Assembly: GCA_016188065.1 (NCBI GenBank)
Contig: JACPIN010000002.1
Span: forward strand, 5,758 to 69,757
Reading direction: 5' to 3'
From: Candidatus Woesearchaeota archaeon
Lineage (GTDB): Archaea; Nanobdellota; Nanobdellia; SCGC-AAA011-G17; ARS1403
Length of the DNA: 64,000 bases
This document shows, piece by piece, positions 1-64,000 of the stretch (its first letter is position 1; each line of letters starts with the position of its first letter). The position numbers and the translations under genes are program-made. The notes under the pieces were generated by a model. That model saw nothing but the letters and a program-made list of their open reading frames with translations. It had not been told where the DNA came from and did not search any database.

Positions 1-563
1 AGATTTCCTTTATCTACTTTAATTGATTTCCACTCTAAAAACTCTTCAAACATCAATGGCTGAAGAAGAAAATCAAAAATTCTTCCAGCTAGGCTCTCCT
101 TTGCCTTCTTATCAATTTGTACAGAAGCAGATCCAGAAATTATAAATTTCAGCTTTGGATACAGGTCGTAAAGAATCTTAATTTTATTCTGCCAGTTTTT
201 GCACTTCTGTATTTCATCTAGAAAAATATAAATCCTGCCTTCTTTAATCCTTTCCCTTAATCCTTGTTTTAGCACCTTGTCTTCATAGATCTTTATTAGA
301 TTATCAAAGTCAACAATATCTTCGTCAAAAGAGAAATATATGATATTCCTGCTATCAGTTTTTTTATCAAGCAATTCCTGGATAAGCTGGTACATTAGTG
401 TTGTTTTACCGACTCTTCTAAGACCCGTTATCAAAATAATCTGCCTTCTATCTAAATATCTAAGAATGTCAAAGAACAATGGCCTCTTATATTTCTCTAA
501 CAAGCTTTCCTTAACTTTTTTTGTTATCCACCATTCATTAAATTTAGTTAGTTTATCTTCCAT
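1..563 (-). CDS. AAA_14/DUF4143-type ATPase (3' part runs off the window)
   Basis: Manual translation from CAT at 561-563: MEDKLTKFNEWW...IILITGLRRVGKTTLMYQLI (Walker A)...IYFSFDE; later IFLDEIQK and TGSAS motifs. Confidence 0.85.
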   Translation of the reverse strand, partial: MEDKLTKFNEWWITKKVKESLLEKYKRPLFFDILRYLDRRQIILITGLRRVGKTTLMYQLIQELLDKKTDSRNIIYFSFDEDIVDFDNLIKIYEDKVLKQGLRERIKEGRIYIFLDEIQKCKNWQNKIKILYDLYPKLKFIISGSASVQIDKKAKESLAGRIFDFLLQPLMFEEFLEWKSIKVDKGN

Positions 564-775
564 TATTAGTACATTATACTACACTAATATTTAAGTTTTT
601 CGATGATTCTAATACACTAATCCCATCACAAATTAATTACCACAAATAGAAAGAAAAAATAGTTACTTCCACATATTAAAAAATATTAATTATATTTAAG
701 TAGTAACAAAACAAAAGATTTATATATAACTTCTATCTACTAAAAAGTAATAAAATACATAGAAATAACACAAAA

Positions 776-925
776 ATGTTAAAAACTTTTACAATCACAA
801 AGAGGATAGCGAAACACGGAAAACAGTCCGTTATAGTTATACCCAGTTTCTTGCAGTCTGAATTGAAGCCAAAAACCATTGTGGAAATAAAGATTAATGT
901 TATTAAGGAGAGCGAAGATGTTTAA
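776..925 (+). CDS. small AbrB/DUF2080-like DNA-binding protein (49 aa), first gene of the MoxR-DGR operon
   Basis: Not in ORF track; MLKTFTITKRIAKHGKQSVIVIPSFLQSELKPKTIVEIKINVIKESEDV has the AbrB swapped-hairpin pattern; overlaps the MoxR start. Confidence 0.65.
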   Translation: MLKTFTITKRIAKHGKQSVIVIPSFLQSELKPKTIVEIKINVIKESEDV

Positions 926-2126
926 AGCAAAAACTTACAAAAACAGCGCAGAATTAGCTAATCTGTCAGGCGTTCCTATTTACATGTCTGACATGGTAGA
1001 TGCTTCTTTAAGGGGGAGATTAAATACTTTCTTGCAGGGAAATACCGGTAGTGGTAAAACCCAGTTAGTCAGGGATGTTATGCAATATTTCGGAGACAAA
1101 TCCCTATTCATCCTTGGAAGAAACGATATGGATACAAGAGAATTATTCCAGCAGGTAAATCCAGAGTTTTTAAAAGCTTTAAAAGAACAAAGGGACATTT
1201 CTGGCATGAGGTTCAAGGAGTTAACAGACAAAGTAAACTATCATTTCATAGCAGTAGATGAACTGCCAAACTGTGTTCCTGCAGTAAGGGCGCAATTATT
1301 TAATCTATTCGATGGCTTTATAGAAATCGACGGAAAAGCTTACCCTATTGGCTCAGGATATTCTGTAGGAATGGCAACAGGTAATATTGGCCAGCAATTC
1401 ACAGAGTCTTCAAACGAATTAGGAAGGGCATTGAAAGACAGGATGCATTTAATTATTGACACAGATTACTACAGGCCGCAGCCAATAGATACTTTAGACA
1501 TGCTAGAGGCTGACAGAAATCCAAGAGTTAACTTTGGTGAAAAACATGAAGATAAAACAAAAGAAATCATAGAATCTCATAAAAATTTAAGGAAAAGAGA
1601 AATTTCAGATGAAAAATATATTCTTGCTAATTATTTAATTCATGGATTGGATTACCTGCCAGATGAATTCGGCGGAAGCAAGACAGCTTTAAAATCTGGC
1701 TGGCCAAATAAATTAGAAGGGCATGCATTGGGCTCTGATGAGGCCTTAATACTGCCTGTCTCACCAAGAGCAGCTAAATCAATAATAACACTAAGCCAGG
1801 CTTTAGATTCTATAGTAGAGGAAAAGGGAGCAGAGCCTGATCATTTCAATTCAATGATGACTGCATTCAAGTTTGCTTCAGCATATTCGGGGATATTGAA
1901 TCAGGCTATAGTAATGCAAAATTATGATGAAAATCCTTACAAAGCAATGGATGCCGTTATAGAGACAACTAAGACTCAATTTAAACAGCAAGAAGATAAA
2001 ATAATTGCCGGATTAGACATGGCAGGAAGAGGAAAGAAAAGTGAAAGATTATTAAATGAATTCCAAGGAAGATGGGGATTCATGAGAAATATTTTGGAAA
2101 GCTTAGCTGACAGGCAAAAGAGGTAA
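918..2126 (+). CDS. MoxR/RavA-family AAA+ ATPase
   Basis: Walker A GNTGSGKT, Walker B IAVDELPN, ATGN sensor, RALKDRM arginine finger, SPRAA sensor II; AGGAG before ATG 918. Confidence 0.85.
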   Translation: MFKAKTYKNSAELANLSGVPIYMSDMVDASLRGRLNTFLQGNTGSGKTQLVRDVMQYFGDKSLFILGRNDMDTRELFQQVNPEFLKALKEQRDISGMRFKELTDKVNYHFIAVDELPNCVPAVRAQLFNLFDGFIEIDGKAYPIGSGYSVGMATGNIGQQFTESSNELGRALKDRMHLIIDTDYYRPQPIDTLDMLEADRNPRVNFGEKHEDKTKEIIESHKNLRKREISDEKYILANYLIHGLDYLPDEFGGSKTALKSGWPNKLEGHALGSDEALILPVSPRAAKSIITLSQALDSIVEEKGAEPDHFNSMMTAFKFASAYSGILNQAIVMQNYDENPYKAMDAVIETTKTQFKQQEDKIIAGLDMAGRGKKSERLLNEFQGRWGFMRNILESLADRQKR

Positions 2127-2133
2127 AATTAAA

Positions 2134-2943
2134 ATGAAATTCAACACTTATTTCGGAAAGCCAATTAAGGGTGCATATGAAGATTACATAGAGAGAGCTA
2201 AAAATACAAGAGAGGAAAATAACAGAGAAGCCATTGGAACTACTGGAATAAATTCAACTCTCGAGAATCCAAGAGATTATATCCAAATCCCGGGAATTAA
2301 TGGGATTCATAGAAACCCTATAGCCATATCAAAATTTGAAGTTCAAGGAATGAATGGAAAAAATTATGAAGACACCCACAGAGCTGTTTTCCAATTAGAA
2401 AAAGGGCTTTACATTCCAACCCCCGCAATATTCATGCAGCATTTCAAGAACATTATAGATACTTATCAAAATAATCAAACGATTTTTGACGCATCAGGAA
2501 ACCCAATAAGTAAAGAAGAGCATGAAGAAATTTACAGACATTTGACAACTGACTTTAAGGATATATATGGAAATAATCAACCAGGTGCGTGGACATGGCT
2601 TAATGCAGGATTTGTTCAAGGAACCGGCTTTAATAATTTGGACTTGGAAACAATAATTGGTATTAATGCAGATGGAACTTTTAAAACAAGAAAAGAGCCT
2701 TTATTGCCTTGTTTAAATAAAGATGCTTATGCTGAAATAATGTTTAATGCTCAAGGGATAGCAACAACAAAAACTAGAAAGCAGGAATATAAACGCGGTG
2801 AGAATATTTATTTTTATAACCCTGTAAAGGGTGCTGTCGCGGGGTTCAGGTCGAATTCCGGCAGGGCTGACCTGGGTTGCGGCAGGAATCCTGCCGGCTC
2901 GAATTCCTCGCTCGGGGTACGCGCCGCGCGCGATAAGGTATAG
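2134..2943 (+). CDS. DGR target protein 1 (C-terminal VR; CLec/FGE-like fold inferred)
   Basis: 3' end matches TR except at adenines; ends SLGVRAA; N-terminus MKFNTYFGKPIKGAYEDYIER. Confidence 0.9.
   Translation: MKFNTYFGKPIKGAYEDYIERAKNTREENNREAIGTTGINSTLENPRDYIQIPGINGIHRNPIAISKFEVQGMNGKNYEDTHRAVFQLEKGLYIPTPAIFMQHFKNIIDTYQNNQTIFDASGNPISKEEHEEIYRHLTTDFKDIYGNNQPGAWTWLNAGFVQGTGFNNLDLETIIGINADGTFKTRKEPLLPCLNKDAYAEIMFNAQGIATTKTRKQEYKRGENIYFYNPVKGAVAGFRSNSGRADLGCGRNPAGSNSSLGVRAARDKV
2833..2919 (+). repeat. DGR variable repeat VR1
   Basis: 87 nt colinear with TR minus insert; 12 mismatches, all at TR adenines (11 A>G, 1 A>C). Confidence 0.95.
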
Positions 2944-2945
2944 AA

Positions 2946-4646
2946 ATGACTTTGATTCAAGACTTAAACAGGGAAAAAAATAGGATTGGATTAGTCAGTG
3001 GCAATTTGAAAATTAATGAATATGATGATGCAGAGCAAAATGTCTCTGCTCATATAAATCCTAAAAATTGGAACATTGAAATTACAATGAAAAAAAATTT
3101 TAATCCAATAAATGATAGAAGGCAGAAAGCTTATGCAAGAAAAAAGAAAATAGAAGATGGAAGAAAAAAGCTGTTAGAGGATGTTTTAGCTCATGAATTA
3201 GCACATTGGGAGCTTCCTTTCAGTTCAGGATATGGATGCCCGTTTGATCCCTATAATCATGATAAAATTACAGAAGCAGTTAAAGAAGCCTTGCCAGAAG
3301 ATAAGAAAGCTCAGGCAGGATATGTAGCAAATGCATTTGAAGATTTGATTATAAATCCCCGCTGCAGAGAATTCAAAGGAGACTTTTCAGGCCAGGTTTT
3401 ATTCTGGGATGACCAGGGCTTCCAATGCAGAAAACAAGGGCGTGAATCTTACACGCCTTTTTACGAAGCATTTGTAAAATTAAACATGCATCTGTTTGGA
3501 GATAACTCAGACAAGGCATTATTAAAAAGGCATTACAGCAATGACAAAAAAGTAGAAAAAGCAACTAAAAAAACAATACAGGATTTAAGCTTGCAGGAAA
3601 ATATTCAAGATACTTATCCTTTGTTTGCAAAAGGCCAATGGCCAAATATGGCTTCAGCATTTGCAAAAAATTTGGCCGATTTATTGGAAACAAAACCAAC
3701 AGAAAAGCTTTCAGCTCATTCTGACAATGGAAACGGAGTGGAGCAAAAAGCAGCAACAAGGGAAGGAAAAGAAGAAATTGCTTATGGAAGATATAAGGGC
3801 AATGGTGGGCTGTCGCCAAATATGGCCCCCCACGAGCAGTTAGATTCTTTATACAGAAAATTAGCAAGGGCCATTCCAGTTAAAGTAGAGGCAATTACCA
3901 GAGAGCAGGATTTAGCTATTGCCCCTTTAAATTTCAGGCCTTTTGATGAAGAAAAGGATGACATAAGAAAAATAAAGCCAACAAAATTATTTTTCACAGA
4001 TAATGGAATTACATTTGGCTATGGAAACCAGCAATTATCTGTAACTCAAAAATCAAAAATCCAGAAAAGAAGTTTCCCTAATTTCAAGATGGTGGTTTTA
4101 GATAACTCTGGAAGCATGGCAGAGGGAATCGATGGAAACAGGGGAGACACTTCTTTTATTCCTTGGGGGGATAACAGCAAATACCACTATGCTTTATTAG
4201 GATTTTACGGCATTGAAAATTTCTTGCAATTACAGGGGATAGCTCAATACATCGGTCATGGATTAAGCTTATTTTCTTCAAGCACAAGATATCAGGAATC
4301 TGACTTTAAGGACTTACAGAGATTAAGAAAATTAGCACTATCACCGGAGTTTGGAAGCACTAGATTGGACGCAGGAGCTTTATTAAATGCATTAAAAGGA
4401 AGGGAAAGCTTTGTTTTATCCTTGTCAGACGGAGAAATAGCTAACTGGGATAAAGCAAAAGATGAATTTTACAGATTAGCAGGAAATAACTACTTTGCCC
4501 ATATCCAGATAGGAGGCAAGAACGAATTTACAGAAAATTTAGAGTCCAAGAAATTTCCAGTGCTTTATGTATCTTCAGGAGATGAGCTTTCAAGGTTAAT
4601 GGTCAATGTAGCAAACGACACTTATAGGAGATTTACAAGAGAATGA
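2946..4646 (+). CDS. HExxH metallopeptidase-like N-terminal domain fused to a C-terminal vWA domain
   Basis: AHELAHWE then NAFEDLIIN; MIDAS-like VVLDNSGSM, GST and LSDGE. Confidence 0.8.
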   Translation: MTLIQDLNREKNRIGLVSGNLKINEYDDAEQNVSAHINPKNWNIEITMKKNFNPINDRRQKAYARKKKIEDGRKKLLEDVLAHELAHWELPFSSGYGCPFDPYNHDKITEAVKEALPEDKKAQAGYVANAFEDLIINPRCREFKGDFSGQVLFWDDQGFQCRKQGRESYTPFYEAFVKLNMHLFGDNSDKALLKRHYSNDKKVEKATKKTIQDLSLQENIQDTYPLFAKGQWPNMASAFAKNLADLLETKPTEKLSAHSDNGNGVEQKAATREGKEEIAYGRYKGNGGLSPNMAPHEQLDSLYRKLARAIPVKVEAITREQDLAIAPLNFRPFDEEKDDIRKIKPTKLFFTDNGITFGYGNQQLSVTQKSKIQKRSFPNFKMVVLDNSGSMAEGIDGNRGDTSFIPWGDNSKYHYALLGFYGIENFLQLQGIAQYIGHGLSLFSSSTRYQESDFKDLQRLRKLALSPEFGSTRLDAGALLNALKGRESFVLSLSDGEIANWDKAKDEFYRLAGNNYFAHIQIGGKNEFTENLESKKFPVLYVSSGDELSRLMVNVANDTYRRFTRE

Positions 4647-5404
4647 AATTCAACACTTATTTCGGGAAGAAAGTAGAAGGAGCATATGAGGCTTACTTAG
4701 AGAGAACTAAGCAGGAAAAAGAAGATCCTGAACTCAAAACATCTCAAATATTTGATGTTAGGGCAGATATTAAAGGAGAGGATTATATTAGAATCCCGAA
4801 TACAAATATTATAATAGCAAGGCAGGAGCAATATAAAAATAAGGATTGGGCAGACACACATTATGCTTTAGCAGAAAATGGATTGTTCATGCCCTCTCCT
4901 AAAATATTCATGCCTTATTTTGTACAGGTTAGGGATGCTGTTCAAGGAAAAATTAAATTATATACAGCAGATAATAGAGAAGTTCCAAGAGATGAAGCAG
5001 AAGAGCTGTGGAAATACCTCTCAACAAGCCATAAAGGCGGTTGCTGGACTTGGCTTGACGCTAAATTTTCTCAAGAAAATAACGCTTGGAAGATGACACA
5101 TACTCATAAAGTAATTCAGAAAGGAAAAGAATTGAAAGGAAAAGCCGAAACACTTGAAAGCTGCATAAGAGAAGACGGTTTTGTAGGCTTGGATTTCAAT
5201 TCACAAGGATTGCCAATTAAAAAATCTTCTTTAAGCAAATACAAGCAAGGAGAGAATATTCAGTATTGGCATCCAAGAAACGGCACTGTCGCGAGGTTCG
5301 ATGCCGAATCGGGTAGGGTCGGCCTCAGTTGCTTCTGGAATCCGCGGTACTCGAATCCTGCCCTCGGGGTATTTTCATGCGCCGAAGGCGCGCAAAAAAA
5401 TTAA
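4643..5404 (+). CDS. DGR target-family protein 2
   Basis: Paralogue of targets 1 and 3 (WTWLDAKF, QGLP, YWHP, LGVF); VR-like GC-rich 3' end. Confidence 0.85.
   Translation: MKFNTYFGKKVEGAYEAYLERTKQEKEDPELKTSQIFDVRADIKGEDYIRIPNTNIIIARQEQYKNKDWADTHYALAENGLFMPSPKIFMPYFVQVRDAVQGKIKLYTADNREVPRDEAEELWKYLSTSHKGGCWTWLDAKFSQENNAWKMTHTHKVIQKGKELKGKAETLESCIREDGFVGLDFNSQGLPIKKSSLSKYKQGENIQYWHPRNGTVARFDAESGRVGLSCFWNPRYSNPALGVFSCAEGAQKN
5288..5371 (+). repeat. variable-repeat-like region VR2, not cognate to the local TR
   Basis: Colinear with TR but ~17 mismatches at non-A positions; followed by GCGCC-GAA-GGCGC hairpin at 5379-5391. Confidence 0.75.
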
Positions 5405-5405
5405 G

Positions 5406-6158
5406 ATGAAATTCAACACTTATTTCGGGAAGAAAGTAGAAGGAGCATATGAGAAATATCTGGAGGAGTCTAAAACTGCCGAAAATCATACAGAGTTAAT
5501 AGAAAAACCGATTACAGGCAAGATTCAAAACGGAAATGAATATTTAATTTTGCCAGGAAGAAAACATGGAAGCTATGAATATCCTGATTTGTTAGTTTCA
5601 GCAAAAAGAAGTCATAATGGAGAAAAATGGAATCAAGCGCACGAATCTTTAAAGCAGGAAAATTCTTTTATGCTGACTTTAAGGCAGTATGTTGACTTCC
5701 TTAATTTATTAAAATCAGGAAAAGCATATGATGGAAATGGAAAAGGCATAGATAAAACAAGGCTAGATGGTATTTTAGATGACATAGCAACTGTAAGGTC
5801 TCCTTGGAGGGCTGAATGGCTTGACGCTAAATTCAGCTCAAAAGGAATTGTGAAAAAAAGTTACAGTATTGCCTATCACAAGATAACTCTAAATGGAGAT
5901 TTAGAGGAAGTAACAGAGCCTTTAGATGACTGCTTATTAAGTGATAAACAGATTAATCTCGAAGATTGGTTAAGAAAAGCAACTCCTCATGGTCTTCCAG
6001 CTCCAGATACGAGCAATGGAAGTTTGTATTATTGGCCACCTGCAAACAGAAAAGTCGCGAGGTTCTGGTCGTATTCCGGCTGGGCTGGCCTGGTTTGCGG
6101 CAGGGATCCTGGCGGCTCGGATTCCTCGCTCGGGGTACGCGCCGCGAAAATTAGGTAG
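5406..6158 (+). CDS. DGR target protein 3
   Basis: Start moved to ATG 5406 (MKFNTYFGKKVEGAYEKYLEE, matching its paralogues); C-terminal VR3. Confidence 0.9.
   Translation: MKFNTYFGKKVEGAYEKYLEESKTAENHTELIEKPITGKIQNGNEYLILPGRKHGSYEYPDLLVSAKRSHNGEKWNQAHESLKQENSFMLTLRQYVDFLNLLKSGKAYDGNGKGIDKTRLDGILDDIATVRSPWRAEWLDAKFSSKGIVKKSYSIAYHKITLNGDLEEVTEPLDDCLLSDKQINLEDWLRKATPHGLPAPDTSNGSLYYWPPANRKVARFWSYSGWAGLVCGRDPGGSDSSLGVRAAKIR
6054..6137 (+). repeat. DGR variable repeat VR3
   Basis: 84 nt colinear with TR minus insert; 17 mismatches, all at TR adenines (13 A>G, 4 A>T). Confidence 0.95.
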
Positions 6159-6195
6159 CGAAAGATATAAAAATCTGACAGCCCATAAATAAATA

Positions 6196-6399
6196 ATGAC
6201 AAATGTAACTCTTAATCAAGTTAATGAGAACCTCCTAATATTAAAGAGAGAAGTAGATTACATCAAGGAATTATTAGAGGAATCAGATAGGGAATTTAAA
6301 CCATCAAACAGAAATATGTTTAATTTATTAATAAGTGAAAAATCATTAGCTAAAGATTGGCTTACTAAAGAGGAAGATAAAGCATGGAAAGATTTGTGA
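6196..6399 (+). CDS. putative antitoxin (DUF2281-like C-terminus)
   Basis: SEKSLAKDWLTKEEDKAWKDL tail; overlaps the downstream toxin. Confidence 0.7.
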   Translation: MTNVTLNQVNENLLILKREVDYIKELLEESDREFKPSNRNMFNLLISEKSLAKDWLTKEEDKAWKDL

Positions 6400-6716
6400 A
6401 AGGCGATGTAGTTGTCATTCCTTTCCCATTTTCTGACTTAAGTGCATCCAAGAAGAGACCTGCTTTAGTATTAGCAGGTTTAGAAGGAGATGATTTAATT
6501 CTATGTCAGATAACAAGTGAAGCAAGATTTGATAAATATTCAATTGAATTAAAAAATACTGATTTTAAACAAGGAAAGTTAAATATTAAAAGTATGATCA
6601 GACCAAACAGGTTATTTACAGCAGATAGGTCATTAATCCAGTACAAAGTTGGTTCTTTAAAAAATGAAAAATTAAAAGAAGCAGTTGATGAATTAATTAA
6701 ACTATTTAAAGAGTAA
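6384..6716 (+). CDS. mazF: PemK/MazF-family toxin
   Basis: GDVVVIPFPFSDLSASKKRPALV and CQITS motifs. Confidence 0.9.
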   Translation: MERFVKGDVVVIPFPFSDLSASKKRPALVLAGLEGDDLILCQITSEARFDKYSIELKNTDFKQGKLNIKSMIRPNRLFTADRSLIQYKVGSLKNEKLKEAVDELIKLFKE

Positions 6717-6795
6717 TATTTTCCATTAACATCTAGCCTTGCGAAAATTATTAAAATAATCACTTATTTCTAATCTTGTCCTAGAGATTATTTTG

Positions 6796-6822
6796 AGATT
6801 TTTCTTAATCCAAGAAAAATCT
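6796..6822 (+). terminator. perfect 11-bp hairpin between mazF and the TR leader
   Basis: AGATTTTTCTT-aatcc-AAGAAAAATCT; function inferred. Confidence 0.4.
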
Positions 6823-6937
6823 ATGAAGGATAGTAACTTGGGCTACATGCAAGTTCATTACGGCATGGACGGTTTAAGTCTATATGTCATGAAATTCAAT
6901 AGCGATAGTTAGGTGATAATTTGATGAATTTGCTACA

Positions 6938-7042
6938 GCTGTCGCGAGGTTCAGGTCGAATTCCGACAGGGCTAACCTGAATTGCAACAGGAATCCTGAC
7001 AACTCGAAATCTAGCAGAGACGAGATTTCCTCGCTCGGAATA
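6938..7042 (+). repeat. DGR template repeat (TR) containing an 18-nt insert
   Basis: AAC/AAT-rich copy of VR1/VR3 just upstream of RT; diverges from the VRs after CTCGG (IMH*-like). Confidence 0.95.
7009..7026 (+). other. predicted BHB intron within the TR
   Basis: CTCG(7003-06)/CGAG(7021-24) helix, bulges AA|A and AT|T, inner stem TCT/AGA; removal gives TCGAATTCC as in VR1. Confidence 0.8.
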
Positions 7043-7066
7043 ACCCAAGTCCCAGGACGTTTCGTA

Positions 7067-8176
7067 ATGAAAAATTACAGGAAGATATATCTAAAATTAT
7101 GCTCTATAGAGAATCTAAACTCGGCTTTCAAGAAAGCAAGAGAAGATAAAGCAAGTTTGCCTTATGTGATTAAGTTTGAGAAAAATTTAGTAGAAGAGTT
7201 AAAGAAACTTCAGAAAGAATTGTCTTCAAAGACATACAAGTCATTTCCATTAAAAAGATTCATAATAAGGGATCCAAAGACAAGGACAATTCACGCATCT
7301 GCTTTCAGAGACAGGGTTGTTTATCATGCTTTAGTCAATATTTTAGAGCCGATTTTTGATCCAATCTTTATTCATGATTCATACGCATCTAGAAAGGGAA
7401 AAGGAACTTTGAAAGCGGTCCAGAGATTTGATCATTTCAAGAGAAAAATAAGCAAGAATGGAAGATTAGCAAAAAATGCCTACAATAAAAGCAGTGTTGT
7501 TGGTTATGTTTTAAAAGCAGATATTAAGCATTACTTTGATACAGTAGATCACGAAAGATTATTGAGAATAGTTGAAAGTAAAATAAAAGATGAAAATGTA
7601 ATGTGGCTAATAAAGCAGGTTTTAGTCAATTTTGATTCTCCCATTAAAGGAAAAGGAATGCCCTTAGGAAATTTAACTTCTCAATTCTTTGCGAATGTTT
7701 ATTTGAATGAACTAGACCAGTTTGTAAAGCACAAATTAAAAGCAAAATATTACATAAGATACGTGGATGATTTTGTAATATTACATAATGATAAAGGAAA
7801 ATTATTAGAATATAAAGATAAAATCGGCAAATATTTAATGTATTTAAAATTAGGATTGCACCCAACCAAGTCAAATATCATTCCTTTAAGAAACGGAATT
7901 GCTTTTTTAGGTTACAGGATATTTTATCATCACAAACTATTAAGAAAAAGCAATATAGATAAGTTTGAAAGGGATTTCAATCAAAAGCTTGAGATTTACG
8001 AAGGGGGGGGGGGGCGATACTCGTATGAAAATTTGCTTGCAAGCATTGAAGGATGGTTCGGCTATGCTATGTGGGCAAATACTTACAAATTAAGAAGAGA
8101 AATTATAAAACAAATTAGAGCTTTAGAGAATAAATGCTCAAATAAAACACTACATCTCCCTAAAATCAGGGAATAA
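7067..8176 (+). CDS. DGR reverse transcriptase
   Basis: FRDRVV, LKADIKHYF, GMPLGNLTSQFFANVYL, YIRYVDDF; adjacent TR. Confidence 0.95.
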   Translation: MKNYRKIYLKLCSIENLNSAFKKAREDKASLPYVIKFEKNLVEELKKLQKELSSKTYKSFPLKRFIIRDPKTRTIHASAFRDRVVYHALVNILEPIFDPIFIHDSYASRKGKGTLKAVQRFDHFKRKISKNGRLAKNAYNKSSVVGYVLKADIKHYFDTVDHERLLRIVESKIKDENVMWLIKQVLVNFDSPIKGKGMPLGNLTSQFFANVYLNELDQFVKHKLKAKYYIRYVDDFVILHNDKGKLLEYKDKIGKYLMYLKLGLHPTKSNIIPLRNGIAFLGYRIFYHHKLLRKSNIDKFERDFNQKLEIYEGGGGRYSYENLLASIEGWFGYAMWANTYKLRREIIKQIRALENKCSNKTLHLPKIRE

Positions 8177-8214
8177 AGTCTAAAAATAGGGAATATTCCC
8201 TAAAATCAGGGAAA
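8151..8214 (+). promoter_or_regulatory. 64-bp promoter/operator with TCCCT-N6-AGGGA palindromes, copy 1
   Basis: Identical to 10611-10674; precedes TATA-like TTTATAAA and the MNT gene. Confidence 0.75.
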
Positions 8215-8246
8215 TATTTATAAACCCACATTCCGTTAAATGTAAC

Positions 8247-9155
8247 ATGGAATTAAATAGGACAACCCATAAGATACTGAAAGCGTTATTGGAAAATCCA
8301 TTACATGAATTCAAGGAAATAGAGCTGATAAATAAATCACTGGTAGGAAAGGGCTCAGCGAGCCATGCGATAAGCGGCCTAATTAGGAATAAAGTCTTAA
8401 CAGAAAAGAGGGTAGGGAAGGCTAAAATTCTTTCTCTAAATTTACAAAGCCAATCTTTTTTCTTATTGAAGAGTTTATTTGATCAGGAAAAATTATTGCA
8501 GATGGACAAAAATAGATTATCCCCACTTTTATTTTTCAAAGATTTAATCAAAAAAGACATTCAGCTTTTAGCCGTTTTCGGTTCTACTATAGCAGGAACA
8601 TCAACAGAAGAAAGTGACATAGATGTTTTGATTGTCACAAATAATCCTGAGAAAGTAAGCAAAGAAAGGAAAAAGGCAGAGGAAATATTTGGGCAAAAAT
8701 TCAATTTGCATATTTATACTGAAAAAGAAGTAAGAAATAAATTAAAAGAAGATCATTTTATAATAAACGCTTTATTAAAAGGAATTTTAATCTACGGCTA
8801 TGATTTAACTAAAGAGTTATTCTCAGAGATTAATAAAGGAAAAATTGACCTTCAAAGATTATTTTTCTTTAATGAGAGAATAAATTCAGCAGAGAAAAAT
8901 TATCTTAATAAAGATAACAGCGCTGCTCAGGAGATCATAGAAAAAACATTAGAGCAAATAATATTTTACTTGTTATCCGAAAAAAATATCAGTTATGCAA
9001 GCAAAACAGATGCTAGGAATCTCATAAATAAGCATTCAGAGGGAAAGGCAATAACAAAGATAAGGAAATCATCACTAAGAGAAAAAATCGCTTTAAGTAG
9101 AGGATTAATAATGAACATATTAAGAGATAAGATATTTGAAAAGGAGGGATTATGA
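8247..9155 (+). CDS. wHTH-MNT nucleotidyltransferase antitoxin, copy 1
   Basis: N-terminal wHTH; FGSTIAG...SDIDVL motif. Confidence 0.85.
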   Translation: MELNRTTHKILKALLENPLHEFKEIELINKSLVGKGSASHAISGLIRNKVLTEKRVGKAKILSLNLQSQSFFLLKSLFDQEKLLQMDKNRLSPLLFFKDLIKKDIQLLAVFGSTIAGTSTEESDIDVLIVTNNPEKVSKERKKAEEIFGQKFNLHIYTEKEVRNKLKEDHFIINALLKGILIYGYDLTKELFSEINKGKIDLQRLFFFNERINSAEKNYLNKDNSAAQEIIEKTLEQIIFYLLSEKNISYASKTDARNLINKHSEGKAITKIRKSSLREKIALSRGLIMNILRDKIFEKEGL

Positions 9156-9529
9156 ATAAGGAAATCAAAAAAGACATTGAAAGGGCAAAGCAGGCTTTAG
9201 AATCTGCTCAAAGAAACCTGAAAGAGGGAGATATATTAACGGCAGCAAACAGAAACTTTATCGCATGTGAAAATGCTATTTATGTATTGTTAAAATCAAA
9301 ATTTGGCTCAACTTCTATAAGCAGGATGAAAATTTTAACTAAACTAGAGGAAATAGATCCTAGTGCAAAAGAAGCATACGACAGTTCTTATGATTTAAGA
9401 GTTCAGGCAGACTACGGAAGAGAATCTAGGGCCATTCCATTAAACAAAGAAAGTCTTGAAAATTCTCTTGAAAGCGTAAATAATCTTGTAGAAAAAGCAA
9501 AAAAAGTATTGGAAAAAAATAAAGCCTAA
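9152..9529 (+). CDS. HEPN-domain protein, copy 1
   Basis: RAKQALESA...AANRNFIACENA...LRVQADY; coupled to MNT. Confidence 0.85.
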   Translation: MNKEIKKDIERAKQALESAQRNLKEGDILTAANRNFIACENAIYVLLKSKFGSTSISRMKILTKLEEIDPSAKEAYDSSYDLRVQADYGRESRAIPLNKESLENSLESVNNLVEKAKKVLEKNKA

Positions 9530-9683
9530 AACTTATTTCATCCATCCCTTCATTTCTTCAATTATTTTTAAGATAAATTAATTACCACCTGATTAAACAA
9601 TATTAATCATAATTAAGAGATCGCGTCTATTTTTAAAGTCTTTCATAGACTTGCAAAAATATAAAAGTAACTCCTTCCATCAA

Positions 9684-9971
9684 TCATAAAATCTTCTCAG
9701 CATTTCTCATAGCCATTTTAGCATCTTCCAAAGTCAGATTCAATTTCACATTATGCTCTTCTAATAGATCCAGAAAATCGCTCAAATTCATCCCTGCTAA
9801 TTTCGCCCCCAATCCCAGGCTTATCTTCTTATTTTTATAAAGGTTTATGGATTTCATCTTTTTTCCATCTTCTAAAAGGTCTCTAACCAGTCCAGATCTG
9901 TTTTCATGAAGTATCTTCCCAAAATAATCCAACTCCTCAATTTTATCCAATCTTATTGAAATTGTCTCCAT
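9684..9971 (-). CDS. UPF0175-family antitoxin
   Basis: LYKNKKISLGLGAKLAGMNLSDFLDLL. Confidence 0.8.
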   Translation of the reverse strand: METISIRLDKIEELDYFGKILHENRSGLVRDLLEDGKKMKSINLYKNKKISLGLGAKLAGMNLSDFLDLLEEHNVKLNLTLEDAKMAMRNAEKIL

Positions 9972-9972
9972 T

Positions 9973-10458
9973 TTATTTCACCTCCGATTTAAAATAATGA
10001 TATATATCTTTCGAATATCTGCCATACCCGTACAATCCATCCAACTTCTCAATAGTTTCATCTTTTGTCAACTTTTTCTTTTTAAATAATTTGACAGCAA
10101 TAGCCATTGCAGCAGCAAAGGGAATATTTTCTATCTTGCACAGTTTAATTAATTCTCCATCATCAGTCAATATTAATTTCCCGTTTTCCTTTTTATATAA
10201 TGCATAAGCTGCAGCTTCCCCCTCACCTAATTTAAATTCTCTAAGCGCATCTTCGTAATCTTTTTTGTTAACATCCAAAACTTTAATTCTTTTTTCTTCA
10301 ACCTTCTTTTTAATCAATAAAACTTCAAATGAGTCTTTCCTTTTTATTTCATCATAAACGATTTTTGGAATTACTATTTCTTTTGCATCATCTAATAAGA
10401 TAGTTAGTATGCTGACCTTCCCTAGCAAGATCAAGGTTGATGTATTTGAAACAATCAT
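9973..10458 (-). CDS. PIN-domain protein (DUF3368-like)
   Basis: MIVSNTSTLI, LGEGEAAA, ILTDD; start set at ATG 10458. Confidence 0.8.
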   Translation of the reverse strand: MIVSNTSTLILLGKVSILTILLDDAKEIVIPKIVYDEIKRKDSFEVLLIKKKVEEKRIKVLDVNKKDYEDALREFKLGEGEAAAYALYKKENGKLILTDDGELIKLCKIENIPFAAAMAIAVKLFKKKKLTKDETIEKLDGLYGYGRYSKDIYHYFKSEVK

Positions 10459-10610
10459 TATTACGTTTGTAAACATATGCAATATATAAATCTTTCTACT
10501 AAATACTAAATTAACAGAAGAAAAATCCAAGTCATTTCATCTACATCTTCATTTCTTCAATTGTTTTTAAGATAAATTAATTACCCAGAAAGAGATAAGA
10601 ACCGTAGTTT

Positions 10611-10674
10611 TACATCTCCCTAAAATCAGGGAATAAAGTCTAAAAATAGGGAATATTCCCTAAAATCAGGGAAA
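10611..10674 (+). promoter_or_regulatory. 64-bp promoter/operator, copy 2
   Basis: Identical to 8151-8214. Confidence 0.75.
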
Positions 10675-10706
10675 AGCTTATATACCCAGGCTTGTTAAAC
10701 TTTATT

Positions 10707-11630
10707 ATGGAACTTAGCAAGATTTCAGTAAAGATATTGAGGGCGTTGCTGGAAGCTCCTCTCCACGATTTTAAAGAAATAGAACTGATAAACAAAGCAA
10801 AGGTTGGAAAAGGATCAGCAAGTGACTCAATCAACAGATTAGTTGAAAGCAATGTTCTTAAAGAAAAAAGAATAGGGAAAGCTAAGATTATCTCATTAAA
10901 TTTAAAGAGTCAATCTCTATTCTTATTGAAAGGGCTTTTTGATGCTGAAAGGCTTTCACATCTGGAAAAAAACAAGCTGACCTCAATTATCTTATTCAAG
11001 AGATTAATTAAAAGGTATACAGAGTTTTTACTTGTTTTTGGTTCTACTGTCGCAGGGACATATTCAAAAGAAAGCGATATCGACCTTCTTGTAGTGACCA
11101 AAGATCTAAATAAGGTAAAGGCAGAAAGAAAGAACGTTGAAGAGCTATTTGGAGAAAGATTTAATCTTCATGTTTATACAGAAGAAGAAATAAGAAAGAA
11201 TCTCAAAGCAGAGGGATTCCTAAGAAATTCCTTATTAAACGGAATTTTAATTTATGGGGAAGACTTAGGCATGGAGTTATTGTCAAGTATGGGCATTGAG
11301 GAAAATATCGACATTCAAAGGCTTATCTTTTTAAATGAAAGGGTAAGCTCAGCGCGCAAAAACTATCTTAATCAAGATAGCAAAGCTGCTTCAGAAATAT
11401 TAGAAAAAACACTTGAACAAATAATATTCTATTTATTGTCAAGAAAGGGGATTAGTTATACAACCAAGAAAGATGCAAAAAAATTGGTTAAAAAAACAGC
11501 CGAGGGCAGATTAATAGAAAGAATAGAAAATGCCTCTTTAAAAGATAAAATTCATTTAGGCAGCGAATTAATTTTAAATATCTTAAAAGAAGAAATCTTA
11601 AAGGATGAAGGCTATGAAAGAAAGGATTGA
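10707..11630 (+). CDS. wHTH-MNT nucleotidyltransferase antitoxin, copy 2
   Basis: Paralogue of 8247-9155; FGSTVAG...SDIDLL. Confidence 0.85.
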   Translation: MELSKISVKILRALLEAPLHDFKEIELINKAKVGKGSASDSINRLVESNVLKEKRIGKAKIISLNLKSQSLFLLKGLFDAERLSHLEKNKLTSIILFKRLIKRYTEFLLVFGSTVAGTYSKESDIDLLVVTKDLNKVKAERKNVEELFGERFNLHVYTEEEIRKNLKAEGFLRNSLLNGILIYGEDLGMELLSSMGIEENIDIQRLIFLNERVSSARKNYLNQDSKAASEILEKTLEQIIFYLLSRKGISYTTKKDAKKLVKKTAEGRLIERIENASLKDKIHLGSELILNILKEEILKDEGYERKD

Positions 11631-11994
11631 TGAAGATCTTAAGAGGGCTAGGCAGGCATTGGAATCAGCTGAGAGAAACTTAAAGGAAAATGACTTGCTT
11701 ACTGCAGCTAATAGAAACTTTATTGCATGTGAAAATGCTATTTATGTATTATTAAAATCAAAATTTGGTTCTAGCACTATAAGCAGGATGAAAATTCTAA
11801 CAAGGTTGAGGGAAGTCTCTTCTAAAGCAAAAGAAACATACGATAGCGCATATGATCTAAGAGTTCAAGCAGATTATGGGCGGAAAGCAAGATTGTTTCC
11901 ATTAAATCAGGAAAATTTAGAAAAATCAATAAGGGAAGTAAAGGAGATTGTTGAAAAGGCATCTGAAATTATTAATAAAAAGTTTATTTTATAA
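11614..11994 (+). CDS. HEPN-domain protein, copy 2
   Basis: Paralogue of 9152-9529; LRVQADY. Confidence 0.85.
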   Translation: MKERIDEDLKRARQALESAERNLKENDLLTAANRNFIACENAIYVLLKSKFGSSTISRMKILTRLREVSSKAKETYDSAYDLRVQADYGRKARLFPLNQENLEKSIREVKEIVEKASEIINKKFIL

Positions 11995-12028
11995 GCAAGT
12001 TAATTACTGCTAAAGCATTTATATATTA

Positions 12029-12322
12029 ATGCATAGTATAAGTACAAATATGACAGGTATAACTATCTCCATTAAAAAAGAAGCATATGATTTTTTGAAG
12101 AGTTTTAAGACAAAAGGCAAGAGTTTTTCAGATGTAATTTTGGAATTAAAGGAGAATAAATATAAGAAAGGAAGTGCAAAAAGTCTTTTGAAATTTGCCG
12201 GCGCATTAAAAGATTTAAATATTGATTGGGAGGAAAAAGAGAGAAGAATGAATAAGTTTAGAAAGGATTTTGATAAAAGAATAGAAAAGACTATAAAATA
12301 TATGGAGAAGTCCAGGAAATGA
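12029..12322 (+). CDS. VapB-family antitoxin
   Basis: TISIKKEAYDFLKSFK...SFSDVI...LLKFAGAL; start may be 12049. Confidence 0.8.
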   Translation: MHSISTNMTGITISIKKEAYDFLKSFKTKGKSFSDVILELKENKYKKGSAKSLLKFAGALKDLNIDWEEKERRMNKFRKDFDKRIEKTIKYMEKSRK

Positions 12323-12438
12323 TTGGACCGGTACCAGTGCATTGGCAGATTTGCTTATCAAAAGGAATTAATAAAATATTAACAAGAAATAAGAAACACT
12401 TTGAAAATATTCAGGGATTAGAAATTATAGGATATTAG
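12319..12438 (+). pseudogene. VapC toxin remnant (internal deletion)
   Basis: 39-aa ORF keeping only the PIN C-terminus ILTRNKKHFENIQGLEIIGY; overlaps vapB stop. Confidence 0.7.
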
Positions 12439-12946
12439 AGCTGCAGTTTCCTTCCGCTCTTGCTCTTGCGTCATACTCTTCAAATCTCATGATGTTTTTA
12501 GGATACCATAGTTCTGTGCTTTTTCTGCATTTCTTTGGAGACCATGGATGGGAATTTATTTTCTCAACAAGCTCGTAAATGTAGCCGTTTTTTCTATAGT
12601 CTAATGCCCCCTGATCCATTCTTATATTTCCAACCTCTGCCTGTCTTCTAAGATAGCTTTCACTTGTTTTCCATCTTCCATTACTTGTCATTAAAAGAAC
12701 CCTCTTGCCAGGCAATATTTTATCAGGGTCCTCGCCTAGCTTTACTTCTAATGGGCTGAACATTACAATGCTTCCGTTTTCATCAATGTGTCCATTCCAA
12801 ACCTCTTTTTCATCTTCATAAAAATAAAACAAGAAAGTATCTCTCCGCCCATTGTCAGTTACCTTGTATCTGCTTTCTATTTTAGCCTTATAAGGTGCAC
12901 AGTTTCTGCCATTTCTAGGACCAAAATATGTATGCCTTGCTGTCAT
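12425..12946 (-). CDS. hypothetical protein
   Basis: 173-aa ORF, no recognised motif. Confidence 0.55.
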   Translation of the reverse strand: MTARHTYFGPRNGRNCAPYKAKIESRYKVTDNGRRDTFLFYFYEDEKEVWNGHIDENGSIVMFSPLEVKLGEDPDKILPGKRVLLMTSNGRWKTSESYLRRQAEVGNIRMDQGALDYRKNGYIYELVEKINSHPWSPKKCRKSTELWYPKNIMRFEEYDARARAEGNCSSNIL

Positions 12947-12971
12947 TATTATATAACCACAAAATTAGTTT

Positions 12972-13229
12972 TTACTTAGCATCTCTCTGCTCAATTTTCT
13001 TGGCCTCGTTAATTGCAAGCCTTGAAAGGCTCACAGTATCTCCCATATCATTTGTATTAGTCATATAGGCATTTTCTCTTCTTGTTTTAATATTATTTTC
13101 CCACCTATCATGCCTTGCTCTGAAATCTATCTCCTTATTGTATCCATCTTCATAATTTGAAGGAATCGGACTAGCAGAAAAGAATCCTGTTTCATGAACA
13201 ACCTTAACCCCGTTTATTATGTACTCCAT
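12972..13229 (-). CDS. hypothetical protein
   Basis: 85-aa ORF in a co-oriented run. Confidence 0.55.
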   Translation of the reverse strand: MEYIINGVKVVHETGFFSASPIPSNYEDGYNKEIDFRARHDRWENNIKTRRENAYMTNTNDMGDTVSLSRLAINEAKKIEQRDAK

Positions 13230-13265
13230 TTTGATCTCTAAAATTAAAGCTAATTATTTATAAAG

Positions 13266-14099
13266 TTATTTCCCGCCAAATTTTCCTATAACTTTTCTTC
13301 CATCCTCTAATTTATCCCAGACAACGTTGAAGAAATTGCCTAAAGCATTTGCAAAATAAGGCGATTCAATCCATACAGCAGCGTCATATTCAGGATGAAC
13401 TTCCTTGTCGTTCATCAGCATAAATAGGATTTTCTTATTATCAACAATTATGAATCTGGAATTTATTCTCTGCGTATTTCTTATCTCAGAAAATCTTGAA
13501 AGCTCTTTCACAACATCGCTGTTCTCTTTTGTAATCGGAGCTACAATCTTCACACTTATCTTTTTCTGGCTCAAGTTTTTCAAATTCTTTCTAAAGCATC
13601 CAGCCTTTCTCGACAAGCCGTCGGCAGTAGTGATTAAAAGAACATCCTTCTGGGCTTCACTTAACAAATAACTTATATGATCATTTATATTTTCCCTCCC
13701 CTTAATAGCTCCGGATAAATCAGTAACATCAACTAAGTTTATTCCATTATCGAATAATAGTTTAAGCTCGTCAAATAATTTAGTCCCTCGAACCTCTTCT
13801 AATTTCAGTAATTTATTATCAGCATGTTCTTTAATATTCTTTTTAACTCTTCTTATTACCTCTTCTGGCTTGACAGCTAAATACTTTATCGGCTTTCCTA
13901 GTTTCATGATGACAAACCCTTTCTTTTCAAGTATTTCAAGAACATCATAGCTTCTGCTTCTTGGTACTCCGCTTATATCTGCCATCTCGCCGGCAGTCGA
14001 AATCCCCCTGCTCAATAAAGCAGTCCAAATCTTGACTTCATAAATATTAAGATTAAATGCCTGCCTTAATTTCGCCAAAAAAGAATCTTTAACTATCAT
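13266..14099 (-). CDS. TrmB-family transcriptional regulator
   Basis: LNIYEVKIWTALL...SGVPRSRSYDVLEILEKKGF wHTH plus PLD-like C-terminal domain. Confidence 0.9.
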   Translation of the reverse strand: MIVKDSFLAKLRQAFNLNIYEVKIWTALLSRGISTAGEMADISGVPRSRSYDVLEILEKKGFVIMKLGKPIKYLAVKPEEVIRRVKKNIKEHADNKLLKLEEVRGTKLFDELKLLFDNGINLVDVTDLSGAIKGRENINDHISYLLSEAQKDVLLITTADGLSRKAGCFRKNLKNLSQKKISVKIVAPITKENSDVVKELSRFSEIRNTQRINSRFIIVDNKKILFMLMNDKEVHPEYDAAVWIESPYFANALGNFFNVVWDKLEDGRKVIGKFGGK

Positions 14100-14548
14100 T
14101 TTAAATTCAGCCTCTCTAATTCTTTTCTCTTTCTTATTATGTCTATATTAATTGATACAATTGAAGCCATAATTGAAGCCAGAGCTATTGATCCAAAAAT
14201 CGTCGATTGATATATTGCCCTATCTATTCTTGTAGATTTTAATTTTTCATAGCTTAACAGTTTCCTTTCTAATTCTGGTGTTTGTAAACTGGCTAATTCA
14301 GTCTTTATTTCTAAGGCATGATTCAAAATTGAATCCAAAGATCCTGGAGTAATAAACTCATCTAGTGTAATATCCAGAGGTTTATTTAACTCCATTTTAA
14401 GATTATAACATCTTTGAATTTCTTGAGGTACAGGATTTTGCGTATATCTTATCGCATCTATCATTCCTGCAACCCCAATAGAGGATACAACCAATCCTGC
14501 AGTAAACAACTTATTATTCCTAATCCAATCATAAAATCTATTTGTCAT
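14096..14548 (-). CDS. membrane protein (2 TM)
   Basis: Two hydrophobic segments; start probably MTNRFY. Confidence 0.6.
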   Translation of the reverse strand: MTNRFYDWIRNNKLFTAGLVVSSIGVAGMIDAIRYTQNPVPQEIQRCYNLKMELNKPLDITLDEFITPGSLDSILNHALEIKTELASLQTPELERKLLSYEKLKSTRIDRAIYQSTIFGSIALASIMASIVSINIDIIRKRKELERLNLK

Positions 14549-14555
14549 TTTATTT

Positions 14556-15344
14556 TTACTCCATAATTGATTTGTCAATCATTAATTCTTTTGCTCTTTT
14601 TTCTACTGCATCATACGGAATTTTATTTTGAACAAATTTAATAACATCATCTGCATCAATTCTTACTCCATAAAGTTCATTTAATTCAGCATATCTGTTT
14701 GCTGTTCTTGGGCTAATATTTTCTCTCTTATGCAAAGCAATTATCTCATCGCCAGAAAATGTTCCATGATATTTATTTGCAGTTTCTGGAAGAACCTTAT
14801 TTGCATAAAGGTCTACTCTGTCTGTAACAGAAAATCTGCCATCATATTTAAGTGCAGTTTTATTTTCTAAGTCAGCATTATATGCGGCTACTATATCTCT
14901 AGCATGGTCAAAAAGTTCATTGTCATAACTATTAGCAGTCTCTGGACTTATTGCATTGCGGTAAAGTATACCCATATCGGAATCATCGAATCTATTATCA
15001 TAAGCATTTGCAATTTCTGGAACAATTCCATAATGATCTAAATAAACTATGTCTCCAACATTAAATCTTTTATTATATCTATTAGCAACACCCGGCATTA
15101 CCCCTTCCTGAAATAAAATTGCAATATCTTCAATATCTGGTAAAAACCTTTTATCATATGCTTTAGCACTATCAATATTTACACCTTTTGCCGTTAACAA
15201 ATCAAGAGGATATTCCATTGATTTCTCCTCTCTCATCGCCTTTGCCGTAGTTTTATTAGGATTCTCCTCGTTAGTACATCCAACTAATCCAGAACCAATA
15301 CCCAAAGCCAATACAGGCACCATTAATCTATTTACTAATGTCAT
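14556..15344 (-). CDS. secreted/lipoprotein with ~25-aa tandem repeats
   Basis: Signal ending LVGC; repeated PE.AN.Y..RF...DI..L units. Confidence 0.65.
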   Translation of the reverse strand: MTLVNRLMVPVLALGIGSGLVGCTNEENPNKTTAKAMREEKSMEYPLDLLTAKGVNIDSAKAYDKRFLPDIEDIAILFQEGVMPGVANRYNKRFNVGDIVYLDHYGIVPEIANAYDNRFDDSDMGILYRNAISPETANSYDNELFDHARDIVAAYNADLENKTALKYDGRFSVTDRVDLYANKVLPETANKYHGTFSGDEIIALHKRENISPRTANRYAELNELYGVRIDADDVIKFVQNKIPYDAVEKRAKELMIDKSIME

Positions 15345-15459
15345 CTTGCTATTAATATCAATAAAACCCCTTTATAAATCTTTCTATTTTCTACTACTTA
15401 AGAATAATAACAAATAATAAACTTCTTCCCTACAAGCTAAGAAATTGAATGTAGGAGAA

Positions 15460-15500
15460 ACTTACCCCTTGAAATCTGAATTTTAAATTTAGGGGTAAAA
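15460..15500 (+). repeat. TTACCCCT...AGGGGTAA palindromic element upstream of fic (second copy 16535-16575)
   Basis: Two near-identical copies bracket the Fic gene. Confidence 0.7.
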
Positions 15501-15530
15501 TTTATAAATGGATTAGATCATCGAAATATT

Positions 15531-16535
15531 ATGGTATATATCTATAAAAAAATAATCCATGGAAAATCATATTATTACTTAAGAATATCAAGAAAGATAA
15601 AGGAAAAGTTTGTCATTAAAGATATAGCTTATTTGGGCAATGATATCTCTGGTCTGCAGAAAAAATTAGAGAATCTTTCTGATTATAAGAAAGAAATAAG
15701 GGGATCTTATAGAAAAATCAAGAATTTTATAGAATCTGAGCATTATCTCATTAAAATCAAGGAGAAAAAATTAAAGGAGGATCCATATCTTGAAAAAAAT
15801 CTGCTTGAAGAAATAGAAGCAATAAAGCTGCATTATACTATTGATTTTTTAAGGCTGGATGAGAAAACAAAGCAGGATATTTATAAAGCATTCTTAATAG
15901 ATTTTGCTTTTAACACAACTTCAATTGAGGGAAATACAATTACCTTAAAAGAAGCAGAGAGATTGCTAAATGAAAATTTAACTCCGAAAAACAGGACTTT
16001 AAGAGAGATTTATGATTTGCAAAATACTGAAAAGGTTTTTTTTGAAATTCTGAATACAAAGAAAGATCTTGATCATGAGTTCATTGTTTTTATCCATGAC
16101 AGCCTTCTAGATAATGTTGATGTAAGAAAAGGTTACAGAACAAGAGATATAAGGGTGTTTAAATCAAGATTTGATGCATCTCCAGGGCAATATGTAAAGG
16201 TAGATATGGATCTATTGCTTAAGTGGTATAAAGAAAATAAGAAAAAATTTCATCCATTTGTATTGGCTGGAATCTTTCATCACAAATTTGAAAAAATACA
16301 TCCCTTTTTTGATGGGAATGGAAGAACAGGAAGGATGTTAATGATTTACATACTACTTACTAATAATTTTCCTCCCCTCTTCATCAGAAAATCTAGAAGG
16401 GGAAAATATTTGGATGCCATGGCTAATGCGGACTCCTCAAATCTTAAAGAATCTAGCCCGGAGAACTACGAAGGAATTATCTCTTATTTAGCTGAGGAAA
16501 TGATTAATAGCTACTGGAATAACTTCCTGGTTTGA
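15531..16535 (+). CDS. Fic-family protein
   Basis: HPFFDGNGRTGR catalytic motif; TSIEGN inhibitory motif. Confidence 0.92.
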   Translation: MVYIYKKIIHGKSYYYLRISRKIKEKFVIKDIAYLGNDISGLQKKLENLSDYKKEIRGSYRKIKNFIESEHYLIKIKEKKLKEDPYLEKNLLEEIEAIKLHYTIDFLRLDEKTKQDIYKAFLIDFAFNTTSIEGNTITLKEAERLLNENLTPKNRTLREIYDLQNTEKVFFEILNTKKDLDHEFIVFIHDSLLDNVDVRKGYRTRDIRVFKSRFDASPGQYVKVDMDLLLKWYKENKKKFHPFVLAGIFHHKFEKIHPFFDGNGRTGRMLMIYILLTNNFPPLFIRKSRRGKYLDAMANADSSNLKESSPENYEGIISYLAEEMINSYWNNFLV

Positions 16536-16628
16536 CTTACCCCTTGAAAATCAATTTAGAAATTTAGGGGTAAAACAAAAATATTTATATAACTCACCGT
16601 ATTCTTGATTATAATCGAGGTGATATAA

Positions 16629-16994
16629 TTGCCACAGCCCAAGAAAATAGAGAAAGCAGAAAAGACATCAGAAAGCAAGTCTTCTTCATTCCAGCAGCAA
16701 CTGATAGATTCTAATATAAAATTGCAGCAGAAATTAATTGAATTAATTGAAAGCAATAAAGAGGTTTCAAAGAGCATGGCATCAACGTCAAAAGAGATTC
16801 AGTCAATGACCGACTTTTTCAAGGAAGCAGGCAAATACATGGTGGCAGAAACAGAAGATGAGAAGCTAAAGCCGCTATTGAATAAGATCTCGGATTTAGT
16901 AGAGCAGAACAAGACAATTATGCGAGGATTGATCCTAGTTCAGAAATACATTAAGGCATCACAGCCAATGCATAAGGATATCTTCTCAGAATAA
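16629..16994 (+). CDS. coiled-coil hypothetical protein
   Basis: 121-aa ORF, TTG start after GAGGTG. Confidence 0.6.
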   Translation: MPQPKKIEKAEKTSESKSSSFQQQLIDSNIKLQQKLIELIESNKEVSKSMASTSKEIQSMTDFFKEAGKYMVAETEDEKLKPLLNKISDLVEQNKTIMRGLILVQKYIKASQPMHKDIFSE

Positions 16995-17920
16995 TGCCAA
17001 TTCATTTTCTATCCCCAAATCCAGAGCAAAAAGAAGCGTTTGATGAGCTGGAAAAACTGCTGGGGATTCTTGATCAAAAGCCAAGCAAGGATTTAATTAG
17101 AAATGCAAGGTTTATTCGGAAGTTCACAAAAGCAATGTTGTTGGCAGGAAAAAAATCTTCTCCATCATCAAGATTCAAAACACAATATCTGAAGAGGGGG
17201 CAAGCATCTCCTATAATCATGGAAAGAAAAGTCATACCTGAAAAGCCTCAGGCCCAGCCGCAAAAAATTCCTGCCGTGCAGTCCATGCCGCTTCCACCGC
17301 CTCCGCCCTCTCCTGCGCCTATGCTATTTCAAGCAGAGCAAGGAATCAACATAAAGGGAGGAGGAAAAAGCTTCAATAGTTTCGTGCAGAAAGTTTCAAA
17401 AGAAGAAGGAATATTAAGATTCAGCATAATAGAGCCAGAAATGGAATCTGTCGACTGGAAAATCTTCAACGAAGTCAAGGCCAAGCTAAAGCAGCAGATA
17501 ATAAAAGACCCGGGGGTTTTGGACAAAGAAAGCTATCTCATCGATGAAATTAAGGATGTATGCAAGAAGATAAATGCAAAATATTCTGACAGTTATCTTA
17601 GAAAAATAAGATATTACCTTGTGAAGTACATAAAAGGATTTGGCAAGGTTGATCCATTAATTAAGGATCCAGATGTGTCTGAAATAATCTGCAGTTCTTA
17701 TAACAACATTAAAGTGAGGTATAAGAGCGAGCTGATTCCGACAAATATTCAATTTGATACAAATGAGGAGCTTGATAATTTCATTATAAACCTAGCTGAG
17801 AAATCGAATAAAAAAATCTCAGAAATTCAGCCTGATCTGCAGATGGTATTTAACAATCTAAAGATTTCAGCTTTCTACAACCCTATAATGGGCTCGAGAT
17901 TTACCATAGCAAAACAATGA
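16994..17920 (+). CDS. protein resembling the N-terminal domain of FlaI/VirB11 secretion ATPases, without the ATPase domain
   Basis: GFGKVDPLIKDPDVSEIIC...PTNIQF...ELDNFI; no Walker A; Pro-rich linker. Confidence 0.65.
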   Translation: MPIHFLSPNPEQKEAFDELEKLLGILDQKPSKDLIRNARFIRKFTKAMLLAGKKSSPSSRFKTQYLKRGQASPIIMERKVIPEKPQAQPQKIPAVQSMPLPPPPPSPAPMLFQAEQGINIKGGGKSFNSFVQKVSKEEGILRFSIIEPEMESVDWKIFNEVKAKLKQQIIKDPGVLDKESYLIDEIKDVCKKINAKYSDSYLRKIRYYLVKYIKGFGKVDPLIKDPDVSEIICSSYNNIKVRYKSELIPTNIQFDTNEELDNFIINLAEKSNKKISEIQPDLQMVFNNLKISAFYNPIMGSRFTIAKQ

Positions 17921-17966
17921 TTGCTTCACAATAAACTTTATAAAATCATTTTCAAGCAGAAGAATT

Positions 17967-18194
17967 ATGGCTATAGGTAAGGACGAGAACAGTCTTGTCT
18001 GGAAGGATAAAACCGGCACATACAAGCTGGGATACTCCCAAAAATTGATGCGGGAGCAGGTGAGATGGCAGAAAATAAATTTTGCAGGAAAGTGTGCCTT
18101 GATAGCAACCCTTTTAATTTTAATAGTTATAATCTTGTATGTTTTATATCAGCTTGACAGAATTAACTTTTTTACTGGTGTGCTATATAGATAG
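17967..18194 (+). CDS. small membrane protein
   Basis: One hydrophobic segment. Confidence 0.6.
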   Translation: MAIGKDENSLVWKDKTGTYKLGYSQKLMREQVRWQKINFAGKCALIATLLILIVIILYVLYQLDRINFFTGVLYR

Positions 18195-18217
18195 ATAAAA
18201 TTTAGATTATATTTATC

Positions 18218-19057
18218 ATGTCATATGAAGTGAAATTGAGAAATAATAGTGAATATAGTTCTGATAAGTTATACAGAAATGAACTTAAAAAATCAATACC
18301 CGTATCAAAAGAAGAGGAGGTTGAGCTTTCTGCGAGAATTAAAAATGGAGACAAAAGAGCACTGGATAAATTTGTCAGGTGTAATCTAAGATTCGTTGTT
18401 AACGTAGCGAGGGAATATGAAAATCGTGGATTAAATTTCGGTGAATTGATCTCAGCAGGAAATGTAGGCCTTATAGAAGCTGCAAAAAAGTTTGACGGAA
18501 AAATGGGTTTTAGGTTTACCACTTATGCTGTCAGATGGATAAGGCAGTCAATAATCAGGGATTTAAGAACAATTGTCAGCATCTCTCATATTCCAGATAA
18601 CCATTACGATAAGATCAGCAAGCTAACAAGGCTAGCAAAAGAGCAAGGCAAATCAATAGAAGATACACTAGAGGGGGAAAATGGGGAAGGCTTAATAGTA
18701 GATAGCGATGTCTTAAGGGCATACAGGCCTGCGATGTCTTTAGATTATGCTATTGACGATGATGGGGATAGTCTTAGCGAAACAACTGCAAGCCCTTATA
18801 CATTACAGGATCAGCAATTCGAAAAAAATGAGCTAATATCTAATGTGAAAAAAGTGTTATCAACTTTGGATAAGAGGGAGATGATCATTGTGAAAAAATA
18901 TTTTGGTCTGGATGGAGAAGAGCCAGAAATATTAGAGAAGATTGGAAAGCCCCTAGGCATAACAAAAGAAAGGACAAGGCAGATAAGGGATAAAGCGCTG
19001 AAAAAATTAAGGCATCCTTCAAAAGCCCAATATTTGGAACCATACTATAGTAGTTAA
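18218..19057 (+). CDS. sigma-70 family (RpoD/RpoS-like) protein
   Basis: NLRFVVNVAREY, GNVGLIEAAKKFD, FTTYAVRWIRQSI (region 2); GITKERTRQIRDKALKKLR (region 4). Confidence 0.9.
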   Translation: MSYEVKLRNNSEYSSDKLYRNELKKSIPVSKEEEVELSARIKNGDKRALDKFVRCNLRFVVNVAREYENRGLNFGELISAGNVGLIEAAKKFDGKMGFRFTTYAVRWIRQSIIRDLRTIVSISHIPDNHYDKISKLTRLAKEQGKSIEDTLEGENGEGLIVDSDVLRAYRPAMSLDYAIDDDGDSLSETTASPYTLQDQQFEKNELISNVKKVLSTLDKREMIIVKKYFGLDGEEPEILEKIGKPLGITKERTRQIRDKALKKLRHPSKAQYLEPYYSS

Positions 19058-19096
19058 AAAAGAAACATTTAAAAATAGTTTTTCTATCTTATATTC

Positions 19097-19534
19097 ATGG
19101 TTATAATTGTTAAGGAAAAAGACATGGATTATGAACAAGCGGTGGCTAGAGAAATCTCAGGCTCGTTAAATCTGGAAGATGCCTTTGCATTAAAAGTTGA
19201 GCTTCTGGAAAAAATAAGCTACCAAGATATGGACATGATGTATAGGCATGATCTGACTACAAGAATCTTCAACCAAGGTAGTTCTCTTCCTGAAAAAATA
19301 ATAACTGGTTTTTGGTACAATGAGGATAAAGAGCCCATCGCAAAATCAACTCTGGAAAATGTTGTCAGAAATTTAAAAGAGAGCAAAAATTATCTTATTT
19401 TTTCAGCAGTAGAGGAGCCAAGCAAACTAGACCATCTCGACAGGCACTATGCAAGCGAATTTGTCTTAATTGATAAGGACCATCAGCATAAGATTTATAG
19501 GGGCATAATTGAAAAAATTAAAACACGGCTATAA
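19097..19534 (+). CDS. hypothetical protein
   Basis: 145-aa ORF. Confidence 0.55.
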   Translation: MVIIVKEKDMDYEQAVAREISGSLNLEDAFALKVELLEKISYQDMDMMYRHDLTTRIFNQGSSLPEKIITGFWYNEDKEPIAKSTLENVVRNLKESKNYLIFSAVEEPSKLDHLDRHYASEFVLIDKDHQHKIYRGIIEKIKTRL

Positions 19535-19551
19535 TTTCAGTTATCGTTTGG

Positions 19552-20563
19552 TTAATCATCAACTCTCCACTTAGGATCAATCCCTATTTCTATTTTTTTA
19601 ACGTTTAAATTATCATAATATTTTTTATTTTTTTTGTATTCCAAAATTCCTGTCCATGCAATCATTGCAGCTTGATCGCCGCTCCACTTCATTGGCACGA
19701 CTTCAAATTTGCAATTTCTTTCCTTGCACATAATCTGCAGCATTTCAATTAATCTTCTATTAGCAGCAACGCCACCAATCAAAAGAAGTTCATTTTTATC
19801 AGTATGCGCTAAAGCCCTTTCACTTACCTCGGAAAGCATAGCAAAGCAAGTTTCCTGCAGGCTATAGCACAAATCTTCTTTCTTAACTCCTTCTTTATAT
19901 AGTTGAATTGCTCTCGTTATTATCCCCGAGTATTCAACATCCATTCCCTTGACAACATACGGCAGCTCAACATATTTTCCTCCTCTAGCAAGTTCTTCTA
20001 TTTTAGGTCCGGCTGGAAATCCCAGGCCAATTTCTCTTCCAAATTTGTCCAGAGCATTTCCAATTCCAATACTTAATGCTTCCCCGAAAATTCTGTACTT
20101 ATTTCCTTCAAAAGCAATTATCTGCGTATTAGCGCCGGTAGCTAAAATAAAAACAGGATCTTTCACTTTGCACATTAATTTCCCGATTTCTAAATGTGAA
20201 ATCAAATGTGAAACTCCTACAAGAGGGCTTCCAAAAATTTTTGCTTGTTCTTTAGCAGCATTAGCTCCGACCCACAGAGAAAGAGGCATTCCAGGTCCTT
20301 GCGAAAAGGCAACCAAATCAAATTTTTTTATTTTTGAATTTTCAACAGCATCATATAAAATCCTATCTTTCACTCTTTTCAAAAATTCAGCACATTCATT
20401 TGGAATTATCCCTTTCTCAGGATTTTTATACATCTCTCTAGCTTCGCTTAAAATTTTTCCATCTTCTGTCACAACAGCAGCACTAAAAGTATCTCCGCAA
20501 TTATTTTAGAGCGGTACTTTCAATGCCAAGACAGACCAATCCTTTTTTTCTTTTCTCTTTCAT
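19552..20563 (-). CDS. kae1: t6A synthase Kae1, split by a 16-nt intron: join(20563..20509, 20492..19552)
   Basis: SQGPG, HLISHLE, GNALDKFGR, GGVAANRRL; N-terminal CLGIESTAHTFSAAVV is restored only after removing 20493-20508. Confidence 0.92.
20493..20508 (-). other. predicted BHB intron in kae1 mRNA
   Basis: AAAGTA-CCGC-TC|T-AA-aataa-TT-GCGG-AG|A-TACTTT: full hBHBh' motif; contains an in-frame stop. Confidence 0.88.
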
Positions 20564-20571
20564 ATTATACC

Positions 20572-21744
20572 TTAGTTAAATCTTACCGAATATTTATTAT
20601 GAGTTCTTAGTATTTTCATTCTATAGATATTGTTTTCTAAATGAGAACTGTTTAAATTATTTAATTTCATTAATTCAATAGCACAATCTATGGGGATAAA
20701 TTTTTTGTTTTTCTTCCAAAGGGGGATATAGACATCAAATATGGAAGAAACATCTATCTGATCAAATGATTTGCATTTCTCTTTTAAATAATAAGAAAGT
20801 TTTTTATATTGTCCAAACTTTTTATGTGATATTTTATTGGCAGCATTCACGATTAATTTTTTCTGCCAACCTTTCCTTAATAAAACACAAATATTAGGAG
20901 GTTCAGATTTATCATAATTGTGCAAATAACCTTTTAGTTCTTCCATTTTATTTTTGTACTTTAGAGACTTCAAAATCTCTTGAATTTTTGCACGTTTTCT
21001 ATAAGTATAGGGAACATTTTCTAGAAATTTTATCATATTCTTTTTCTCGGTTAATACTCTAATGGCTATAGGGTATGTTACTATCCCCTCTTTTGAGATC
21101 AATTTCTCACTTTCACATATTTTAGGTTCTGTGACTTTGATACCAAAACCAGATAACAACCTCATTACATCTTTCATAAATCCTGAACTAAAATCTTCAA
21201 CCAAATTTTCTTTTGCATTTAATGAAAATTTTAATGATTCACAAGAAAGTTTAGATTTCTTTAATCTAGGAGTTTCACCATCTCCAGAGAATAAACCATC
21301 TATAAATTTCCATTTCAAGGAGTCTTCTAAATCAAAAATCCATATAGGTATCCTAAAATTTTGATAATTTTTATTTCCGATGGGTGATCCGACATGGACC
21401 ATTAATCTCCCTAAACTAGCAGGAAGATAAACATAATAAATTCCATTCAAATGAGGTTCTAAACAAATATTCCAAAATTTTTTAACATCGCTACAAAAAT
21501 TCAAGGCATCAATTTTATCACTAAAACATACGTAAAATGTAATAGACCTATTATTCTTTTGCTCATAGATGCATCCATCAGAGTATCTAAAACCAAGCGT
21601 AATAATAAATTGTTGGAAAGCAGGATTTTTAGAAACAATCAAAGGAAGCAGGTTCATATCTTTTAACTGTTTTATACCTTCTTCTCTCTTAAAATCTGTG
21701 GTAGAATAATATTTCATTAAATCTTTTTCTGTTGCCAATATCAT
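20572..21744 (-). CDS. free-standing LAGLIDADG (DOD-type) endonuclease
   Basis: LGFRYSDGC and FIDGLFSGDG motifs; no intein termini. Confidence 0.8.
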   Translation of the reverse strand: MILATEKDLMKYYSTTDFKREEGIKQLKDMNLLPLIVSKNPAFQQFIITLGFRYSDGCIYEQKNNRSITFYVCFSDKIDALNFCSDVKKFWNICLEPHLNGIYYVYLPASLGRLMVHVGSPIGNKNYQNFRIPIWIFDLEDSLKWKFIDGLFSGDGETPRLKKSKLSCESLKFSLNAKENLVEDFSSGFMKDVMRLLSGFGIKVTEPKICESEKLISKEGIVTYPIAIRVLTEKKNMIKFLENVPYTYRKRAKIQEILKSLKYKNKMEELKGYLHNYDKSEPPNICVLLRKGWQKKLIVNAANKISHKKFGQYKKLSYYLKEKCKSFDQIDVSSIFDVYIPLWKKNKKFIPIDCAIELMKLNNLNSSHLENNIYRMKILRTHNKYSVRFN

Positions 21745-21789
21745 GGGTTAGAATAAATTACTCCTTTATAAATATCTTGCGGGGATATG

Positions 21790-22782
21790 TCAAGTGTGAC
21801 ATGTAAAACTTCTACTCAATTCAATTCCAATTTTAATAAGGTCACTAAATTTACTTGATGAAACCGTCTCTGACATGGACCTGCATGCGAGATAACATCT
21901 ATTACAAGAATTATGCTCCTTAAATTTTCTAATCAGATCTAATGTTCTACATTCAGATTCTTTATGGTCTATACATGCTCTTAATTTACCATTAGGCAAA
22001 ATCCATAAGAATGAATTTCCAGCATCACATTTTCCATATCTTCCTGTCCTTAAAAATTCTTCACCATTCTCCAAAATTATTTTAGAATTCATAATAGTAC
22101 TTGGATTTTCTTTTTTAAGTTTAGTTAAAATACCTGGGATAAAATCCTCTATGGAAACACTATATAAATTACTATTGACTCTAACGGGACTATAAGGCAT
22201 TAATGTTACCTGCAGACCGTATTCTTTAGCAAACTGAATAATGCTCGGAATCTCTGAAAAATTTTCTTTCATCACAATCGTACTAAGCCCGATTCTAGCT
22301 CCGTCATGGTTTCTGCACTCATCCAAAAAGGTAATTATCTTAGAATATAGTCCATTTAGCCCTCTTGCATTGTCATGATCTTTACCTAAAAAATCTAGAG
22401 AAATATTAAGCCTGTCCAATCCAGCTTCAGAAAGAGAATTGTATCTGGGGATGGTTAAAAAAGAACCATTTGTAGTTATTTGAACATAAGGGATATTGGC
22501 TTCAGTTTTAGCTTCTTTAACCAAATTTTCTAAATCCTTTCTAATCAAAGGCTCTCCTCCGACAAAGCCGACAGCAACAGGATTTAATCCTAAAAGTTCA
22601 TCTAAATAAGAAGATTTAGTCTCTAAAATACGCATTCCATCATTGTTGCTTCTCCTATATCCACAAAATCCACAATCGGCATTACAGTTTTGTGTAATTT
22701 CAATAGAAACATATAACGGTTTTCCATTTTTCTTATTAGAATAGTATCTTTTTATAGCTTCAAAAGAGTTCATCAATTTCAT
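21790..22782 (-). CDS. radical SAM/SPASM protein
   Basis: CNADCGFC (CxxxCxxC), GGEPL, C-terminal Cys cluster. Confidence 0.9.
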   Translation of the reverse strand: MKLMNSFEAIKRYYSNKKNGKPLYVSIEITQNCNADCGFCGYRRSNNDGMRILETKSSYLDELLGLNPVAVGFVGGEPLIRKDLENLVKEAKTEANIPYVQITTNGSFLTIPRYNSLSEAGLDRLNISLDFLGKDHDNARGLNGLYSKIITFLDECRNHDGARIGLSTIVMKENFSEIPSIIQFAKEYGLQVTLMPYSPVRVNSNLYSVSIEDFIPGILTKLKKENPSTIMNSKIILENGEEFLRTGRYGKCDAGNSFLWILPNGKLRACIDHKESECRTLDLIRKFKEHNSCNRCYLACRSMSETVSSSKFSDLIKIGIELSRSFTCHT

Positions 22783-22812
22783 ATAACAAGTTAAGAGTTA
22801 AAAGTTTAAAAA

Positions 22813-23541
22813 TTATCCGATGTATTCCAAATCAGGATTTCTTCCTGCAGCAGCAGGAGCGCCAGCTTGCTGTGTTTTTACCTTTTCCATTAATTCTTTT
22901 AGCATGACTTCAAAGCTCTTTGCAGCTTTCATCAAAGGCTTGTAATCAATGTCCATGTTCCAGTATTTATCTAAAGCCTGTATTGTTCTAGCAGCAGCCT
23001 CGCTGTCAGGGAATTTGCTCGGGCTTTCAGCAAGTATAACTGAAATCGGAACATCCTCAACTCTTAACATTACAGTTGCAGTAACTCCCATCATTACTCC
23101 TTCCTGTAGAACAGGCAATCCTAACTTCTCTCCAGCCTTAAGATTATTGCTTGAGTAGAAATAAGTCTTCATGCTTCCTTTAGTATCCTTAGCATCATTT
23201 GTAGGCAAGCCCTCTAGGATTATTATTTCTTTAGCATTTAAAGTTCTGGCAAGCTCATCAATAACCTCGGTAATATGCCACTCGCTTCCAGCAAGCTCGG
23301 ACAAAGTCTGCATAATTACGATGTTGAACTTCTTATTATAAAACAAATCTAAAGGCCCGATTAATTTATTTTTATGGATGGCCGCCAAAGGGAGTAATTT
23401 ATTTGATTCAATCTCTCCGATTTTTTTAACATCAAGGTGCTCAATCAAGAATTTAGTGGCAATTGTCCCAACAAGGCCAAAACCAGGAAAGCCCAAAACT
23501 AATCTTACATTCTGTGGCTTTTCATGAAGGTGAATTTTCAT
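22813..23541 (-). CDS. proteasome assembly chaperone (PAC2 family)
   Basis: GFPGFGLVGTIA and PDSEAAA motifs. Confidence 0.88.
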   Translation of the reverse strand: MKIHLHEKPQNVRLVLGFPGFGLVGTIATKFLIEHLDVKKIGEIESNKLLPLAAIHKNKLIGPLDLFYNKKFNIVIMQTLSELAGSEWHITEVIDELARTLNAKEIIILEGLPTNDAKDTKGSMKTYFYSSNNLKAGEKLGLPVLQEGVMMGVTATVMLRVEDVPISVILAESPSKFPDSEAAARTIQALDKYWNMDIDYKPLMKAAKSFEVMLKELMEKVKTQQAGAPAAAGRNPDLEYIG

Positions 23542-23577
23542 AAGTTAAAAAAATGAGTAGATAATATATAAAACTTG

Positions 23578-24009
23578 TTATTCGAAGTCTGGACCAAAAT
23601 TTTCCACCCAGGGAGTTCCCCTTTCCTTTTCAATATAATCAAGTAAAATGCTATATTTTACATCTTCAGGTCTTGGAGTATAATCATCCGTATTTACTAA
23701 TCCCATCTTCTTAAAAAAATTTAATCTATCTTGCTCATCTAGATGATTCTTACCTAATCTTTTTGCATATAATGCTTGAGCTTCTCTAATGTCCTGCATC
23801 TTTAATTCAGGAGAAAAAATCTCGGAGTAAACTACTTTTATAGTATCTATGGGTCCATAAATAAAAACTGATGAAGCGGAATATCCCAAAGCAAAAACAA
23901 AACCTAAAACCTCTCCTGCATCTCTAACAAGTTCTATTAAACTACGTTTCTTTTTAATTTGGTCATATTCTTTTCTAGAAAGAGTGATAATCTCATCTTC
24001 TTTGACCAT
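23578..24009 (-). CDS. hypothetical protein
   Basis: 143-aa ORF. Confidence 0.55.
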   Translation of the reverse strand: MVKEDEIITLSRKEYDQIKKKRSLIELVRDAGEVLGFVFALGYSASSVFIYGPIDTIKVVYSEIFSPELKMQDIREAQALYAKRLGKNHLDEQDRLNFFKKMGLVNTDDYTPRPEDVKYSILLDYIEKERGTPWVENFGPDFE

Positions 24010-24051
24010 AGGATCAAAAATCAGAGAAAATTATATAACCTTTTCTATTTA

Positions 24052-25242
24052 TTATTTTCTAGCAACTATTTCTATCACGTCCCTGTTCTTCAATTTATAT
24101 TCTTTCCCAACGGGTTTTTTATCTCTGACATTGATTGCCTTAACAAAATTATCTCCAAGGTCTTTATGCAGCTTATATGCAAAATCAAGTGCAGTGCTTC
24201 CTTCTTTAAGTAAAAAGCAGTCAGGTATAACTCTCCCTTGTGGGTCTTTTAAGTTATTCACTCCTCCAGGAAAAACTGCAATATATTTTAGCTTCTCAAA
24301 AACAATTTTATTTAAAACATCTTGAACTCCTGTAGTCTTATTCTCTTCAAGAAATTCTTCAATGAAGTTCAATGCAGTCTTTTTATCAAGGCTCAGTTTA
24401 TTTTCATTAGATTTTACGATGTGAAAGTTATCCTCTCCGGAAACATAGGATATCAGCTCATGTTTTGCAGCCTCCCTTAATGCAAGTTCAACTTCAGCAC
24501 TGCATGCAATCATTTCATATTTATCTTTTAATCTTTCAAAATTAAATCTCGCCCCCTCAACGTCAATCTTATTTGCAGCAATAATAATCGGCTTGCTTCT
24601 CCTTCTCAGTTCTCTTGCTAATTTTAATAACTCTTCATTGCTCCAAGTTGCAGGATTATGGCTCAGGTTTAAATTTTTAATAGAATCTTGTGCAACTTCT
24701 TCATCAACTCTTAATCCAGACAGTTGTTTAGCCAAAGATTTTTTTACATCAAGATTAGCTTGTGCAACCGTCCTGGAAAATTTCTCCCAACTCTTTTTTA
24801 ATATTCTTAAATACCATTGGTCTAGTTCATTTTCTAAAAATTTAATATCTTTTTCAGGATCATGGCTTAGTTTTTCTACAGGGTTTCCATTTTCATCTGT
24901 GCTCCCGGAAACATCAACAATATGTATTAAGGCATCTGCCTCATTCAAATCATTAAGAAATTCATTGCCAAGCCCACGACCTTCACTCGCCCCGGGAACT
25001 AATCCTGCGACATCCAACAACTCGATCGGAACAAATCTGGAATGATCAATGCAAAAACCAAATCGTGGATTACATTGAGTATTAAATTCTTTGTCAACAC
25101 ATTCAATTTTGACATATCCTTCGCCTCTGTTTGGCTTGATTGTCACAAATGGGCGATTGCTTATTTCGACTTCAGCCAATGTTGCTGCTTTAAAAAAACT
25201 TGATTTGCCAACATTCGCTTTTCCTACTAACCCTACTAACAT
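24052..25242 (-). CDS. ychF: YchF/OLA1-family GTPase/ATPase
   Basis: GKANVGKSSFF, DVAGLV, NKID, C-terminal TGS domain; start at MLVGLVG. Confidence 0.92.
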   Translation of the reverse strand: MLVGLVGKANVGKSSFFKAATLAEVEISNRPFVTIKPNRGEGYVKIECVDKEFNTQCNPRFGFCIDHSRFVPIELLDVAGLVPGASEGRGLGNEFLNDLNEADALIHIVDVSGSTDENGNPVEKLSHDPEKDIKFLENELDQWYLRILKKSWEKFSRTVAQANLDVKKSLAKQLSGLRVDEEVAQDSIKNLNLSHNPATWSNEELLKLARELRRRSKPIIIAANKIDVEGARFNFERLKDKYEMIACSAEVELALREAAKHELISYVSGEDNFHIVKSNENKLSLDKKTALNFIEEFLEENKTTGVQDVLNKIVFEKLKYIAVFPGGVNNLKDPQGRVIPDCFLLKEGSTALDFAYKLHKDLGDNFVKAINVRDKKPVGKEYKLKNRDVIEIVARK

Positions 25243-25285
25243 AATGCAATACTTTTTTAAATACCTTTTAAATATATCTGTGAAT

Positions 25286-25684
25286 ATGGATAAACCCAAA
25301 ATCCCTAAAGAAGCAGGAAAATTAAAATGGCTCTGCAATGAAGCATTTTTCAGTATTAAAAGAAGGCTTCCAGTAAAATTAAGAGAAACAAGAGCTTATG
25401 ATAGGGCTTTAGCTTTTACTTTTGGGGCACTAGCAGGATATGGTATTGCATTTGCAGGAAAAGAATTTATGGAATTGATTAATGAAACTCATCATAATTA
25501 TTTTAACATAAAAGAAGTTACATCTCATTGCTTGGCAGGAACAGTAGCTATACCATTGGTTTCTTATGCAATAGCACCGAATTATATACAGCAGTTTATA
25601 AGTGAAAATCCAAGGTATTCTGCAGGTTCTATAGGAGTAATGATGGGAGCTTCTGTGAAAGCATTAGAAACTTTATTATCTTAA
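25286..25684 (+). CDS. membrane protein
   Basis: Three hydrophobic segments; start MDKPKIP. Confidence 0.55.
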   Translation: MDKPKIPKEAGKLKWLCNEAFFSIKRRLPVKLRETRAYDRALAFTFGALAGYGIAFAGKEFMELINETHHNYFNIKEVTSHCLAGTVAIPLVSYAIAPNYIQQFISENPRYSAGSIGVMMGASVKALETLLS

Positions 25685-25745
25685 TCCTACATTGTTAACT
25701 TAATCCAAAACCTTTAAAAGAAATATCGTTCTGAATCTTAACTAA

Positions 25746-25863
25746 GGGCTCGTAGCTCAGTCTGGTTAGAGCACCAAATCAGAAGTGATGTGCAGGTCTT
25801 ATATGACGTAGCCAGATACACTAAGAGAGCTGGCGGTCGGCGGTTCAAATCCGCCCGGGCCCA
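25746..25863 (+). tRNA. tRNA-Ile(UAU) with two BHB introns (25777-25795 at 29/30; 25804-25827 at 37/38)
   Basis: Cloverleaf restored after removing introns with helices GCAC/GTGC and CTTA/TAAG; loop CT-TAT-AA. Confidence 0.85.
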
Positions 25864-25957
25864 GTTTATAGTTTCAATTGAAACCACGATATTGGTTCAA
25901 ATGAACCAAAAAACTTATATAGTCTTTAAGACTATTCACAAAAGAGATGGTGAATAA

Positions 25958-26164
25958 ATGTATTGGAAAGAAGTCAGAAGAACTGAACATTTTGATCAAT
26001 ATCATAAAGGAACACTTGCTTGGAGTGAGGTTGTTAGGCTAATACATAAAATAAAAAACAAAAGAAAAAAAGGAGACAAAATTGAAATTGAAGACAATAA
26101 GTTTTATCTCCTTTGTGAACTCAAAGAAGATATATTATATGTAATCAATGTGAAAAGAAAATGA
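25958..26164 (+). CDS. small toxin-like protein (BrnT/RelE-like)
   Basis: 68 aa, basic, overlaps zinc-ribbon partner; family inferred. Confidence 0.5.
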   Translation: MYWKEVRRTEHFDQYHKGTLAWSEVVRLIHKIKNKRKKGDKIEIEDNKFYLLCELKEDILYVINVKRK

Positions 26165-26499
26165 AATGTCCAAAATGCAATCACAATTTTAAGGAAGTCG
26201 AAGTAAGAATCCAAGATGCAGACAGTCTTGTAACTAGCTATCAGTGTGCTAATTGTGGGTACTTCGAATTTGAAGAAAATTCTATGAGTAAAGCAATTAA
26301 AGAAATTAAGGCAAAAGAAACACCGTTGAAAATAAGACAAAGAATAATTAAGTTATCCCACGATAGATTAGGAATGTACTTCAGCAAAGACATTATCAGA
26401 AGTCTTGATCTTAAAGGTGGAGAAGAGATTGATATTCGCGTACCTGACCGTAAACACATTGTAGTGGAATTAGAAAATAAAGAAGCTAAAAAATCATAA
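26161..26499 (+). CDS. zinc-ribbon plus AbrB-like antitoxin
   Basis: CPKC...CANC; LGMYFSKDIIRSLDLKGGEEI. Confidence 0.7.
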   Translation: MKCPKCNHNFKEVEVRIQDADSLVTSYQCANCGYFEFEENSMSKAIKEIKAKETPLKIRQRIIKLSHDRLGMYFSKDIIRSLDLKGGEEIDIRVPDRKHIVVELENKEAKKS

Positions 26500-26551
26500 T
26501 CTATTTTTCCAACCAAAACTTTAAAAACATCTAAATGAAAATTATTCTTAT

Positions 26552-26629
26552 GCTCCCTTGGTCTAGCCCGGTCAACGATCTCGCCCTTTCGAGGCGAGGA
26601 CCCGAGTTCGAATCTCGGAGGGAGCGCCA
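26552..26629 (+). tRNA. tRNA-Glu(UUC), CCA encoded
   Basis: GCTCCCT/AGGGAGC acceptor stem, CT-TTC-GA loop, TTCGAAT T-loop. Confidence 0.95.
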
Positions 26630-26697
26630 TAAAATCTCATCAAAACATTTTTATATATCCTCTTTTTTACAATTAATAAAACTAAGGGGGAATATTA

Positions 26698-27414
26698 ATG
26701 GAAAACTTCAATAAGGATTCTGGTTCTATTACATTTAAGAAATCTACATTATGGAAAGTAGGGACTTTTGTTTTTGCCGCATTATTCGTAATTTCAATTT
26801 TTACAGGCGGTTTTCGCGGCTCTGGCAATGGGGCAATAACAGGCGGGGCAGTTCGAGAATTGCCGAGTATTCCAACAGGGATAGCAGAAGTGAATGCGGA
26901 AGACTTTGTCGACGATGACCCTGTTTTAGGAAATAAAGATGCACCATTGACAATTGTAGAGTTTTCAGATTTCCAATGCCCTTTCTGTGCAAGATTCAGG
27001 AGCGAGACATTCGAACAGATTAAATCACAATACATTGACACAGGAAAAGTTAAATTAGTTTACAGGGATTTTCCTCTAACTAGCATACATCCGATGGCGC
27101 AAAAATCTGCTGAAGCTGCTGAATGCGCTGATGATCAGGGAAAATTCTGGGAGATGCACGATTTAATTTTCGAAAGGCAGGCAAGCTTAAGTATGACTAG
27201 CCTGAAACAGTGGGCTGAAGAGCTTGGATTAAATGGAAATGATTTTAACAAGTGTTTAGACTCAGGCAAACATGCAAGTGAAGTCAGCAAGGATTCAAGT
27301 GATGCTCAAAGTGCTGGTGCGCAGGGAACTCCGTTTTTCATCGTCGGAAATCAGCCAGTTTCTGGAGCTCAGCCGTTCTCGGCATTCCAAGCAGCAATAG
27401 AACCACAGCTTTAA
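26698..27414 (+). CDS. membrane-anchored DsbA-family oxidoreductase
   Basis: FSDFQCPFC, GTPFF, GAQPF. Confidence 0.92.
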   Translation: MENFNKDSGSITFKKSTLWKVGTFVFAALFVISIFTGGFRGSGNGAITGGAVRELPSIPTGIAEVNAEDFVDDDPVLGNKDAPLTIVEFSDFQCPFCARFRSETFEQIKSQYIDTGKVKLVYRDFPLTSIHPMAQKSAEAAECADDQGKFWEMHDLIFERQASLSMTSLKQWAEELGLNGNDFNKCLDSGKHASEVSKDSSDAQSAGAQGTPFFIVGNQPVSGAQPFSAFQAAIEPQL

Positions 27415-27480
27415 TTTTTTTATTTTTTATTTTTAATTACGACCGCAAGCTATATAAGTTAGATGAATTGTTGCAGGATT

Positions 27481-27984
27481 ATGAAAAAAATCTTTTTCTT
27501 TGGGATCATAGTGATTATACTTTTCTTAATTAGCGGAGCAGGATGCAATGAACAAAAAACTACTGAAAAAGTTCAAATCAATGATGGAAAAAATAATGAT
27601 GTTAAGGAAGAAGGAAAGGTTTTAGATATTGTAAAAGACGATTTTGAGGAGGGAAGAATTTTAGTTGATAGAGTGAGATATGTTCAGGCAGGAAACCCAC
27701 CGTTTGATTTCACGAATGTAATCTTCCATCAGAAATCAGGAAATGGATACAGGGCGGAAATTAATTCTGATAAAGACATAAAAGCAGAGGTTATGACAGA
27801 AAAGGATTGTTTATTAAAAGGCCAGGGGGATAAATACAGCATTATCAAGGAAGATGAAGGAAAAAAGATTATCATCGCCGGCGAGAAAAACGAAGGTGAA
27901 AATAGGAACTTATGCGTCGGGGCAACTTCAAAAGAAGGCTCTGGGCAGGTAGAAATCAAATTCAAGGTTGTTGAGTTGATTTAG
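27481..27984 (+). CDS. putative lipoprotein
   Basis: MKK + hydrophobic stretch + GAGC. Confidence 0.6.
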   Translation: MKKIFFFGIIVIILFLISGAGCNEQKTTEKVQINDGKNNDVKEEGKVLDIVKDDFEEGRILVDRVRYVQAGNPPFDFTNVIFHQKSGNGYRAEINSDKDIKAEVMTEKDCLLKGQGDKYSIIKEDEGKKIIIAGEKNEGENRNLCVGATSKEGSGQVEIKFKVVELI

Positions 27985-28022
27985 AAACTTATTTAAATTA
28001 ACTTTTTCTTTTTTAATTTCAC

Positions 28023-28144
28023 GGGCCCGTAGCTCAGCTTGGTAGAACCCTTTTAGAAAAAGCGTTCACGGAAAAATAAAAAAGGATGCCAAAAGCAACA
28101 GCCTTTTAAGCTGTGGGTCGCGCGTTCGAATCGCGTCGGGCCCG
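28023..28144 (+). tRNA. tRNA-Lys(UUU) with a 48-nt D-arm BHB intron (28046-28093)
   Basis: TGGT/GCCA helix with AG|A and AA|A bulges; ACAGC-CTTTTAA-GCTGT anticodon arm. Confidence 0.88.
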
Positions 28145-28154
28145 GTATGTTTAA

Positions 28155-28209
28155 TTTTTTTCTTTGGACACGATTTCTTTTTTCTAAAAAGAAAGTGTGG
28201 AGAGCGAAG
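28155..28209 (-). repeat. structured intergenic repeat, copy A
   Basis: Reverse complement nearly identical to 35690-35736. Confidence 0.75.
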
Positions 28210-28358
28210 TGATTTCAATTTTTTATTTTAAACCGAAACCTTTATAAAGTTTTTCCCAGATTTTTTGGTTGGATGCTCAAAATTATATCATTTTTTACTA
28301 AATTAGATAGAGTCATTTAAATCCCAATAAAAAAATACGTAGCCAGCGGAGGCCAACC

Positions 28359-28607
28359 TTGGTGAAGAAGCAGATACAAATTCAAGATCATGTCCTTTTA
28401 CTAAAGCATAAAAAATTAGATGATAAGGCATTAGAAGGATTGTTAAATAAATACAATATTTCTCCAAAGCAGCTTCCAAAGGTTTACAAGAAAGATCCGG
28501 CTTTAAGAGAGATAGAGGATGTCAAGGCAGGAGATATAATCGAGATTGAAAGAGACAGCCCTACTGCCAATAAAACAAAATTCTACAGGGTGGTAGTCGA
28601 TGGTTGA
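28359..28607 (+). CDS. rpoH: RNA polymerase subunit H (Rpo5)
   Basis: HVLLLKH, QLPKV..KDP, GDIIEIERDSPTA, YRVV. Confidence 0.95.
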   Translation: MVKKQIQIQDHVLLLKHKKLDDKALEGLLNKYNISPKQLPKVYKKDPALREIEDVKAGDIIEIERDSPTANKTKFYRVVVDG

Positions 28608-30111
28608 AAACTATAAAAAAATAATTTCAAAATACTTTGATAAAAATGGTTTCATAGATGCAAATATAAGGTCTTTCGATAATTTTGTAGAAAAAATTCT
28701 GCCGAAAATAGTAGAGGAAGTTGGGGAGATAAGGCCCACTATCATTCCTGAAAACGTAGAAGATTTTGTAATTAAATTAAATAAAATCTGGGTTGGAGAG
28801 CCTCAGATGATTGAAGCAGACGGAAGCAAAAGGATTGTCTTCCCAATGGAAGCAAGGCTTAGGCAGTTAACCTACGCATCGCCCATCTTCTTGGAAGTAA
28901 GTGCTTATATCAATGGCTTGCAGGTTGAAAATTTTACAACTCAGATTGGAAAGCTTCCGATAATGGTAAGGAGCAGGCACTGCACCTTGCACGGATTAAA
29001 GAGGGACGAATTAATAGAAAAAGGAGAAGACCCTGATGACGCAGGCGGTTATTTCATTCTTAATGGGAATGAGCGTGTTCTGATCATGGTAGAAGATTTG
29101 GCAAGCAACAGGGTTTTCATAGACAAGAATCAAATAGGTCCAAGCAGATATACATTGAGGGTGTTTTCAGAATCTGGTGCATTGAGAATTCCACATCTCT
29201 TAGAGCAGATGAAAGATGGTACAGTTTACTTATCTTTTACAAGGTTCAAGAGGGTTCCTGTATTCGCAGTCATTAAGGCATTAGGAATGGTCAAGGATCA
29301 GGATATAACAATGATGATCAATGAAGAGAAAGACTATGAAGACGTTTTCATCAATCTCTACAAGGGAAGTGAGTGGAAGTCAGAGGAAGATGCATTGGAT
29401 TTCTTAGCAAGGCAGATTGGAATAACGCAAGGGAGGGATGTGAAAATACAGAGGGCGAGGGAATACTTGGATAAATATCTTCTTCCTCATTTAGGAGAGA
29501 CAAGCAAGGATAGGATTACTAAAGCATATAATCTATGCAAGATGGTAAAGAAGTTTCTAATGGTTGCAAAAGATGGGTGCAGCCTGTCAGATAAGGACCA
29601 TTACTTAAACAAAAGAATAAAGCTTCCAGGGGATTTGCTTGCTGACTTGTTCAGGATTAATGTCAGGGTTTTAGTTAATGACATGCTCTACAACTTCCAG
29701 AGGCTTGTAAAGAGGGGAAAGTTCAACAGCATCAAGATAATAATAAGAGATAAGCTATTGACAAACAGGATCACAAGCGCAATGGCAACAGGCTCTTGGC
29801 CAGGAGGAAGACAGGGAGTAAGCCAGAACATAGACAGGACAAATTTCCTAGGAACAATGAGCCATCTGATGAGAGTTGTAAGTTTGCTAAGCTCAACGCA
29901 GGAAAACTTTGATGCAAGGGCTTTACATGGAACCCATTTCGGAAAATTATGCCCGATTGAAACGCCTGAAGGAACTTCGATAGGGTTAAGAAAAAATTTA
30001 GCAATGCTCTGCAGTATCTCGCACGGAGGATCTGAAGCGCAAAAAGTTGAGGAGTTGCTTTATAGCATTGGTGTTAAGAAAGCTGTTGCAGGGCAGGGGA
30101 GCCAAAAATGA
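28600..30111 (+). CDS. rpoB2: RNA polymerase subunit B''
   Basis: GGYFILNGNERV, CPIETPEG. Confidence 0.97.
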   Translation: MVENYKKIISKYFDKNGFIDANIRSFDNFVEKILPKIVEEVGEIRPTIIPENVEDFVIKLNKIWVGEPQMIEADGSKRIVFPMEARLRQLTYASPIFLEVSAYINGLQVENFTTQIGKLPIMVRSRHCTLHGLKRDELIEKGEDPDDAGGYFILNGNERVLIMVEDLASNRVFIDKNQIGPSRYTLRVFSESGALRIPHLLEQMKDGTVYLSFTRFKRVPVFAVIKALGMVKDQDITMMINEEKDYEDVFINLYKGSEWKSEEDALDFLARQIGITQGRDVKIQRAREYLDKYLLPHLGETSKDRITKAYNLCKMVKKFLMVAKDGCSLSDKDHYLNKRIKLPGDLLADLFRINVRVLVNDMLYNFQRLVKRGKFNSIKIIIRDKLLTNRITSAMATGSWPGGRQGVSQNIDRTNFLGTMSHLMRVVSLLSSTQENFDARALHGTHFGKLCPIETPEGTSIGLRKNLAMLCSISHGGSEAQKVEELLYSIGVKKAVAGQGSQK

Positions 30112-31910
30112 CTGATGTTTTCCTAGACGAAAAATACCTTGGAAAAATCGAAGATAAAAAGGAGTTTATTGAAAGGCTCAAGAAAGAAAGAAGGGAAAAA
30201 TTATTTTTAAGTACATTAAATTTTTACTATAATGCTGAGTTTGATGAGTTGTACTTGAATGTCTGCGACGGAAGAGCCCGCCGCCCTTTAATCGTTGTTG
30301 AAAATGGAAAAAGCAGATTAACTGCAGAGCATATAAATAGATTACTGAATGATGAAATTGCTTGGGGCGATTTGATAAAAGAGGGGAGTATAGAATACTT
30401 AGATGCTGGCGAGGAGGAAAATTCACTTACTGCTTTAACTGAATCTGATCTAACCTCTGAGCATACACATCTTGAGCTTGGAGCAATCACTATTTTAGGA
30501 TTGACAACGTCTTTAGTGCCTTATGCGAATTATGATGCAGCTGCAAGGTTGAATGGAGGAAGCAAAAATCAAAAGCATGCTCTTGGGTTATATTTGGCAA
30601 ATTATTTGCTGAGGATGGACACTGATGTGAGTATGCTGCATTATCCTCAAATGCCAATGGTTAAATCTTTCATGGCAGATGTTTCAAAATACAGCAAGCA
30701 TCCAAGCGGCTTCAATGTTGTAATTGCAGAGATGTGTTATGAAGGATATAATATGGAGGATGCAATTGTCTTCAATAAAAGCAGTGTTGAAAGGGGATTG
30801 GCAAGAAGCACTTACTTCAGGCCATATACAATAGAAGAGCTTAGATATAGCGGCGGCCTAATGGATGAAATAGGCATTCCAAATAAAGAAGTAAAAGGAT
30901 ACAGAACTGAAAAAGATTACAGATATCTCGAAAACGATGGCATTGTTTACACAGGCCAGAAACTTAAAGCTGAAGACGTCATAATAGGAAAAACCTCTCC
31001 TCCAAGGTTCTTGGGAGAAATGGAGGAATTCAGCTTCTCAGTATCAATAAGAAGGGAGAGCAGTGCAGTTGTCAAACATGGAGAGGCAGGGACAGTTGAC
31101 ATGGTGGTGCTTACAGAAAATGAAGAAGGCAATAAATTAGTGCAGGCAAGATTAAGGGACCAAAGAATTCCCGAAGTAGGAGATAAATTCACTTCAAGAC
31201 ACGGCCAAAAAGGCGTTATTGGATTGGCTGCTCCAAGTGTTGATCTTCCATTCTCAGGCAGCGGGATAAGCCCCGATATTATCCACAGCCCGCACAGCAT
31301 TCCAAACAGGATGACTGTAAGCCACTTAATTGAGATACTAGCTGGAAAGGTAGGGGGATTATCAGGCAGGTTTGTCGACGGTACAACATTTGATGCAGAG
31401 CCCGAGAAAAACCTAAGACAGGAGCTTTTAGATCTGGGATTTAGAGATGATGGAACAGAAATCATGTATAATGGAGTAACAGGAGAGAGATATAAAGTTA
31501 GGATTTACATAGGTAATATGTATTATTTAAAATTAAAACACATGGTTGCAAACAAGCTTCATGCACGAGCATCAGGAAGAATTCAGTTGCTGACACGCCA
31601 GCCAATCGAAGGGAGAAGCAAGGGCGGAGGATTAAGGCTTGGAGAAATGGAGAAAGATTGTTTAGTTGCCCATGGCGCAAGCCTATTGCTGAAAGAGAGA
31701 TTCGACTCAGACAAGACAGTAATTCATGTGTGTGAGAACTGCGGGCTTTTAGCAGTGAATGATTCATTCAGAAGCAGGCAGTACTGTACAAGGTGCGGAG
31801 ACAATGTAGAGATAAATGCAGTTGAATTGAGCTACGCATTCAAGTTGCTGCTTGATGAATTAAAGAGCATGTGCATAAATCCAAAATTAATGTTAGGAGA
31901 TAAATACTAA
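30108..31910 (+). CDS. rpoB1: RNA polymerase subunit B'
   Basis: GDKFTSRHGQKG, GGLRLGEME. Confidence 0.97.
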   Translation: MTDVFLDEKYLGKIEDKKEFIERLKKERREKLFLSTLNFYYNAEFDELYLNVCDGRARRPLIVVENGKSRLTAEHINRLLNDEIAWGDLIKEGSIEYLDAGEEENSLTALTESDLTSEHTHLELGAITILGLTTSLVPYANYDAAARLNGGSKNQKHALGLYLANYLLRMDTDVSMLHYPQMPMVKSFMADVSKYSKHPSGFNVVIAEMCYEGYNMEDAIVFNKSSVERGLARSTYFRPYTIEELRYSGGLMDEIGIPNKEVKGYRTEKDYRYLENDGIVYTGQKLKAEDVIIGKTSPPRFLGEMEEFSFSVSIRRESSAVVKHGEAGTVDMVVLTENEEGNKLVQARLRDQRIPEVGDKFTSRHGQKGVIGLAAPSVDLPFSGSGISPDIIHSPHSIPNRMTVSHLIEILAGKVGGLSGRFVDGTTFDAEPEKNLRQELLDLGFRDDGTEIMYNGVTGERYKVRIYIGNMYYLKLKHMVANKLHARASGRIQLLTRQPIEGRSKGGGLRLGEMEKDCLVAHGASLLLKERFDSDKTVIHVCENCGLLAVNDSFRSRQYCTRCGDNVEINAVELSYAFKLLLDELKSMCINPKLMLGDKY

Positions 31911-31911
31911 G

Positions 31912-34479
31912 ATGCAGGAATATATTTACAAAAAGGTTAACAGCATTAAGTTTAGCTTCTTTAGCCCTGAAGATATTAGGAAAATGGCTGTTGCAAAAAT
32001 TGTCACGCCTGAATTGTATGATAAGGAAGGTTATCCTGTCGATGGTGGATTGATGGATATCAGGCTTGGTGTTATCGATCCGGGCTTAAGATGCAAGACT
32101 TGCGGCAGCAAGCTAAAAGAATGCATGGGGCACTTCGGCTTTGTCGAGCTGGCTCGCCCAGTAATTTATCTGAAAGGTGCAAATGTAATCTATGATATGT
32201 TGAAATCAACATGCAGGGAATGCAGCAAGATTCTAATTGACGAGAATACCCGCCAAAAATATGTTGAAAAATTAGGGAACAGCAGCAGGAAAGCTATTGC
32301 AGCGATGATAAAAGAAAAAACAAAGAATGTTAAAAAATGCCCGCATTGTGATGCAAAAAAATACAGCGTCAAGCTGGAAAAGCCAACGATATATTTTGAA
32401 AATGACAAGAGGATATTTCCAATAGAGATAAGGGCAAGGCTGGAAAAGGTAAGCAACGAAGACTTGAGGCTGCTAGGCTATACCCCTGAAGCTGCACGTC
32501 CAGAATGGATTATACTGACTAACATGCTAATTCCCCCTGTAACAATAAGGCCGAGCATAACATTAGAAAGCGGGGAGAGAAGCGAGGATGATCTAACACA
32601 CAAATTAGGGGACATAGTAAGGATAAACCAAAGATTATTTGAAAACATAAATGCAGGCGCGCCTGAAATTATTATCGAAGATCTCTGGGATTTACTGCAG
32701 TATCATGTTACAACTTTCTTTGATAACACAACAGCATCAGTTCCTCCAGCCAGGCATAGGTCAGGAGAGCCATTGAAGACTTTAACAGAGAGGATAAAAA
32801 GCAAAGAAGGAAGGTTCAGGCATAATTTAACAGGCAAGAGAGTTAACTATAGCGCAAGGACATTAGTCAGCCCAGATCCTCAAATTGAGCTTGGAGAAGT
32901 TGGAGTCCCATTGGAAGTAGCCATGGAGCTGACGACGAATGAAAGGGTAACAAGCTGGAATATTGATAGGCTGAAAGAATTCATCAAGCGCGGTCCGAAA
33001 AATTACCCGGGAGCTAATTACGTCATAAGGCCTGATGGGAAGAAAAAGAAAATCACCGATGAGACAGTTGAATCACTTCTTGAAGAGCTTCAGGAAGGCT
33101 ACATTGTTGAAAGGCATTTGATGGACGGGGATGTTTGCATATTCAACAGGCAGCCAAGCCTGCACAGGATGAGCATCATGTGCCACAAGATAAAAGTTTT
33201 GCCAGGAAAAAGCTTCAGGTTAAATCCAAGTGTCTGTACTCCTTATAATGCAGACTTCGACGGTGATGAGATGAATATGCACATTCCGCAAAATGAAGAG
33301 GGAAGGGCAGAAGCAGAAATTTTAATGCATGTCCAGCACAATATAATAACGCCAAAGAATGGATTAAACATAATTGCATGCATACAAGATTCAATAACAG
33401 GAGCATATCTGCTAACTAGGGAGATGGAGTTTCAGAGAGAAGATGCAATTGAATTGCTGCTGAGCATAGGCTGGAATGATTTCAGTAATTTTCCAAAAAC
33501 TAAAACCATCAATGGAAGGCAGATCCTATCCGCACTTCTTCCAAAAGACTTCAATTTCATCGGATATAACATGCTGCACAAAGAAGATGAGAAAGAAGGG
33601 ATGGTAGTTGTAAAAAATGGGCAGCTTGGCAAGGGCATTGTAGACAGGGCAATCATCGGAAAAGAATCTGGAGATTTGCTGAGAAGCATGTACATACAGT
33701 ATGGCCCTGAAAAAACACTAAAGGCGCTTAGCAATATATCAAAGCTCGGAATAAAAATAGTTACAAATTACGGGTTCACTACAGGATTAGTTGACACGGA
33801 TGTTGATGAAAAGATTTTCATTGAAATAAATAAGCTTATGGATGAAGCATTAAAAAAAGTAGATGAATTTATCGAGGAATATAAATCTGGAAAGCTTGAG
33901 GCATATCCAAGCAAAACCCTGAGAGCAACGCTAGAGCTGAAAATTCTTGAAGTTTTGAATAAAGCTAGAAACAGAGTCGGTAAATTAGTTGCAGAGAATT
34001 CAAGCAAAGATAATCCTACAATCATAATGGCTTCATCAGGTGCAAGGGGAAATGAATTAAATCTGGCGCAGATAGCTGGGTCAGTTGGGCAGCAGGCGCT
34101 GAGGGGAGAAAGAATTAATAGGGGATATGACGGAAGAGCGCTTCCGATTTTTAGAAAGAACGATTTAGGTGCTGCTCCCCATGGCTTTGTCAGAAATGGT
34201 TTCAAGCAGGGTCTAGCTCCTTATGAATTTTTCTTCCATGCAATGACTGGAAGAGACAGCCTGATGGATACTGCTTTAAGGACGCCTAAGTCAGGATATT
34301 TGTACAGAAGATTAGCAAATGCACTACAAGATTTAAGGGTTGAATATGACAAGACAGTTAGAGCAGCCAGCAATGAAATTGTTCAATTCTGCTATGGAGA
34401 GGATGACATAGATATTTCCAAGAGTGAAGCCGGAAGCATCAATGTCAAAAAAATAATCAGAGAGGCAATAAATAAATAA
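31912..34479 (+). CDS. rpoA1: RNA polymerase subunit A'
   Basis: NADFDGDEMN catalytic motif. Confidence 0.98.
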   Translation: MQEYIYKKVNSIKFSFFSPEDIRKMAVAKIVTPELYDKEGYPVDGGLMDIRLGVIDPGLRCKTCGSKLKECMGHFGFVELARPVIYLKGANVIYDMLKSTCRECSKILIDENTRQKYVEKLGNSSRKAIAAMIKEKTKNVKKCPHCDAKKYSVKLEKPTIYFENDKRIFPIEIRARLEKVSNEDLRLLGYTPEAARPEWIILTNMLIPPVTIRPSITLESGERSEDDLTHKLGDIVRINQRLFENINAGAPEIIIEDLWDLLQYHVTTFFDNTTASVPPARHRSGEPLKTLTERIKSKEGRFRHNLTGKRVNYSARTLVSPDPQIELGEVGVPLEVAMELTTNERVTSWNIDRLKEFIKRGPKNYPGANYVIRPDGKKKKITDETVESLLEELQEGYIVERHLMDGDVCIFNRQPSLHRMSIMCHKIKVLPGKSFRLNPSVCTPYNADFDGDEMNMHIPQNEEGRAEAEILMHVQHNIITPKNGLNIIACIQDSITGAYLLTREMEFQREDAIELLLSIGWNDFSNFPKTKTINGRQILSALLPKDFNFIGYNMLHKEDEKEGMVVVKNGQLGKGIVDRAIIGKESGDLLRSMYIQYGPEKTLKALSNISKLGIKIVTNYGFTTGLVDTDVDEKIFIEINKLMDEALKKVDEFIEEYKSGKLEAYPSKTLRATLELKILEVLNKARNRVGKLVAENSSKDNPTIIMASSGARGNELNLAQIAGSVGQQALRGERINRGYDGRALPIFRKNDLGAAPHGFVRNGFKQGLAPYEFFFHAMTGRDSLMDTALRTPKSGYLYRRLANALQDLRVEYDKTVRAASNEIVQFCYGEDDIDISKSEAGSINVKKIIREAINK

Positions 34480-34480
34480 A

Positions 34481-35641
34481 ATGGACGAAATATATAAAGA
34501 ATACAATGGATCGATTCCTGAAAAGCTGATTGGCGACGTCAAAAAAGAAGTGAGCAAAGTAAAAGTCACAAAAGTCCAGCTGAAAGAAATTCTCGATAGG
34601 GTAAAAAAAGAATATGAAGCTGCTTTGATATCTCCAGGAGAAGCAATTGGGATCATTACTGCTGAAAGCTTCGGCGAACCAGCCACCCAAATGACATTAA
34701 ACGTAAAGCATTTTGCAGGCGTTGCAGAGATGCAGGTCACATCAGGGCTGCCAAGATTGATAGAAATATTCGACGCAAGCAAGAGCATTAAAACTCCAAG
34801 CATGGAAGTTTACCTCAAGCCAGAATATAATAAAGACCCTGCAAAGGTTAGGAAGATTGCATCGCAAATCAAGGAAAGCACATTGGGAGATATCTCAACT
34901 GAATTTACAATTGACATAACAACAATGAATGTGAAAGTCGTCATAGATAAAACAAAGCTTAAAGACCTAGGAATAACTGAAGATACTTTAGTTAAAATCT
35001 TGAAAGAGTCCATTAAAGGAGGAGTCCAGGTCAGGCTCAATAAGAATGAGATTGTGCTGAAAGGAAAAGAAAGTGATCTGCACGAATTGTATGTTCTAAA
35101 GGAAAAAGCAAAAGCTGCATTCATCAAAGGTGTAAAGGAGATTAGCTACGTTCTCCCAGTAAAGAGGGATAATGAATTCATAATATTGACTTCAGGAAGC
35201 AACCTCAAGGAGGTCATGGCAGTGAAAGAAGTTGACACTAGAAGGACAGTTACTAATGACATTCATGAAATCTATTCGGTGTTCGGAGTTGAAGCTGCAA
35301 GACAGTCAATCATTGATGAATCTACCAAGGTAATCCAAAACCAGGGATTGGATATAAACATAAGGCACATAATGTTCATTGCAGATGTCATGACCTCTAA
35401 CGGAGTAATCATGGGGATAACAAGGAGTGGGATAACCGGAGGAAAAGAGAGTGTATTGGCAAGAGCAAGCTTTGAAACTCCAATCAAGCACATCATAGGC
35501 GCAGCACTTCGCGGCGAGGAAGATTACTTGAATTCCGTCGTGGAAAACGTCATTTTGAACCAGCCAGTTCCGCTTGGCACAGGCCTCCCGAAGTTAATCA
35601 TAAATAGCATGAACAAAAAAGAAAAGGAAAAAGAAAAATAA
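34481..35641 (+). CDS. rpoA2: RNA polymerase subunit A''
   Basis: GEPATQMTL, LARASFE. Confidence 0.97.
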   Translation: MDEIYKEYNGSIPEKLIGDVKKEVSKVKVTKVQLKEILDRVKKEYEAALISPGEAIGIITAESFGEPATQMTLNVKHFAGVAEMQVTSGLPRLIEIFDASKSIKTPSMEVYLKPEYNKDPAKVRKIASQIKESTLGDISTEFTIDITTMNVKVVIDKTKLKDLGITEDTLVKILKESIKGGVQVRLNKNEIVLKGKESDLHELYVLKEKAKAAFIKGVKEISYVLPVKRDNEFIILTSGSNLKEVMAVKEVDTRRTVTNDIHEIYSVFGVEAARQSIIDESTKVIQNQGLDINIRHIMFIADVMTSNGVIMGITRSGITGGKESVLARASFETPIKHIIGAALRGEEDYLNSVVENVILNQPVPLGTGLPKLIINSMNKKEKEKEK

Positions 35642-35649
35642 ATTCTGAC

Positions 35650-35736
35650 AGCTTCGCTGATGGACAACGAGGTTTTCCATCTGCCTTTCCTCTCACACTT
35701 TCTTTTTAGGAAAAAGAAATCGTGTCCAAAGAAAAA
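35650..35736 (+). repeat. structured intergenic repeat, copy B (longest)
   Basis: GCTTCGCT, GATGGA/TCCATC hairpin, TTTCTTTTT/AAAAAGAAA hairpin, GTCCAAAG. Confidence 0.75.
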
Positions 35737-35786
35737 TAATAAAATTATAGAATAAGTTTACAAAATTTATTTTGCAATAAAACAGG

Positions 35787-36284
35787 ATGATAATTAAAGG
35801 ATACAGCCTTGATCAAGTAGCTAACTCATTATTAATAGTTTTAGATAGTTTAAAAAGAGGACGTCCTTATAGAAGAGAAGAAAGTGGGCAATTACATTAT
35901 TATTCAGGAAGAGAATTAAGCAATGCTATTTATTCTTCTGGTGGAATAACCGTACCACCCCATTCAAAATTTGCGTATTATTTAAAGCAAAGATCTTCAA
36001 CTAATACATATGGAGATATATTGGATTATCCACATCCACTTGCCATTAGCATATACGAGAATTATAGGCCCCAAATTAATATTTTTGACGTCGGTAAATT
36101 ATCACAGATAGTTAGCGGACAGGATCCAGAGGTATTAATGATGCGTCTTCCTCCAATGCTGAGGACGCAATATGTTTTGCCGCCTCAAGATCTAAATCCA
36201 AGAGAGTTTGAACTACATGAAGGAGATACAGGATACTCTCAAAACCTCCTTCAAGAAGTAGCCGCATTGATGAGACTATCATAA
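35787..36284 (+). CDS. hypothetical protein
   Basis: 165-aa ORF between rpoA2 and rpl30e. Confidence 0.55.
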   Translation: MIIKGYSLDQVANSLLIVLDSLKRGRPYRREESGQLHYYSGRELSNAIYSSGGITVPPHSKFAYYLKQRSSTNTYGDILDYPHPLAISIYENYRPQINIFDVGKLSQIVSGQDPEVLMMRLPPMLRTQYVLPPQDLNPREFELHEGDTGYSQNLLQEVAALMRLS

Positions 36285-36365
36285 AATTACAAATCATTTC
36301 TTATCTTGATGCATCCAACTCAGAAAATAATAAGTTTTAAAAAGTGTTTTCTACACTGATTTTGC

Positions 36366-36620
36366 ATGGAAAAGCTTCGAAACGATCTGTTGGAGAGCAG
36401 CGAAAAATTAGTTTTTGGCACTGAAAGAAATCTTAAGCTGTTAAAAAATGACGGGCTTAAAAGAATCTACTTTTCAAGTAATTGTGCAGATAAAATAAAA
36501 ATGGATATTAAGCATTATGGAAAAAGTGTTGAAATAGTAGAGCTCAACAATGTTAACAATGAAATCGGGGTCATATGCAAGAAGCCATTTTCTATTTCTG
36601 TTATAGGTCTGATTAAATGA
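36366..36620 (+). CDS. rpl30e: 50S ribosomal protein L30e
   Basis: EIGVICKKPFSISV; synteny. Confidence 0.9.
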   Translation: MEKLRNDLLESSEKLVFGTERNLKLLKNDGLKRIYFSSNCADKIKMDIKHYGKSVEIVELNNVNNEIGVICKKPFSISVIGLIK

Positions 36621-37030
36621 AAAAAGTTTATGATGCAGAGCTTATAAAATATATGGCGCTATTTGAGAAGATTGGAAATGTTAATATCAAGGATATCTTC
36701 CAATACAACGGCATGCTCTGCTGTGTAGTTGATAAAGAAAATGTCAGCAAGCTTGTAGGCCCCCAAGGCATTAGGATCAAAAAAATACAGGACATGATAA
36801 AAAAGAAAGTGAAAGTTGTAGGCTATAGCAGCGGCATAAAAGAATTTGTGAAAGATTTTATTTACCCAATTGAAATCATTGATATCGAGGAGAATAATGG
36901 GGAGTTGATAATAAGCTGCGAGGACAATAAAACGAAAGGTTTATTAATCGGGCGCGGAAGACAGGGCTTGACTAATCTGCACAATGTTGTGTCAAGATAT
37001 TTTAAAATTAATAACATAAAGGTAAAATAA
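36617..37030 (+). CDS. nusA: archaeal NusA
   Basis: Two KH motifs (VGPQG, IGRGR); synteny. Confidence 0.9.
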   Translation: MKKVYDAELIKYMALFEKIGNVNIKDIFQYNGMLCCVVDKENVSKLVGPQGIRIKKIQDMIKKKVKVVGYSSGIKEFVKDFIYPIEIIDIEENNGELIISCEDNKTKGLLIGRGRQGLTNLHNVVSRYFKINNIKVK

Positions 37031-37039
37031 AAATTAAAG

Positions 37040-37477
37040 ATGGGAAACAAGGCAAATGGGCTCGGTGCTGGAAAGAAATTAAAAAAAAGAAGAGCGCTAA
37101 ACCGATTAAGAAACAAGTGGCTTAAAAGACGATTGTACGGATTGAAGATACGATCTGACCCGCTCAGAGGGGCAAGCCAGGCAAAGGCAATTGTTCTCAG
37201 CAAAGTTCAGTTAGAAGCAAAGCAGCCTAATTCAGCGATGAGAAAATGCGTAAAAATACAGTTGACAAAAAACGGAAGAAAAATAACTGCTTTCGTTCCG
37301 GGAAATCTTGCTTCTAAATTCATAAACGAGCATGATGAAGTCATAATCGAATGCATTGGCGGCGCAATGGGCAAATCAAAAGGCGACATTCCAGGAGTGA
37401 GATGGCAGGTAATAAAAGTAAATGACCAAAGTTTGGACGCTCTTGTAAAAGGAAAGATAGAGAAAGGTAGAAGATGA
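37040..37477 (+). CDS. rps12: 30S ribosomal protein S12 (uS12)
   Basis: [19 protein letters not shown]. Confidence 0.97.
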
Positions 37478-37478
37478 A

Positions 37479-37775
37479 ATGACTAAAGAAGTGACTGTTA
37501 AATCTGAAATATATCATCTTAGTGTGGATGCAGAGTTGGACATGGTTGTTTTTGGAGACCTTGAAGCTATGGCTAGAGAATTAGGAAATGAAATGCGAAG
37601 CGGCCAGAAATGCTTAATTTTAAGCTCTGTAAGGAAATATGAATATAATGGGGCTGAAAGAATTAAAGAAGTACTTGCGAGTGCTCTTGGTAAAAGAATA
37701 AATCAATTTGAATTAAGTGTTTTAGAGCCCGCCGAATCTAGAAATATGTATGAGTTATGGGTGTATAAGAAATGA
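37479..37775 (+). CDS. hypothetical protein between rps12 and rps7
   Basis: 98-aa ORF tightly packed against both neighbours. Confidence 0.6.
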   Translation: MTKEVTVKSEIYHLSVDAELDMVVFGDLEAMARELGNEMRSGQKCLILSSVRKYEYNGAERIKEVLASALGKRINQFELSVLEPAESRNMYELWVYKK

Positions 37776-38368
37776 CTGTAAAATTATTTGACAATTGGGA
37801 TATTTCAGGGATAAAAGTTGAAGACAGGGGAGTTGAAAAATATATCAACCTGAATCAGGTGTATGTTCCAAGAAGCTCTGGAAGAAATGTTAAAATCCAG
37901 TTTCATAAAAGCTATTACAGTATAATCGAGAGATTAATGAACAGGCTAATGGTTGTTGGCCATAAAGGAAAAAAGCACAAATACAGCTCAGGCCACAATC
38001 TTGGGAAAAGCACAAAAATGTACAAGCTGGTTTTCAAGACTTTAAAATTAATTGAAGAAAGAACGAAAAAAAATCCAGTTGAAGTTCTTGTGAAAGCCAT
38101 TGAGAATGCAGCTCCTCGAGAGGAGATTACAACAATAGAATATGGCGGGGCAAGGTATCCAAAAGCTGTTGAATGCGCTCCTCAAAGAAGAATTGATCTT
38201 GCTTTAAGAAACATTTCTCAAGGAACTTATGCCAACTCATTCGGAAAAAAGAAAAAGGCACATGAAGCATTGGCAGAAGAGATATTGAGCGCATATTCTT
38301 TAAACACAAAGAGCAATGCGATTGCAAAAAAGCTGGAATTGGAAAGGCAGGCTGATAGTGCACGATAA
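37772..38368 (+). CDS. rps7: 30S ribosomal protein S7 (uS7)
   Basis: AIENAAPREE, APQRRIDLALR. Confidence 0.97.
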   Translation: MTVKLFDNWDISGIKVEDRGVEKYINLNQVYVPRSSGRNVKIQFHKSYYSIIERLMNRLMVVGHKGKKHKYSSGHNLGKSTKMYKLVFKTLKLIEERTKKNPVEVLVKAIENAAPREEITTIEYGGARYPKAVECAPQRRIDLALRNISQGTYANSFGKKKKAHEALAEEILSAYSLNTKSNAIAKKLELERQADSAR

Positions 38369-38373
38369 TTCTA

Positions 38374-38646
38374 ATGGAAAGTCTTGAAGAAAAACTTTCG
38401 GGAAAGAATATTTTTGAAGTTATAGATTCTATTGATTATAGCTTACAATTACTAAAACCAGACGGCAAAACCGTGCATAATATTATCACCCTAAGAGCAT
38501 GTTTAATACAGCAAAAAATTATTGCAAAAATGTTTCGTCTAGAGGAAGCTAATTTCAAGGAATATAAAGCGAGTAAACCAGAACATTATAACCGTGTTCT
38601 AAAAGTTTTAACAGAAATCCAATCTAAGTATGGTATAAATTTTTAA
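38374..38646 (+). CDS. hypothetical protein
   Basis: 90-aa ORF. Confidence 0.5.
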   Translation: MESLEEKLSGKNIFEVIDSIDYSLQLLKPDGKTVHNIITLRACLIQQKIIAKMFRLEEANFKEYKASKPEHYNRVLKVLTEIQSKYGINF

Positions 38647-38704
38647 TCTTTTAATCACTCAATAAGGCACAAGGTTTCATATGAAAACTCTGGAGTACAA
38701 CATT

Positions 38705-38899
38705 TTATTTTATTATATAAGCTGGAAGCTTCCACTTATATTTTTTCTCCTCTTGATAATAATGCTTTCGGCATAAATAACTCCATCCGCGCTTCTTATG
38801 TTTTCCACCCAACATACTAGGAAAAACCTCAGCATATGCTTTATTTTTGCATATCCCTCCAAAATCACAATGAGGATAAATTTTTTTCTTTAATTTCAT
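38705..38899 (-). CDS. small Cys/His protein, possibly zinc-binding
   Basis: CDFGGIC...WSYLCRKH. Confidence 0.5.
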   Translation of the reverse strand: MKLKKKIYPHCDFGGICKNKAYAEVFPSMLGGKHKKRGWSYLCRKHYYQEEKKYKWKLPAYIIK

Positions 38900-39078
38900 T
38901 TTTCAAAATTTAATTTTTAATTTTTTATAGCTTTTGGAGGAAATTTATCCAACTGGTTATATAAACTACTTGTCTAAAAAAATAGTTTCCAAACCCCTGA
39001 AGAATATTCAAATGAATGGAATGCTTTTTCCTTACAGCGCCCGATAAATTTTTAAATATTATTTTTTTATTTTAGTCA

Positions 39079-40509
39079 ATGGTAACAAGAAGAACGATTA
39101 AAACAAGAGATGGAAAAATTATTTCTTTTGATACAAGCAGCCAATACACCACAGTCAAAGAAGGAGGGGTAGTTGGTGAAATGCTGGAAATAAAATATTA
39201 TGATGAGCAATCAAGAACTACAAGAAGAGAATACATTGATAAAAGGAATATAGAATCTGATGTTAGCGGAGTTGATAGCTGTTTTATCGCAACAGTTGTA
39301 TACGAAGATGAAAATGCTCCTGAATTTCTGGTCTTGAGAGATTTTAGAGTTAATTCTGAGGAGCAATGGATTAATGAATTTAAAAAACAGGAAATTGTTA
39401 AATCTGCCCAGTTGAATTATGTATATGGGACATTACCGGTTACTAGCTGTCCAGATAATTGTAATTGCGACGAGCTTGGAAATGTTGTCAGCTGTAGTAC
39501 AACAGTAACCCCTGTCAATCCAGTAGCATCAACGCCTTCATCAGGTAGCGCAGGCAGTGGTGGAGGAGGCTCTGGATTTTCTGGAGGGGGATCTGTTGAG
39601 AGAAGAGAGAAGACGGCTGAAGAAGAAAGATATGAGAGTTGCGATTATCCTATAATTACTGCAAATTCATTTGTTTACAATGAGGAAGATAAAATCTATT
39701 TTAAAGTTGCCTGCAATAACGGTGGCTATTTTATTGGTAACAACGTGGAAATTTATTTTATTAACGAGGATTATCTTCCTCCTTCAAATTCAAATGATTT
39801 ATTAAGAGACCATGGAGCAGCTGCTGCAGATCTTGATGATGAATTTTATGATTTATTAGTTAAAATTGATCCTTCTGATCATCCAAAAGTGTTCCAAAGG
39901 AGCGGGGTATACACAACCTATCTATGTGAAGATGATTGCGAAAGAAGATATGCAGGGCCATTTTTTAAATTTTATAAGAGAAATGATTGCCCTTCTAGTT
40001 GCTCTTGTGATGAAAACAGTTTCTACTGCGGATTAAAAGAGACTGAATTCTGTACAGAGCGTGATTGTATCAGAAGTGTTAGGGGCTGTATTTGTTTGCC
40101 ATCTCTTGATGCTGAGTTAGAGAATAGGGCGAAGTTTAATAATGAATTAGGAAATCCCCGCAAAGTTATCTATTATCCAAATCCATCATCTAAAGGTATT
40201 GAGATGCCTGAAGAATCTGAAAATACTTTTGTAACTCCTGCTTCTGGAGAGAATTTTGCCAAGAAATGCTTTGGCTGTTTGCTAGGAGAAAGCTGTGTTC
40301 CTATTGGTACTCGCAATAAAGAGGAGTTTTGTAATTTTGAATATCACTGGGTTTCTCAGAAACAAAATGAAATTAGTTGTGACAACAATTATGAATGTGC
40401 ATCTAATTTTTGCAGTAATGGGTTGTGTTATGATATCTCAGCAGAGTTAAAAGAAACAAGAAGCATACTCGAAACTATCCTTCAATGGATTAAAGATATT
40501 TTTTCTTAA
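39079..40509 (+). CDS. Cys-rich protein with an internal CFI-box-like motif
   Basis: CFIATVVYEDENAPEFLVLRDFR; CPxxCxCD repeats; CDNNYECASNFCSNGLC. Confidence 0.6.
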   Translation: MVTRRTIKTRDGKIISFDTSSQYTTVKEGGVVGEMLEIKYYDEQSRTTRREYIDKRNIESDVSGVDSCFIATVVYEDENAPEFLVLRDFRVNSEEQWINEFKKQEIVKSAQLNYVYGTLPVTSCPDNCNCDELGNVVSCSTTVTPVNPVASTPSSGSAGSGGGGSGFSGGGSVERREKTAEEERYESCDYPIITANSFVYNEEDKIYFKVACNNGGYFIGNNVEIYFINEDYLPPSNSNDLLRDHGAAAADLDDEFYDLLVKIDPSDHPKVFQRSGVYTTYLCEDDCERRYAGPFFKFYKRNDCPSSCSCDENSFYCGLKETEFCTERDCIRSVRGCICLPSLDAELENRAKFNNELGNPRKVIYYPNPSSKGIEMPEESENTFVTPASGENFAKKCFGCLLGESCVPIGTRNKEEFCNFEYHWVSQKQNEISCDNNYECASNFCSNGLCYDISAELKETRSILETILQWIKDIFS

Positions 40510-40514
40510 AATAA

Positions 40515-42416
40515 TTATCTTATCCTGACCGCTTCCAAATTCTTCGGAGCAACAGTTTCTATTTTGTTTAATTTGTGCAGGCTGGAAGCTAAATCCAAGC
40601 AACGCGAAGATTCCCCATGCACAACTATTATTTTTTTCGGCCTTGGATCTAAATTGTATACAAACCTCGTCAATTCATTCCTTGAAGAATGCCCAGACAG
40701 GCCTTCAATTGTATAGACTTCCATCTTGACTTCAACGTTTTCTCTTTTTCCATTTGATTCCATCACAAATGTCCTCTCCCCCGATTGCACTCTCCTTCCC
40801 ATGCTCCCCTCTCCTTGATATGAGACGAACACCAGGGAATTTCTTGGATTGTCAGCAAGCTCTCTGAAGTATTCAACAGATGCCCCTCCTTGAAGCATTC
40901 CAGAAGTAGCCAATATAATGCAGGATCCAGTTTCTTCTATTATCTGCTGCCTTTCTTTTGCAGATGCAACTTGCTTGAATATGGGAGATAAAAATGGATT
41001 GCTGTCATGATGGTATATTGCTTTCTTAACTTGGTTATTCAGGAAATCCGGATATGCAGTATGTATTGCAGTTACATCCCATACCATCCCCTGCACAAAA
41101 ACAGGGACTTCAGGAATGATCTTTTTCCTGACTAGCTCCTCGACAATAAGCATCATTTCTTGCGCCCTTCCAACCCCAAGCACTGGGATCAGCACTTTTC
41201 CCTTTCTTTCAACTGTGTTTTTGATTATCTCAACTAATTGTTTTTCACACTCTTCTCTTGTAGGCTGCACATTATCCTTGCCACCATAAGTTGATTCAAG
41301 AGTCATTGTTTCCAGTCTCGGAAACTTTGTTACAGCCGCTTCAAGTAACTTAGTTCTTGCATATTTTGTATCGCCGGAATAAAGAAAATTATGCAAACCA
41401 TTGCCAATATGCAGATGCACCATCGCGCTTCCCAATGTATGCCCGGCATTATAAAAAGTAATTCTAATATCGGGAGTTATATCACATACCTCTTCATAGT
41501 CGAGCCAAATAGAATGCTTAACCATCTCCTTGACATCTGCTGCAGTATAAAGTGCTTTCTTCGCTTCTTTGAATGTAACTCCGATGTAATCCAAGGATAG
41601 CAAGGCAGCTATATCTCTAGTTGGAAGTGTCCAGTAAACAGGACCTCGATATCCCATCTTAAACAATAAAGGAACTAAGCCGCAATGGTCAAGATGAGGA
41701 TGGGAAATTATAACCGCATCTAGTGCATTTATATTAAACTCAGGGCTTTCAAAATAAGGATAAGCATCTTTTCCAGAGGCAGCTATATTCACTCCGCAGT
41801 CCAGCAAAACCCTTGACTCAGGAGTTTGCAAATAAAGACAAGATCTTCCAACCTGCCTGGCCCCTCCCAAAAAAGAAACTCTGATCCATTCCTCCCTTTT
41901 CTCGCTCACCCAGTTGGCATAAATTCTTTCTCCAACTTTATGAAGAAAGTTTCTCCTATAGTCATTGTTCTCATACAAAACTTTCCTTATGTTTTCAATC
42001 ATCACAGATCTTATTGCAGGTATTCTTTTCACCAACGGCGTCCATAAAGTCTTGTGCTTAATCTCTCTCAAAACTTCCCCTGCCTTTCCTATTACTAGCC
42101 CAGGCTTCTCAGCTTCAATAACCACCTGCGATCTTTGAGGATCAAAAAGGATGTTTACATTTCCAGCCTCTTCTCCAGCCAGGATTTTCAAAATTTCTTC
42201 CTGAGCTTTTTCCTGATCCAATGTCATGGAGGGGTCTATTCTTACTTCTATTCTTTTCTTGATCTTATTCACTATCTCTTTTATCACTCCATTATTATCC
42301 AAGAAGAACTCCCTATTTTTAGTATACAGGACTATATTTGCACCTTCAAACAGAGCAAGTGAAATCTCAACCTTTTCCGGAATATCTTTAAGTATCTCTT
42401 TTAATATTTCTGCCAT
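40515..42416 (-). CDS. fttA: beta-CASP ribonuclease aCPSF1 (FttA)
   Basis: N-terminal KH domains, HPHLDH, AGHTLG, SGHS. Confidence 0.95.
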   Translation of the reverse strand: MAEILKEILKDIPEKVEISLALFEGANIVLYTKNREFFLDNNGVIKEIVNKIKKRIEVRIDPSMTLDQEKAQEEILKILAGEEAGNVNILFDPQRSQVVIEAEKPGLVIGKAGEVLREIKHKTLWTPLVKRIPAIRSVMIENIRKVLYENNDYRRNFLHKVGERIYANWVSEKREEWIRVSFLGGARQVGRSCLYLQTPESRVLLDCGVNIAASGKDAYPYFESPEFNINALDAVIISHPHLDHCGLVPLLFKMGYRGPVYWTLPTRDIAALLSLDYIGVTFKEAKKALYTAADVKEMVKHSIWLDYEEVCDITPDIRITFYNAGHTLGSAMVHLHIGNGLHNFLYSGDTKYARTKLLEAAVTKFPRLETMTLESTYGGKDNVQPTREECEKQLVEIIKNTVERKGKVLIPVLGVGRAQEMMLIVEELVRKKIIPEVPVFVQGMVWDVTAIHTAYPDFLNNQVKKAIYHHDSNPFLSPIFKQVASAKERQQIIEETGSCIILATSGMLQGGASVEYFRELADNPRNSLVFVSYQGEGSMGRRVQSGERTFVMESNGKRENVEVKMEVYTIEGLSGHSSRNELTRFVYNLDPRPKKIIVVHGESSRCLDLASSLHKLNKIETVAPKNLEAVRIR

Positions 42417-42450
42417 TTTCTATATCTATAAAGAAGCATTTAGACCACTA

Positions 42451-43095
42451 TCAGATTGTAATTTTATTCTGTATCTCTTTTGTAAGAACAGTTTTTATCC
42501 CTTGGTTTGTAATCGCAATCACATCAATCCCGTCGCCGGAGTTCATATCTCTCTGGATAGCTGCATTTATGCCTTTAACTACTAATTTAACCCCCTCTTC
42601 AATGCTAATATTTTCACTGTATAAAGTCTCAAGGACGCCATATGCCATGACGCTTCCTGATCCAGAAGACAAGAAATCCTTGCATTCAGACAAGCTGCCG
42701 TCAGGATAAACATCATATATATGAAACCCTTTGCTGTCTTTTCCAGCAAGAATGAAATGTGAAATACCTGGGATCATTGAAGGCCTTCTTATATTTTGGT
42801 AAACAATGCCGGAAAGCAGGTTAGCTGCTTCTTTAACTGTAACTTGTTTGCCTTTCCTAATCTCCATCAGCCTTAGCTCTGCTGAAATAAGCTTTGTGAT
42901 AAGCTGTGCGTCTGAGGCAGTCCCAGCCATTGTCAAGGCTATAAAGTCAGTTATTTTATAGACTTTTTGCGCTCTCTTGTCTACAATTATCCCAGCACCA
43001 GCCCTTTTATCAGCAGCCAGCACAATCCCGTCTTTGCACTTAACGCCTATCGTTGTAGTGCCTGTCTTCATGTAATTTTCTTCCATTTCGATCAC
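42451..43095 (-). CDS. psmB: proteasome beta subunit
   Basis: KTGTTTIG, AADKR, GSGS; synteny with aCPSF1. Confidence 0.95.
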   Translation of the reverse strand: MIEMEENYMKTGTTTIGVKCKDGIVLAADKRAGAGIIVDKRAQKVYKITDFIALTMAGTASDAQLITKLISAELRLMEIRKGKQVTVKEAANLLSGIVYQNIRRPSMIPGISHFILAGKDSKGFHIYDVYPDGSLSECKDFLSSGSGSVMAYGVLETLYSENISIEEGVKLVVKGINAAIQRDMNSGDGIDVIAITNQGIKTVLTKEIQNKITI

Positions 43096-43277
43096 AGAAA
43101 CCTATCATTTTAGAATGCTCAAGGTATTTATAAATTTTATGGATAAGGTTTAAATATAAGTTATACCAATTCCAAATATCTATTTTTTATTGTCTCTGAT
43201 TTCCATGAAGAGATGGGTTCTGGAAGGTTTTAGTCACCTCTTTCCTTTCAGAATCCTTTTGTGATTTTTATTTAACC

Positions 43278-43366
43278 GCTTCGCTGATAAGACACCTGCG
43301 GTTTCTTATGAAAACTTCCCCTCTTCCTTTTTCTTTCAGAAAGAAAAATCAAGTCCAAAAAGAAAC
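43278..43366 (+). repeat. structured intergenic repeat, copy C
   Basis: GCTTCGCT, ATAAGA/TCTTAT hairpin, TTTTTCTTT/AAAGAAAAA hairpin, GTCCAAAA. Confidence 0.65.
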
Positions 43367-43559
43367 ATTTTAGGCTTCACTTATTTTATAAAAAAGAAAA
43401 GTACTGCTTGGAAATTAGGATAATATTATTAAAAAACAACGAGTTTCTAACGAAAGAAGCTAATAGTGATTAGCTTTAAGAAAAGTATATGAATAGTATT
43501 ACATTTAAATATCATGAAGGGAGTTAGATTTTTAAATAATTCAATATACCTATTTTTAA

Positions 43560-43716
43560 ATGAAGCTTCCAAAGGTGGTTGAAGGAAAAGACATTATCAA
43601 GATTCTTGTTGAAAATAAATATTACTGTTGTTTTGCCATTAACCACAATCACCACAATCGGTGTTTATAAGAAAATTTCTAGGAAAACTGGAATTCCTGT
43701 TGAAGAATTTTTATAG
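43560..43716 (+). pseudogene. HicA-like toxin remnant
   Basis: MKLPKVVEGKDIIKIL in one frame and ...IGVYKKISRKTGIPVEEFL in another; central GSH region missing. Confidence 0.6.
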
Positions 43717-43959
43717 AAAGACTTTGGTTACCATTGGCATTTCAAATTTTTCTTCGCTTGTTTGCGTAAGCTCTTTTCTCTCTTGGGGAAAACTTTCTAG
43801 ATGAAATTTTGCCCCCTCGATAAAATTACCAATAGCTTCATCAATAGTTTTTCCTTCAACAAAAACATTTATATCAGGGCTAGTTGCTATAAAGACGTCA
43901 CACCCATTTGAAACTTTTTCTCTTTCAATTACAATATTTAAACCAATTTCCATTGACAT
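43711..43959 (-). CDS. hicB: HicB-family antitoxin
   Basis: FIATSPDINVFVEGKTIDEAIGNFIEG. Confidence 0.8.
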   Translation of the reverse strand: MSMEIGLNIVIEREKVSNGCDVFIATSPDINVFVEGKTIDEAIGNFIEGAKFHLESFPQERKELTQTSEEKFEMPMVTKVFL

Positions 43960-44009
43960 AATTACATCTAATATATTACATTTTTTAAATGTTTGCTTTC
44001 ACTTCCACA

Positions 44010-44054
44010 ACGATTTCCAAGAAAGGAAGGCAGATGGAAAGCGCAGGTGTCCAT
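44010..44054 (-). repeat. structured intergenic repeat, copy D (partial)
   Basis: Reverse complement ATGGACACCTGCGCTTTCCATCTGCCTTCC resembles copies B and C. Confidence 0.6.
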
Positions 44055-44084
44055 AATTGTCAAATTCTTTTTTCTTTTCACATT

Positions 44085-45302
44085 TCACAGGATCTTTATC
44101 TCTCTTACTTTCTCCCTAATGTACATATCTTTTTCAACTAATTCTTTCAAAAAATGATTAACATTGGTATGCATTCTTTTCAATTCAACATAAACCCTGA
44201 ACCCGTCGTTTTTAATTTTATAATGTGAATATTTTTTCCTGAATTCTTCCAAGTGTTTGTTTTCTTTCACAGGAGGGCCATAATGCTTTTTTTCCTGAGG
44301 CAAGTTTTTATTTTTTACAAAGTACCAGAAGTAAGCTTCTTTATCATCCCAATGCCAGTCATGCTCTATAACTTCATAGCCTTCTTCTTTTAATTTTCTA
44401 TGGATATATTCCATGCACTTTATTAATTTAGCTCCGACAATGTCTTCCTTACCCTTCAATGGAATTATTCTTAAGATAGATGCGGATTTTATTCTCTCTA
44501 AATCAAATTTCTTCTGCTTGAAAAATTCTGGAGATGGGTTGTGCAGAAAATCTCTTGCAAGCTTCACAAACTCATCAAATTTTTTTTCGGATAAGGCAGC
44601 AGCTGTATTTCTATCCGGCTGCACTGGATCAATAACAATAATCGGAGAAAGTTTTGATTTATTTAATTTTTCAACTCCATGAGCTTTAACATCAATTCTA
44701 ATTCCGGGTTTCCAGCGAGAAGCAGCTTTCATCAGATTTTCAAATGAATTATGGGCAATTATCAGTATTTCAAGAGTGTAGCCTGAAAATCCTCTAATGT
44801 AAGATTCAGCTCCGTAAAGCTTGTTGGCCTTGCAGAAAGCTTTTGCTAATCTTATCTCATCAGCAAGATGCTGGTATTTTTTTACGAATTCTGTATGAAG
44901 AGGGGAAATATCGGTTATATTCTCAGCATCGCCTGTTTTTCTTATCTTCAAGATGGGAATGGCTTCAAATGTAAAAGGATCCTGCCTTATCTGAAAATAA
45001 TCGCGAGAGCCGTGAATTTTATGCAGTCCAGTTATTTTTGACGTAGACTTAAAAACCAATTTTAATTTTGTATGCAGAATCTCGGAGATGTCTTTATTTT
45101 TGTATTTTTCTTTTTCAAACTGCACGAATATGTCTATATCATAATCGCCTTTTAGAAAAGTATCTTTCGCTACAGAGCCTCCCACAATGGCTTTTGCATT
45201 TTTTAATTCGCTGTTCAATTTTTTTATGAAATGCTCTGCTGCTTTCTTTAAAACATTTGATTCTTCTTTGCCTGGAACTATTTCATTTAACACCGATTGC
45301 AT
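44085..45302 (-). CDS. cca: CCA-adding enzyme (archaeal class I)
   Basis: GGSVAKDTFLKGDYDIDIF, YGAESYIRGFSGY, DPVQPDRNTAAAL. Confidence 0.93.
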   Translation of the reverse strand: MQSVLNEIVPGKEESNVLKKAAEHFIKKLNSELKNAKAIVGGSVAKDTFLKGDYDIDIFVQFEKEKYKNKDISEILHTKLKLVFKSTSKITGLHKIHGSRDYFQIRQDPFTFEAIPILKIRKTGDAENITDISPLHTEFVKKYQHLADEIRLAKAFCKANKLYGAESYIRGFSGYTLEILIIAHNSFENLMKAASRWKPGIRIDVKAHGVEKLNKSKLSPIIVIDPVQPDRNTAAALSEKKFDEFVKLARDFLHNPSPEFFKQKKFDLERIKSASILRIIPLKGKEDIVGAKLIKCMEYIHRKLKEEGYEVIEHDWHWDDKEAYFWYFVKNKNLPQEKKHYGPPVKENKHLEEFRKKYSHYKIKNDGFRVYVELKRMHTNVNHFLKELVEKDMYIREKVREIKIL

Positions 45303-45427
45303 ATTCTTTTAAAGTTTTTTTCTTTAAAATAGTTTATGCTATTGCAACCATGATAAATAAAACAGATTGTTACTTTATAGTAAGTAATATAATAAGGTTT
45401 ATAAACTGAAAAAAAGGTGTTTTTAAC

Positions 45428-46905
45428 ATGTCACTTTTAGAAGATAGGTTGCTGAGGATCTTAGAATTAAGAAGGCTGGGAAAAGATGAGCAAGACATAG
45501 CTTTTGCTTTAGATTTATCCACTGAGATTATAAAAGATTATGAAGCTGGAGTTTATGAAGAGATAAGAAAAAATCCCCATAACAGCACAGCATTATTAGC
45601 AGAAAATTTAGGGCTTTCTACTTTGGTTGTTGAGCTGTATAAGAATTATCTTGCTTCGAATATCCAGGGAACACATAAAAAATATTTGGATGAAAAAAGG
45701 TTAGAAGGAAAAGAGGGCCAGCTTGAAACTATTAACCCCTTGATAGGAAAAGAAAAAAGCAGGTTAAACCTTAGAAGAGGCAGACCCCCTATTGGCAATT
45801 TAAATCCCTTGCCGATAGGCTTGAATTAGAACTTCCAGACTTCAGAAAGTTAAAAATCCAGAAAGATATACAAGAGATTAACCAAGCCTTAGATTATGGA
45901 TTTAGTAGGTTAAATGAACTATCCGAAGTCACTGGAATACCCTACCAAGACATATGCTCATATAAAAAAAGGGGATTAATTAAACTACCAAAAGAAAAAA
46001 CAAGCACCAAACCTACAAAAAGATTCAGACACGGAAAGGTAGCGGAACATAAAGATTTAGTTGACAAGATGATTGCAGAAGGAAATTCACAATTTGATAT
46101 TGCAAGGAAAATTCAAGAAATTTCTGGGCAAAGGATTCATAGACAGTTGGTTGGGCAATACATTAAAGGAACCAAGCGACATGAGAAGTGGAATAGGAAA
46201 AAAAGATTAGAACCAAAGATAATAGAAGCTAATGAAAAAGTTGTTGAACAGGATTTAGTCAATACACTCTATAATGTAACAATTAAAAGAGCTGAAGAAA
46301 AAGGATATGGAGAAGCTATCCGGTACTATGTAGATAAAGGGAACCGTGTAGGTCAATTAAAAAAATTAGTTAAACTTGTTAGGACATATAAAAACGCTCG
46401 GGATAAAGGCAAGAGATTAAGCTATCAAAGACTTGCAGACCGCTCTGGATTCAAAAGCGCAAACGATGTAATAGATTATCTAAAAAACATGAATTTTCAA
46501 TCTCTTTGCTGGACAAAGAATTACTTAACCCCACCTGAGAAAAATACGATTAAAAAAATATCAAAGTTAGGACTCAATTCAACGGATATTGGTTATTTTC
46601 TAGATAGAAAACCAGTTACAATATATTTTAATCTTAAAAGGTTAGGAAAAAATTCAAAAAAAAGAGGAATGTCAGAACTAAGGCACGAGAAGGGACATTA
46701 TAACCTATCCTATAGAGAAGCCTCACAAATCTATGGATTCACAGATGAGATGAATACAACTCCTGAAGAAATTGCTCAGGCACTAAACAAGCCTATTGAA
46801 ATTGTCGAAACTGCGTTAAATTACAGGAAAAATATTGAGCCAAAATTAACAATGGCTCTGAAGATTTTATTTCCAAAAGAAAGAATTAATAAGCCTTACA
46901 GATAG
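45428..46905 (+). CDS. multi-HTH hypothetical protein, apparently one gene with a -1 frameshift near 45790-45810
   Basis: Frame of ORF 46069-46905 stays open back to ~45775, overlapping the end of ORF 45428-45829. Confidence 0.5.
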
Positions 46906-46907
46906 AT

Positions 46908-47170
46908 TTAATCATAAACTCTGGGTCTTTTATCAATTTTTGTAATCAAGATAACTTTCTCATGATCTTTAATTTTGTACAAAGCCCGATAATCTCCAAT
47001 TCTATAACGAAAAATCTTTTCTCCTGACTCGTCTCTTCCAATAAACTTAGCATCAGAAGGAACTGGCTCGCCCATTAACATTTCTATTCTTTTAAAAATC
47101 CTTACAAGAATATGCTTGTCAAGCCCTTCAAAAACTTCCTTGCATTATCAGAATATTCAATAGAATACAT
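46908..47170 (-). pseudogene. relE: RelE/ParE toxin, frameshifted
   Basis: MYSIEYSDNARKFLK, then 1-nt shift to LDKHILVRIF...FRYRIGDYRALY...KRPRVYD. Confidence 0.8.
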
Positions 47171-47370
47171 CACAAACCTAACTCTTTTTTTAGCTTAGTG
47201 TGAGGGATGGTCTTTCTCTCTTTAAATTCTCTTTCTGCTTGCTTTAAAGACTCTGCATCATCTTCGGTTAAAGTAATATCTTCAATATGCTCTCTAATAA
47301 AACTCATATCTGCCTGAAGCTTTGCTAATCTAAGCATTATATCTTTTGCATTTATTAGTGCCGTTTCCAT
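47170..47370 (-). CDS. antitoxin partner of RelE
   Basis: LTEDDAESLKQAEREFKERKTIPHTKLKKELGL. Confidence 0.75.
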   Translation of the reverse strand: METALINAKDIMLRLAKLQADMSFIREHIEDITLTEDDAESLKQAEREFKERKTIPHTKLKKELGL

Positions 47371-47415
47371 AAAATAAAATGAAGCAAATAACTTATATAA
47401 ATCTTTTGTTGAATA

Positions 47416-47799
47416 TCAAATACAATAATTATCTTCCAAGAATTCAGCCATATCTATATTATCCGCTGCCCTGTAAGCCTCTGCAGCAAGCTTATGGTTC
47501 AGTGCTTTCATGCATAACACTGCAACATTATTTAGCCTTTCTTTGTCTTTTGTCGGAATGAAGCATAATGCAGCCAGCTCAGCTTTATTCTGCATCAAAA
47601 GTTCATCTCCCATCTCCTTTAGCTTATCAAAATTACTTGTTTTCTCAAGGATAGTTACAGCCTCAGGAACTTTGTTAAGTTTGTATAGTTTTTCGCCTAC
47701 AAAATTCCAGATCTGATTTTCTTTGCTAATATCAAGCATGGACAAGTCTACTGAGTTTATCCCTTCTTTAAGGATTTTTGCAACAATTGGATGCTCCAT
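47416..47799 (-). CDS. helical-repeat hypothetical protein
   Basis: 127 aa, TPR/clathrin-like pattern. Confidence 0.55.
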   Translation of the reverse strand: MEHPIVAKILKEGINSVDLSMLDISKENQIWNFVGEKLYKLNKVPEAVTILEKTSNFDKLKEMGDELLMQNKAELAALCFIPTKDKERLNNVAVLCMKALNHKLAAEAYRAADNIDMAEFLEDNYCI

Positions 47800-47851
47800 T
47801 CAATTATGTAAAACAATAATATTAAAAAAGATTTGTATAGGAGAATAAAAA

Positions 47852-48217
47852 CTAAGCAATCATTGGCTTAACTAATTCCCTAGCCTTCTGATTAGTTATA
47901 TCCCAATAAAATTGAACAAATCTCTCGACTAAAGGATTATTCCTGTTTAATTTGTACATTTTATTTCTTCCGCTAATTCTTGTTTCAATTACAATCTTTC
48001 TCTTCTCTAAACCCTTAATTAATATCTTTAAAGTTGAATATCCAACTCCAGAATTTTCAGCGATATCTGCTATAGAATAATCAAAATCACTAAATACAGT
48101 AAGGAAATCTAAAACTTTGTTAATAGGACCATCTCCAAAAGTTTTCAAAAATACAGATTTGCTTATCATATTAGCTAAACCCCCATTAGCTTTAGAAATC
48201 ACTCCCTTTTCATTCAT
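47852..48217 (-). CDS. wHTH transcriptional regulator
   Basis: DYSIADIAENSGVGYSTL...RISGRNKMYKLN. Confidence 0.8.
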   Translation of the reverse strand: MNEKGVISKANGGLANMISKSVFLKTFGDGPINKVLDFLTVFSDFDYSIADIAENSGVGYSTLKILIKGLEKRKIVIETRISGRNKMYKLNRNNPLVERFVQFYWDITNQKARELVKPMIA

Positions 48218-48450
48218 ATCCTATACACCCCTTAAATGCAATTGAAATCACCCTCTTTGGATTACCATCATTAAAACATAACCAATATATAAGCCTTTCG
48301 TCAAATGACTATATAGATTATTTAATAGCCCATATAGGCTATGATTATAGAAAGATATATAAATAATAATTAATCCAAACTGTCTTAGAGAAGCCCTTTC
48401 TTTTTAAGGGGTGATGAAAAATAGAATTAAACAACATTGAAATAGCTGTT

Positions 48451-48681
48451 TTGAAGGTAATGCATTCAAGACTTGTGTATGGAAGACATCATAAACATCT
48501 TGATACAATTGTAAGATCTGGATTTCCATCGCATCTTCGCGGAGAAGTAAAAGATGCAATATTTTCATTAATAAAGAAAGGCTTTATTCTATGGTATCAT
48601 AAAGCAGATGAATCAATTCAATTGAACAAAGAGAGATACAAAGAAATTGAGCAACTAGTTAAAGGTACGAATAATGGATAA
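48451..48681 (+). CDS. small hypothetical protein (5' end possibly frameshifted near 48414-48420)
   Basis: Frame open from 48418; upstream ATG 48414 is one base out of frame. Confidence 0.45.
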   Translation: MKVMHSRLVYGRHHKHLDTIVRSGFPSHLRGEVKDAIFSLIKKGFILWYHKADESIQLNKERYKEIEQLVKGTNNG

Positions 48682-48742
48682 GCTTCGTTTTGGAACAGCT
48701 GGAAAACCAACAACAAATGGGGACACTGCCAAGGCATTAAAA
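48674..48742 (+). pseudogene. remnant of the nfo 5' end
   Basis: MDKLRFGTAGKPTTNGDT versus MKKIDRLRFGTAGIPVSSKGDT at 50115. Confidence 0.7.
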
Positions 48743-48786
48743 ACAAAAATTTTATATATTAGTAATTATTACTAAATGTTACTAAA

Positions 48787-48921
48787 ATGTCCGAATTGAA
48801 AACTATAAAAATAAGAGTGGAAATTCATAGTAAATTAATGAAATTGGGTAAGAAAGGAGAGAGTTTTTCAGATATAATTGATAGGTTAATTGAGGGATAT
48901 AAAGAAGATGAAGGAAATTAA
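48787..48921 (+). CDS. small RHH/VapB-like DNA-binding protein (44 aa)
   Basis: Not in ORF track; MSELKTIKIRVEIHSKLMKLGKKGESFSDIIDRLIE. Confidence 0.7.
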   Translation: MSELKTIKIRVEIHSKLMKLGKKGESFSDIIDRLIEGYKEDEGN

Positions 48922-50131
48922 TTTGTTGGACTTTGTAGAAGGAGACTGGTATGTTAAGTTAGATGATAAACTAATCAAAGATCTGATTAACGGGTCTATT
49001 AATAAGTTGGGTAGTAGGAAGAATCTATCTAAATATTTAAGGATTAACGATAGTGCAATAAGTAGATGGTTAGGAAGAGATAAAAATAGAGATACAATGC
49101 CAAGTTATGATAATGTTAAAAAGTTATCTAGACTGAATAAGATTCCTCTAAGAGAGATTAAAAAGAAAATTTTAGGAATTAAATCAACTAGTGAGTCTAA
49201 TTTTTTAAGTATTACGAAGTTAAAATTAAGTCCCGAGTTAGTAAGAAGTATTTCTTTTATTATCGGTGATGGGGACTTAGGGAGAACACACGTACGGTTT
49301 TCTAATAGTGATAAATTATCTGTTAAAAGCGTTTTGACTGATCTTATAAATTCTTTTAATCTAAAGGTAAAGCCTTATTTTACCTTAACTTATCCAAGAC
49401 ACTTCAATCAAAATGAAGTCAAGGATTCAATAAAAGAATGGGAATTAGAATTGGGATATAAAATTAATAGAGTATATGAAAAACATATTACAAGTATTCT
49501 CGGAATTCCATTTAAATCTAAAAAAGAGTTTGTTGAGGTTTCATTTTTTTCACTAACTTTGCCCTTGATAATTAAAAAAATATTACCAATAGTCAAGCAG
49601 GAGTCATTAAGAAATAAATTTCTTGGTATCGGATACTTACAAGGGATTTATTCTTCAGAAGGAAGTATCAGTTATAGAAAAGAGAATCAGATGAGGATGA
49701 TACAGTTGAGTATGAAAAACAATGAGGAGGTTGCATATGTGAGTAAATTATTGGACTTCCTAAAAATTAGAAATTCTGGTGTGAAATTTTTTGAAAAAAG
49801 TAATTCGTGGTATATTACTATAAGTGGGAGAGAGAATATTGAGAGGAGTTTTGATATAGACATTTTTGGTATCAACTCTGGAAGAAAATTAAAGTTAGAA
49901 GAAGTGATAAAAGGTTATCAAAGATATCAAGTTTCTCCATTGAATAAAGATGTAAGATATCTACAAATTATTAAGATAATAGACAGGGATATCTTTGATT
50001 CTTTTGAAATCTCTAAAAAGTTAAATATGTCTCTTATAAGGACACAAATATTATTGAAAAAAGGGTTTGACGACGGTGTGTGGGATAGAACCTGGAACGG
50101 TAGTAAATTTTTATATGAAAAAAATCGATAG
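48908..50131 (+). CDS. HTH-LAGLIDADG endonuclease, free-standing
   Basis: N-terminal HTH (SAISRW); SFIIGDG and YLQGIYSSEG motifs. Confidence 0.8.
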   Translation: MKEINLLDFVEGDWYVKLDDKLIKDLINGSINKLGSRKNLSKYLRINDSAISRWLGRDKNRDTMPSYDNVKKLSRLNKIPLREIKKKILGIKSTSESNFLSITKLKLSPELVRSISFIIGDGDLGRTHVRFSNSDKLSVKSVLTDLINSFNLKVKPYFTLTYPRHFNQNEVKDSIKEWELELGYKINRVYEKHITSILGIPFKSKKEFVEVSFFSLTLPLIIKKILPIVKQESLRNKFLGIGYLQGIYSSEGSISYRKENQMRMIQLSMKNNEEVAYVSKLLDFLKIRNSGVKFFEKSNSWYITISGRENIERSFDIDIFGINSGRKLKLEEVIKGYQRYQVSPLNKDVRYLQIIKIIDRDIFDSFEISKKLNMSLIRTQILLKKGFDDGVWDRTWNGSKFLYEKNR

Positions 50132-50951
50132 ACTGAGATTTGGAACAGCAGGTATTCCTGTTTCAAGTAAAGGGGATACAATTCAAGGAATAGAGGATGT
50201 AAGGAAATTAAACTTAGACTCTATGGAATTAGAGTTTGTACATTCCATTAATGTTAAAGAAAATAAAACTGGTTTAGTCAAAGAAGTAGCAAAGAAAAAG
50301 GATATAATTCTTACCGCTCACGGCTCTTATTACATCAATTTAAATTCAGATGATAAGAAGAAAATAGAAGCATCTAAAAGAAGAATAATTGATGCAGCAA
50401 GAATACTATCTTTATGCAATGGGCATTCTATCTGCTATCATGCTGGCTTTTATGGAAATCAACACCCTGAAAAAGTATATTTGAAAATAAAGGAAGAAAT
50501 AAAAAATCTCGTCAAACATGTACGGGAATTTGATAAAGATTTATGGATCAGTCCTGAAGTAAGCGGAAAAGTTTCTCAGTTTGGAAGTGTGGATGAATTA
50601 ATAAAATTAAGCAATGATATTGAACAAGTGATGCCTTGTATAGATTTTAGCCACAATTTTTCAAGATCAATTGGTAAAGCAAACAAATTAGAGGATTTTA
50701 GAGAAATTTTAAACAAAATAAAAGATAATCTTGGAAAAGAATACTTAGAAAGAATGCACATCCATGTTGCAGGCATTGAATATGGAGAAAAAGGAGAGAA
50801 GAATCATCTTTTATTAAGCGAAAGTAAATTCAATTACAAAGACTTAATGAAGGCCTTAAAAGAATTTAAAGTAAAGGGTGTTTTAATTTGCGAAAGCCCA
50901 AATATTGAGGGAGATGCTCTGTTAATGAAAGATTATTACGAGAAAGTTTGA
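50115..50951 (+). CDS. nfo: endonuclease IV-like AP endonuclease (TIM barrel)
   Basis: LRFGTAG, HGSYYINL, PEVSGK, CIDFSH, ESPNIEGDAL. Confidence 0.88.
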   Translation: MKKIDRLRFGTAGIPVSSKGDTIQGIEDVRKLNLDSMELEFVHSINVKENKTGLVKEVAKKKDIILTAHGSYYINLNSDDKKKIEASKRRIIDAARILSLCNGHSICYHAGFYGNQHPEKVYLKIKEEIKNLVKHVREFDKDLWISPEVSGKVSQFGSVDELIKLSNDIEQVMPCIDFSHNFSRSIGKANKLEDFREILNKIKDNLGKEYLERMHIHVAGIEYGEKGEKNHLLLSESKFNYKDLMKALKEFKVKGVLICESPNIEGDALLMKDYYEKV

Positions 50952-52249
50952 TCAGCAAGCCATCTTCTAATCTTCATTTTTCTCAAATATCTCTTATGAA
51001 GCTTTATGCTTCCTTTGATTATCTTGTTCGATCTTTTTCTGGTTTTCACATCAATTTTATCAGAAGTAAACGGGTTCACAAAATCTCCCTTTCCAACATA
51101 AGGCTCAGGCAGTGAATATTTTCTAAAGAGAGCATTCATATAGTCTTCAAATCCATAGTAAAAGTCGAGTCTTCTTCGCAGCTCAGGCATAATTGCTTCT
51201 CCAAATCTTTTAATTTCAGAATAATAAGGATATATTGAATCTCCAGCAATTGATAACATTTCGCTTAAATTCGCCCAGTCAGCTAAACCATCGACGTCCT
51301 CAATGGTGGCAGGATCATCATTATCTGCCTTAAGCAAAAATCTCAATCCGGTTCTGTTTTCAACAGCTCTGTAAATTGCTTTTGGGTTAACTGGAAATGG
51401 CTTGCCGTTTTTTCTCAATACATGCCGCAGCATTTGTAAATTATATATCATGCCAAAATCTTTTAAGGTTGAAAATCCGGTTATAGGATCAGGAAACAGA
51501 ATGTCAAAAATTTTTTCTTTCCTGCTTTTGCCTTTATTTCCATGGGCCTTTCTGCTGTCATAAACCATATCCCATATCGGCTCTTCCAATCCAAGATTTT
51601 CTGAAAGCTCGTTAATCTTTCTAATATTTGCAAGTAAAATCTGCGGTTCTTTGAAAAGAAGGTATCTCCCTCTGTAGAATATTTTAGCATGATGTTTCCT
51701 AGGCCAGCATCTCCCAGTTTTCCTTCTTGTATTCACATCTGCAATTAAATCAGATTTTCCAATATCCCTATCAACTAGAATCCTGTCAAAATCATATTTC
51801 AAAGGGGTATCTCCCATTAAAATTAAAACAAGCTCGTCACTTTCTGGAGATAAGCTTTTCATTCCATTTTCAATAGTTTTGGAAAATTTCCACTCTTTGC
51901 CTTCTGAACTGTAAGTTATTTTACTATCATTGAAATAATCTTTTAAGAATTCTGCATTAGTTCTAGTAGTTTCATCACCTACAACAGCTATGTTTTCCAG
52001 CTCGCTTCTGGAAGTATTCAGCATAGCAAAGCTTATCATGGGTACAGAAGAATTCATCAATCCCCCAATAGGCATTGGGAAATTAAACTTTGTAACTTTA
52101 TGCTGGTTTCTGTTTCTTAAAAATAAGTGTGTAGGAAGGTAATAGCCGCTCTTCACTTCTTTTTCATACTGCCTTCTTACTTTCTCTTCAAAGTTTCCAT
52201 CGTCATCATAGCTTGCAGTTATTATTGCCTTAGTTATTCTTTCCTGCAT
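50936..52249 (-). CDS. GT-A fold nucleotidyltransferase-like protein
   Basis: PMISFAM, AVVGD, ILMGDTPL, EDVDGLADW resemble MobA/NTP transferases. Confidence 0.55.
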   Translation of the reverse strand: MQERITKAIITASYDDDGNFEEKVRRQYEKEVKSGYYLPTHLFLRNRNQHKVTKFNFPMPIGGLMNSSVPMISFAMLNTSRSELENIAVVGDETTRTNAEFLKDYFNDSKITYSSEGKEWKFSKTIENGMKSLSPESDELVLILMGDTPLKYDFDRILVDRDIGKSDLIADVNTRRKTGRCWPRKHHAKIFYRGRYLLFKEPQILLANIRKINELSENLGLEEPIWDMVYDSRKAHGNKGKSRKEKIFDILFPDPITGFSTLKDFGMIYNLQMLRHVLRKNGKPFPVNPKAIYRAVENRTGLRFLLKADNDDPATIEDVDGLADWANLSEMLSIAGDSIYPYYSEIKRFGEAIMPELRRRLDFYYGFEDYMNALFRKYSLPEPYVGKGDFVNPFTSDKIDVKTRKRSNKIIKGSIKLHKRYLRKMKIRRWLADQTFS

Positions 52250-52288
52250 AATTTAGTTTAGCCAAAATAGTTTTTAAGCTTTTTTATC

Positions 52289-53203
52289 CTAAGGCTTTTT
52301 TATTTTTGCTATAAAGAAACCTTCGCTGTTATTATCCTGCGGCCATATCCTCAAGCATTTTTTAATTTCAGAATTGTATTTTTTCCCTTCAAATTCTAGA
52401 ACCGGAGTAGAAGATTTTAAGTTTTGAAGAGACGCTTTTTCAAGTCTGGCATCTGTCTTTTCCAGAAGACAATCTACAACGTTCTCATTTTCCTCAGGCT
52501 CCAATGAGCATGTTGAGTAAACTAAACTTCCTCCTCTTTTCAGCAGAGAATATGCTTTCAGGATCATCCTTTTCTGTTGATAACTTAGCTTCTTAATCAT
52601 TCCCGTATTGTAGATTTTTAAGGTGTCAGGAGATTTTTGTAGAGTGCCTGTGCCAGAACAGGGAGCATCTAAAAGAATCTTGTCAAATTTTACATCTGGA
52701 AAAAATTCCCCTTTGTAAATTGTTATTATTGTATTTGAAACTCCGCATCTTTGAAGATTCATTGAAAGGGCCTTTATCCTATCCCATTTAATGTCATTGG
52801 CAATTATTGCCCCTCTGTTTTTCATTAAGGAAGCTAGCTGTGTAGTCTTTGAACCTGGGGCTGCAGACATATCCAAAACCAAATCCTCTTCTTCTGGATC
52901 TAAAATTAATGCTGGGATCATTGAGGCAGCTTCCTGCACATAAAAATATCCGAGAAAATGTTCTCTCAGATTTCCAACTGCGGTTTCTCTCCTTTCAATG
53001 TAGAACCCTTCATCACACCATGGAACATTCTTCAGTCCGGAAATTTTAGACTCTAATTTTTTTACAGAAATCTTTATTGTGTTGACACGAATTGATTTTC
53101 TGGCTGGCTGGCTTATCGCTTCCTGGAATTCCTTAAAGTCAGTAAGCCCGGTATACCTTTCAATAAATTTTTCCTTGAATTCCATGGGGTTATTGCTCTT
53201 CAA
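52289..53203 (-). CDS. RsmB/NOP2 RNA m5C methyltransferase
   Basis: DMSAAPGSKT, LLDAPCSGTG, YSTCSLEPEENE. Confidence 0.93.
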   Translation of the reverse strand: MKSNNPMEFKEKFIERYTGLTDFKEFQEAISQPARKSIRVNTIKISVKKLESKISGLKNVPWCDEGFYIERRETAVGNLREHFLGYFYVQEAASMIPALILDPEEEDLVLDMSAAPGSKTTQLASLMKNRGAIIANDIKWDRIKALSMNLQRCGVSNTIITIYKGEFFPDVKFDKILLDAPCSGTGTLQKSPDTLKIYNTGMIKKLSYQQKRMILKAYSLLKRGGSLVYSTCSLEPEENENVVDCLLEKTDARLEKASLQNLKSSTPVLEFEGKKYNSEIKKCLRIWPQDNNSEGFFIAKIKKP

Positions 53204-53840
53204 ATTTTTTATACTTAATATTGTTATAGATAAACAGCAGAATTCTTAAAGCTATTTCTAATAGCACTATAAAAAATAAATAATAAACTATTGTCTTCCA
53301 CATCAGGGGGATGGATTTTACTGCCAATAGTGCAGACTCAAGAGAAAAATAAGAAAGCCCAACGACTAAAAATATACCTAATAATGTTAATGGAAGAGTT
53401 TTTGCTATCTCTCTAGCCAATTCTTCACTGTAATAAGAAGCGATTCTTGTAGTTGCAACTATTGCCATCGAAAATAAAAATAATACGCTAGTCGACTGAT
53501 TTTCCGACATGAAAATAAGCAACATTGAAAAGAAAATGAACCAGATAAAGGTTAACAGCGGGAAAATAATTATATGTTCAAGGATATAGAACAGGAATAC
53601 AATCCCTTCCTTCATATCCTCCCATCTTGACCTGCTATATTCAGCAAGATTCAGCTTGAAAATATCCCTCTTAGCTATGAACTTATAGAACTTGAAAATA
53701 AAAATAGAATAAATGACCATCCCAATTACAAATACAACCAAGGGCTTAGCGACTCGGATTGCTTCTTCAATAGACAAGGAACTTTTCACTAAACCAAGCA
53801 TAGATTGAAATGTCACACTAACAAAAATAATCTCCATCAA
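53190..53840 (-). CDS. multi-pass membrane protein
   Basis: About five hydrophobic segments. Confidence 0.7.
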   Translation of the reverse strand: MMEIIFVSVTFQSMLGLVKSSLSIEEAIRVAKPLVVFVIGMVIYSIFIFKFYKFIAKRDIFKLNLAEYSRSRWEDMKEGIVFLFYILEHIIIFPLLTFIWFIFFSMLLIFMSENQSTSVLFLFSMAIVATTRIASYYSEELAREIAKTLPLTLLGIFLVVGLSYFSLESALLAVKSIPLMWKTIVYYLFFIVLLEIALRILLFIYNNIKYKKFEEQ

Positions 53841-53977
53841 TATAAATTTTGCGCTTATTACTCTTGAAAGTTATAAAAATTTAAATAAAAAATATGAAGC
53901 ATTGTCCAACCCCTCTTAGCTTAAGTCCATGGATAAGCTTATTAAATTGCCTTATATGTCTTCTATTAGTGATAATT

Positions 53978-54388
53978 ATGGATCTAACCAAAAATTTTCC
54001 GAGAAGCCCTTATGACATGCTTGTAGGAATTGTGATGCTTCCAAGAACAATTGACAAGTGCAGAGCGACTATTGCTGGAACTAATGGAGAATATCACTAT
54101 GGTTGTCCAATGGACGCTCCTGTTTTAAAATTTCTAGATGTATCAAAAGAAGAATTTATGAAAAAGGTCAAAGAGTTAAAAACTGACGATGCTATTGAAA
54201 AATTGGTCAATGGTAAATTAGCTGCTAAAAATAAAAAAGATATTGCGAAGTTCAACAATGAAATGAGGCACATGAAGCCGAATGATGAATCAAGCAGAAA
54301 ATGGCTTGAGTCTGAGAAAAATAGACTCGGAAGAAATGACTACTTCACTTACTTTGACAATCTAGATGCGGATGAAGGCAGGTTTTGA
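53978..54388 (+). CDS. DUF5069-family protein
   Basis: FPRSPY, LPRTIDKCRA, GEYHYGCPMD, DADEGRF. Confidence 0.8.
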   Translation: MDLTKNFPRSPYDMLVGIVMLPRTIDKCRATIAGTNGEYHYGCPMDAPVLKFLDVSKEEFMKKVKELKTDDAIEKLVNGKLAAKNKKDIAKFNNEMRHMKPNDESSRKWLESEKNRLGRNDYFTYFDNLDADEGRF

Positions 54389-54423
54389 TTAGATTTAAAT
54401 ATTATCTTTGATTACTACAGCTT

Positions 54424-56358
54424 ATGTTGTTGAAAAGGCTGATGAAAAGAAAACTGCTTTTTATTTCTTTACTAATTGCAATTACACTAATTACAGTTTT
54501 CTTAGGAGCAAAATTTTATCTTCTAATAAATTTCCTTTCAGGAAACGACACAGTAATTAAAGTAAGCTCAGATAAGGAATATTTATTTTTGAGGCATGGT
54601 CAACAAGGTGAAATAAGCCTGGAGGCAAAGGTAACAACAAATCCCTTTTGCTCAGCATCATGCAATGTTAAATTGCTAGACCTTGAAAAGATGGATCTCA
54701 TCGACTCTGATGATTTTTCTTTAAAACCCGGCAATCCATTCAAGAAATCCTATATAATCTTAGCTGATAAACTTGGAAGCGGCAAGAAGTTCTATAGGTT
54801 TGATGTTGAATGCACAAGCGCAGGCGGGCTTTTATGCCACAGCGACAGGGAGCCAACAATAAGAAATTTATTAATAACTTCGGAATATGGGTTAAATGAA
54901 GTTGAAGGGGAAAACAAAAAAGAATTCGAAGAAAAAGCCAGAAGCCTTGTAAAAGAAATTAATGAAATTGAGCATGAATTATCTCTCTTAAAAGATGCTG
55001 TAAATAAGCTAAATCAAACAGTTGTTGCAGAATATGATTTTGAATTTGATTTGGAAGATCTTTTATACGATATTAAAGTTCTTGCAATTAGCGAATATTA
55101 TTATACAGAGCTAGATTCGTTAGCAGAGTCGGAAATGAGTTTTAGCAATGTTAAAGAAAAAGTTCCAGATATTAATATTAGTGTCAGCCAGGATGTTTCT
55201 GTCTATAACTCATTGATTGAAGATTTGGAATTTTCAGAAAGCAAATTAAGCAATCTAACAAACTTGACTTTTCCTATAGGCGATGCAATAAGAATAAATT
55301 TGTTTATTGGCGAGTTTAATTCTGTCGCCAAAGCATTCGAGGAAAGGGATCATCTTGAAAACAAGTCTTTTTTGGTTAAATTTTTTAGAGACAGGCTGGA
55401 GAAAAGTGTATTCTTAGAAGAAGAAAATGGAACTAAGGTTGATGCAGTCATAGAAAAAATAAAATTTCAGAAAATTGAGTTTATGAATATCCCCCCAGAC
55501 GAAATTAAAATTGAGTTTGCAGACATAATCAAAAAATGCACAATAAATAATGTAACAAGCCAATGCAGCGATGGGGAAAATCCGGTTGTCTTTTTGCACG
55601 GGCATTCTGTTACAAAAGATGCTCCATTGGAATATAGCCTGGAAGGCTTTGGTTTTCTGCAGAAAAAATTAGACGAAGAGGGATACATAAACGCTGGAGC
55701 AATTACCCTATATGCGGGAAAAAATGTCCCTGCAGGGATATGGAACGTTCATACTCCCTTATCCATAAGAGCAAGCTATTACTTTGATTTTTTTGAAGAG
55801 CCTGAAAATTACCGTGTTGTACTGGCAAAAAGCGAGAATATAGACACATATGCAGTCAGATTAAAAGAAGTTTTTGATAATATAAGGTACAGAACAGGTA
55901 GGGATAAAATAAATGTGATAGCATTCAGCATGGGCGGCTTAGTTATCAGAAGGCATATGCAGCTGTTTGGGAGTGAAGGGTTTGACAAAGTCATCTTAAT
56001 AGGGGTGCCAAATAAAGGAATTAGCGGTGATGTCTCTACACTATGCCCATTAATCGGTGGAGAAAAAAGAGAATGCGAAGACATGAATTCAAATAGTTTG
56101 TTTATGCAGAAATTAAACCGTGATGAACTTCCAGATAATATCTATAATATTTATGGAACAGGATGTGAAATGGCTGAAGGTATTGGTGACGGGATTGTGT
56201 TGGAAGAAAAGGCAAAATTAGATATTGAGAAAAACTTTGTTATCAATGGAATTTGCAGAGGAAAATTCCAGCCGCTGCATTTAGATTTATTAAAAATAGA
56301 TATGTATCCAGAAATTTATGAAACAATCAAAAATATACTAGAAGAAAAATCAGTTTAA
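54424..56358 (+). CDS. membrane-anchored protein with C-terminal alpha/beta hydrolase domain
   Basis: N-terminal TM; VFLHGH, AFSMGG nucleophile elbow, GDGIV, H. Confidence 0.8.
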   Translation: MLLKRLMKRKLLFISLLIAITLITVFLGAKFYLLINFLSGNDTVIKVSSDKEYLFLRHGQQGEISLEAKVTTNPFCSASCNVKLLDLEKMDLIDSDDFSLKPGNPFKKSYIILADKLGSGKKFYRFDVECTSAGGLLCHSDREPTIRNLLITSEYGLNEVEGENKKEFEEKARSLVKEINEIEHELSLLKDAVNKLNQTVVAEYDFEFDLEDLLYDIKVLAISEYYYTELDSLAESEMSFSNVKEKVPDINISVSQDVSVYNSLIEDLEFSESKLSNLTNLTFPIGDAIRINLFIGEFNSVAKAFEERDHLENKSFLVKFFRDRLEKSVFLEEENGTKVDAVIEKIKFQKIEFMNIPPDEIKIEFADIIKKCTINNVTSQCSDGENPVVFLHGHSVTKDAPLEYSLEGFGFLQKKLDEEGYINAGAITLYAGKNVPAGIWNVHTPLSIRASYYFDFFEEPENYRVVLAKSENIDTYAVRLKEVFDNIRYRTGRDKINVIAFSMGGLVIRRHMQLFGSEGFDKVILIGVPNKGISGDVSTLCPLIGGEKRECEDMNSNSLFMQKLNRDELPDNIYNIYGTGCEMAEGIGDGIVLEEKAKLDIEKNFVINGICRGKFQPLHLDLLKIDMYPEIYETIKNILEEKSV

Positions 56359-56630
56359 ACTTTTTAAATAATGTGAATAAAATTGCGATTACCTGGGTTG
56401 TTAAGTTGTCTGGATATGGAATAATGGTTTTTCAACATACTCTTTATTTTATATCTTAGATTATAAGAATCTTTAATAATCTTCTAAATACTTCTATTCT
56501 ATGGGTTTTTGGGAAAAAATTAACCAATTTCATAAAGAAGTGACCATTAGGGTAATGGTAATTATGCAGTAGAATCTGAAAATTTAGAAGCAGAAGTCGA
56601 AGATAAAAAATTGATAATTGAGAAGGATTA

Positions 56631-56909
56631 ATGAAAAAAATAATTTTATTTTGGATCTTATTTGTTGTTTTAATTAGTGGTTGTTCTCAACAGCAAGTAT
56701 CACAAATTAAAAATCCTCAAATTTCTTTAACTTTAGAGAAAAAAGAAGAAGTTTGTAAGGATATTCAAGCATATCTTGATTATTGTTATATGACCAGAAT
56801 TAACGCTGAAACTTGTGGAGAACAAATTGTTGAAAAAACTATGAGAATCTATGAATTAACTGCCAATCAAGTTATAGAAGTATTAAATTATTGTGATAAT
56901 AGGAGTTAA
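56631..56909 (+). CDS. putative lipoprotein
   Basis: MKK + hydrophobic stretch + ISGC. Confidence 0.6.
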   Translation: MKKIILFWILFVVLISGCSQQQVSQIKNPQISLTLEKKEEVCKDIQAYLDYCYMTRINAETCGEQIVEKTMRIYELTANQVIEVLNYCDNRS

Positions 56910-56910
56910 G

Positions 56911-57312
56911 ATGGAAGAATACATTAATCCCATATTCCAAAAAGAGAAAGAAAAATTTGAAGAAATGAAAAAAGAAGCTAAGAAGCGGCTTGATAAAGAG
57001 ATTAATAGTCTAAAAATATCTAAATTTGATAAAGGGATAAGAGAAGAGATTAGGAGGTTATTAAGAGATAAAAAACTTGTTCTAAAAATGATTGAATTAG
57101 ACTTTCAAAAGCTTAGGCAAGTTAATCTTCCTAAAAGACTTAAATCTTTAGATAGAATAGACTCTCAAATGAGATATTATATAAGTCTAGGACAAGTAAT
57201 GAAACAGAATAGAACAAATTGTTTACTTGCCTTTATAGCCTTAATGAACCTTATATTCGTTGGTATCCAGATATATTTTGGATATTTAGCATTTAAAACA
57301 GGAGGCACTTAA
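56911..57312 (+). CDS. hypothetical protein with C-terminal TM
   Basis: AGGAG then ATG 56911. Confidence 0.55.
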   Translation: MEEYINPIFQKEKEKFEEMKKEAKKRLDKEINSLKISKFDKGIREEIRRLLRDKKLVLKMIELDFQKLRQVNLPKRLKSLDRIDSQMRYYISLGQVMKQNRTNCLLAFIALMNLIFVGIQIYFGYLAFKTGGT

Positions 57313-57394
57313 TTTTTTTAGATGATTATATCCAAAAGACTTACCAACTCACGGTTGCTAAATGCTTATAAATAGGAAATTTTAAATCCCCCCC

Positions 57395-57784
57395 ATGTTG
57401 AATGCTCATATTTTACTTGAAAGAAGAGGAGAAACTATTTTAGAAGGCCTTATCGAATTTGAGGATTTTGGCGAGCCGTTGAATCTTTACTTGGATGTCT
57501 TAGAAGAATTTGAAACCGTTAAAGGCCACTACGATGGGCTTATAGGATCTTTTCGTAGAACTTTAGTAGCTGCAGATAAAGAATCTTTATTTAATTGCAT
57601 TAGGACTTTAAGAGATATAGCTAATCACCCTTCAGTTATTTCTCAATCTCGCTTGGGCAGTTTAGTTGATGATGAGAACTTAATATCTTATGAGAAGAGC
57701 TTAATGTATCATTTGCATAAATTAAGAAGAGAAACTGAGGGGTATATAAAAGAATTTGGAGCCAAGGTTCCTTATAGTCTTTGA
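57395..57784 (+). CDS. hypothetical protein (possible HEPN-like RxxxxH)
   Basis: IRTLRDIANHP. Confidence 0.5.
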   Translation: MLNAHILLERRGETILEGLIEFEDFGEPLNLYLDVLEEFETVKGHYDGLIGSFRRTLVAADKESLFNCIRTLRDIANHPSVISQSRLGSLVDDENLISYEKSLMYHLHKLRRETEGYIKEFGAKVPYSL

Positions 57785-57844
57785 AATCAAAATATATGGT
57801 TGTATATAGAAATATTTAAAAAATCTATTTCCTGAAATTATATA

Positions 57845-58426
57845 ATGAATCTAGAAGAAATTGTTAAAGGGCTTGGAGGGATTGCTTTAATTGTTGGCGG
57901 AGTTGCAGGAATAACTCTAATTATGGGCGGGGCACTTAGTCCGCTTGTTCATTCTGTTGCTGGTACTGCTAAAAGAAAAAGAGAAGAGCAAAAAGAATTT
58001 GTTAAGAAATGGAATTTAATTGATTACTATCACTTAAGGAATGAAGAAGACATTTCTTTATATAGGATTGGTCAGTTAGCAAAAATATTTGAAAACCCAT
58101 CTCAAAGAGGTTACGATGAAAAAGATCTGCCTACTACCCTTGAAGATTACATTCCTGAAATAGCTCAAGAATCTGGATACTTCAAATCAGATAGCACTGA
58201 AACTGATGCTTTTAGACGATTTTTAGGAGATGAGAGAACTAAGGCTTGGTTAACGGATCCCGACTATGTAATTTCTGATAATGAATTTAACAGGAAGACT
58301 TCTTATTTTGCGCACTTAGTCGACACTTATAAAGGTTTAGGAACAATAATCGGCTCACTTATTTTAAGGAAAAATTGGCATATATTAAAAGGAAAAGAAG
58401 CGATAATTAATTCTTACTATATTTAA
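57845..58426 (+). CDS. hypothetical membrane-anchored protein
   Basis: N-terminal hydrophobic segment. Confidence 0.55.
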   Translation: MNLEEIVKGLGGIALIVGGVAGITLIMGGALSPLVHSVAGTAKRKREEQKEFVKKWNLIDYYHLRNEEDISLYRIGQLAKIFENPSQRGYDEKDLPTTLEDYIPEIAQESGYFKSDSTETDAFRRFLGDERTKAWLTDPDYVISDNEFNRKTSYFAHLVDTYKGLGTIIGSLILRKNWHILKGKEAIINSYYI

Positions 58427-58507
58427 AAAGGATAAATAAGAAAGTTTCAGGTGACATATGTGCCATATACCCGTAAGGTATTTATTAACTGATTAGAACT
58501 TATTTCT

Positions 58508-59158
58508 ATGAAATCGTTAAAAGTAAAGGAATCGGAATTAGTTGGTATAATCTTAGGAGATGGGCATTTATCTAAACATACTTATGGGATTATAGTCACT
58601 GGTGGAAAAGGAGATTTTGATTACATTACTAAATATATCCCCGGATTATTTGAACAGCTTTTCTCTAAAAAGCCCAGTATTCGTTATATAAAAGGAAATT
58701 TAGGTGGAGGAATACAATCTGTATTTTACTCAAAAAAGGTTTTTAACTATATGATTAAGACTTATGGGTTAAAATATGGTAAGAAATTTGATATGCAGAT
58801 TCCGGAACTATTTTTTAGGAATAAGAAATTATTGAAGTCTTGCATGAGGGGTTTGTTTGATACCGATGGAGGAATTTACAGGCATCACAAGAATTCTATT
58901 CAAATTGTGTTTTATAATAGTGATTACTCTTTGATTAAATCTGTTTTTGACGGTTTAAGATTACTAGGTTATAATCCAAAAATTTGCTATGAAAAAAGGG
59001 GAAAATATCATGTGGATTTATTTACTGAGGATTCTAGGAGATTTGTTGAAAAGATAGGATTTAGTAGTCCGAAAAATAAATTAAAATACGGGTTCTGGTT
59101 AAAGAATGGAAGAGTTCCTAAAAACTCAGAAATAACAAATGCGGTAGCTGAGAATTGA
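58508..59158 (+). CDS. free-standing LAGLIDADG endonuclease
   Basis: ELVGIILGDGH and MRGLFDTDGG; stop lies inside tRNA-Gly. Confidence 0.88.
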   Translation: MKSLKVKESELVGIILGDGHLSKHTYGIIVTGGKGDFDYITKYIPGLFEQLFSKKPSIRYIKGNLGGGIQSVFYSKKVFNYMIKTYGLKYGKKFDMQIPELFFRNKKLLKSCMRGLFDTDGGIYRHHKNSIQIVFYNSDYSLIKSVFDGLRLLGYNPKICYEKRGKYHVDLFTEDSRRFVEKIGFSSPKNKLKYGFWLKNGRVPKNSEITNAVAEN

Positions 59159-59211
59159 ACTCAGGTTTGAACGTTGGCAACGTCCTGTACTAACCACTAT
59201 ACTACTACCGC
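59140..59211 (-). tRNA. tRNA-Gly(GCC)
   Basis: GCGGTAG/CTACCGC acceptor stem, TT-GCC-AA loop. Confidence 0.93.
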
Positions 59212-59264
59212 ATATAAATAAAATTAGAAAATCCCTATTTAAAGATTATGAAAACTTTAATGCT

Positions 59265-59855
59265 TCACTTCTTTACAAGAAAGGTTATATTTTTACCCCA
59301 AAAATTTGATTTCAGTATTTTGAAATTATTTTCTTTCAGCGTTTTTTTCAGTTTGAAGTATCCAATGAAATGATAGTAGCGATAAAATGTTTGTTTTTTT
59401 TGTTTCCAGGGGATATAAGTTTCTTTCCTCTCGAATAAAAATTTTAACTGCAGCTTATTCCAGACAGTAATAAAAGCTTCTCCTCCAGGCTTCAAGACTC
59501 GATATACCTTTTTAACGGCCATTTCTGGATTTTTTAAGTGATGCAAAACTGCAACAGCCAAAACATAATCAAACATTTCATTTTTGAAGGGTAGTTTTTC
59601 TGCTGAAGAATGCTTTAATTTAACTTTGAAATTATTTTTTTGTGAAAATCTTTTGGCCTGCTCAAGCATTTTATTGGAGAAATCTACTCCATAGCAATCA
59701 AAGTTTTTGAACGGCAGCAAATTTCTGCAATTACCGCATCCAATGTCAAGAATTTTTCCTTTTCTCCACTCTAATTTCTTTAATTCTTTTAACGGCTTTT
59801 GCCTAAAATTATTCCAGCTTAGTGCTATTTGATCCCAGATTTGTTGCTGATTCAT
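59265..59855 (-). CDS. class I SAM-dependent methyltransferase
   Basis: ILDIGCGNCRN, VLKPGG. Confidence 0.88.
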   Translation of the reverse strand: MNQQQIWDQIALSWNNFRQKPLKELKKLEWRKGKILDIGCGNCRNLLPFKNFDCYGVDFSNKMLEQAKRFSQKNNFKVKLKHSSAEKLPFKNEMFDYVLAVAVLHHLKNPEMAVKKVYRVLKPGGEAFITVWNKLQLKFLFERKETYIPWKQKKQTFYRYYHFIGYFKLKKTLKENNFKILKSNFWGKNITFLVKK

Positions 59856-59897
59856 CTTGAAGAAGAGTTTTTAAATGCTTATAAATATTGTTTAGTT

Positions 59898-61499
59898 ATG
59901 AATATTGAACAGTATAAAGTTAAGATTTCAAGGGAAAAAAGATTAAAGAAATTACCGAAGAACATAGAATTAAATATCGATTTCAATAGAAATATTAAAA
60001 CTAAACCGATGAGAACTCAGTCCGGTGTAGCGCCAGTTGCTATCATGTCTTATCCTCGAGAATGTCCACACGGGACTTGCACTTTTTGTTGTGGAGGCGT
60101 AAACAGTTACTTTGGAAATATCCCAAAATCTTATACAGGAAATGAGCCTGCTTCTATGAGAGCTATTAGAAATAAATTTGATGCTTACCTGCAGGTCTTC
60201 AACAGATTGGAGCATTATGTTTTACTTGGACAGATTCCAGAAAAAGTTGAGCTGATAATTATGGGCGGAACTTTTCTTTCTTATCCCGAAGACTATCAGG
60301 ATAAATTTATTACTGATGCTTTTAAGGCTATGAATGATTTTGGTGAATTGTTTTTTGCTGATGGAGAATTGAATAAAAATAAATTTAAAGAATTTTTTGA
60401 ATTTAATTTGGAATTTAAATCTGAAGAAAGAACAAATAAGATACATGAAAAATTACTTGAACTGAAAAATAATTCTAAGCTAGAATCTGAGCAGGAAAAA
60501 AATGAGACTGCTAAAATAAGATGCATTGCTTTAGTTATTGAAACTAAGCCGGATTGGTGCAAAGAAGATCATATAAATCAAGCATTAAAATTAGGAGCTA
60601 CTAGAATTGAAATTGGCGTGCAGAGCTTAGATGATGCGGTTTTGAAGAGAATAAATCGGGGACATGATGTTGCTGATACGATAAAATGTTTTGAACTTTT
60701 AAAAAATGCAGGATATAAAGTAATTGCTCATTGGATGCCCGGGCTGCCAGGAGTTAATCCTGATGAGGAGGTAGAAAACTTCAAGAAATTATTTTCCGAT
60801 TCAAGATTCAGACCCGATGGGCTTAAGATTTATCCCTGCATGATTATGCCTGGAACTCCTTTGTATTTACAATATAAAAAAGGGTTATTCAAGCCATTAA
60901 GAACGAAAGAAGCAGCTGAGATTGTTGCTAAGGCTAAAGAGGCTATTCCAAAATATTGTAGAGTTTATAGAATCCAGAGGGATATTCCGACTAAGGTTAC
61001 AATTGATGGTGTTTGTTTGACTAATTTTAGGCAAGTTGTTCATGAGTTAATGAGTAAAAATGGAAAGAAATGTGAATGCATAAGGTGCAGGGAAATTAAA
61101 AACAATAGAGTTGATTGGAACAAGATAGAATTAAACAGAATTGATTACGAGGCAAGCAATGGCAAGGAAGTATTTTTGAGTTTTGACGACGCTGAAAATG
61201 ATTCTTTGCTAGGATTTTTGAGATTGAGGGTTCCAAATAGGAGCTTTAGAAAAGAAATCACAAAAGATTCAGCAATCGTCAGGGAAGTGCATGTATATGG
61301 AGAAGCTGCTAAAATCGGAGAAACAGGAAGCATTCAACATAGAGGATTAGGAAAAAAATTAATATTGGAAGCCGAGAGGATTTCAAAGCAAGAATTCAAC
61401 AAAAATAAAATCATTGTTATTTCTGGAATAGGCGTTAAAGAGTATTTCAAAAAGCTTGGCTACAGCAAAGATGGAGTTTATGTCTCTAAAACAATTTGA
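59898..61499 (+). CDS. elp3: Elp3 tRNA U34 carboxymethyltransferase (radical SAM + GNAT)
   Basis: CPHGTCTFC, PKSYTGNEP, REVHVYG, QHRGLG. Confidence 0.95.
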   Translation: MNIEQYKVKISREKRLKKLPKNIELNIDFNRNIKTKPMRTQSGVAPVAIMSYPRECPHGTCTFCCGGVNSYFGNIPKSYTGNEPASMRAIRNKFDAYLQVFNRLEHYVLLGQIPEKVELIIMGGTFLSYPEDYQDKFITDAFKAMNDFGELFFADGELNKNKFKEFFEFNLEFKSEERTNKIHEKLLELKNNSKLESEQEKNETAKIRCIALVIETKPDWCKEDHINQALKLGATRIEIGVQSLDDAVLKRINRGHDVADTIKCFELLKNAGYKVIAHWMPGLPGVNPDEEVENFKKLFSDSRFRPDGLKIYPCMIMPGTPLYLQYKKGLFKPLRTKEAAEIVAKAKEAIPKYCRVYRIQRDIPTKVTIDGVCLTNFRQVVHELMSKNGKKCECIRCREIKNNRVDWNKIELNRIDYEASNGKEVFLSFDDAENDSLLGFLRLRVPNRSFRKEITKDSAIVREVHVYGEAAKIGETGSIQHRGLGKKLILEAERISKQEFNKNKIIVISGIGVKEYFKKLGYSKDGVYVSKTI

Positions 61500-61568
61500 G
61501 CAGAAAAATTTAAATATTTGATTGACCAATTATTAAAAAATGATTCTTGCAATGTTGGGGGGCTATAA

Positions 61569-62219
61569 ATGATGCCCGAATTAAAGAAAAAACAATTAAT
61601 TGAGTTTTGGAGGGAGAATTTTGATTTTACAGAGGAAGAAATAGGCGCCTTTGCAAGTGTGAAAAGGGAAGATTTTATCTCTGAGAAAATAAAGGACTAT
61701 GCATACGAGGACACCCCGTTGCCATTGATAAGAGGAAAGACAATCTCTCAGCCGACAACAGTGATGATAATGACTTCTGCTCTGGAAATTGCGCCAGGGG
61801 AAAAAATATTCGAGGTAGGCACAGGTTCAGGATATCAGGCTGCTCTGCTTGCCAGGATAACAGGAGATAAAGGAAAAATAATAACCACGGAGGTTGTTCC
61901 TGAGCTAGTTGAATTTGCCAAAATTAATTTCAAGAAGTCTGGAATTAAAAACATTGAAGCATATGAATATGATGGCAGTAGGGGGATGGAAAAGGAAGCC
62001 AAGTTTGACAAGATAATAATTACGGCTGCATGCAAGGATTTCCCCCAGCCGCTGATTGACCAGCTAAAAGTAGGCGGTTTCATTATTGCTCCAATAGGAA
62101 ATAAAGACGAGCAGAATATGATTCGCGGAAGAAAGCTTGAAAATGGCAGGCTGGAATTAGATTTCTTGGGACCGTTTTTATTTACTCCAATGTACGGAGA
62201 ATATGGGTTTGAAATTTGA
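61569..62219 (+). CDS. pcm: protein-L-isoaspartate O-methyltransferase
   Basis: AYEDTPL, TISQP, EVGTGSGYQAA. Confidence 0.93.
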   Translation: MMPELKKKQLIEFWRENFDFTEEEIGAFASVKREDFISEKIKDYAYEDTPLPLIRGKTISQPTTVMIMTSALEIAPGEKIFEVGTGSGYQAALLARITGDKGKIITTEVVPELVEFAKINFKKSGIKNIEAYEYDGSRGMEKEAKFDKIIITAACKDFPQPLIDQLKVGGFIIAPIGNKDEQNMIRGRKLENGRLELDFLGPFLFTPMYGEYGFEI

Positions 62220-62294
62220 TATCTTTATTTATTCATATGACACATGTGACATACACCCGTAAGAGCTATATAAATCAAATATAAGCCCTTTCTT

Positions 62295-63011
62295 ATGAAA
62301 ATTGATTCATCAAATCTGGAGTTTAGTAAGAAGGATCTTGATAGAGGGATAATTATTCCTGATAAACTTTCATCTGAACTATCAGAGGATATTGGATTTC
62401 ATATAGGAGACGGTTACATGAAAAGAAGAAAAGACAATTATGGTCTTCATTATGATTTTGTCTATTCAGGAAAACACCCTGAAGATCTTGATTATTTTAA
62501 AAATGTATTAATTCCACGCAAGGAGAACCTTTTTAACTTAAAAAGAATGATAATAAAGAATCCAAAACCCAATGAAATTTTTTTGAGATTTCATTCAAAG
62601 GTCTTATTTTTGTTTTATCGGGATATTTTGGTTGTTAAAGAATATACAAAAACAGATATCAAAATACCTGAATGGGTTTTTCAATCATTAGATTTTCAAA
62701 AATCTTTTTTACGTGGAATGATGGACTCAGATGGATATTTTAAAACTGTAAAGAAAAATTATCCCATAATAGACTTTCATCTTCAAAGTAAAAATCTAAT
62801 AAAAGGAATGGGAAGGATCTTAGATAATTTGAATATTTCTTTCAGCTCATATAAAAGAGAACAATATGATAAAAGAACTAATAAGGTTTACGTTAAGTTC
62901 ATAGTTCAGATTAGTGGTAGAAAAAATATTCCTATATGGAAAGACGAGATTGGGTTTAAGAATTCAAAGCATATCGGGAGATATAATCGGTGGATACTGG
63001 GTCCGGGGTGA
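62295..63011 (+). CDS. free-standing LAGLIDADG endonuclease
   Basis: EDIGFHIGDG and FLRGMMDSDG; stop lies inside tRNA-Val. Confidence 0.88.
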   Translation: MKIDSSNLEFSKKDLDRGIIIPDKLSSELSEDIGFHIGDGYMKRRKDNYGLHYDFVYSGKHPEDLDYFKNVLIPRKENLFNLKRMIIKNPKPNEIFLRFHSKVLFLFYRDILVVKEYTKTDIKIPEWVFQSLDFQKSFLRGMMDSDGYFKTVKKNYPIIDFHLQSKNLIKGMGRILDNLNISFSSYKREQYDKRTNKVYVKFIVQISGRKNIPIWKDEIGFKNSKHIGRYNRWILGPG

Positions 63012-63098
63012 GTCGAACACCCGATCTCCGCCTTGTAAGGGCGACGTCATTTATGGAATCTTTCTCCTTGAAAAATTTAACCACTAGACCACGGACCC
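62998..63098 (-). tRNA. tRNA-Val(UAC) with a 28-nt D-loop BHB intron (63051-63078)
   Basis: GTGG/CCAT helix with TT|A and AA|A bulges; CT-TAC-AA loop. Confidence 0.88.
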
Positions 63099-63205
63099 GT
63101 ACTTATTCATTAAAATTTTTCCATTAAAAAGGTTGTGTTTTTTCAAATATATACTCTAGAATATAAATACAAAGGTTTTTAAATAAAAAACTGCAGGAGG
63201 GGATT

Positions 63206-64000
63206 ATGAAGTCTCAGAAAGTTGAGCAGGGCATAGAGGCCATTAAGGAAGAAAATCTTGATGAGATAAAGAAAAATTTACAGGAAGCAAAGGCAAAGAT
63301 AGACAAATTTCAAAAAAATCTTCTGAAAAAATTCGATAAATACATTGCAGGCATTGCTCTTCTCCCTCCAAAAAAAGAAGACAAAGGCAAGGTTGACTTG
63401 TTTGTCCTATTTGATGATTCTGACAGCAAGAAAATGCACAAATTAGAGCTGAAAGACAGGCTGTTTTCTATAACAAAAAGCATTGCCGAAGAGGCAGACA
63501 AAAATTTTGTAGTTGAGCTTGCTCTTCTCAGCGAGTTGAAGCAGGATTGCTTTGACAGCAAGTGGGAGCTGATCGGTCTGGTTGGGATTGGAATGATCCT
63601 TTATGATCCAAATCATTTGCTTGCCGCAGTCAAGATAAGCGAAGTGCACAAAAACATGGTTCTAAAAAAGTTTGATAAATATATTGTCAGCTATGTTGCA
63701 GCAGGCAGCTTATTCAGGGGAGAAAAGGCAAATGACATTGATGTATATGTTATTGTAGATGATACAGATGTAAAAAGGATGCCCCGTTTTGAATTAAAGG
63801 AAAAATTAAGGGCAATAATAATCAGCCAGGGCTTCGAGGCAAGCGCAATTACTAAAGTGGACAAAAAATTCCACATCCAGGTTTATATTTTAACAGATTT
63901 CTGGGAAGGCATAAAAGATGCAAATCCTGTTTTCTTTACTTTCTTGAGAGACGGTGTTCCATTATATGACAGGGGGGTATTCATGCCTTGGAAATTAATG
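63206..64000 (+). CDS. Pol-beta-type nucleotidyltransferase-domain protein (partial)
   Basis: VAAGSLFRGEKANDIDVYVIVDDTD; runs off the window. Confidence 0.75.
   Translation, partial: MKSQKVEQGIEAIKEENLDEIKKNLQEAKAKIDKFQKNLLKKFDKYIAGIALLPPKKEDKGKVDLFVLFDDSDSKKMHKLELKDRLFSITKSIAEEADKNFVVELALLSELKQDCFDSKWELIGLVGIGMILYDPNHLLAAVKISEVHKNMVLKKFDKYIVSYVAAGSLFRGEKANDIDVYVIVDDTDVKRMPRFELKEKLRAIIISQGFEASAITKVDKKFHIQVYILTDFWEGIKDANPVFFTFLRDGVPLYDRGVFMPWKLM

What the first reader, a model, noticed from the sequence alone, without database searches (positions are those of the whole stretch)
7003..7028. DGR template repeat interrupted by a tRNA-type BHB intron: hypermutation possibly gated by host splicing
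Seen: the TR carries ATCTAGCAGAGACGAGAT (7009-7026), absent from all three VRs. It folds as a 4-bp helix CTCG/CGAG with 3-nt bulges AAA and ATT, an inner stem TCT/AGA and an A7002-U7028 closing pair. Established: archaeal EndA cuts after the second base of each bulge. That predicts cuts at 7008|7009 and 7026|7027, which regenerate TCGAATTCC exactly as in VR1. The geometry matches the tRNA and kae1 introns in this window. Inference: the DGR RNA must be spliced by EndA plus ligase before it can template retrohoming, coupling diversification to tRNA processing. I know of no described DGR with an intron in its TR. Caveats: the outer helix is weak, a competing 7-bp hairpin (GAAATCT/AGATTTC) exists, and the insert may postdate the last retrohoming.
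Basis: partly seen in the sequence, partly recalled or inferred. Interest (0 to 1): 0.95.

Follow-up and report, generated by a model that had tools for sequence, protein, structure and literature searches.

The report
Host-spliced intron inside a DGR template
The RNA template of a gene-diversifying retroelement in a tiny groundwater archaeon carries a short tRNA-type intron that is cleanly absent from every gene copy written from it, so host RNA splicing appears to be a built-in step of targeted hypermutation.

Summary
TR1 (6938-7046) carries 18 nt (7009-7026) that VR1, VR2 and VR3 all lack.

The insert is not a one-off. Homologous TR-only inserts of 15-38 nt sit at the same site in 19 of 240 genomes of the same order. 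One is a second DGR in this genome, on contig C6, whose TR2 templates the window's VR2.

The bulge-helix-bulge (BHB) core is conserved and covaries; the loop drifts.

In 23 TR-VR pairs the VR equals the TR with the segment removed. The removed segment runs from after base 2 of the 5' bulge to after base 2 of the 3' bulge. That staggered pattern is the one expected from archaeal EndA.

A-to-N changes lie on both sides of the junction, so the cDNA copies a joined, insert-free template.

Contigs from four groundwater runs carry alternative VR3 and VR2 alleles. 13 of their 14 differences sit at TR adenines, so the element is active.

EndA and RtcB genes are present.

Not shown: any RNA evidence, EndA cleavage, or regulation ("gating"). 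TR1 has no conserved outer helix, and its predicted lowest-energy fold is a competing hairpin.

Open-library searches found no description of this.

The parts
6809..6941 (+). RT-16 RNA motif (Rfam RF03019), the structured leader directly upstream of the TR
   Evidence: 50.7 bits against a gathering score of 50. The same motif lies directly upstream of the TR in 10 of 11 related loci scanned, including intron-less ones, at 70-101 bits.
6938..7008 (+). TR1 5' exon, the template for VR1 and VR3 up to the junction
   Evidence: ungapped match to 2833-2906 and 6054-6124, with 11 and 16 mismatches, all at TR adenines.
7003..7006 (+). 5' strand of the central 4-bp helix H (CTCG); exonic
   Evidence: Pairs with 7021-7024. 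All cells are paired in 24 homologues (CG 22, UA 1, UG 1 at the outer pair). Part of this is fixed by the search pattern. L083, which carries the compensatory UA pair, came from the pattern-free screen.
7007..7009 (+). 5' bulge AAA; inferred cut at 7008|7009
   Evidence: Invariant in 24 of 24 sequences. The VR junction places the exon end after the second A.
7009..7026 (+). 18-nt TR-only insert, the putative BHB intron
   Evidence: Absent from all VRs. Homologues of 15-38 nt sit at the same site.
7010..7020 (+). Inner helix TCT/AGA (7010-12 with 7018-20) and loop AGCAG
   Evidence: Covariation: pair 22-53 is CG 18, UA 4, UG 2; pair 23-52 is UA 19, AU 1, UG 1, other 3. Loop sequence and length are free.
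7021..7024 (+). 3' strand of the central helix H (CGAG); intronic
7025..7027 (+). 3' bulge ATT; inferred cut at 7026|7027
   Evidence: The first base is always A; the others vary (ATT, ACT, ACC, AAT, AAC, ATC). In 19 of 20 pairs the VR base after CTCGRR equals the third bulge base.
7027..7046 (+). TR1 3' exon (7027-7038) running into IMH* (CGGAATA 7036-7042)
   Evidence: Identical to VR1 2904-2915 and VR3 6122-6133. The TR has GGAATA where the VRs have GGGGTA, as described for Nanoarchaeota DGRs (PMC4372165 passages).
7067..8176 (+). DGR reverse transcriptase (369 aa)
   Evidence: RVT_1, E = 1.6e-22. 521 relatives in genome contigs and 552 in metagenome contigs.
2833..2930 (+). VR1 at the 3' end of ORF 2134-2943; junction 2903|2904 without the insert; IMH core 2913-2919
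6051..6148 (+). VR3 at the 3' end of the ORF ending at 6158; junction 6121|6122; IMH core 6131-6137
   Evidence: An alternative population allele has 11 differences, 10 at TR1 adenines.
5285..5382 (+). VR2 at the 3' end of ORF 4643-5404; junction 5355|5356; templated by TR2 on contig C6, not by TR1
   Evidence: within the repeat all differences from TR2 are at TR2 adenines, and the 3' exon matches TR2 rather than TR1. table 5c shows a contig carrying the TR2 form. 3 of 3 population variants lie at TR adenines.

Best explanation
The window holds an active archaeal diversity-generating retroelement (DGR). Its template repeat (TR) is interrupted, 12 nt upstream of IMH*, by a small bulge-helix-bulge (BHB) intron.

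Proposed pathway:
1. The DGR RNA is transcribed as RT-16 leader, TR, then RT.
2. The RNA folds locally into a 4-bp helix (CUCG/CGAG) flanked by two 3-nt bulges and an inner hairpin.
3. The host tRNA-splicing endonuclease EndA cuts after the second base of each bulge.
4. RtcB joins the exons.
5. Only this joined RNA is copied by the DGR reverse transcriptase into adenine-mutagenised cDNA, which replaces VR1 and VR3. A sister element on contig C6 does the same for VR2.

What is shown and what is inferred:
- Shown by sequence comparison: the insert is TR-specific, conserved in structure, and lost with EndA-type staggered boundaries; information on both sides of it reaches the VRs; the VRs are diversifying now.
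- Inferred: that removal happens at the RNA level, and that EndA and RtcB do it.

The intron is most simply an old passenger kept spliceable by selection. An unspliced copy would put a stop codon or a frameshift into the target gene.
For: 1. The insert is TR-only. The probability of BHB geometry at the fixed indel boundaries is 0.0011.

2. A pattern-free TR/VR indel screen of 241 loci plus the window left 10 candidates:
- Six are this same-site insert (WIN, L002, L003, L025, L082, L083).
- One is a different 36-nt insert at another TR site (L010).
- Three are unrelated (L013 in an AAC repeat; L129 and L145 are alignment artefacts at IMH).

3. In the RT-retrieved sets, 7 of 7 loci with RT identity of 60% or more and with upstream sequence carry the insert.

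4. A pattern search found the insert in 19 of 240 genomes of the order (21 hits, against 1 hit for the reversed-pattern control). It also found it in 10 of 401 sampled genomes of the phylum. Three of those lie outside the order, and the covariance model confirms two of the three. All 20 hits of the order search that could be parsed, and the two confirmed hits from outside the order, carry the TR-type IMH* and none the VR-type.

5. Structure on 24 sequences:
- 97.1% of cells are paired, against 28-50% when the partner is slid.
- 0 of 500 shuffles reach the observed value.
- 3 pairs change on both sides.
The 8-sequence set not selected by pattern gives 91% against 25-45%. It includes the compensatory UUCG/CGAA helix of L083.

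6. Junctions:
- In 20 TR-VR pairs from 18 loci, the VR equals the TR joined at the two predicted cuts.
- Differences are 85 A-to-N in the 5' exon, 8 A-to-N in the 3' exon (7 pairs), and a single non-A mismatch.
- L003, L251 and TR2-to-VR2 add three more pairs.
- The retained and removed halves of helix H are staggered as in EndA products. This is not what skipping a whole hairpin would give.

7. L010's independent insert folds as hBHBh' in the MFE (z = -3.35). Its BHB-predicted junction is one of the four the VR allows.

8. The same rule applied to this genome's own tRNA genes gives valid tRNAs:
- tRNA-Val(UAC): 28-nt intron in the D-loop, H 4, inner 8, outer 2.
- tRNA-Gln(CUG): H 4, inner 8, outer 1, 5' bulge AAA.
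- tRNA-Arg(UCG): intron at 37/38.
The spliced tRNA-Val matches the intron-less tRNA-Val(GAC) paralogue at the junction.

9. EndA (191 aa, full-length TIGR00324) and RtcB are encoded.

10. Activity: contigs from four groundwater DNA runs of one study carry an alternative VR3 allele (11 differences, 10 at TR1 adenines) and VR2 variants (3 of 3 at TR adenines). Adenines make up 24 of 83 TR positions.

11. 16 of 20 introns carry an in-frame stop and 11 of 20 are not a multiple of 3. This explains purifying selection on spliceability.

12. L071 shows the homologous intron-less site.
Against: - There is no RNA evidence at all. No RNA run holds the locus.
- For TR1 itself the BHB is not the predicted MFE, and local folding is no better than shuffles.
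- No outer helix is conserved next to the 3' bulge, so the motif is of the relaxed kind.
- The only EndA found is a single short alpha4-like subunit. It aligns without gaps to the M. jannaschii enzyme and lacks the 6-residue insertion seen in the N. equitans alpha subunit. Enzymes without a specific loop are reported to handle relaxed motifs poorly (PMC5829648 passages).
- The genome is 91% complete, so a second subunit could be missing.
- The conservation of the central helix in the 24-sequence set is partly imposed by the search pattern.
- All same-site introns descend from one or a few events (minimum 4 changes on the RT tree). Independent support therefore comes from only two insert families.
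- One VR (L248, second VR) fits a junction shifted by one base better.
Confidence: 0.8

Rival explanations
1. The reverse transcriptase itself skips the structured insert by template jumping while copying unspliced TR RNA. EndA plays no part.
For: - The insert forms a hairpin in every member.
- DGR RTs are known to give TR/VR length differences, 25 of 372 DGRs, which are attributed to slippage (PMC5758913 passages).
- An AAC lies 4 nt upstream of the junction.
- No RNA data exclude this reading.
Against: - The boundaries are not at the base of any hairpin. The 5' strand of helix H plus two bulge bases are kept, while the 3' strand plus two bulge bases are lost, identically in 23 pairs despite intron lengths of 15-38 nt.
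- There is no microhomology at the two boundaries: the intron starts with AT while the 3' exon starts with T, C, TG or CG.
- Skipping does not explain why 3-nt bulges and a 4-bp helix are conserved. L010 has the same geometry with an unrelated sequence.
Confidence: 0.08
2. The cDNA contains the insert, but the insert is looped out and discarded at the DNA level during integration or repair. Homology on both sides of it drives replacement of the VR.
For: - The 3' exon (12 nt) plus IMH could provide homology.
- How DGR cDNA integrates is not established (recalled, and PMC5703328 passages).
Against: - It would require a 15-38-nt loop always to be resolved against the cDNA, while single-base A-to-N mismatches on both sides are resolved in its favour.
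- It gives no reason for the conserved, covarying BHB, nor for the exact staggered boundaries.
Confidence: 0.04
3. The insert is a recent, neutral or inactivating insertion in TR1, and its BHB-like shape is chance. The DGR is dead or dying.
For: - BHB-like motifs occur about once per 30 nt when boundaries are free.
- The TR1 fold is no better than shuffles.
Against: - The insert is conserved at the same site in 19 of 240 genomes and in two DGRs of this genome.
- It shows covariation.
- VRs are A-mutagenised on both sides of the junction.
- VR3 and VR2 currently vary at TR adenines.
Confidence: 0.01

Closest known systems
Archaeal bulge-helix-bulge introns of pre-tRNA, pre-rRNA and a few pre-mRNAs, cut by EndA and joined by RtcB
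   Same: - A 4-bp central helix, two 3-nt bulges on opposite strands and an inner hairpin.
- Inferred cuts after base 2 of each bulge.
- Short size (15-38 nt).
- The same geometry as tRNA introns of this genome.
PMC5829648 (passages) states that BHB motifs also occur in pre-mRNA and pre-rRNA.
   Different: - The host RNA is the non-coding template of a retroelement.
- The spliced product is read out as DNA in the target genes.
- The outer helix is not conserved (a relaxed form).
- No cleavage has been shown.
Canonical DGRs: Bordetella phage BPP-1 and the Nanoarchaeota DGRs of Paul et al. 2015 (PMC4372165)
   Same: - RT of the DGR clade.
- TR/VR pairs with adenine-specific differences.
- VR at the 3' end of the target genes.
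- IMH TGGGGT against IMH* TGGAAT (passages).
- L060 from that study's organism is among the relatives and carries the same RT-16 leader.
   Different: - In described DGRs the TR is colinear with the VR. Known length differences are small indels blamed on slippage at AAC repeats (PMC5758913).
- Here a structured 15-38-nt segment is present in the TR only.
- No Avd gene was recognised next to this RT (not searched further).
Engineered BPP-1 TR tagged with the self-splicing td group I intron (Naorem et al. 2017, PMC5703328)
   Same: An intron placed in the TR is spliced out, and the ligated-exon RNA is what the RT copies, with A-mutagenesis (passages). The archaeal case is the natural counterpart of that experiment.
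   Different: - That intron is artificial, a ribozyme, and hundreds of nt long.
- Here the intron is natural, conserved, protein-dependent (inferred) and 15-38 nt long.
RT-16 RNA motif (Rfam RF03019)
   Same: It occupies the same transcript, directly upstream of the TR, in 10 of 11 loci scanned.
   Different: It ends at the start of the TR (6941), does not include the intron, and is present in intron-less relatives as well.

Membership tests
Diversity-generating retroelement | Reverse transcriptase of the DGR type next to a template repeat | tested here: met
   RVT_1, E = 1.6e-22. Hundreds of relatives each have a TR/VR pair upstream. The TR ends 20 nt before the RT start.
Diversity-generating retroelement | TR/VR pairs that differ almost only at TR adenines | tested here: met
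   All mismatches at A: VR1 11 of 11 and VR3 16 of 16. VR2 against TR2: within the repeat, all differences lie at TR2 adenines.
Diversity-generating retroelement | IMH at the VR 3' end against IMH* in the TR | tested here: met
   CGGGGTA in the three VRs against CGGAATA in TR1. This is the same contrast as published for Nanoarchaeota DGRs.
Diversity-generating retroelement | Ongoing diversification of the VR | tested here: met
   Alternative VR3 and VR2 alleles occur in contigs of 4 runs. 13 of 14 differences are at TR adenines. These are contigs, not reads, and come from one study.
Diversity-generating retroelement | Accessory protein (Avd-like) | not tested
   No Pfam hit for the small neighbouring ORFs other than PemK/MazF-like and MNT/HEPN. 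No dedicated search was made.
Archaeal BHB intron | Central helix of exactly 4 bp between the two cut sites | tested here: met
   7003-7006 with 7021-7024. Paired in 24 of 24 homologues, with one compensatory and one G-U variant. L010 has 3 of 4 pairs with an A.A mismatch.
Archaeal BHB intron | Two 3-nt bulges on opposite strands, each holding a splice site after its second base | tested here: met
   The junction inferred from VRs falls there in 23 pairs. The cut rule itself is established knowledge (recalled). It was calibrated here on tRNA-Val, tRNA-Gln and tRNA-Arg of this genome.
Archaeal BHB intron | Inner helix (h') closing the 5' bulge | tested here: met
   2-8 bp in all members, with covariation.
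Archaeal BHB intron | Outer helix (h) closing the 3' bulge, as required for the strict hBHBh' form | tested here: not met
   TR1 has 1 bp and that pair is not conserved. Some members (TR2, L003, L010) form an exon-exon helix across an internal loop in the MFE. The motif is therefore of the relaxed form, not the strict one.
Archaeal BHB intron | Host encodes EndA and an RNA ligase | tested here: met
   EndA at C7:33369-33941, 191 aa. RtcB at C1:53601-56354.
Archaeal BHB intron | Cleavage by EndA and a ligated product in RNA | not testable with these tools
   No RNA run holds the locus. This needs RT-PCR or RNA-seq and an in vitro assay.

The most novel reading that the evidence does not exclude
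The intron is a working part of the element rather than a tolerated passenger. By breaking TR/cDNA homology 12 nt from IMH*, it keeps the master template from being overwritten by its own mutagenised cDNA. It also makes hypermutation depend on the cell's EndA/RtcB RNA-repair and splicing capacity. If so, these VRs are a natural DNA record of an RNA splicing event in uncultured DPANN archaea. They would also be the first in vivo evidence that archaeal DGRs pass through a processed RNA intermediate.
Probability: 0.3. Interest if true: 0.95.

Novelty: new variant of a known kind. Interest (0 to 1): 0.88.

Why it matters
DGRs and BHB introns are both well known, but no DGR with a natural intron in its template turned up in the searches (see the full report for the searches made).

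If the reading holds:
- A host tRNA-processing enzyme is an obligatory cofactor of targeted protein hypermutation in a widespread group of ultrasmall archaea.
- The VR sequences give a DNA read-out of EndA's in vivo cut sites on a non-tRNA substrate. This matters for the open question of how broad the specificity of DPANN alpha4-type EndAs is.
- The classic engineered test (an intron in the TR, proving an RNA intermediate) has been done by nature in uncultivated archaea.
- DGR-finding software that expects colinear TR/VR pairs will truncate or miss these TRs. In my own BLAST screen the alignments stopped at the insert.

Tried and rejected
**Dead ends and negative results**
- No RNA holder was listed for the locus, so expression and splicing could not be examined.
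- Read laying used contigs only. Among the joints and indels it listed (15 of 43 joints shown), none removes 7009-7026 from the TR and none adds it to a VR. Unlisted rows and rare variants cannot be excluded.
- The viral contig scan (80 loci, RT identity 42% or less) gave no TR insert of this kind.
- A covariance model built from the 24 sequences was searched over 96 further sources, 842,756 bases. It found no new intron. It found only the two pattern-found ones (L268, L270) and the intron-less TR of L071, aligned with the intron deleted. The pattern hit in G255 (L269) was not confirmed.

**Ideas considered and rejected**
- Outer-helix search: exon-exon helices of 3-5 bp can be drawn in several members (read by eye; MFE). 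Their register shifts, and 4-bp matches between two 12-nt stretches are expected by chance, so I do not claim an outer helix.
- The 7-bp hairpin GAAATCT/AGATTTC is the MFE in TR1. It is not conserved in L025, L005, L003 or TR2, so I rejected it as the functional fold.
- The 11- and 13-nt TR/VR length differences in L013 and L028 lie in AAC repeats and fit the published slippage explanation. They are not BHB.
- A kink-turn reading was rejected by eye, because there are no G.A pairs after the bulge.

**Unresolved or not followed up**
- The ARAGORN-based enumeration of tRNA introns was very noisy. Only three clear cases are used.
- The intron(s) of the tRNA at window 25746-25863 stayed unresolved.

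**Papers not seen**
- Paul et al. 2017 (Nat Microbiol) is not held.
- Supplements of all papers are closed. Supplementary tables of PMC5758913, which list TR/VR indels, might already include one of these loci.
Full report
**1. What is at the site**

The window is part of contig C9 of an 881-kb, 26-contig archaeal genome (91% complete). Its DGR relatives are labelled Woesearchaeota, Nanoarchaeota or Pacearchaeota.

The local layout on the + strand is:
- Three paralogous target genes ending at 2943, 5404 and 6158.
- A small PemK/MazF-like pair.
- An RT-16 RNA motif, 6809-6941.
- The template repeat TR1, 6938-7046.
- A reverse transcriptase, 7067-8176 (RVT_1).

Aligning TR1 with the three VRs shows one 18-column gap in all VRs, opposite TR 7009-7026. 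Apart from this gap, VR1 and VR3 differ from TR1 only at TR adenines (11 of 11 and 16 of 16 mismatches).

**2. Is it more than chance?**

As a free-floating motif it is not. Helix-4 plus inner helix of 3 bp or more occurs 0.033 times per position in this window, and TR1's own fold is no better than shuffles. Its MFE is a competing hairpin.

The boundaries, however, are fixed independently by the TR/VR indel. At fixed boundaries the geometry occurs in 71 of 63,920 18-nt segments (0.0011), or 0.0044 allowing the four compatible shifts.

**3. Relatives**

The RT found 521 relatives in species-representative genomes and 552 in metagenome contigs. 80 of each were kept, plus 80 viral.

A pattern-free screen for TR-only segments flanked by clean TR/VR matches left 10 candidates among 242 sources:
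- Six carry the same-site insert (window, L002, L003, L025, L082, L083).
- L010 has a different 36-nt insert elsewhere in its TR.
- L013 has an 11-nt difference in an AAC repeat.
- Two are artefacts at IMH (L129, L145).

A motif scan added L005 and L069, whose VRs are off-contig, and one false hit inside an RT gene. In these RT-retrieved sets, 7 of 7 loci with RT identity of 60% or more and with upstream sequence carry the insert.

The genome itself holds a second DGR on contig C6 (RT 72.5% identical). Its TR2 has its own 18-nt insert at the same site. The window's VR2 matches TR2, not TR1: within the repeat its differences from TR2 lie at TR2 adenines, and the 3' exon is TR2's. Contigs from three of the four runs laid show the TR2 form (table 5c).

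A pattern search found the element in 19 of 240 genomes of the order, 21 hits against 1 hit for the reversed control. It also found it in 10 of 401 sampled genomes of the phylum. Three of those lie outside the order, and the covariance model confirms two of the three. All 20 hits of the order search that could be parsed, and the two confirmed hits from outside the order, have the TR-type IMH* and none the VR type.

**4. Structure**

- In the 8 sequences not selected by pattern, 91.0% of cells pair, against 25-45% when the 3' partner is slid. Three pairs change on both sides.
- In 24 sequences, 97.1% of cells pair against 28-50%. 0 of 500 shuffles reach the observed pairing or covariation score.
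- The outermost pair of the central helix is CG 22, UA 1, UG 1. Inner pair 22-53 is CG 18, UA 4, UG 2.
- Caveat: the pattern fixed most of the central helix. The inner helix and the UA variant (L083, from the pattern-free screen) are unbiased.
- Loop sequence and length vary freely, with introns of 15-38 nt.
- The AAA bulge and the first base of the 3' bulge are invariant.
- In TR2, L003, L083 and L010 the MFE is the BHB fold.

**5. The junction**

For 20 TR-VR pairs in 18 loci, I joined the TR in silico at "after base 2 of the 5' bulge" and "after base 2 of the 3' bulge". The VR matches across the 31 nt spanning the junction:
- 85 A-to-N differences in the 5' part.
- 8 A-to-N differences in the 3' part, in 7 pairs.
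- One non-A mismatch.

L003, L251 and TR2-to-VR2 add three pairs.

If every adenine is allowed to mutate, a junction shifted by +1 is also formally compatible. That would require the extra A always to have mutated to the very base that follows the 3' cut, which is seen in 19 of 20 pairs.

The result keeps the 5' strand of helix H plus two bulge bases and loses the 3' strand plus two bulge bases. That is the staggered product of EndA. It is not the outcome of skipping a hairpin, and there is no microhomology at the boundaries.

A-to-N changes 3' of the junction show that the cDNA runs through both exons.

**6. Calibration in the same genome**

The same cut rule yields valid tRNAs from three intron-bearing genes:
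- tRNA-Val(UAC): 28-nt intron in the D-loop, H 4, inner 8, outer 2.
- tRNA-Gln(CUG): 26 nt in the D-arm, H 4, inner 8, outer 1, 5' bulge AAA.
- tRNA-Arg(UCG): intron at 37/38.

The spliced tRNA-Val matches the intron-less tRNA-Val(GAC) paralogue across the junction. The tRNA-Gln case shows that this organism must process a BHB with almost no outer helix.

**7. Enzymes**

One EndA gene (191 aa) matches TIGR00324 over its full length, and no paralogue was found. Its best solved relatives are the N. equitans alpha subunit and the M. jannaschii alpha4 enzyme. It aligns to the latter without gaps and lacks a 6-residue insertion of the former.

Kaneta et al. 2018 (PMC5829648, passages read) report two things. 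Relaxed motifs need enzymes with a specific loop. Alpha4 enzymes with an L3 loop in DPANN go with disrupted tRNA genes. Whether this EndA has such a loop I could not settle, and this is the main weakness.

RtcB is present, in a 975-aa frame with a split match.

**8. Activity**

Four groundwater DNA runs of one study hold the locus. Their contigs carry:
- An alternative VR3 allele with 11 differences, 10 at TR1 adenines.
- Three VR2 differences, all at TR adenines.

Adenines make up 24 of 83 TR positions. The element is therefore diversifying while its TRs carry the insert.

**9. Evolution**

On a FastTree of 160 RTs, the intron-bearing rows cluster as follows:
- A 15-row all-intron clade (support 91).
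- L003 and L260 nearby.
- A separate 4-row clade (support 100).

The minimum is 4 changes, of which 2 are forced by strongly supported branches. The tree is quick and unrooted, so gains and losses cannot be told apart.

L071 shows the homologous empty site.

16 of 20 introns carry an in-frame stop in the VR frame and 11 of 20 are not multiples of 3. An unspliceable insert would therefore damage the target gene, which accounts for conservation of the core.

**10. Literature**

- No paper in the open library holds "diversity-generating retroelement" together with "bulge-helix-bulge".
- One unrelated paper holds "diversity-generating" with "splicing endonuclease".
- None of the 10 listed papers (of 12 found) holding "bulge-helix-bulge" and "retroelement" concerns DGRs, judged from listing and abstracts.
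- Wu et al. 2017 (passages) report TR/VR indels in 25 of 372 DGRs and ascribe them to slippage at AAC.
- Paul et al. 2015 (passages) describe the TGGGGT/TGGAAT contrast but no TR insert.
- Naorem et al. 2017 (passages) engineered a td intron into a TR and showed that spliced RNA is the template.
- Paul et al. 2017 and all supplements could not be read.

**11. Verdict**

It is extended here from a single locus to a conserved, active class of DGRs, plus a second independent insert (L010). The enzyme identity and any regulatory role remain inferences.

Noticed in passing
G000 contig C6 (L244) about 6728-8144, minus strand; window 5285-5382: There is a second DGR in the same genome (RT 72.5% identical) whose TR2 templates the window's VR2 and a further VR on C15:254-322. 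The first ~135 nt of the reverse complement of C6 appeared identical, by eye, to about 6776-6910 of the window, so the assembly probably broke at the repeated RT-16 leader.
   Followed up: partly
window 6809-6941: The Rfam RT-16 motif sits directly upstream of the TR here and in 10 of 11 related loci scanned, with or without the intron. It looks like the 5' domain of the DGR RNA of this archaeal lineage.
   Followed up: partly
L010:3380-3416: An unrelated 36-nt TR-only insert sits at a different TR position in a more distant DGR (RT 56% identical). Its MFE fold is hBHBh'-like with an A.A mismatch in the 4-bp helix, and an Avd-sized ORF lies between the TR and the RT.
   Followed up: partly
window 6196-6716, 8247-9529 and 10692-11994: A PemK/MazF-like ORF with a small upstream ORF lies between the last target gene and the DGR leader. 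Two diverged copies of a nucleotidyltransferase + HEPN pair follow the RT (75% identical repeat D1). Together these look like a toxin-antitoxin-rich neighbourhood.
   Followed up: no
window 19552-21744, minus strand: The Kae1/TsaD ORF seems to lack its N-terminal part (by eye, not checked against a reference). It is preceded by a 390-aa ORF with a LAGLIDADG-like motif, which could be an intein or an intron-borne homing endonuclease.
   Followed up: no
window 25746-25863: A tRNA (Rfam 47.3 bits) has 43 extra nt in the anticodon arm. No single BHB removal gave a convincing tRNA, so it may hold two introns.
   Followed up: partly
window 62998-63098, minus strand (C9:68755-68855); C22:91397-91497: tRNA-Val(UAC) and tRNA-Gln(CUG) carry BHB introns at non-canonical positions, in the D-loop and the D-arm.
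   Followed up: partly
G000 C1:53601-56354: RtcB matches the Pfam model in two pieces about 1.3 kb apart within one 975-aa open frame, which suggests an intein.
   Followed up: no
window 2676-2726: One short contig in all four runs differs at nine listed positions just upstream of VR1. This is outside the VR, so it is likely a paralogue or a strain variant rather than DGR activity.
   Followed up: no
L071:2544-2579: This is an intron-less TR with the same exon context. The covariance model aligns it with the intron deleted, so it is a natural empty site for comparison.
   Followed up: partly

Follow-up and report, generated by a model that had tools for sequence, protein, structure and literature searches.

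How a kae1 gene whose reading frame is interrupted close to its start could encode a functional protein was the question raised by a locus in the genome of a DPANN archaeon (0.88 Mb, 91% complete). In the window (the whole stretch of DNA analyzed, 64,000 nt), kae1 lay on the minus strand, with an ATG at 20563 and a stop at 19552. Reading from the ATG without splicing gave only a 20-residue peptide, ending in ...ALK and then a stop, and another frame was open from 20492 for 313 codons up to the stop at 19552. An earlier note on this DNA had proposed that a 16-nt intron of the bulge-helix-bulge (BHB) type separated the two parts. The features of the locus are as follows.

20509–20563, minus strand: kae1 exon 1, consisting of the ATG, 18 codons (MKEKRKKGLVCLGIESTA) and the C of a His codon
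20515–20527, minus strand: outer helix h, 5′ strand GGCATTGAAAGTA, covering codons G-I-E-S and the first letter of T
20511–20514, minus strand: central 4-bp helix H, 5′ strand CCGC, exonic
20508–20510, minus strand: 5′ bulge TC↓T, with a predicted cut between 20509 and 20508
20493–20508, minus strand: putative 16-nt BHB intron TAAAATAATTGCGGAG, with a TAA in the exon-1 frame and a frame shift
20499–20507, minus strand: inner segment AAAATAATT, comprising a minimal h′ (AA/TT) and the loop
20495–20498, minus strand: central helix H, 3′ strand GCGG, intronic
20492–20494, minus strand: 3′ bulge AG↓A, with a predicted cut between 20493 and 20492
20479–20491, minus strand: outer helix h, 3′ strand TACTTTTAGTGCT, covering the last letter of H and then T-F-S-A
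19552–20492, minus strand: kae1 exon 2, consisting of the AT of the His codon, 312 codons and the stop

The insert brought a TAA into the exon-1 frame and shifted the frame, as the earlier note had read it, and broke the GIESTAHTF motif within its His codon, which was split C↓AT. Excision of the 16 nt (20508–20493) gave a stop-free Kae1 of 331 aa containing ...GIESTAHTFSAAVV..., and the proposal that canonical cutting restores GIESTAHTF and a 331-aa protein was borne out in a strict form: the His residue and STAHTF were regained in only 1 of 13 excision registers (−6 to +6), that of the canonical cut. Aligned with an uninterrupted Kae1 from the same genus, the 331-aa product agreed in 278 of 331 columns. 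Exon 2 alone matched the Pfam TsaD/Kae1 profile (PF00814) with an E-value of 2.3e-61 over profile positions 6–264 of 264, and the longest ORF within it encoded 306 aa from a GTG start at 20472. A profile search returned a single TsaD/Kae1 match in the whole genome (91% complete), and an intact kae1 elsewhere, which the earlier note had named, together with the lack of a spliced transcript, as speaking against an intron, was not found there.

The 51-nt stretch around the insert had a predicted folding energy of −20.4 kcal/mol, compared with −7.1 ± 2.2 kcal/mol for 200 shuffled sequences (z = −6.03), and none of the shuffles (0/200) was as stable. The pairings AAAGTA/TACTTT and CCGC/GCGG and the bulge AGA quoted in the earlier note were all present on the minus strand. 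The six outer pairs were real, but the outer helix was longer than quoted, with 13 bp in the minimum free energy (MFE) fold (20527–20515 with 20491–20479), and adjoined the 3′ bulge. Two 3-nt bulges on opposite strands, with a 4-bp helix between them, gave the insert the BHB geometry. The description of the motif as a complete hBHBh′ applied to its outer and central helices, whereas the inner helix h′ consisted of two A-U pairs and was missing from the MFE fold, which had a 12-nt loop; comparison among relatives, not energy, is therefore what supports the 5′ bulge. In inserts of 12–13 nt from relatives (described below), h′ was a single pair closing a 3–4-nt loop, which brings these inserts close to a relaxed bulge-helix-loop form. 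Cleavage of a BHB falls between the second and third bulge residues according to the part of PMC2738675 consulted, and in the part of PMC5829648 consulted relaxed forms are known to be cut by some EndA types only.

Among 39 kae1 genes of the nearest relatives, six carried an insert at the same codon position. A pattern search that left the pairing positions free was run on 240 genomes of the order, 220 of them with a detected kae1; it located the insert at this codon in 27 genomes, and the reversed control pattern gave 0 matches. Four more genomes with the insert, all inside kae1, came from other orders in a sample of 401, and 45 metagenome contigs carried an insert at the same position, each then continuing with HTF.... 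The 31 insert-bearing genomes were spread over many families, and insert length ranged from 12 to 30 nt across these genomes and the 45 contigs. A stop in the exon-1 frame was present in 29 of the 31 inserts, including all of those of 12, 15, and 18 nt, which are multiples of three. Exon 1 was open through ...[LI][GA][IF]E[SGC]TA in all intron-bearing relatives translated upstream, and the uninterrupted kae1 relatives had E[SGCT]T[AS]HT in 32 of 33 cases, the remaining one (L038) having EGSAHT. One 13-nt insert was identical across four families of the order and also turned up in two genomes from other orders. To explain the scattered distribution of the intron, no fewer than 4 to 7 gains or losses are needed on the Kae1 tree; the proportions of intron-bearing rows in this tree are meaningless because the pattern search enriched those rows. 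The tree was built without L007, L022, and L032 (duplicates of L046, L047, and L048), without L060, L061, and L071 (contig ends) and L050 (in-frame TGA), and without the short loci L035–L043 and L064–L068.

Covariation was analyzed in 25 genome sequences representing 23 distinct rows. In the distinct rows, 96.1% of cells were paired, compared with 31–43% when the partners were slid; eight pairs were changed on both sides, and 0 of 500 shuffles reached any of five measures, although these shuffle and rank statistics overstate independence because the genomes are kin and the intron-bearing ones were partly found by pattern. The outer helix had 95% of its cells paired and 6 pairs changed on both sides in the same 23 rows. 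At the second position of the central helix the distinct rows had U-A in 17, A-U in 4, and C-G in 2, and the metagenome set likewise had three pair types at the free position of this helix; all four pairs were formed in 24 of the 25 genome sequences and in 45 of the 45 metagenome contigs. The pair closing the inner loop was formed in 23 of 23 distinct rows (A-U 13, C-G 6, U-A 4) and in 44 of the 45 contigs. The 3′ bulge AGA was invariant in the 25 genome sequences and in 6 further matches, although the search patterns themselves demanded AG and the ATAC after it. Because the exons are codons, protein sequence and pairing jointly constrain the outer helix together with half of the central one. 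Intron-bearing genes (25) kept 12.3 of the 13 outer pairs, compared with 7.9 of 13 in 32 of the 33 uninterrupted genes, L038 with its EGSAHT falling outside the regular expression used for this count. The covariation was visibly borne by synonymous positions.

These data bear on translational recoding, in which ribosomes would frameshift or hop across the insert and splicing would be unneeded. The ORF runs for 18 codons before the insert, a stop follows soon after the break and the hairpin is strong; translational bypassing elements have such features (early position, nearby stop, hairpin). However, the insert lengths of 12–30 nt fall in all three frame classes, so that no single frame shift works, and hopping cannot rebuild a His codon split C↓AT that has no matching take-off and landing pair. 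Covariation, moreover, falls on the positions of a BHB motif whose 3-nt bulges and 4-bp helix are fixed, and we regard recoding as highly improbable.

Splicing of a BHB intron also had to be weighed against the explanation that kae1 is broken, whether as a pseudogene, through a recent insertion or deletion, or through misassembly. The ORF is interrupted as a gene caller would read it, and the state of the pathway is relevant here. TsaC/Sua5 is the maker of the Kae1 substrate, and Bud32 is the Kae1-associated kinase (KEOPS). Sua5/TsaC (PF01300) was found in 8 of the 21 genomes searched and was not found in any of the four genus genomes (G000–G003; G000 is 91% complete), which could suggest a decaying pathway. 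The role of Kae1 in this organism is therefore less certain than the designation as a near-universal t6A enzyme implied. The TsaD domain was full-length, and Bud32 (TIGR03724) was present with 183 bits, above the cut-off. The presence of Bud32 also argues against a broken gene, as does the finding that same-genus genomes without a detected TsaC/Sua5 keep an uninterrupted kae1. This kae1 is the sole copy in its genome and both of its exons are intact, and the interruption recurs, with compensatory changes, in 31 genomes and 45 metagenome contigs. Four DNA runs from a single study yielded contigs with the stretch unchanged, but as the possible origin of the assembly they do not count as independent. 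None of the sequencing runs listed as containing the locus was an RNA run. On this evidence, there is very little likelihood that the gene is broken.

The machinery that splicing would require was encoded in the genome. One EndA gene was found (191 aa, C7:33369–33944; 105 bits, with N- and C-terminal domains), together with RtcB (433 bits). ARAGORN in intron mode predicted introns in 11 of 21 tRNA genes, and the tRNA introns that it predicted at 37/38 were 13–36 nt long. In the mechanism that we propose, kae1 would be transcribed with the 16 nt still inside, and the folded pre-mRNA would have two 3-nt bulges, a 4-bp central helix and an outer helix, at most 13 bp long, that consists of codons only (G-I-E-S-T paired with H-T-F-S-A). 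The single 191-aa EndA would cut each bulge between its second and third bases, and RtcB would ligate the exons, rebuilding the His codon of GIESTAHTF and yielding the 331-aa Kae1. We infer from sequence comparison that kae1 pre-mRNA is probably cleaved and ligated in this way in the cell, and we put the probability that the kae1 coding sequence holds a genuine archaeal BHB intron spliced via EndA and RtcB at roughly 0.88.

EndA might also cut without subsequent joining of the exons, in which case the motif would be a regulatory or decay site and any Kae1 would start in exon 2. The 306-aa ORF with its GTG start would allow this, and BHB processing of an mRNA leader is known in Haloferax HVO_1309, as described in the part of PMC7714728 consulted. 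A protein started there would be truncated, lacking the GIESTAHT motif, which is present as E[SGCT]T[AS]HT in 32 of 33 uninterrupted relatives. Exon 1 is open and retains ...LGIE[SGC]TA in the intron-bearing relatives examined, the cut rule selects the one register of 13 that rebuilds the conserved His, and RtcB is encoded. We therefore consider cutting without joining unlikely, and complete splicing remained the preferred reading.

The kae1 insert was not the only such case in this genome. The cbf5 gene contained a 15-nt BHB-type intron (C15:20039–20053) at the codon for the catalytic Asp, and a matching cbf5 intron pattern was found in 44 of the 240 genomes of the order. This intron independently supported the view of the earlier note that BHB introns are not confined to tRNAs in this genome; its site corresponds to the position of the crenarchaeal cbf5 introns in the part of PMC2738675 consulted. 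A genome-wide search for BHB motifs, suggested in the earlier note, recovered these cases without revealing a wider class. The first scan gave 816 motif matches when the outer helix had to be 7 bp or longer and 1997 when 6 bp sufficed, and kae1 was top-ranked in it; 102 matches restored an ORF, compared with 97–104 when the cut was shifted by 1–2 nt, and there was no enrichment. A refined scan recovered both kae1 and cbf5 among 3441 matches, of which 66 restored an ORF, compared with 65–70 in the shifted controls, again with no enrichment. In a genome as AT-rich as this one, a BHB-like motif is not diagnostic by itself, and the scan candidates beyond kae1 and cbf5 were indistinguishable from noise. 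The second-best match (C7:2004) lay inside an intact ORF.

Other kinds of intervening sequence were considered for the kae1 insert. A self-splicing group I or II intron or an intein was ruled out, the insert being 16 nt long with an in-frame stop, and there was no group I or II match in the window at the Rfam gathering thresholds. At these thresholds, the whole window contained three tRNAs and RT-16 and nothing else. The template repeat of a diversity-generating retroelement lay in the window at about 6941–7011, and the 'TR intron' mentioned in the earlier note probably concerns this repeat. A LAGLIDADG-like ORF is located directly upstream of kae1 (20572–21744), and collaborative homing through it was rejected since the two did not co-occur elsewhere; a tblastn comparison of all loci in the set placed such an ORF next to kae1 in this genome alone. 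The ORF was 27% identical to an insertion inside the RtcB gene of the same genome.

The tRNA position on which Kae1 acts, 37, is next to the canonical 37/38 intron site, and Cbf5 makes pseudouridine. As a tentative and rather doubtful generalization, mini BHB introns might be a recurrent, lineage-wide device in DPANN mRNAs for RNA-modifying enzymes, serving as a checkpoint and being repeatedly gained or exchanged. If so, the output of Kae1 and Cbf5 would be gated by EndA/RtcB capacity, coupling tRNA and rRNA modification to tRNA splicing, a regulatory link that becomes testable. The introns would also have been gained repeatedly at the same site or exchanged between lineages, and not merely lost as an old relic, because their distribution is scattered and the identical 13-nt insert crosses families and orders. 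With kae1 and the DPANN cbf5 as hosts, endonuclease-dependent mRNA splicing would be neither a crenarchaeal oddity nor tied to a hetero-oligomeric endonuclease. The more than 70 natural sequence variants could serve for defining the minimal BHB substrate, and the kae1 intron would be a clear case of RNA structure constraining codon choice. Gene callers probably truncate or split kae1 and cbf5 in roughly 10–20% of the genomes of the order. Kae1 is a common phylogenomic marker, and such errors would affect marker-gene sets, completeness estimates and Kae1-based phylogenies.

Among known systems, the intron in crenarchaeal cbf5 pre-mRNA, reportedly described by Watanabe et al. 2002 and Yoshinari et al. 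2006, is the closest. The earlier note had called it the classic archaeal mRNA intron, in agreement with the parts of PMC7714728 and PMC2738675 consulted. In the consulted part of the latter (Yokobori et al. 2009), the crenarchaeal cbf5 introns are patchily distributed, pointing to gain and/or loss, mislead gene prediction, and mostly form unconventional BHB structures that require a hetero-oligomeric endonuclease. Like the kae1 intron, they are of BHB type, lie in the coding gene of an RNA-modifying enzyme, are cut between the second and third bulge residues and are patchy in distribution. The host gene (kae1 versus cbf5) and the lineage (DPANN, 'Woesearchaeota', versus Desulfurococcales or Sulfolobales) differ, and the kae1 intron has canonical 3-nt bulges and a 4-bp helix in a genome with one EndA gene found, in contrast to the mostly unconventional crenarchaeal structures. 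As its host gene differs, the kae1 intron is not a member of the cbf5 intron family.

In 2020, according to the part of Schwarz et al. (PMC7714728) consulted, the crenarchaeal cbf5 intron was the sole reported archaeal mRNA BHB intron besides that in the 5′-UTR of Haloferax volcanii HVO_1309. We found in the literature no further archaeal mRNA BHB intron beyond cbf5 and the HVO_1309 leader, and no earlier report of the kae1 intron, on which the supplementary tables of PMC2738675 and PMC5829648 may bear. If spliced as proposed, kae1 is the second protein-coding gene known with a BHB intron in its coding sequence. The HVO_1309 intron resembles that of kae1 as an mRNA substrate of the archaeal splicing endonuclease beyond tRNA and rRNA, but it lies in a leader and leaves the frame uninterrupted, whereas the kae1 intron splits a codon.

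In the HAC1/XBP1 system, a structure-specific endonuclease acts with a tRNA-type ligase to remove a short mRNA intron, which changes the frame. The parts of PMC13149111 and PMC8718801 consulted mention unconventional mRNA splicing by IRE1 and RtcB. It works like the kae1 intron in that a short intron is removed and the reading frame altered, but it uses another endonuclease and cleavage motif, is eukaryotic and stress-regulated, and has no family relationship with the kae1 intron. The canonical archaeal tRNA introns at position 37/38 are said to have the hBHBh′ motif (Marck and Grosjean 2003). They share with the kae1 intron the helix-bulge-4 bp-bulge-helix geometry, the size range and the presumed enzymes; unlike them, the kae1 intron is flanked by exons that are codons.

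In the source genome (G000, DPANN), the interrupted kae1 gene and its predicted RNA structure comprise the following elements:

20563, minus strand: start ATG, opening the frame that reads MKEKRKKGLVCLGIESTA
20508-20493, minus strand: putative 16-nt intron TAAAATAATTGCGGAG, between the codon letter C and the letters AT
20492 to the stop at 19552, minus strand: downstream frame, open for 313 codons
20527-20515 with 20491-20479, minus strand: outer helix of 13 bp in the minimum-energy fold

Without splicing, the exon-1 frame continued past MKEKRKKGLVCLGIESTA with only LK before a stop, and the downstream frame matched Pfam TsaD/Kae1 over its full length (E 2.3e-61). The insert splits a single codon, with C upstream and AT opening the downstream frame. 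Removal of exactly 20508-20493 gave a stop-free 331-aa protein containing ...GIESTAHTFSAAVV..., and among 13 excision registers (-6 to +6) the His at the split codon was regained in one, that of exact 16-nt removal. Against an uninterrupted Kae1 from the same genus, the product of this excision agreed in 278 of 331 aligned columns. This gene gave the sole TsaD/Kae1 match in G000 (881 kb, 26 contigs, 91% complete), and four DNA runs from a single study, which may be the assembly's source, yielded contigs with the stretch unchanged. Among the sequencing runs listed for the locus, none was of RNA. The earlier note had described a 16-nt insertion that shifts the frame, adds a stop and, once removed, restores a 331-aa protein, and this description was accurate.

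The 51-nt stretch around the insert folded at -20.4 kcal/mol; the corresponding value for shuffles that preserve dinucleotides was -7.1 ± 2.2 kcal/mol (n = 200, z = -6.03), and no shuffle folded as well. In the minimum-energy fold, the central helix was formed by CCGC with GCGG, AGA was bulged on the 3' side, and a 12-nt loop occupied the 5' side of the motif. For TCT to form the 5' bulge, an inner helix (h') of two A-U pairs is required, and folding energy by itself gave no support for it; h' is minimal here and is down to a single pair in the shortest inserts of relatives. The pairings of the bulge-helix-bulge (BHB) motif were as first proposed, except that the outer helix has 13 bp and not 6.

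The kae1 geometry of helix, 3-nt bulge, 4-bp helix and 3-nt bulge is that of an archaeal splicing endonuclease substrate. Predicted cuts between the second and third bulge residues are described in a passage of Yokobori et al. 2009 (PMC2738675), and exactly these cuts rebuild the His codon of kae1. G000 encodes one splicing endonuclease (EndA; 191 aa, with both EndA domains) and the ligase RtcB, whose gene is interrupted by an intein-sized insertion. EndA would cut the 16 nt out of the kae1 pre-mRNA and RtcB would ligate the exons; from the observed sequence, fold, restoration, covariation and enzyme genes, we infer both cleavage and ligation. The interpretation of the insert as a BHB intron, put forward in the earlier note, is supported by the fold, the His restoration, the covariation and the EndA and RtcB genes, and we give a probability of about 0.88 that the insert is a BHB intron acting at the RNA level. 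Genome-wide BHB motif scans of G000 found no enrichment over shifted controls; BHB-like motifs are frequent by chance in this AT-rich genome.

According to PMC5829648, relaxed BHB motifs are cut by some EndA types only; the same paper notes loop-bearing alpha4-type EndA enzymes in DPANN lineages where disrupted tRNA genes are numerous. In intron mode, ARAGORN reported 21 tRNA genes in G000, with introns in 11, some doubtful, including 13- and 14-nt introns at 37/38; a number as low as 21 suggests that numerous tRNA genes are disrupted or unusual. One further feature is a tRNA found by Rfam and missed by the default mode of ARAGORN, which presumably contains an intron:

25746-25863, plus strand: tRNA, 118 nt

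A free-standing 390-aa ORF (20572-21744, minus strand) ends 9 nt before the ATG of kae1; it had a weak LAGLIDADG_3 match (23.1 bits, cut-off 22.5), was present in G000 alone among the kae1 loci compared, and showed 27% identity with the intein-sized insertion in RtcB (contig C1 of G000, 54129-54932).

Among 39 kae1 genes from G000 and its 40 nearest relatives, six had this His codon split by an insert behind its first letter, and the remaining 33 were uninterrupted, reading E[SGCT][TS][AS]HT. A kae1 gene was found in 220 of the order's 240 genomes; a strict insert pattern matched in 20 of the 240, five further insert-bearing genomes were recognised by a protein match beginning one residue early, and a looser pattern with the pairing positions left free matched in 27, with no matches to the reversed control. 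Thirteen insert matches were obtained from a 401-genome sample of the phylum, four of them in other orders and all four inside kae1, and metagenome contigs gave 45, each followed by HTF... and Kae1-like sequence. The inserts were 12, 13, 14, 15, 16, 17, 18, 19, 20, 29 or 30 nt long, and 29 of 31 contained a stop in the exon-1 frame, including every insert of a length divisible by three. Exon 1 was open and conserved (...LGIE[SGC]TA) in the relatives whose upstream sequence was translated. In a single genome (G091, contig C29, locus L050), kae1 exon 2 had an in-frame TGA at residue 257, counted from TF..., in place of the Cys of other Kae1 sequences (IMCKER); mutation, sequencing error and recoding are all possible explanations.

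Across 25 aligned kae1 genome sequences (23 distinct rows), standard pairs occupied 96.1% of cells, as against 31-43% with the partners slid by 1-3 columns; two-sided changes were found in eight pairs, and none of 500 shuffles reached any of five measures, figures that show consistency rather than independent probabilities, since the genomes are related and pattern searches supplied many of them. The second central-helix pair was U-A in 17 rows, A-U in four and C-G in two; on the exonic side it involves the wobble position of a Thr codon, and the intronic partner changes accordingly. The pair closing the inner segment was A-U in 13 rows, C-G in six and U-A in four, and unpaired in none. All 45 metagenome contigs had a fully paired central helix, and 44 of them had the closing pair. 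Two looser-pattern genomes carried a double change in the outer helix (GAATGTA/TACATTC versus GAAAGTA/TACTTTC). Of the 13 outer-helix pairs, 12.3 were kept in intron-bearing genes (n = 25) and 7.9 in uninterrupted ones (n = 32). Because this helix is made of codons and is better paired in intron-bearing genes, synonymous codons in kae1, such as AGT (Ser) and ACT (Thr), are held by RNA structure.

A quickly built maximum-likelihood tree covered 47 Kae1 sequences (21 intron-bearing, the sampling being biased towards such genes). In it, 11 intron-bearing genes, including the three from other orders, formed one well-supported clade, and the other 10 were dispersed among uninterrupted ones; G000 and G003, a genome of the same genus, paired as sisters, surrounded by uninterrupted genes from the family to which both belong. 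At least seven state changes were needed, four of them forced by well-supported branches. An old intron with many subsequent losses would account for this pattern, and so would repeated gain or transfer. An identical 13-nt insert occurred in six genomes of several families and two other orders (G025, G069, G182, G183, G509 and G538; loci L047, L049, L053, L054, L070 and L073) and in 14 metagenome contigs; either nearly every base is constrained, or the kae1 5' end was exchanged between lineages.

TsaC/Sua5 (PF01300), a partner in the t6A pathway, was not found in the four genomes of the genus (G000-G003, 78-97% complete) and, among 21 genomes searched, was found in only eight, which calls for caution over the t6A role of Kae1; both Kae1 and Bud32 are retained nevertheless.

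Elsewhere in the window, a 279-aa ORF (18218-19057, plus strand) has Sigma70 region 2 and region 4 domains of bacterial type, in a genome that is otherwise archaeal, and 5288-8176 (plus strand) has an arrangement typical of a diversity-generating retroelement, in which the last repeat copy is probably the 'TR' of another finding of the earlier note:

5288-5358, 6054-6124 and 6941-7011, plus strand: 71-nt repeat in three copies, with more adenine in the last
6384-6716, plus strand: MazF/PemK-like ORF
6809-6941, plus strand: RT-16 RNA (Rfam)
7067-8176, plus strand: reverse-transcriptase ORF

A passage of a 2020 paper (PMC7714728) gives cbf5 as the only described archaeal mRNA BHB intron, besides the Haloferax 5'-UTR case that the paper itself reports. 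In the main text of open-access papers, no report was found of a BHB intron in kae1 or of a cbf5 intron in DPANN. The cbf5 gene of G000, outside the window, has an in-frame TAA within its TruB_N match and the following insert, whose fold had a single-sequence z of -1.97:

Contig C15 of G000, 20039-20053: cbf5 insert, with UGGGA/UCCCA, CCUU/AAGG and bulges AG|U and AA|A (bar marking the predicted cut)

In inspected sequence, the insert was present in ten genomes, namely G000 plus nine of the 40 genomes nearest to it (loci L125, L140 and L156-L162); an eleventh (G024), with a TAA inside the cbf5 match, is a candidate. Of the order's 240 genomes, 44 matched the insert pattern and none matched the reversed control, and at least five central helices were read informally among the matches listed (CCTT/AAGG, CGTT/AACG, CTCT/AGAG, CACT/AGTG and CATT/AATG). 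Among the genomes of the genus, both introns are present in G000, the kae1 intron alone in G003, and neither in G001 and G002. The cbf5 insert of G000 is located where the intron of crenarchaeal cbf5, the classic host gene, is placed.
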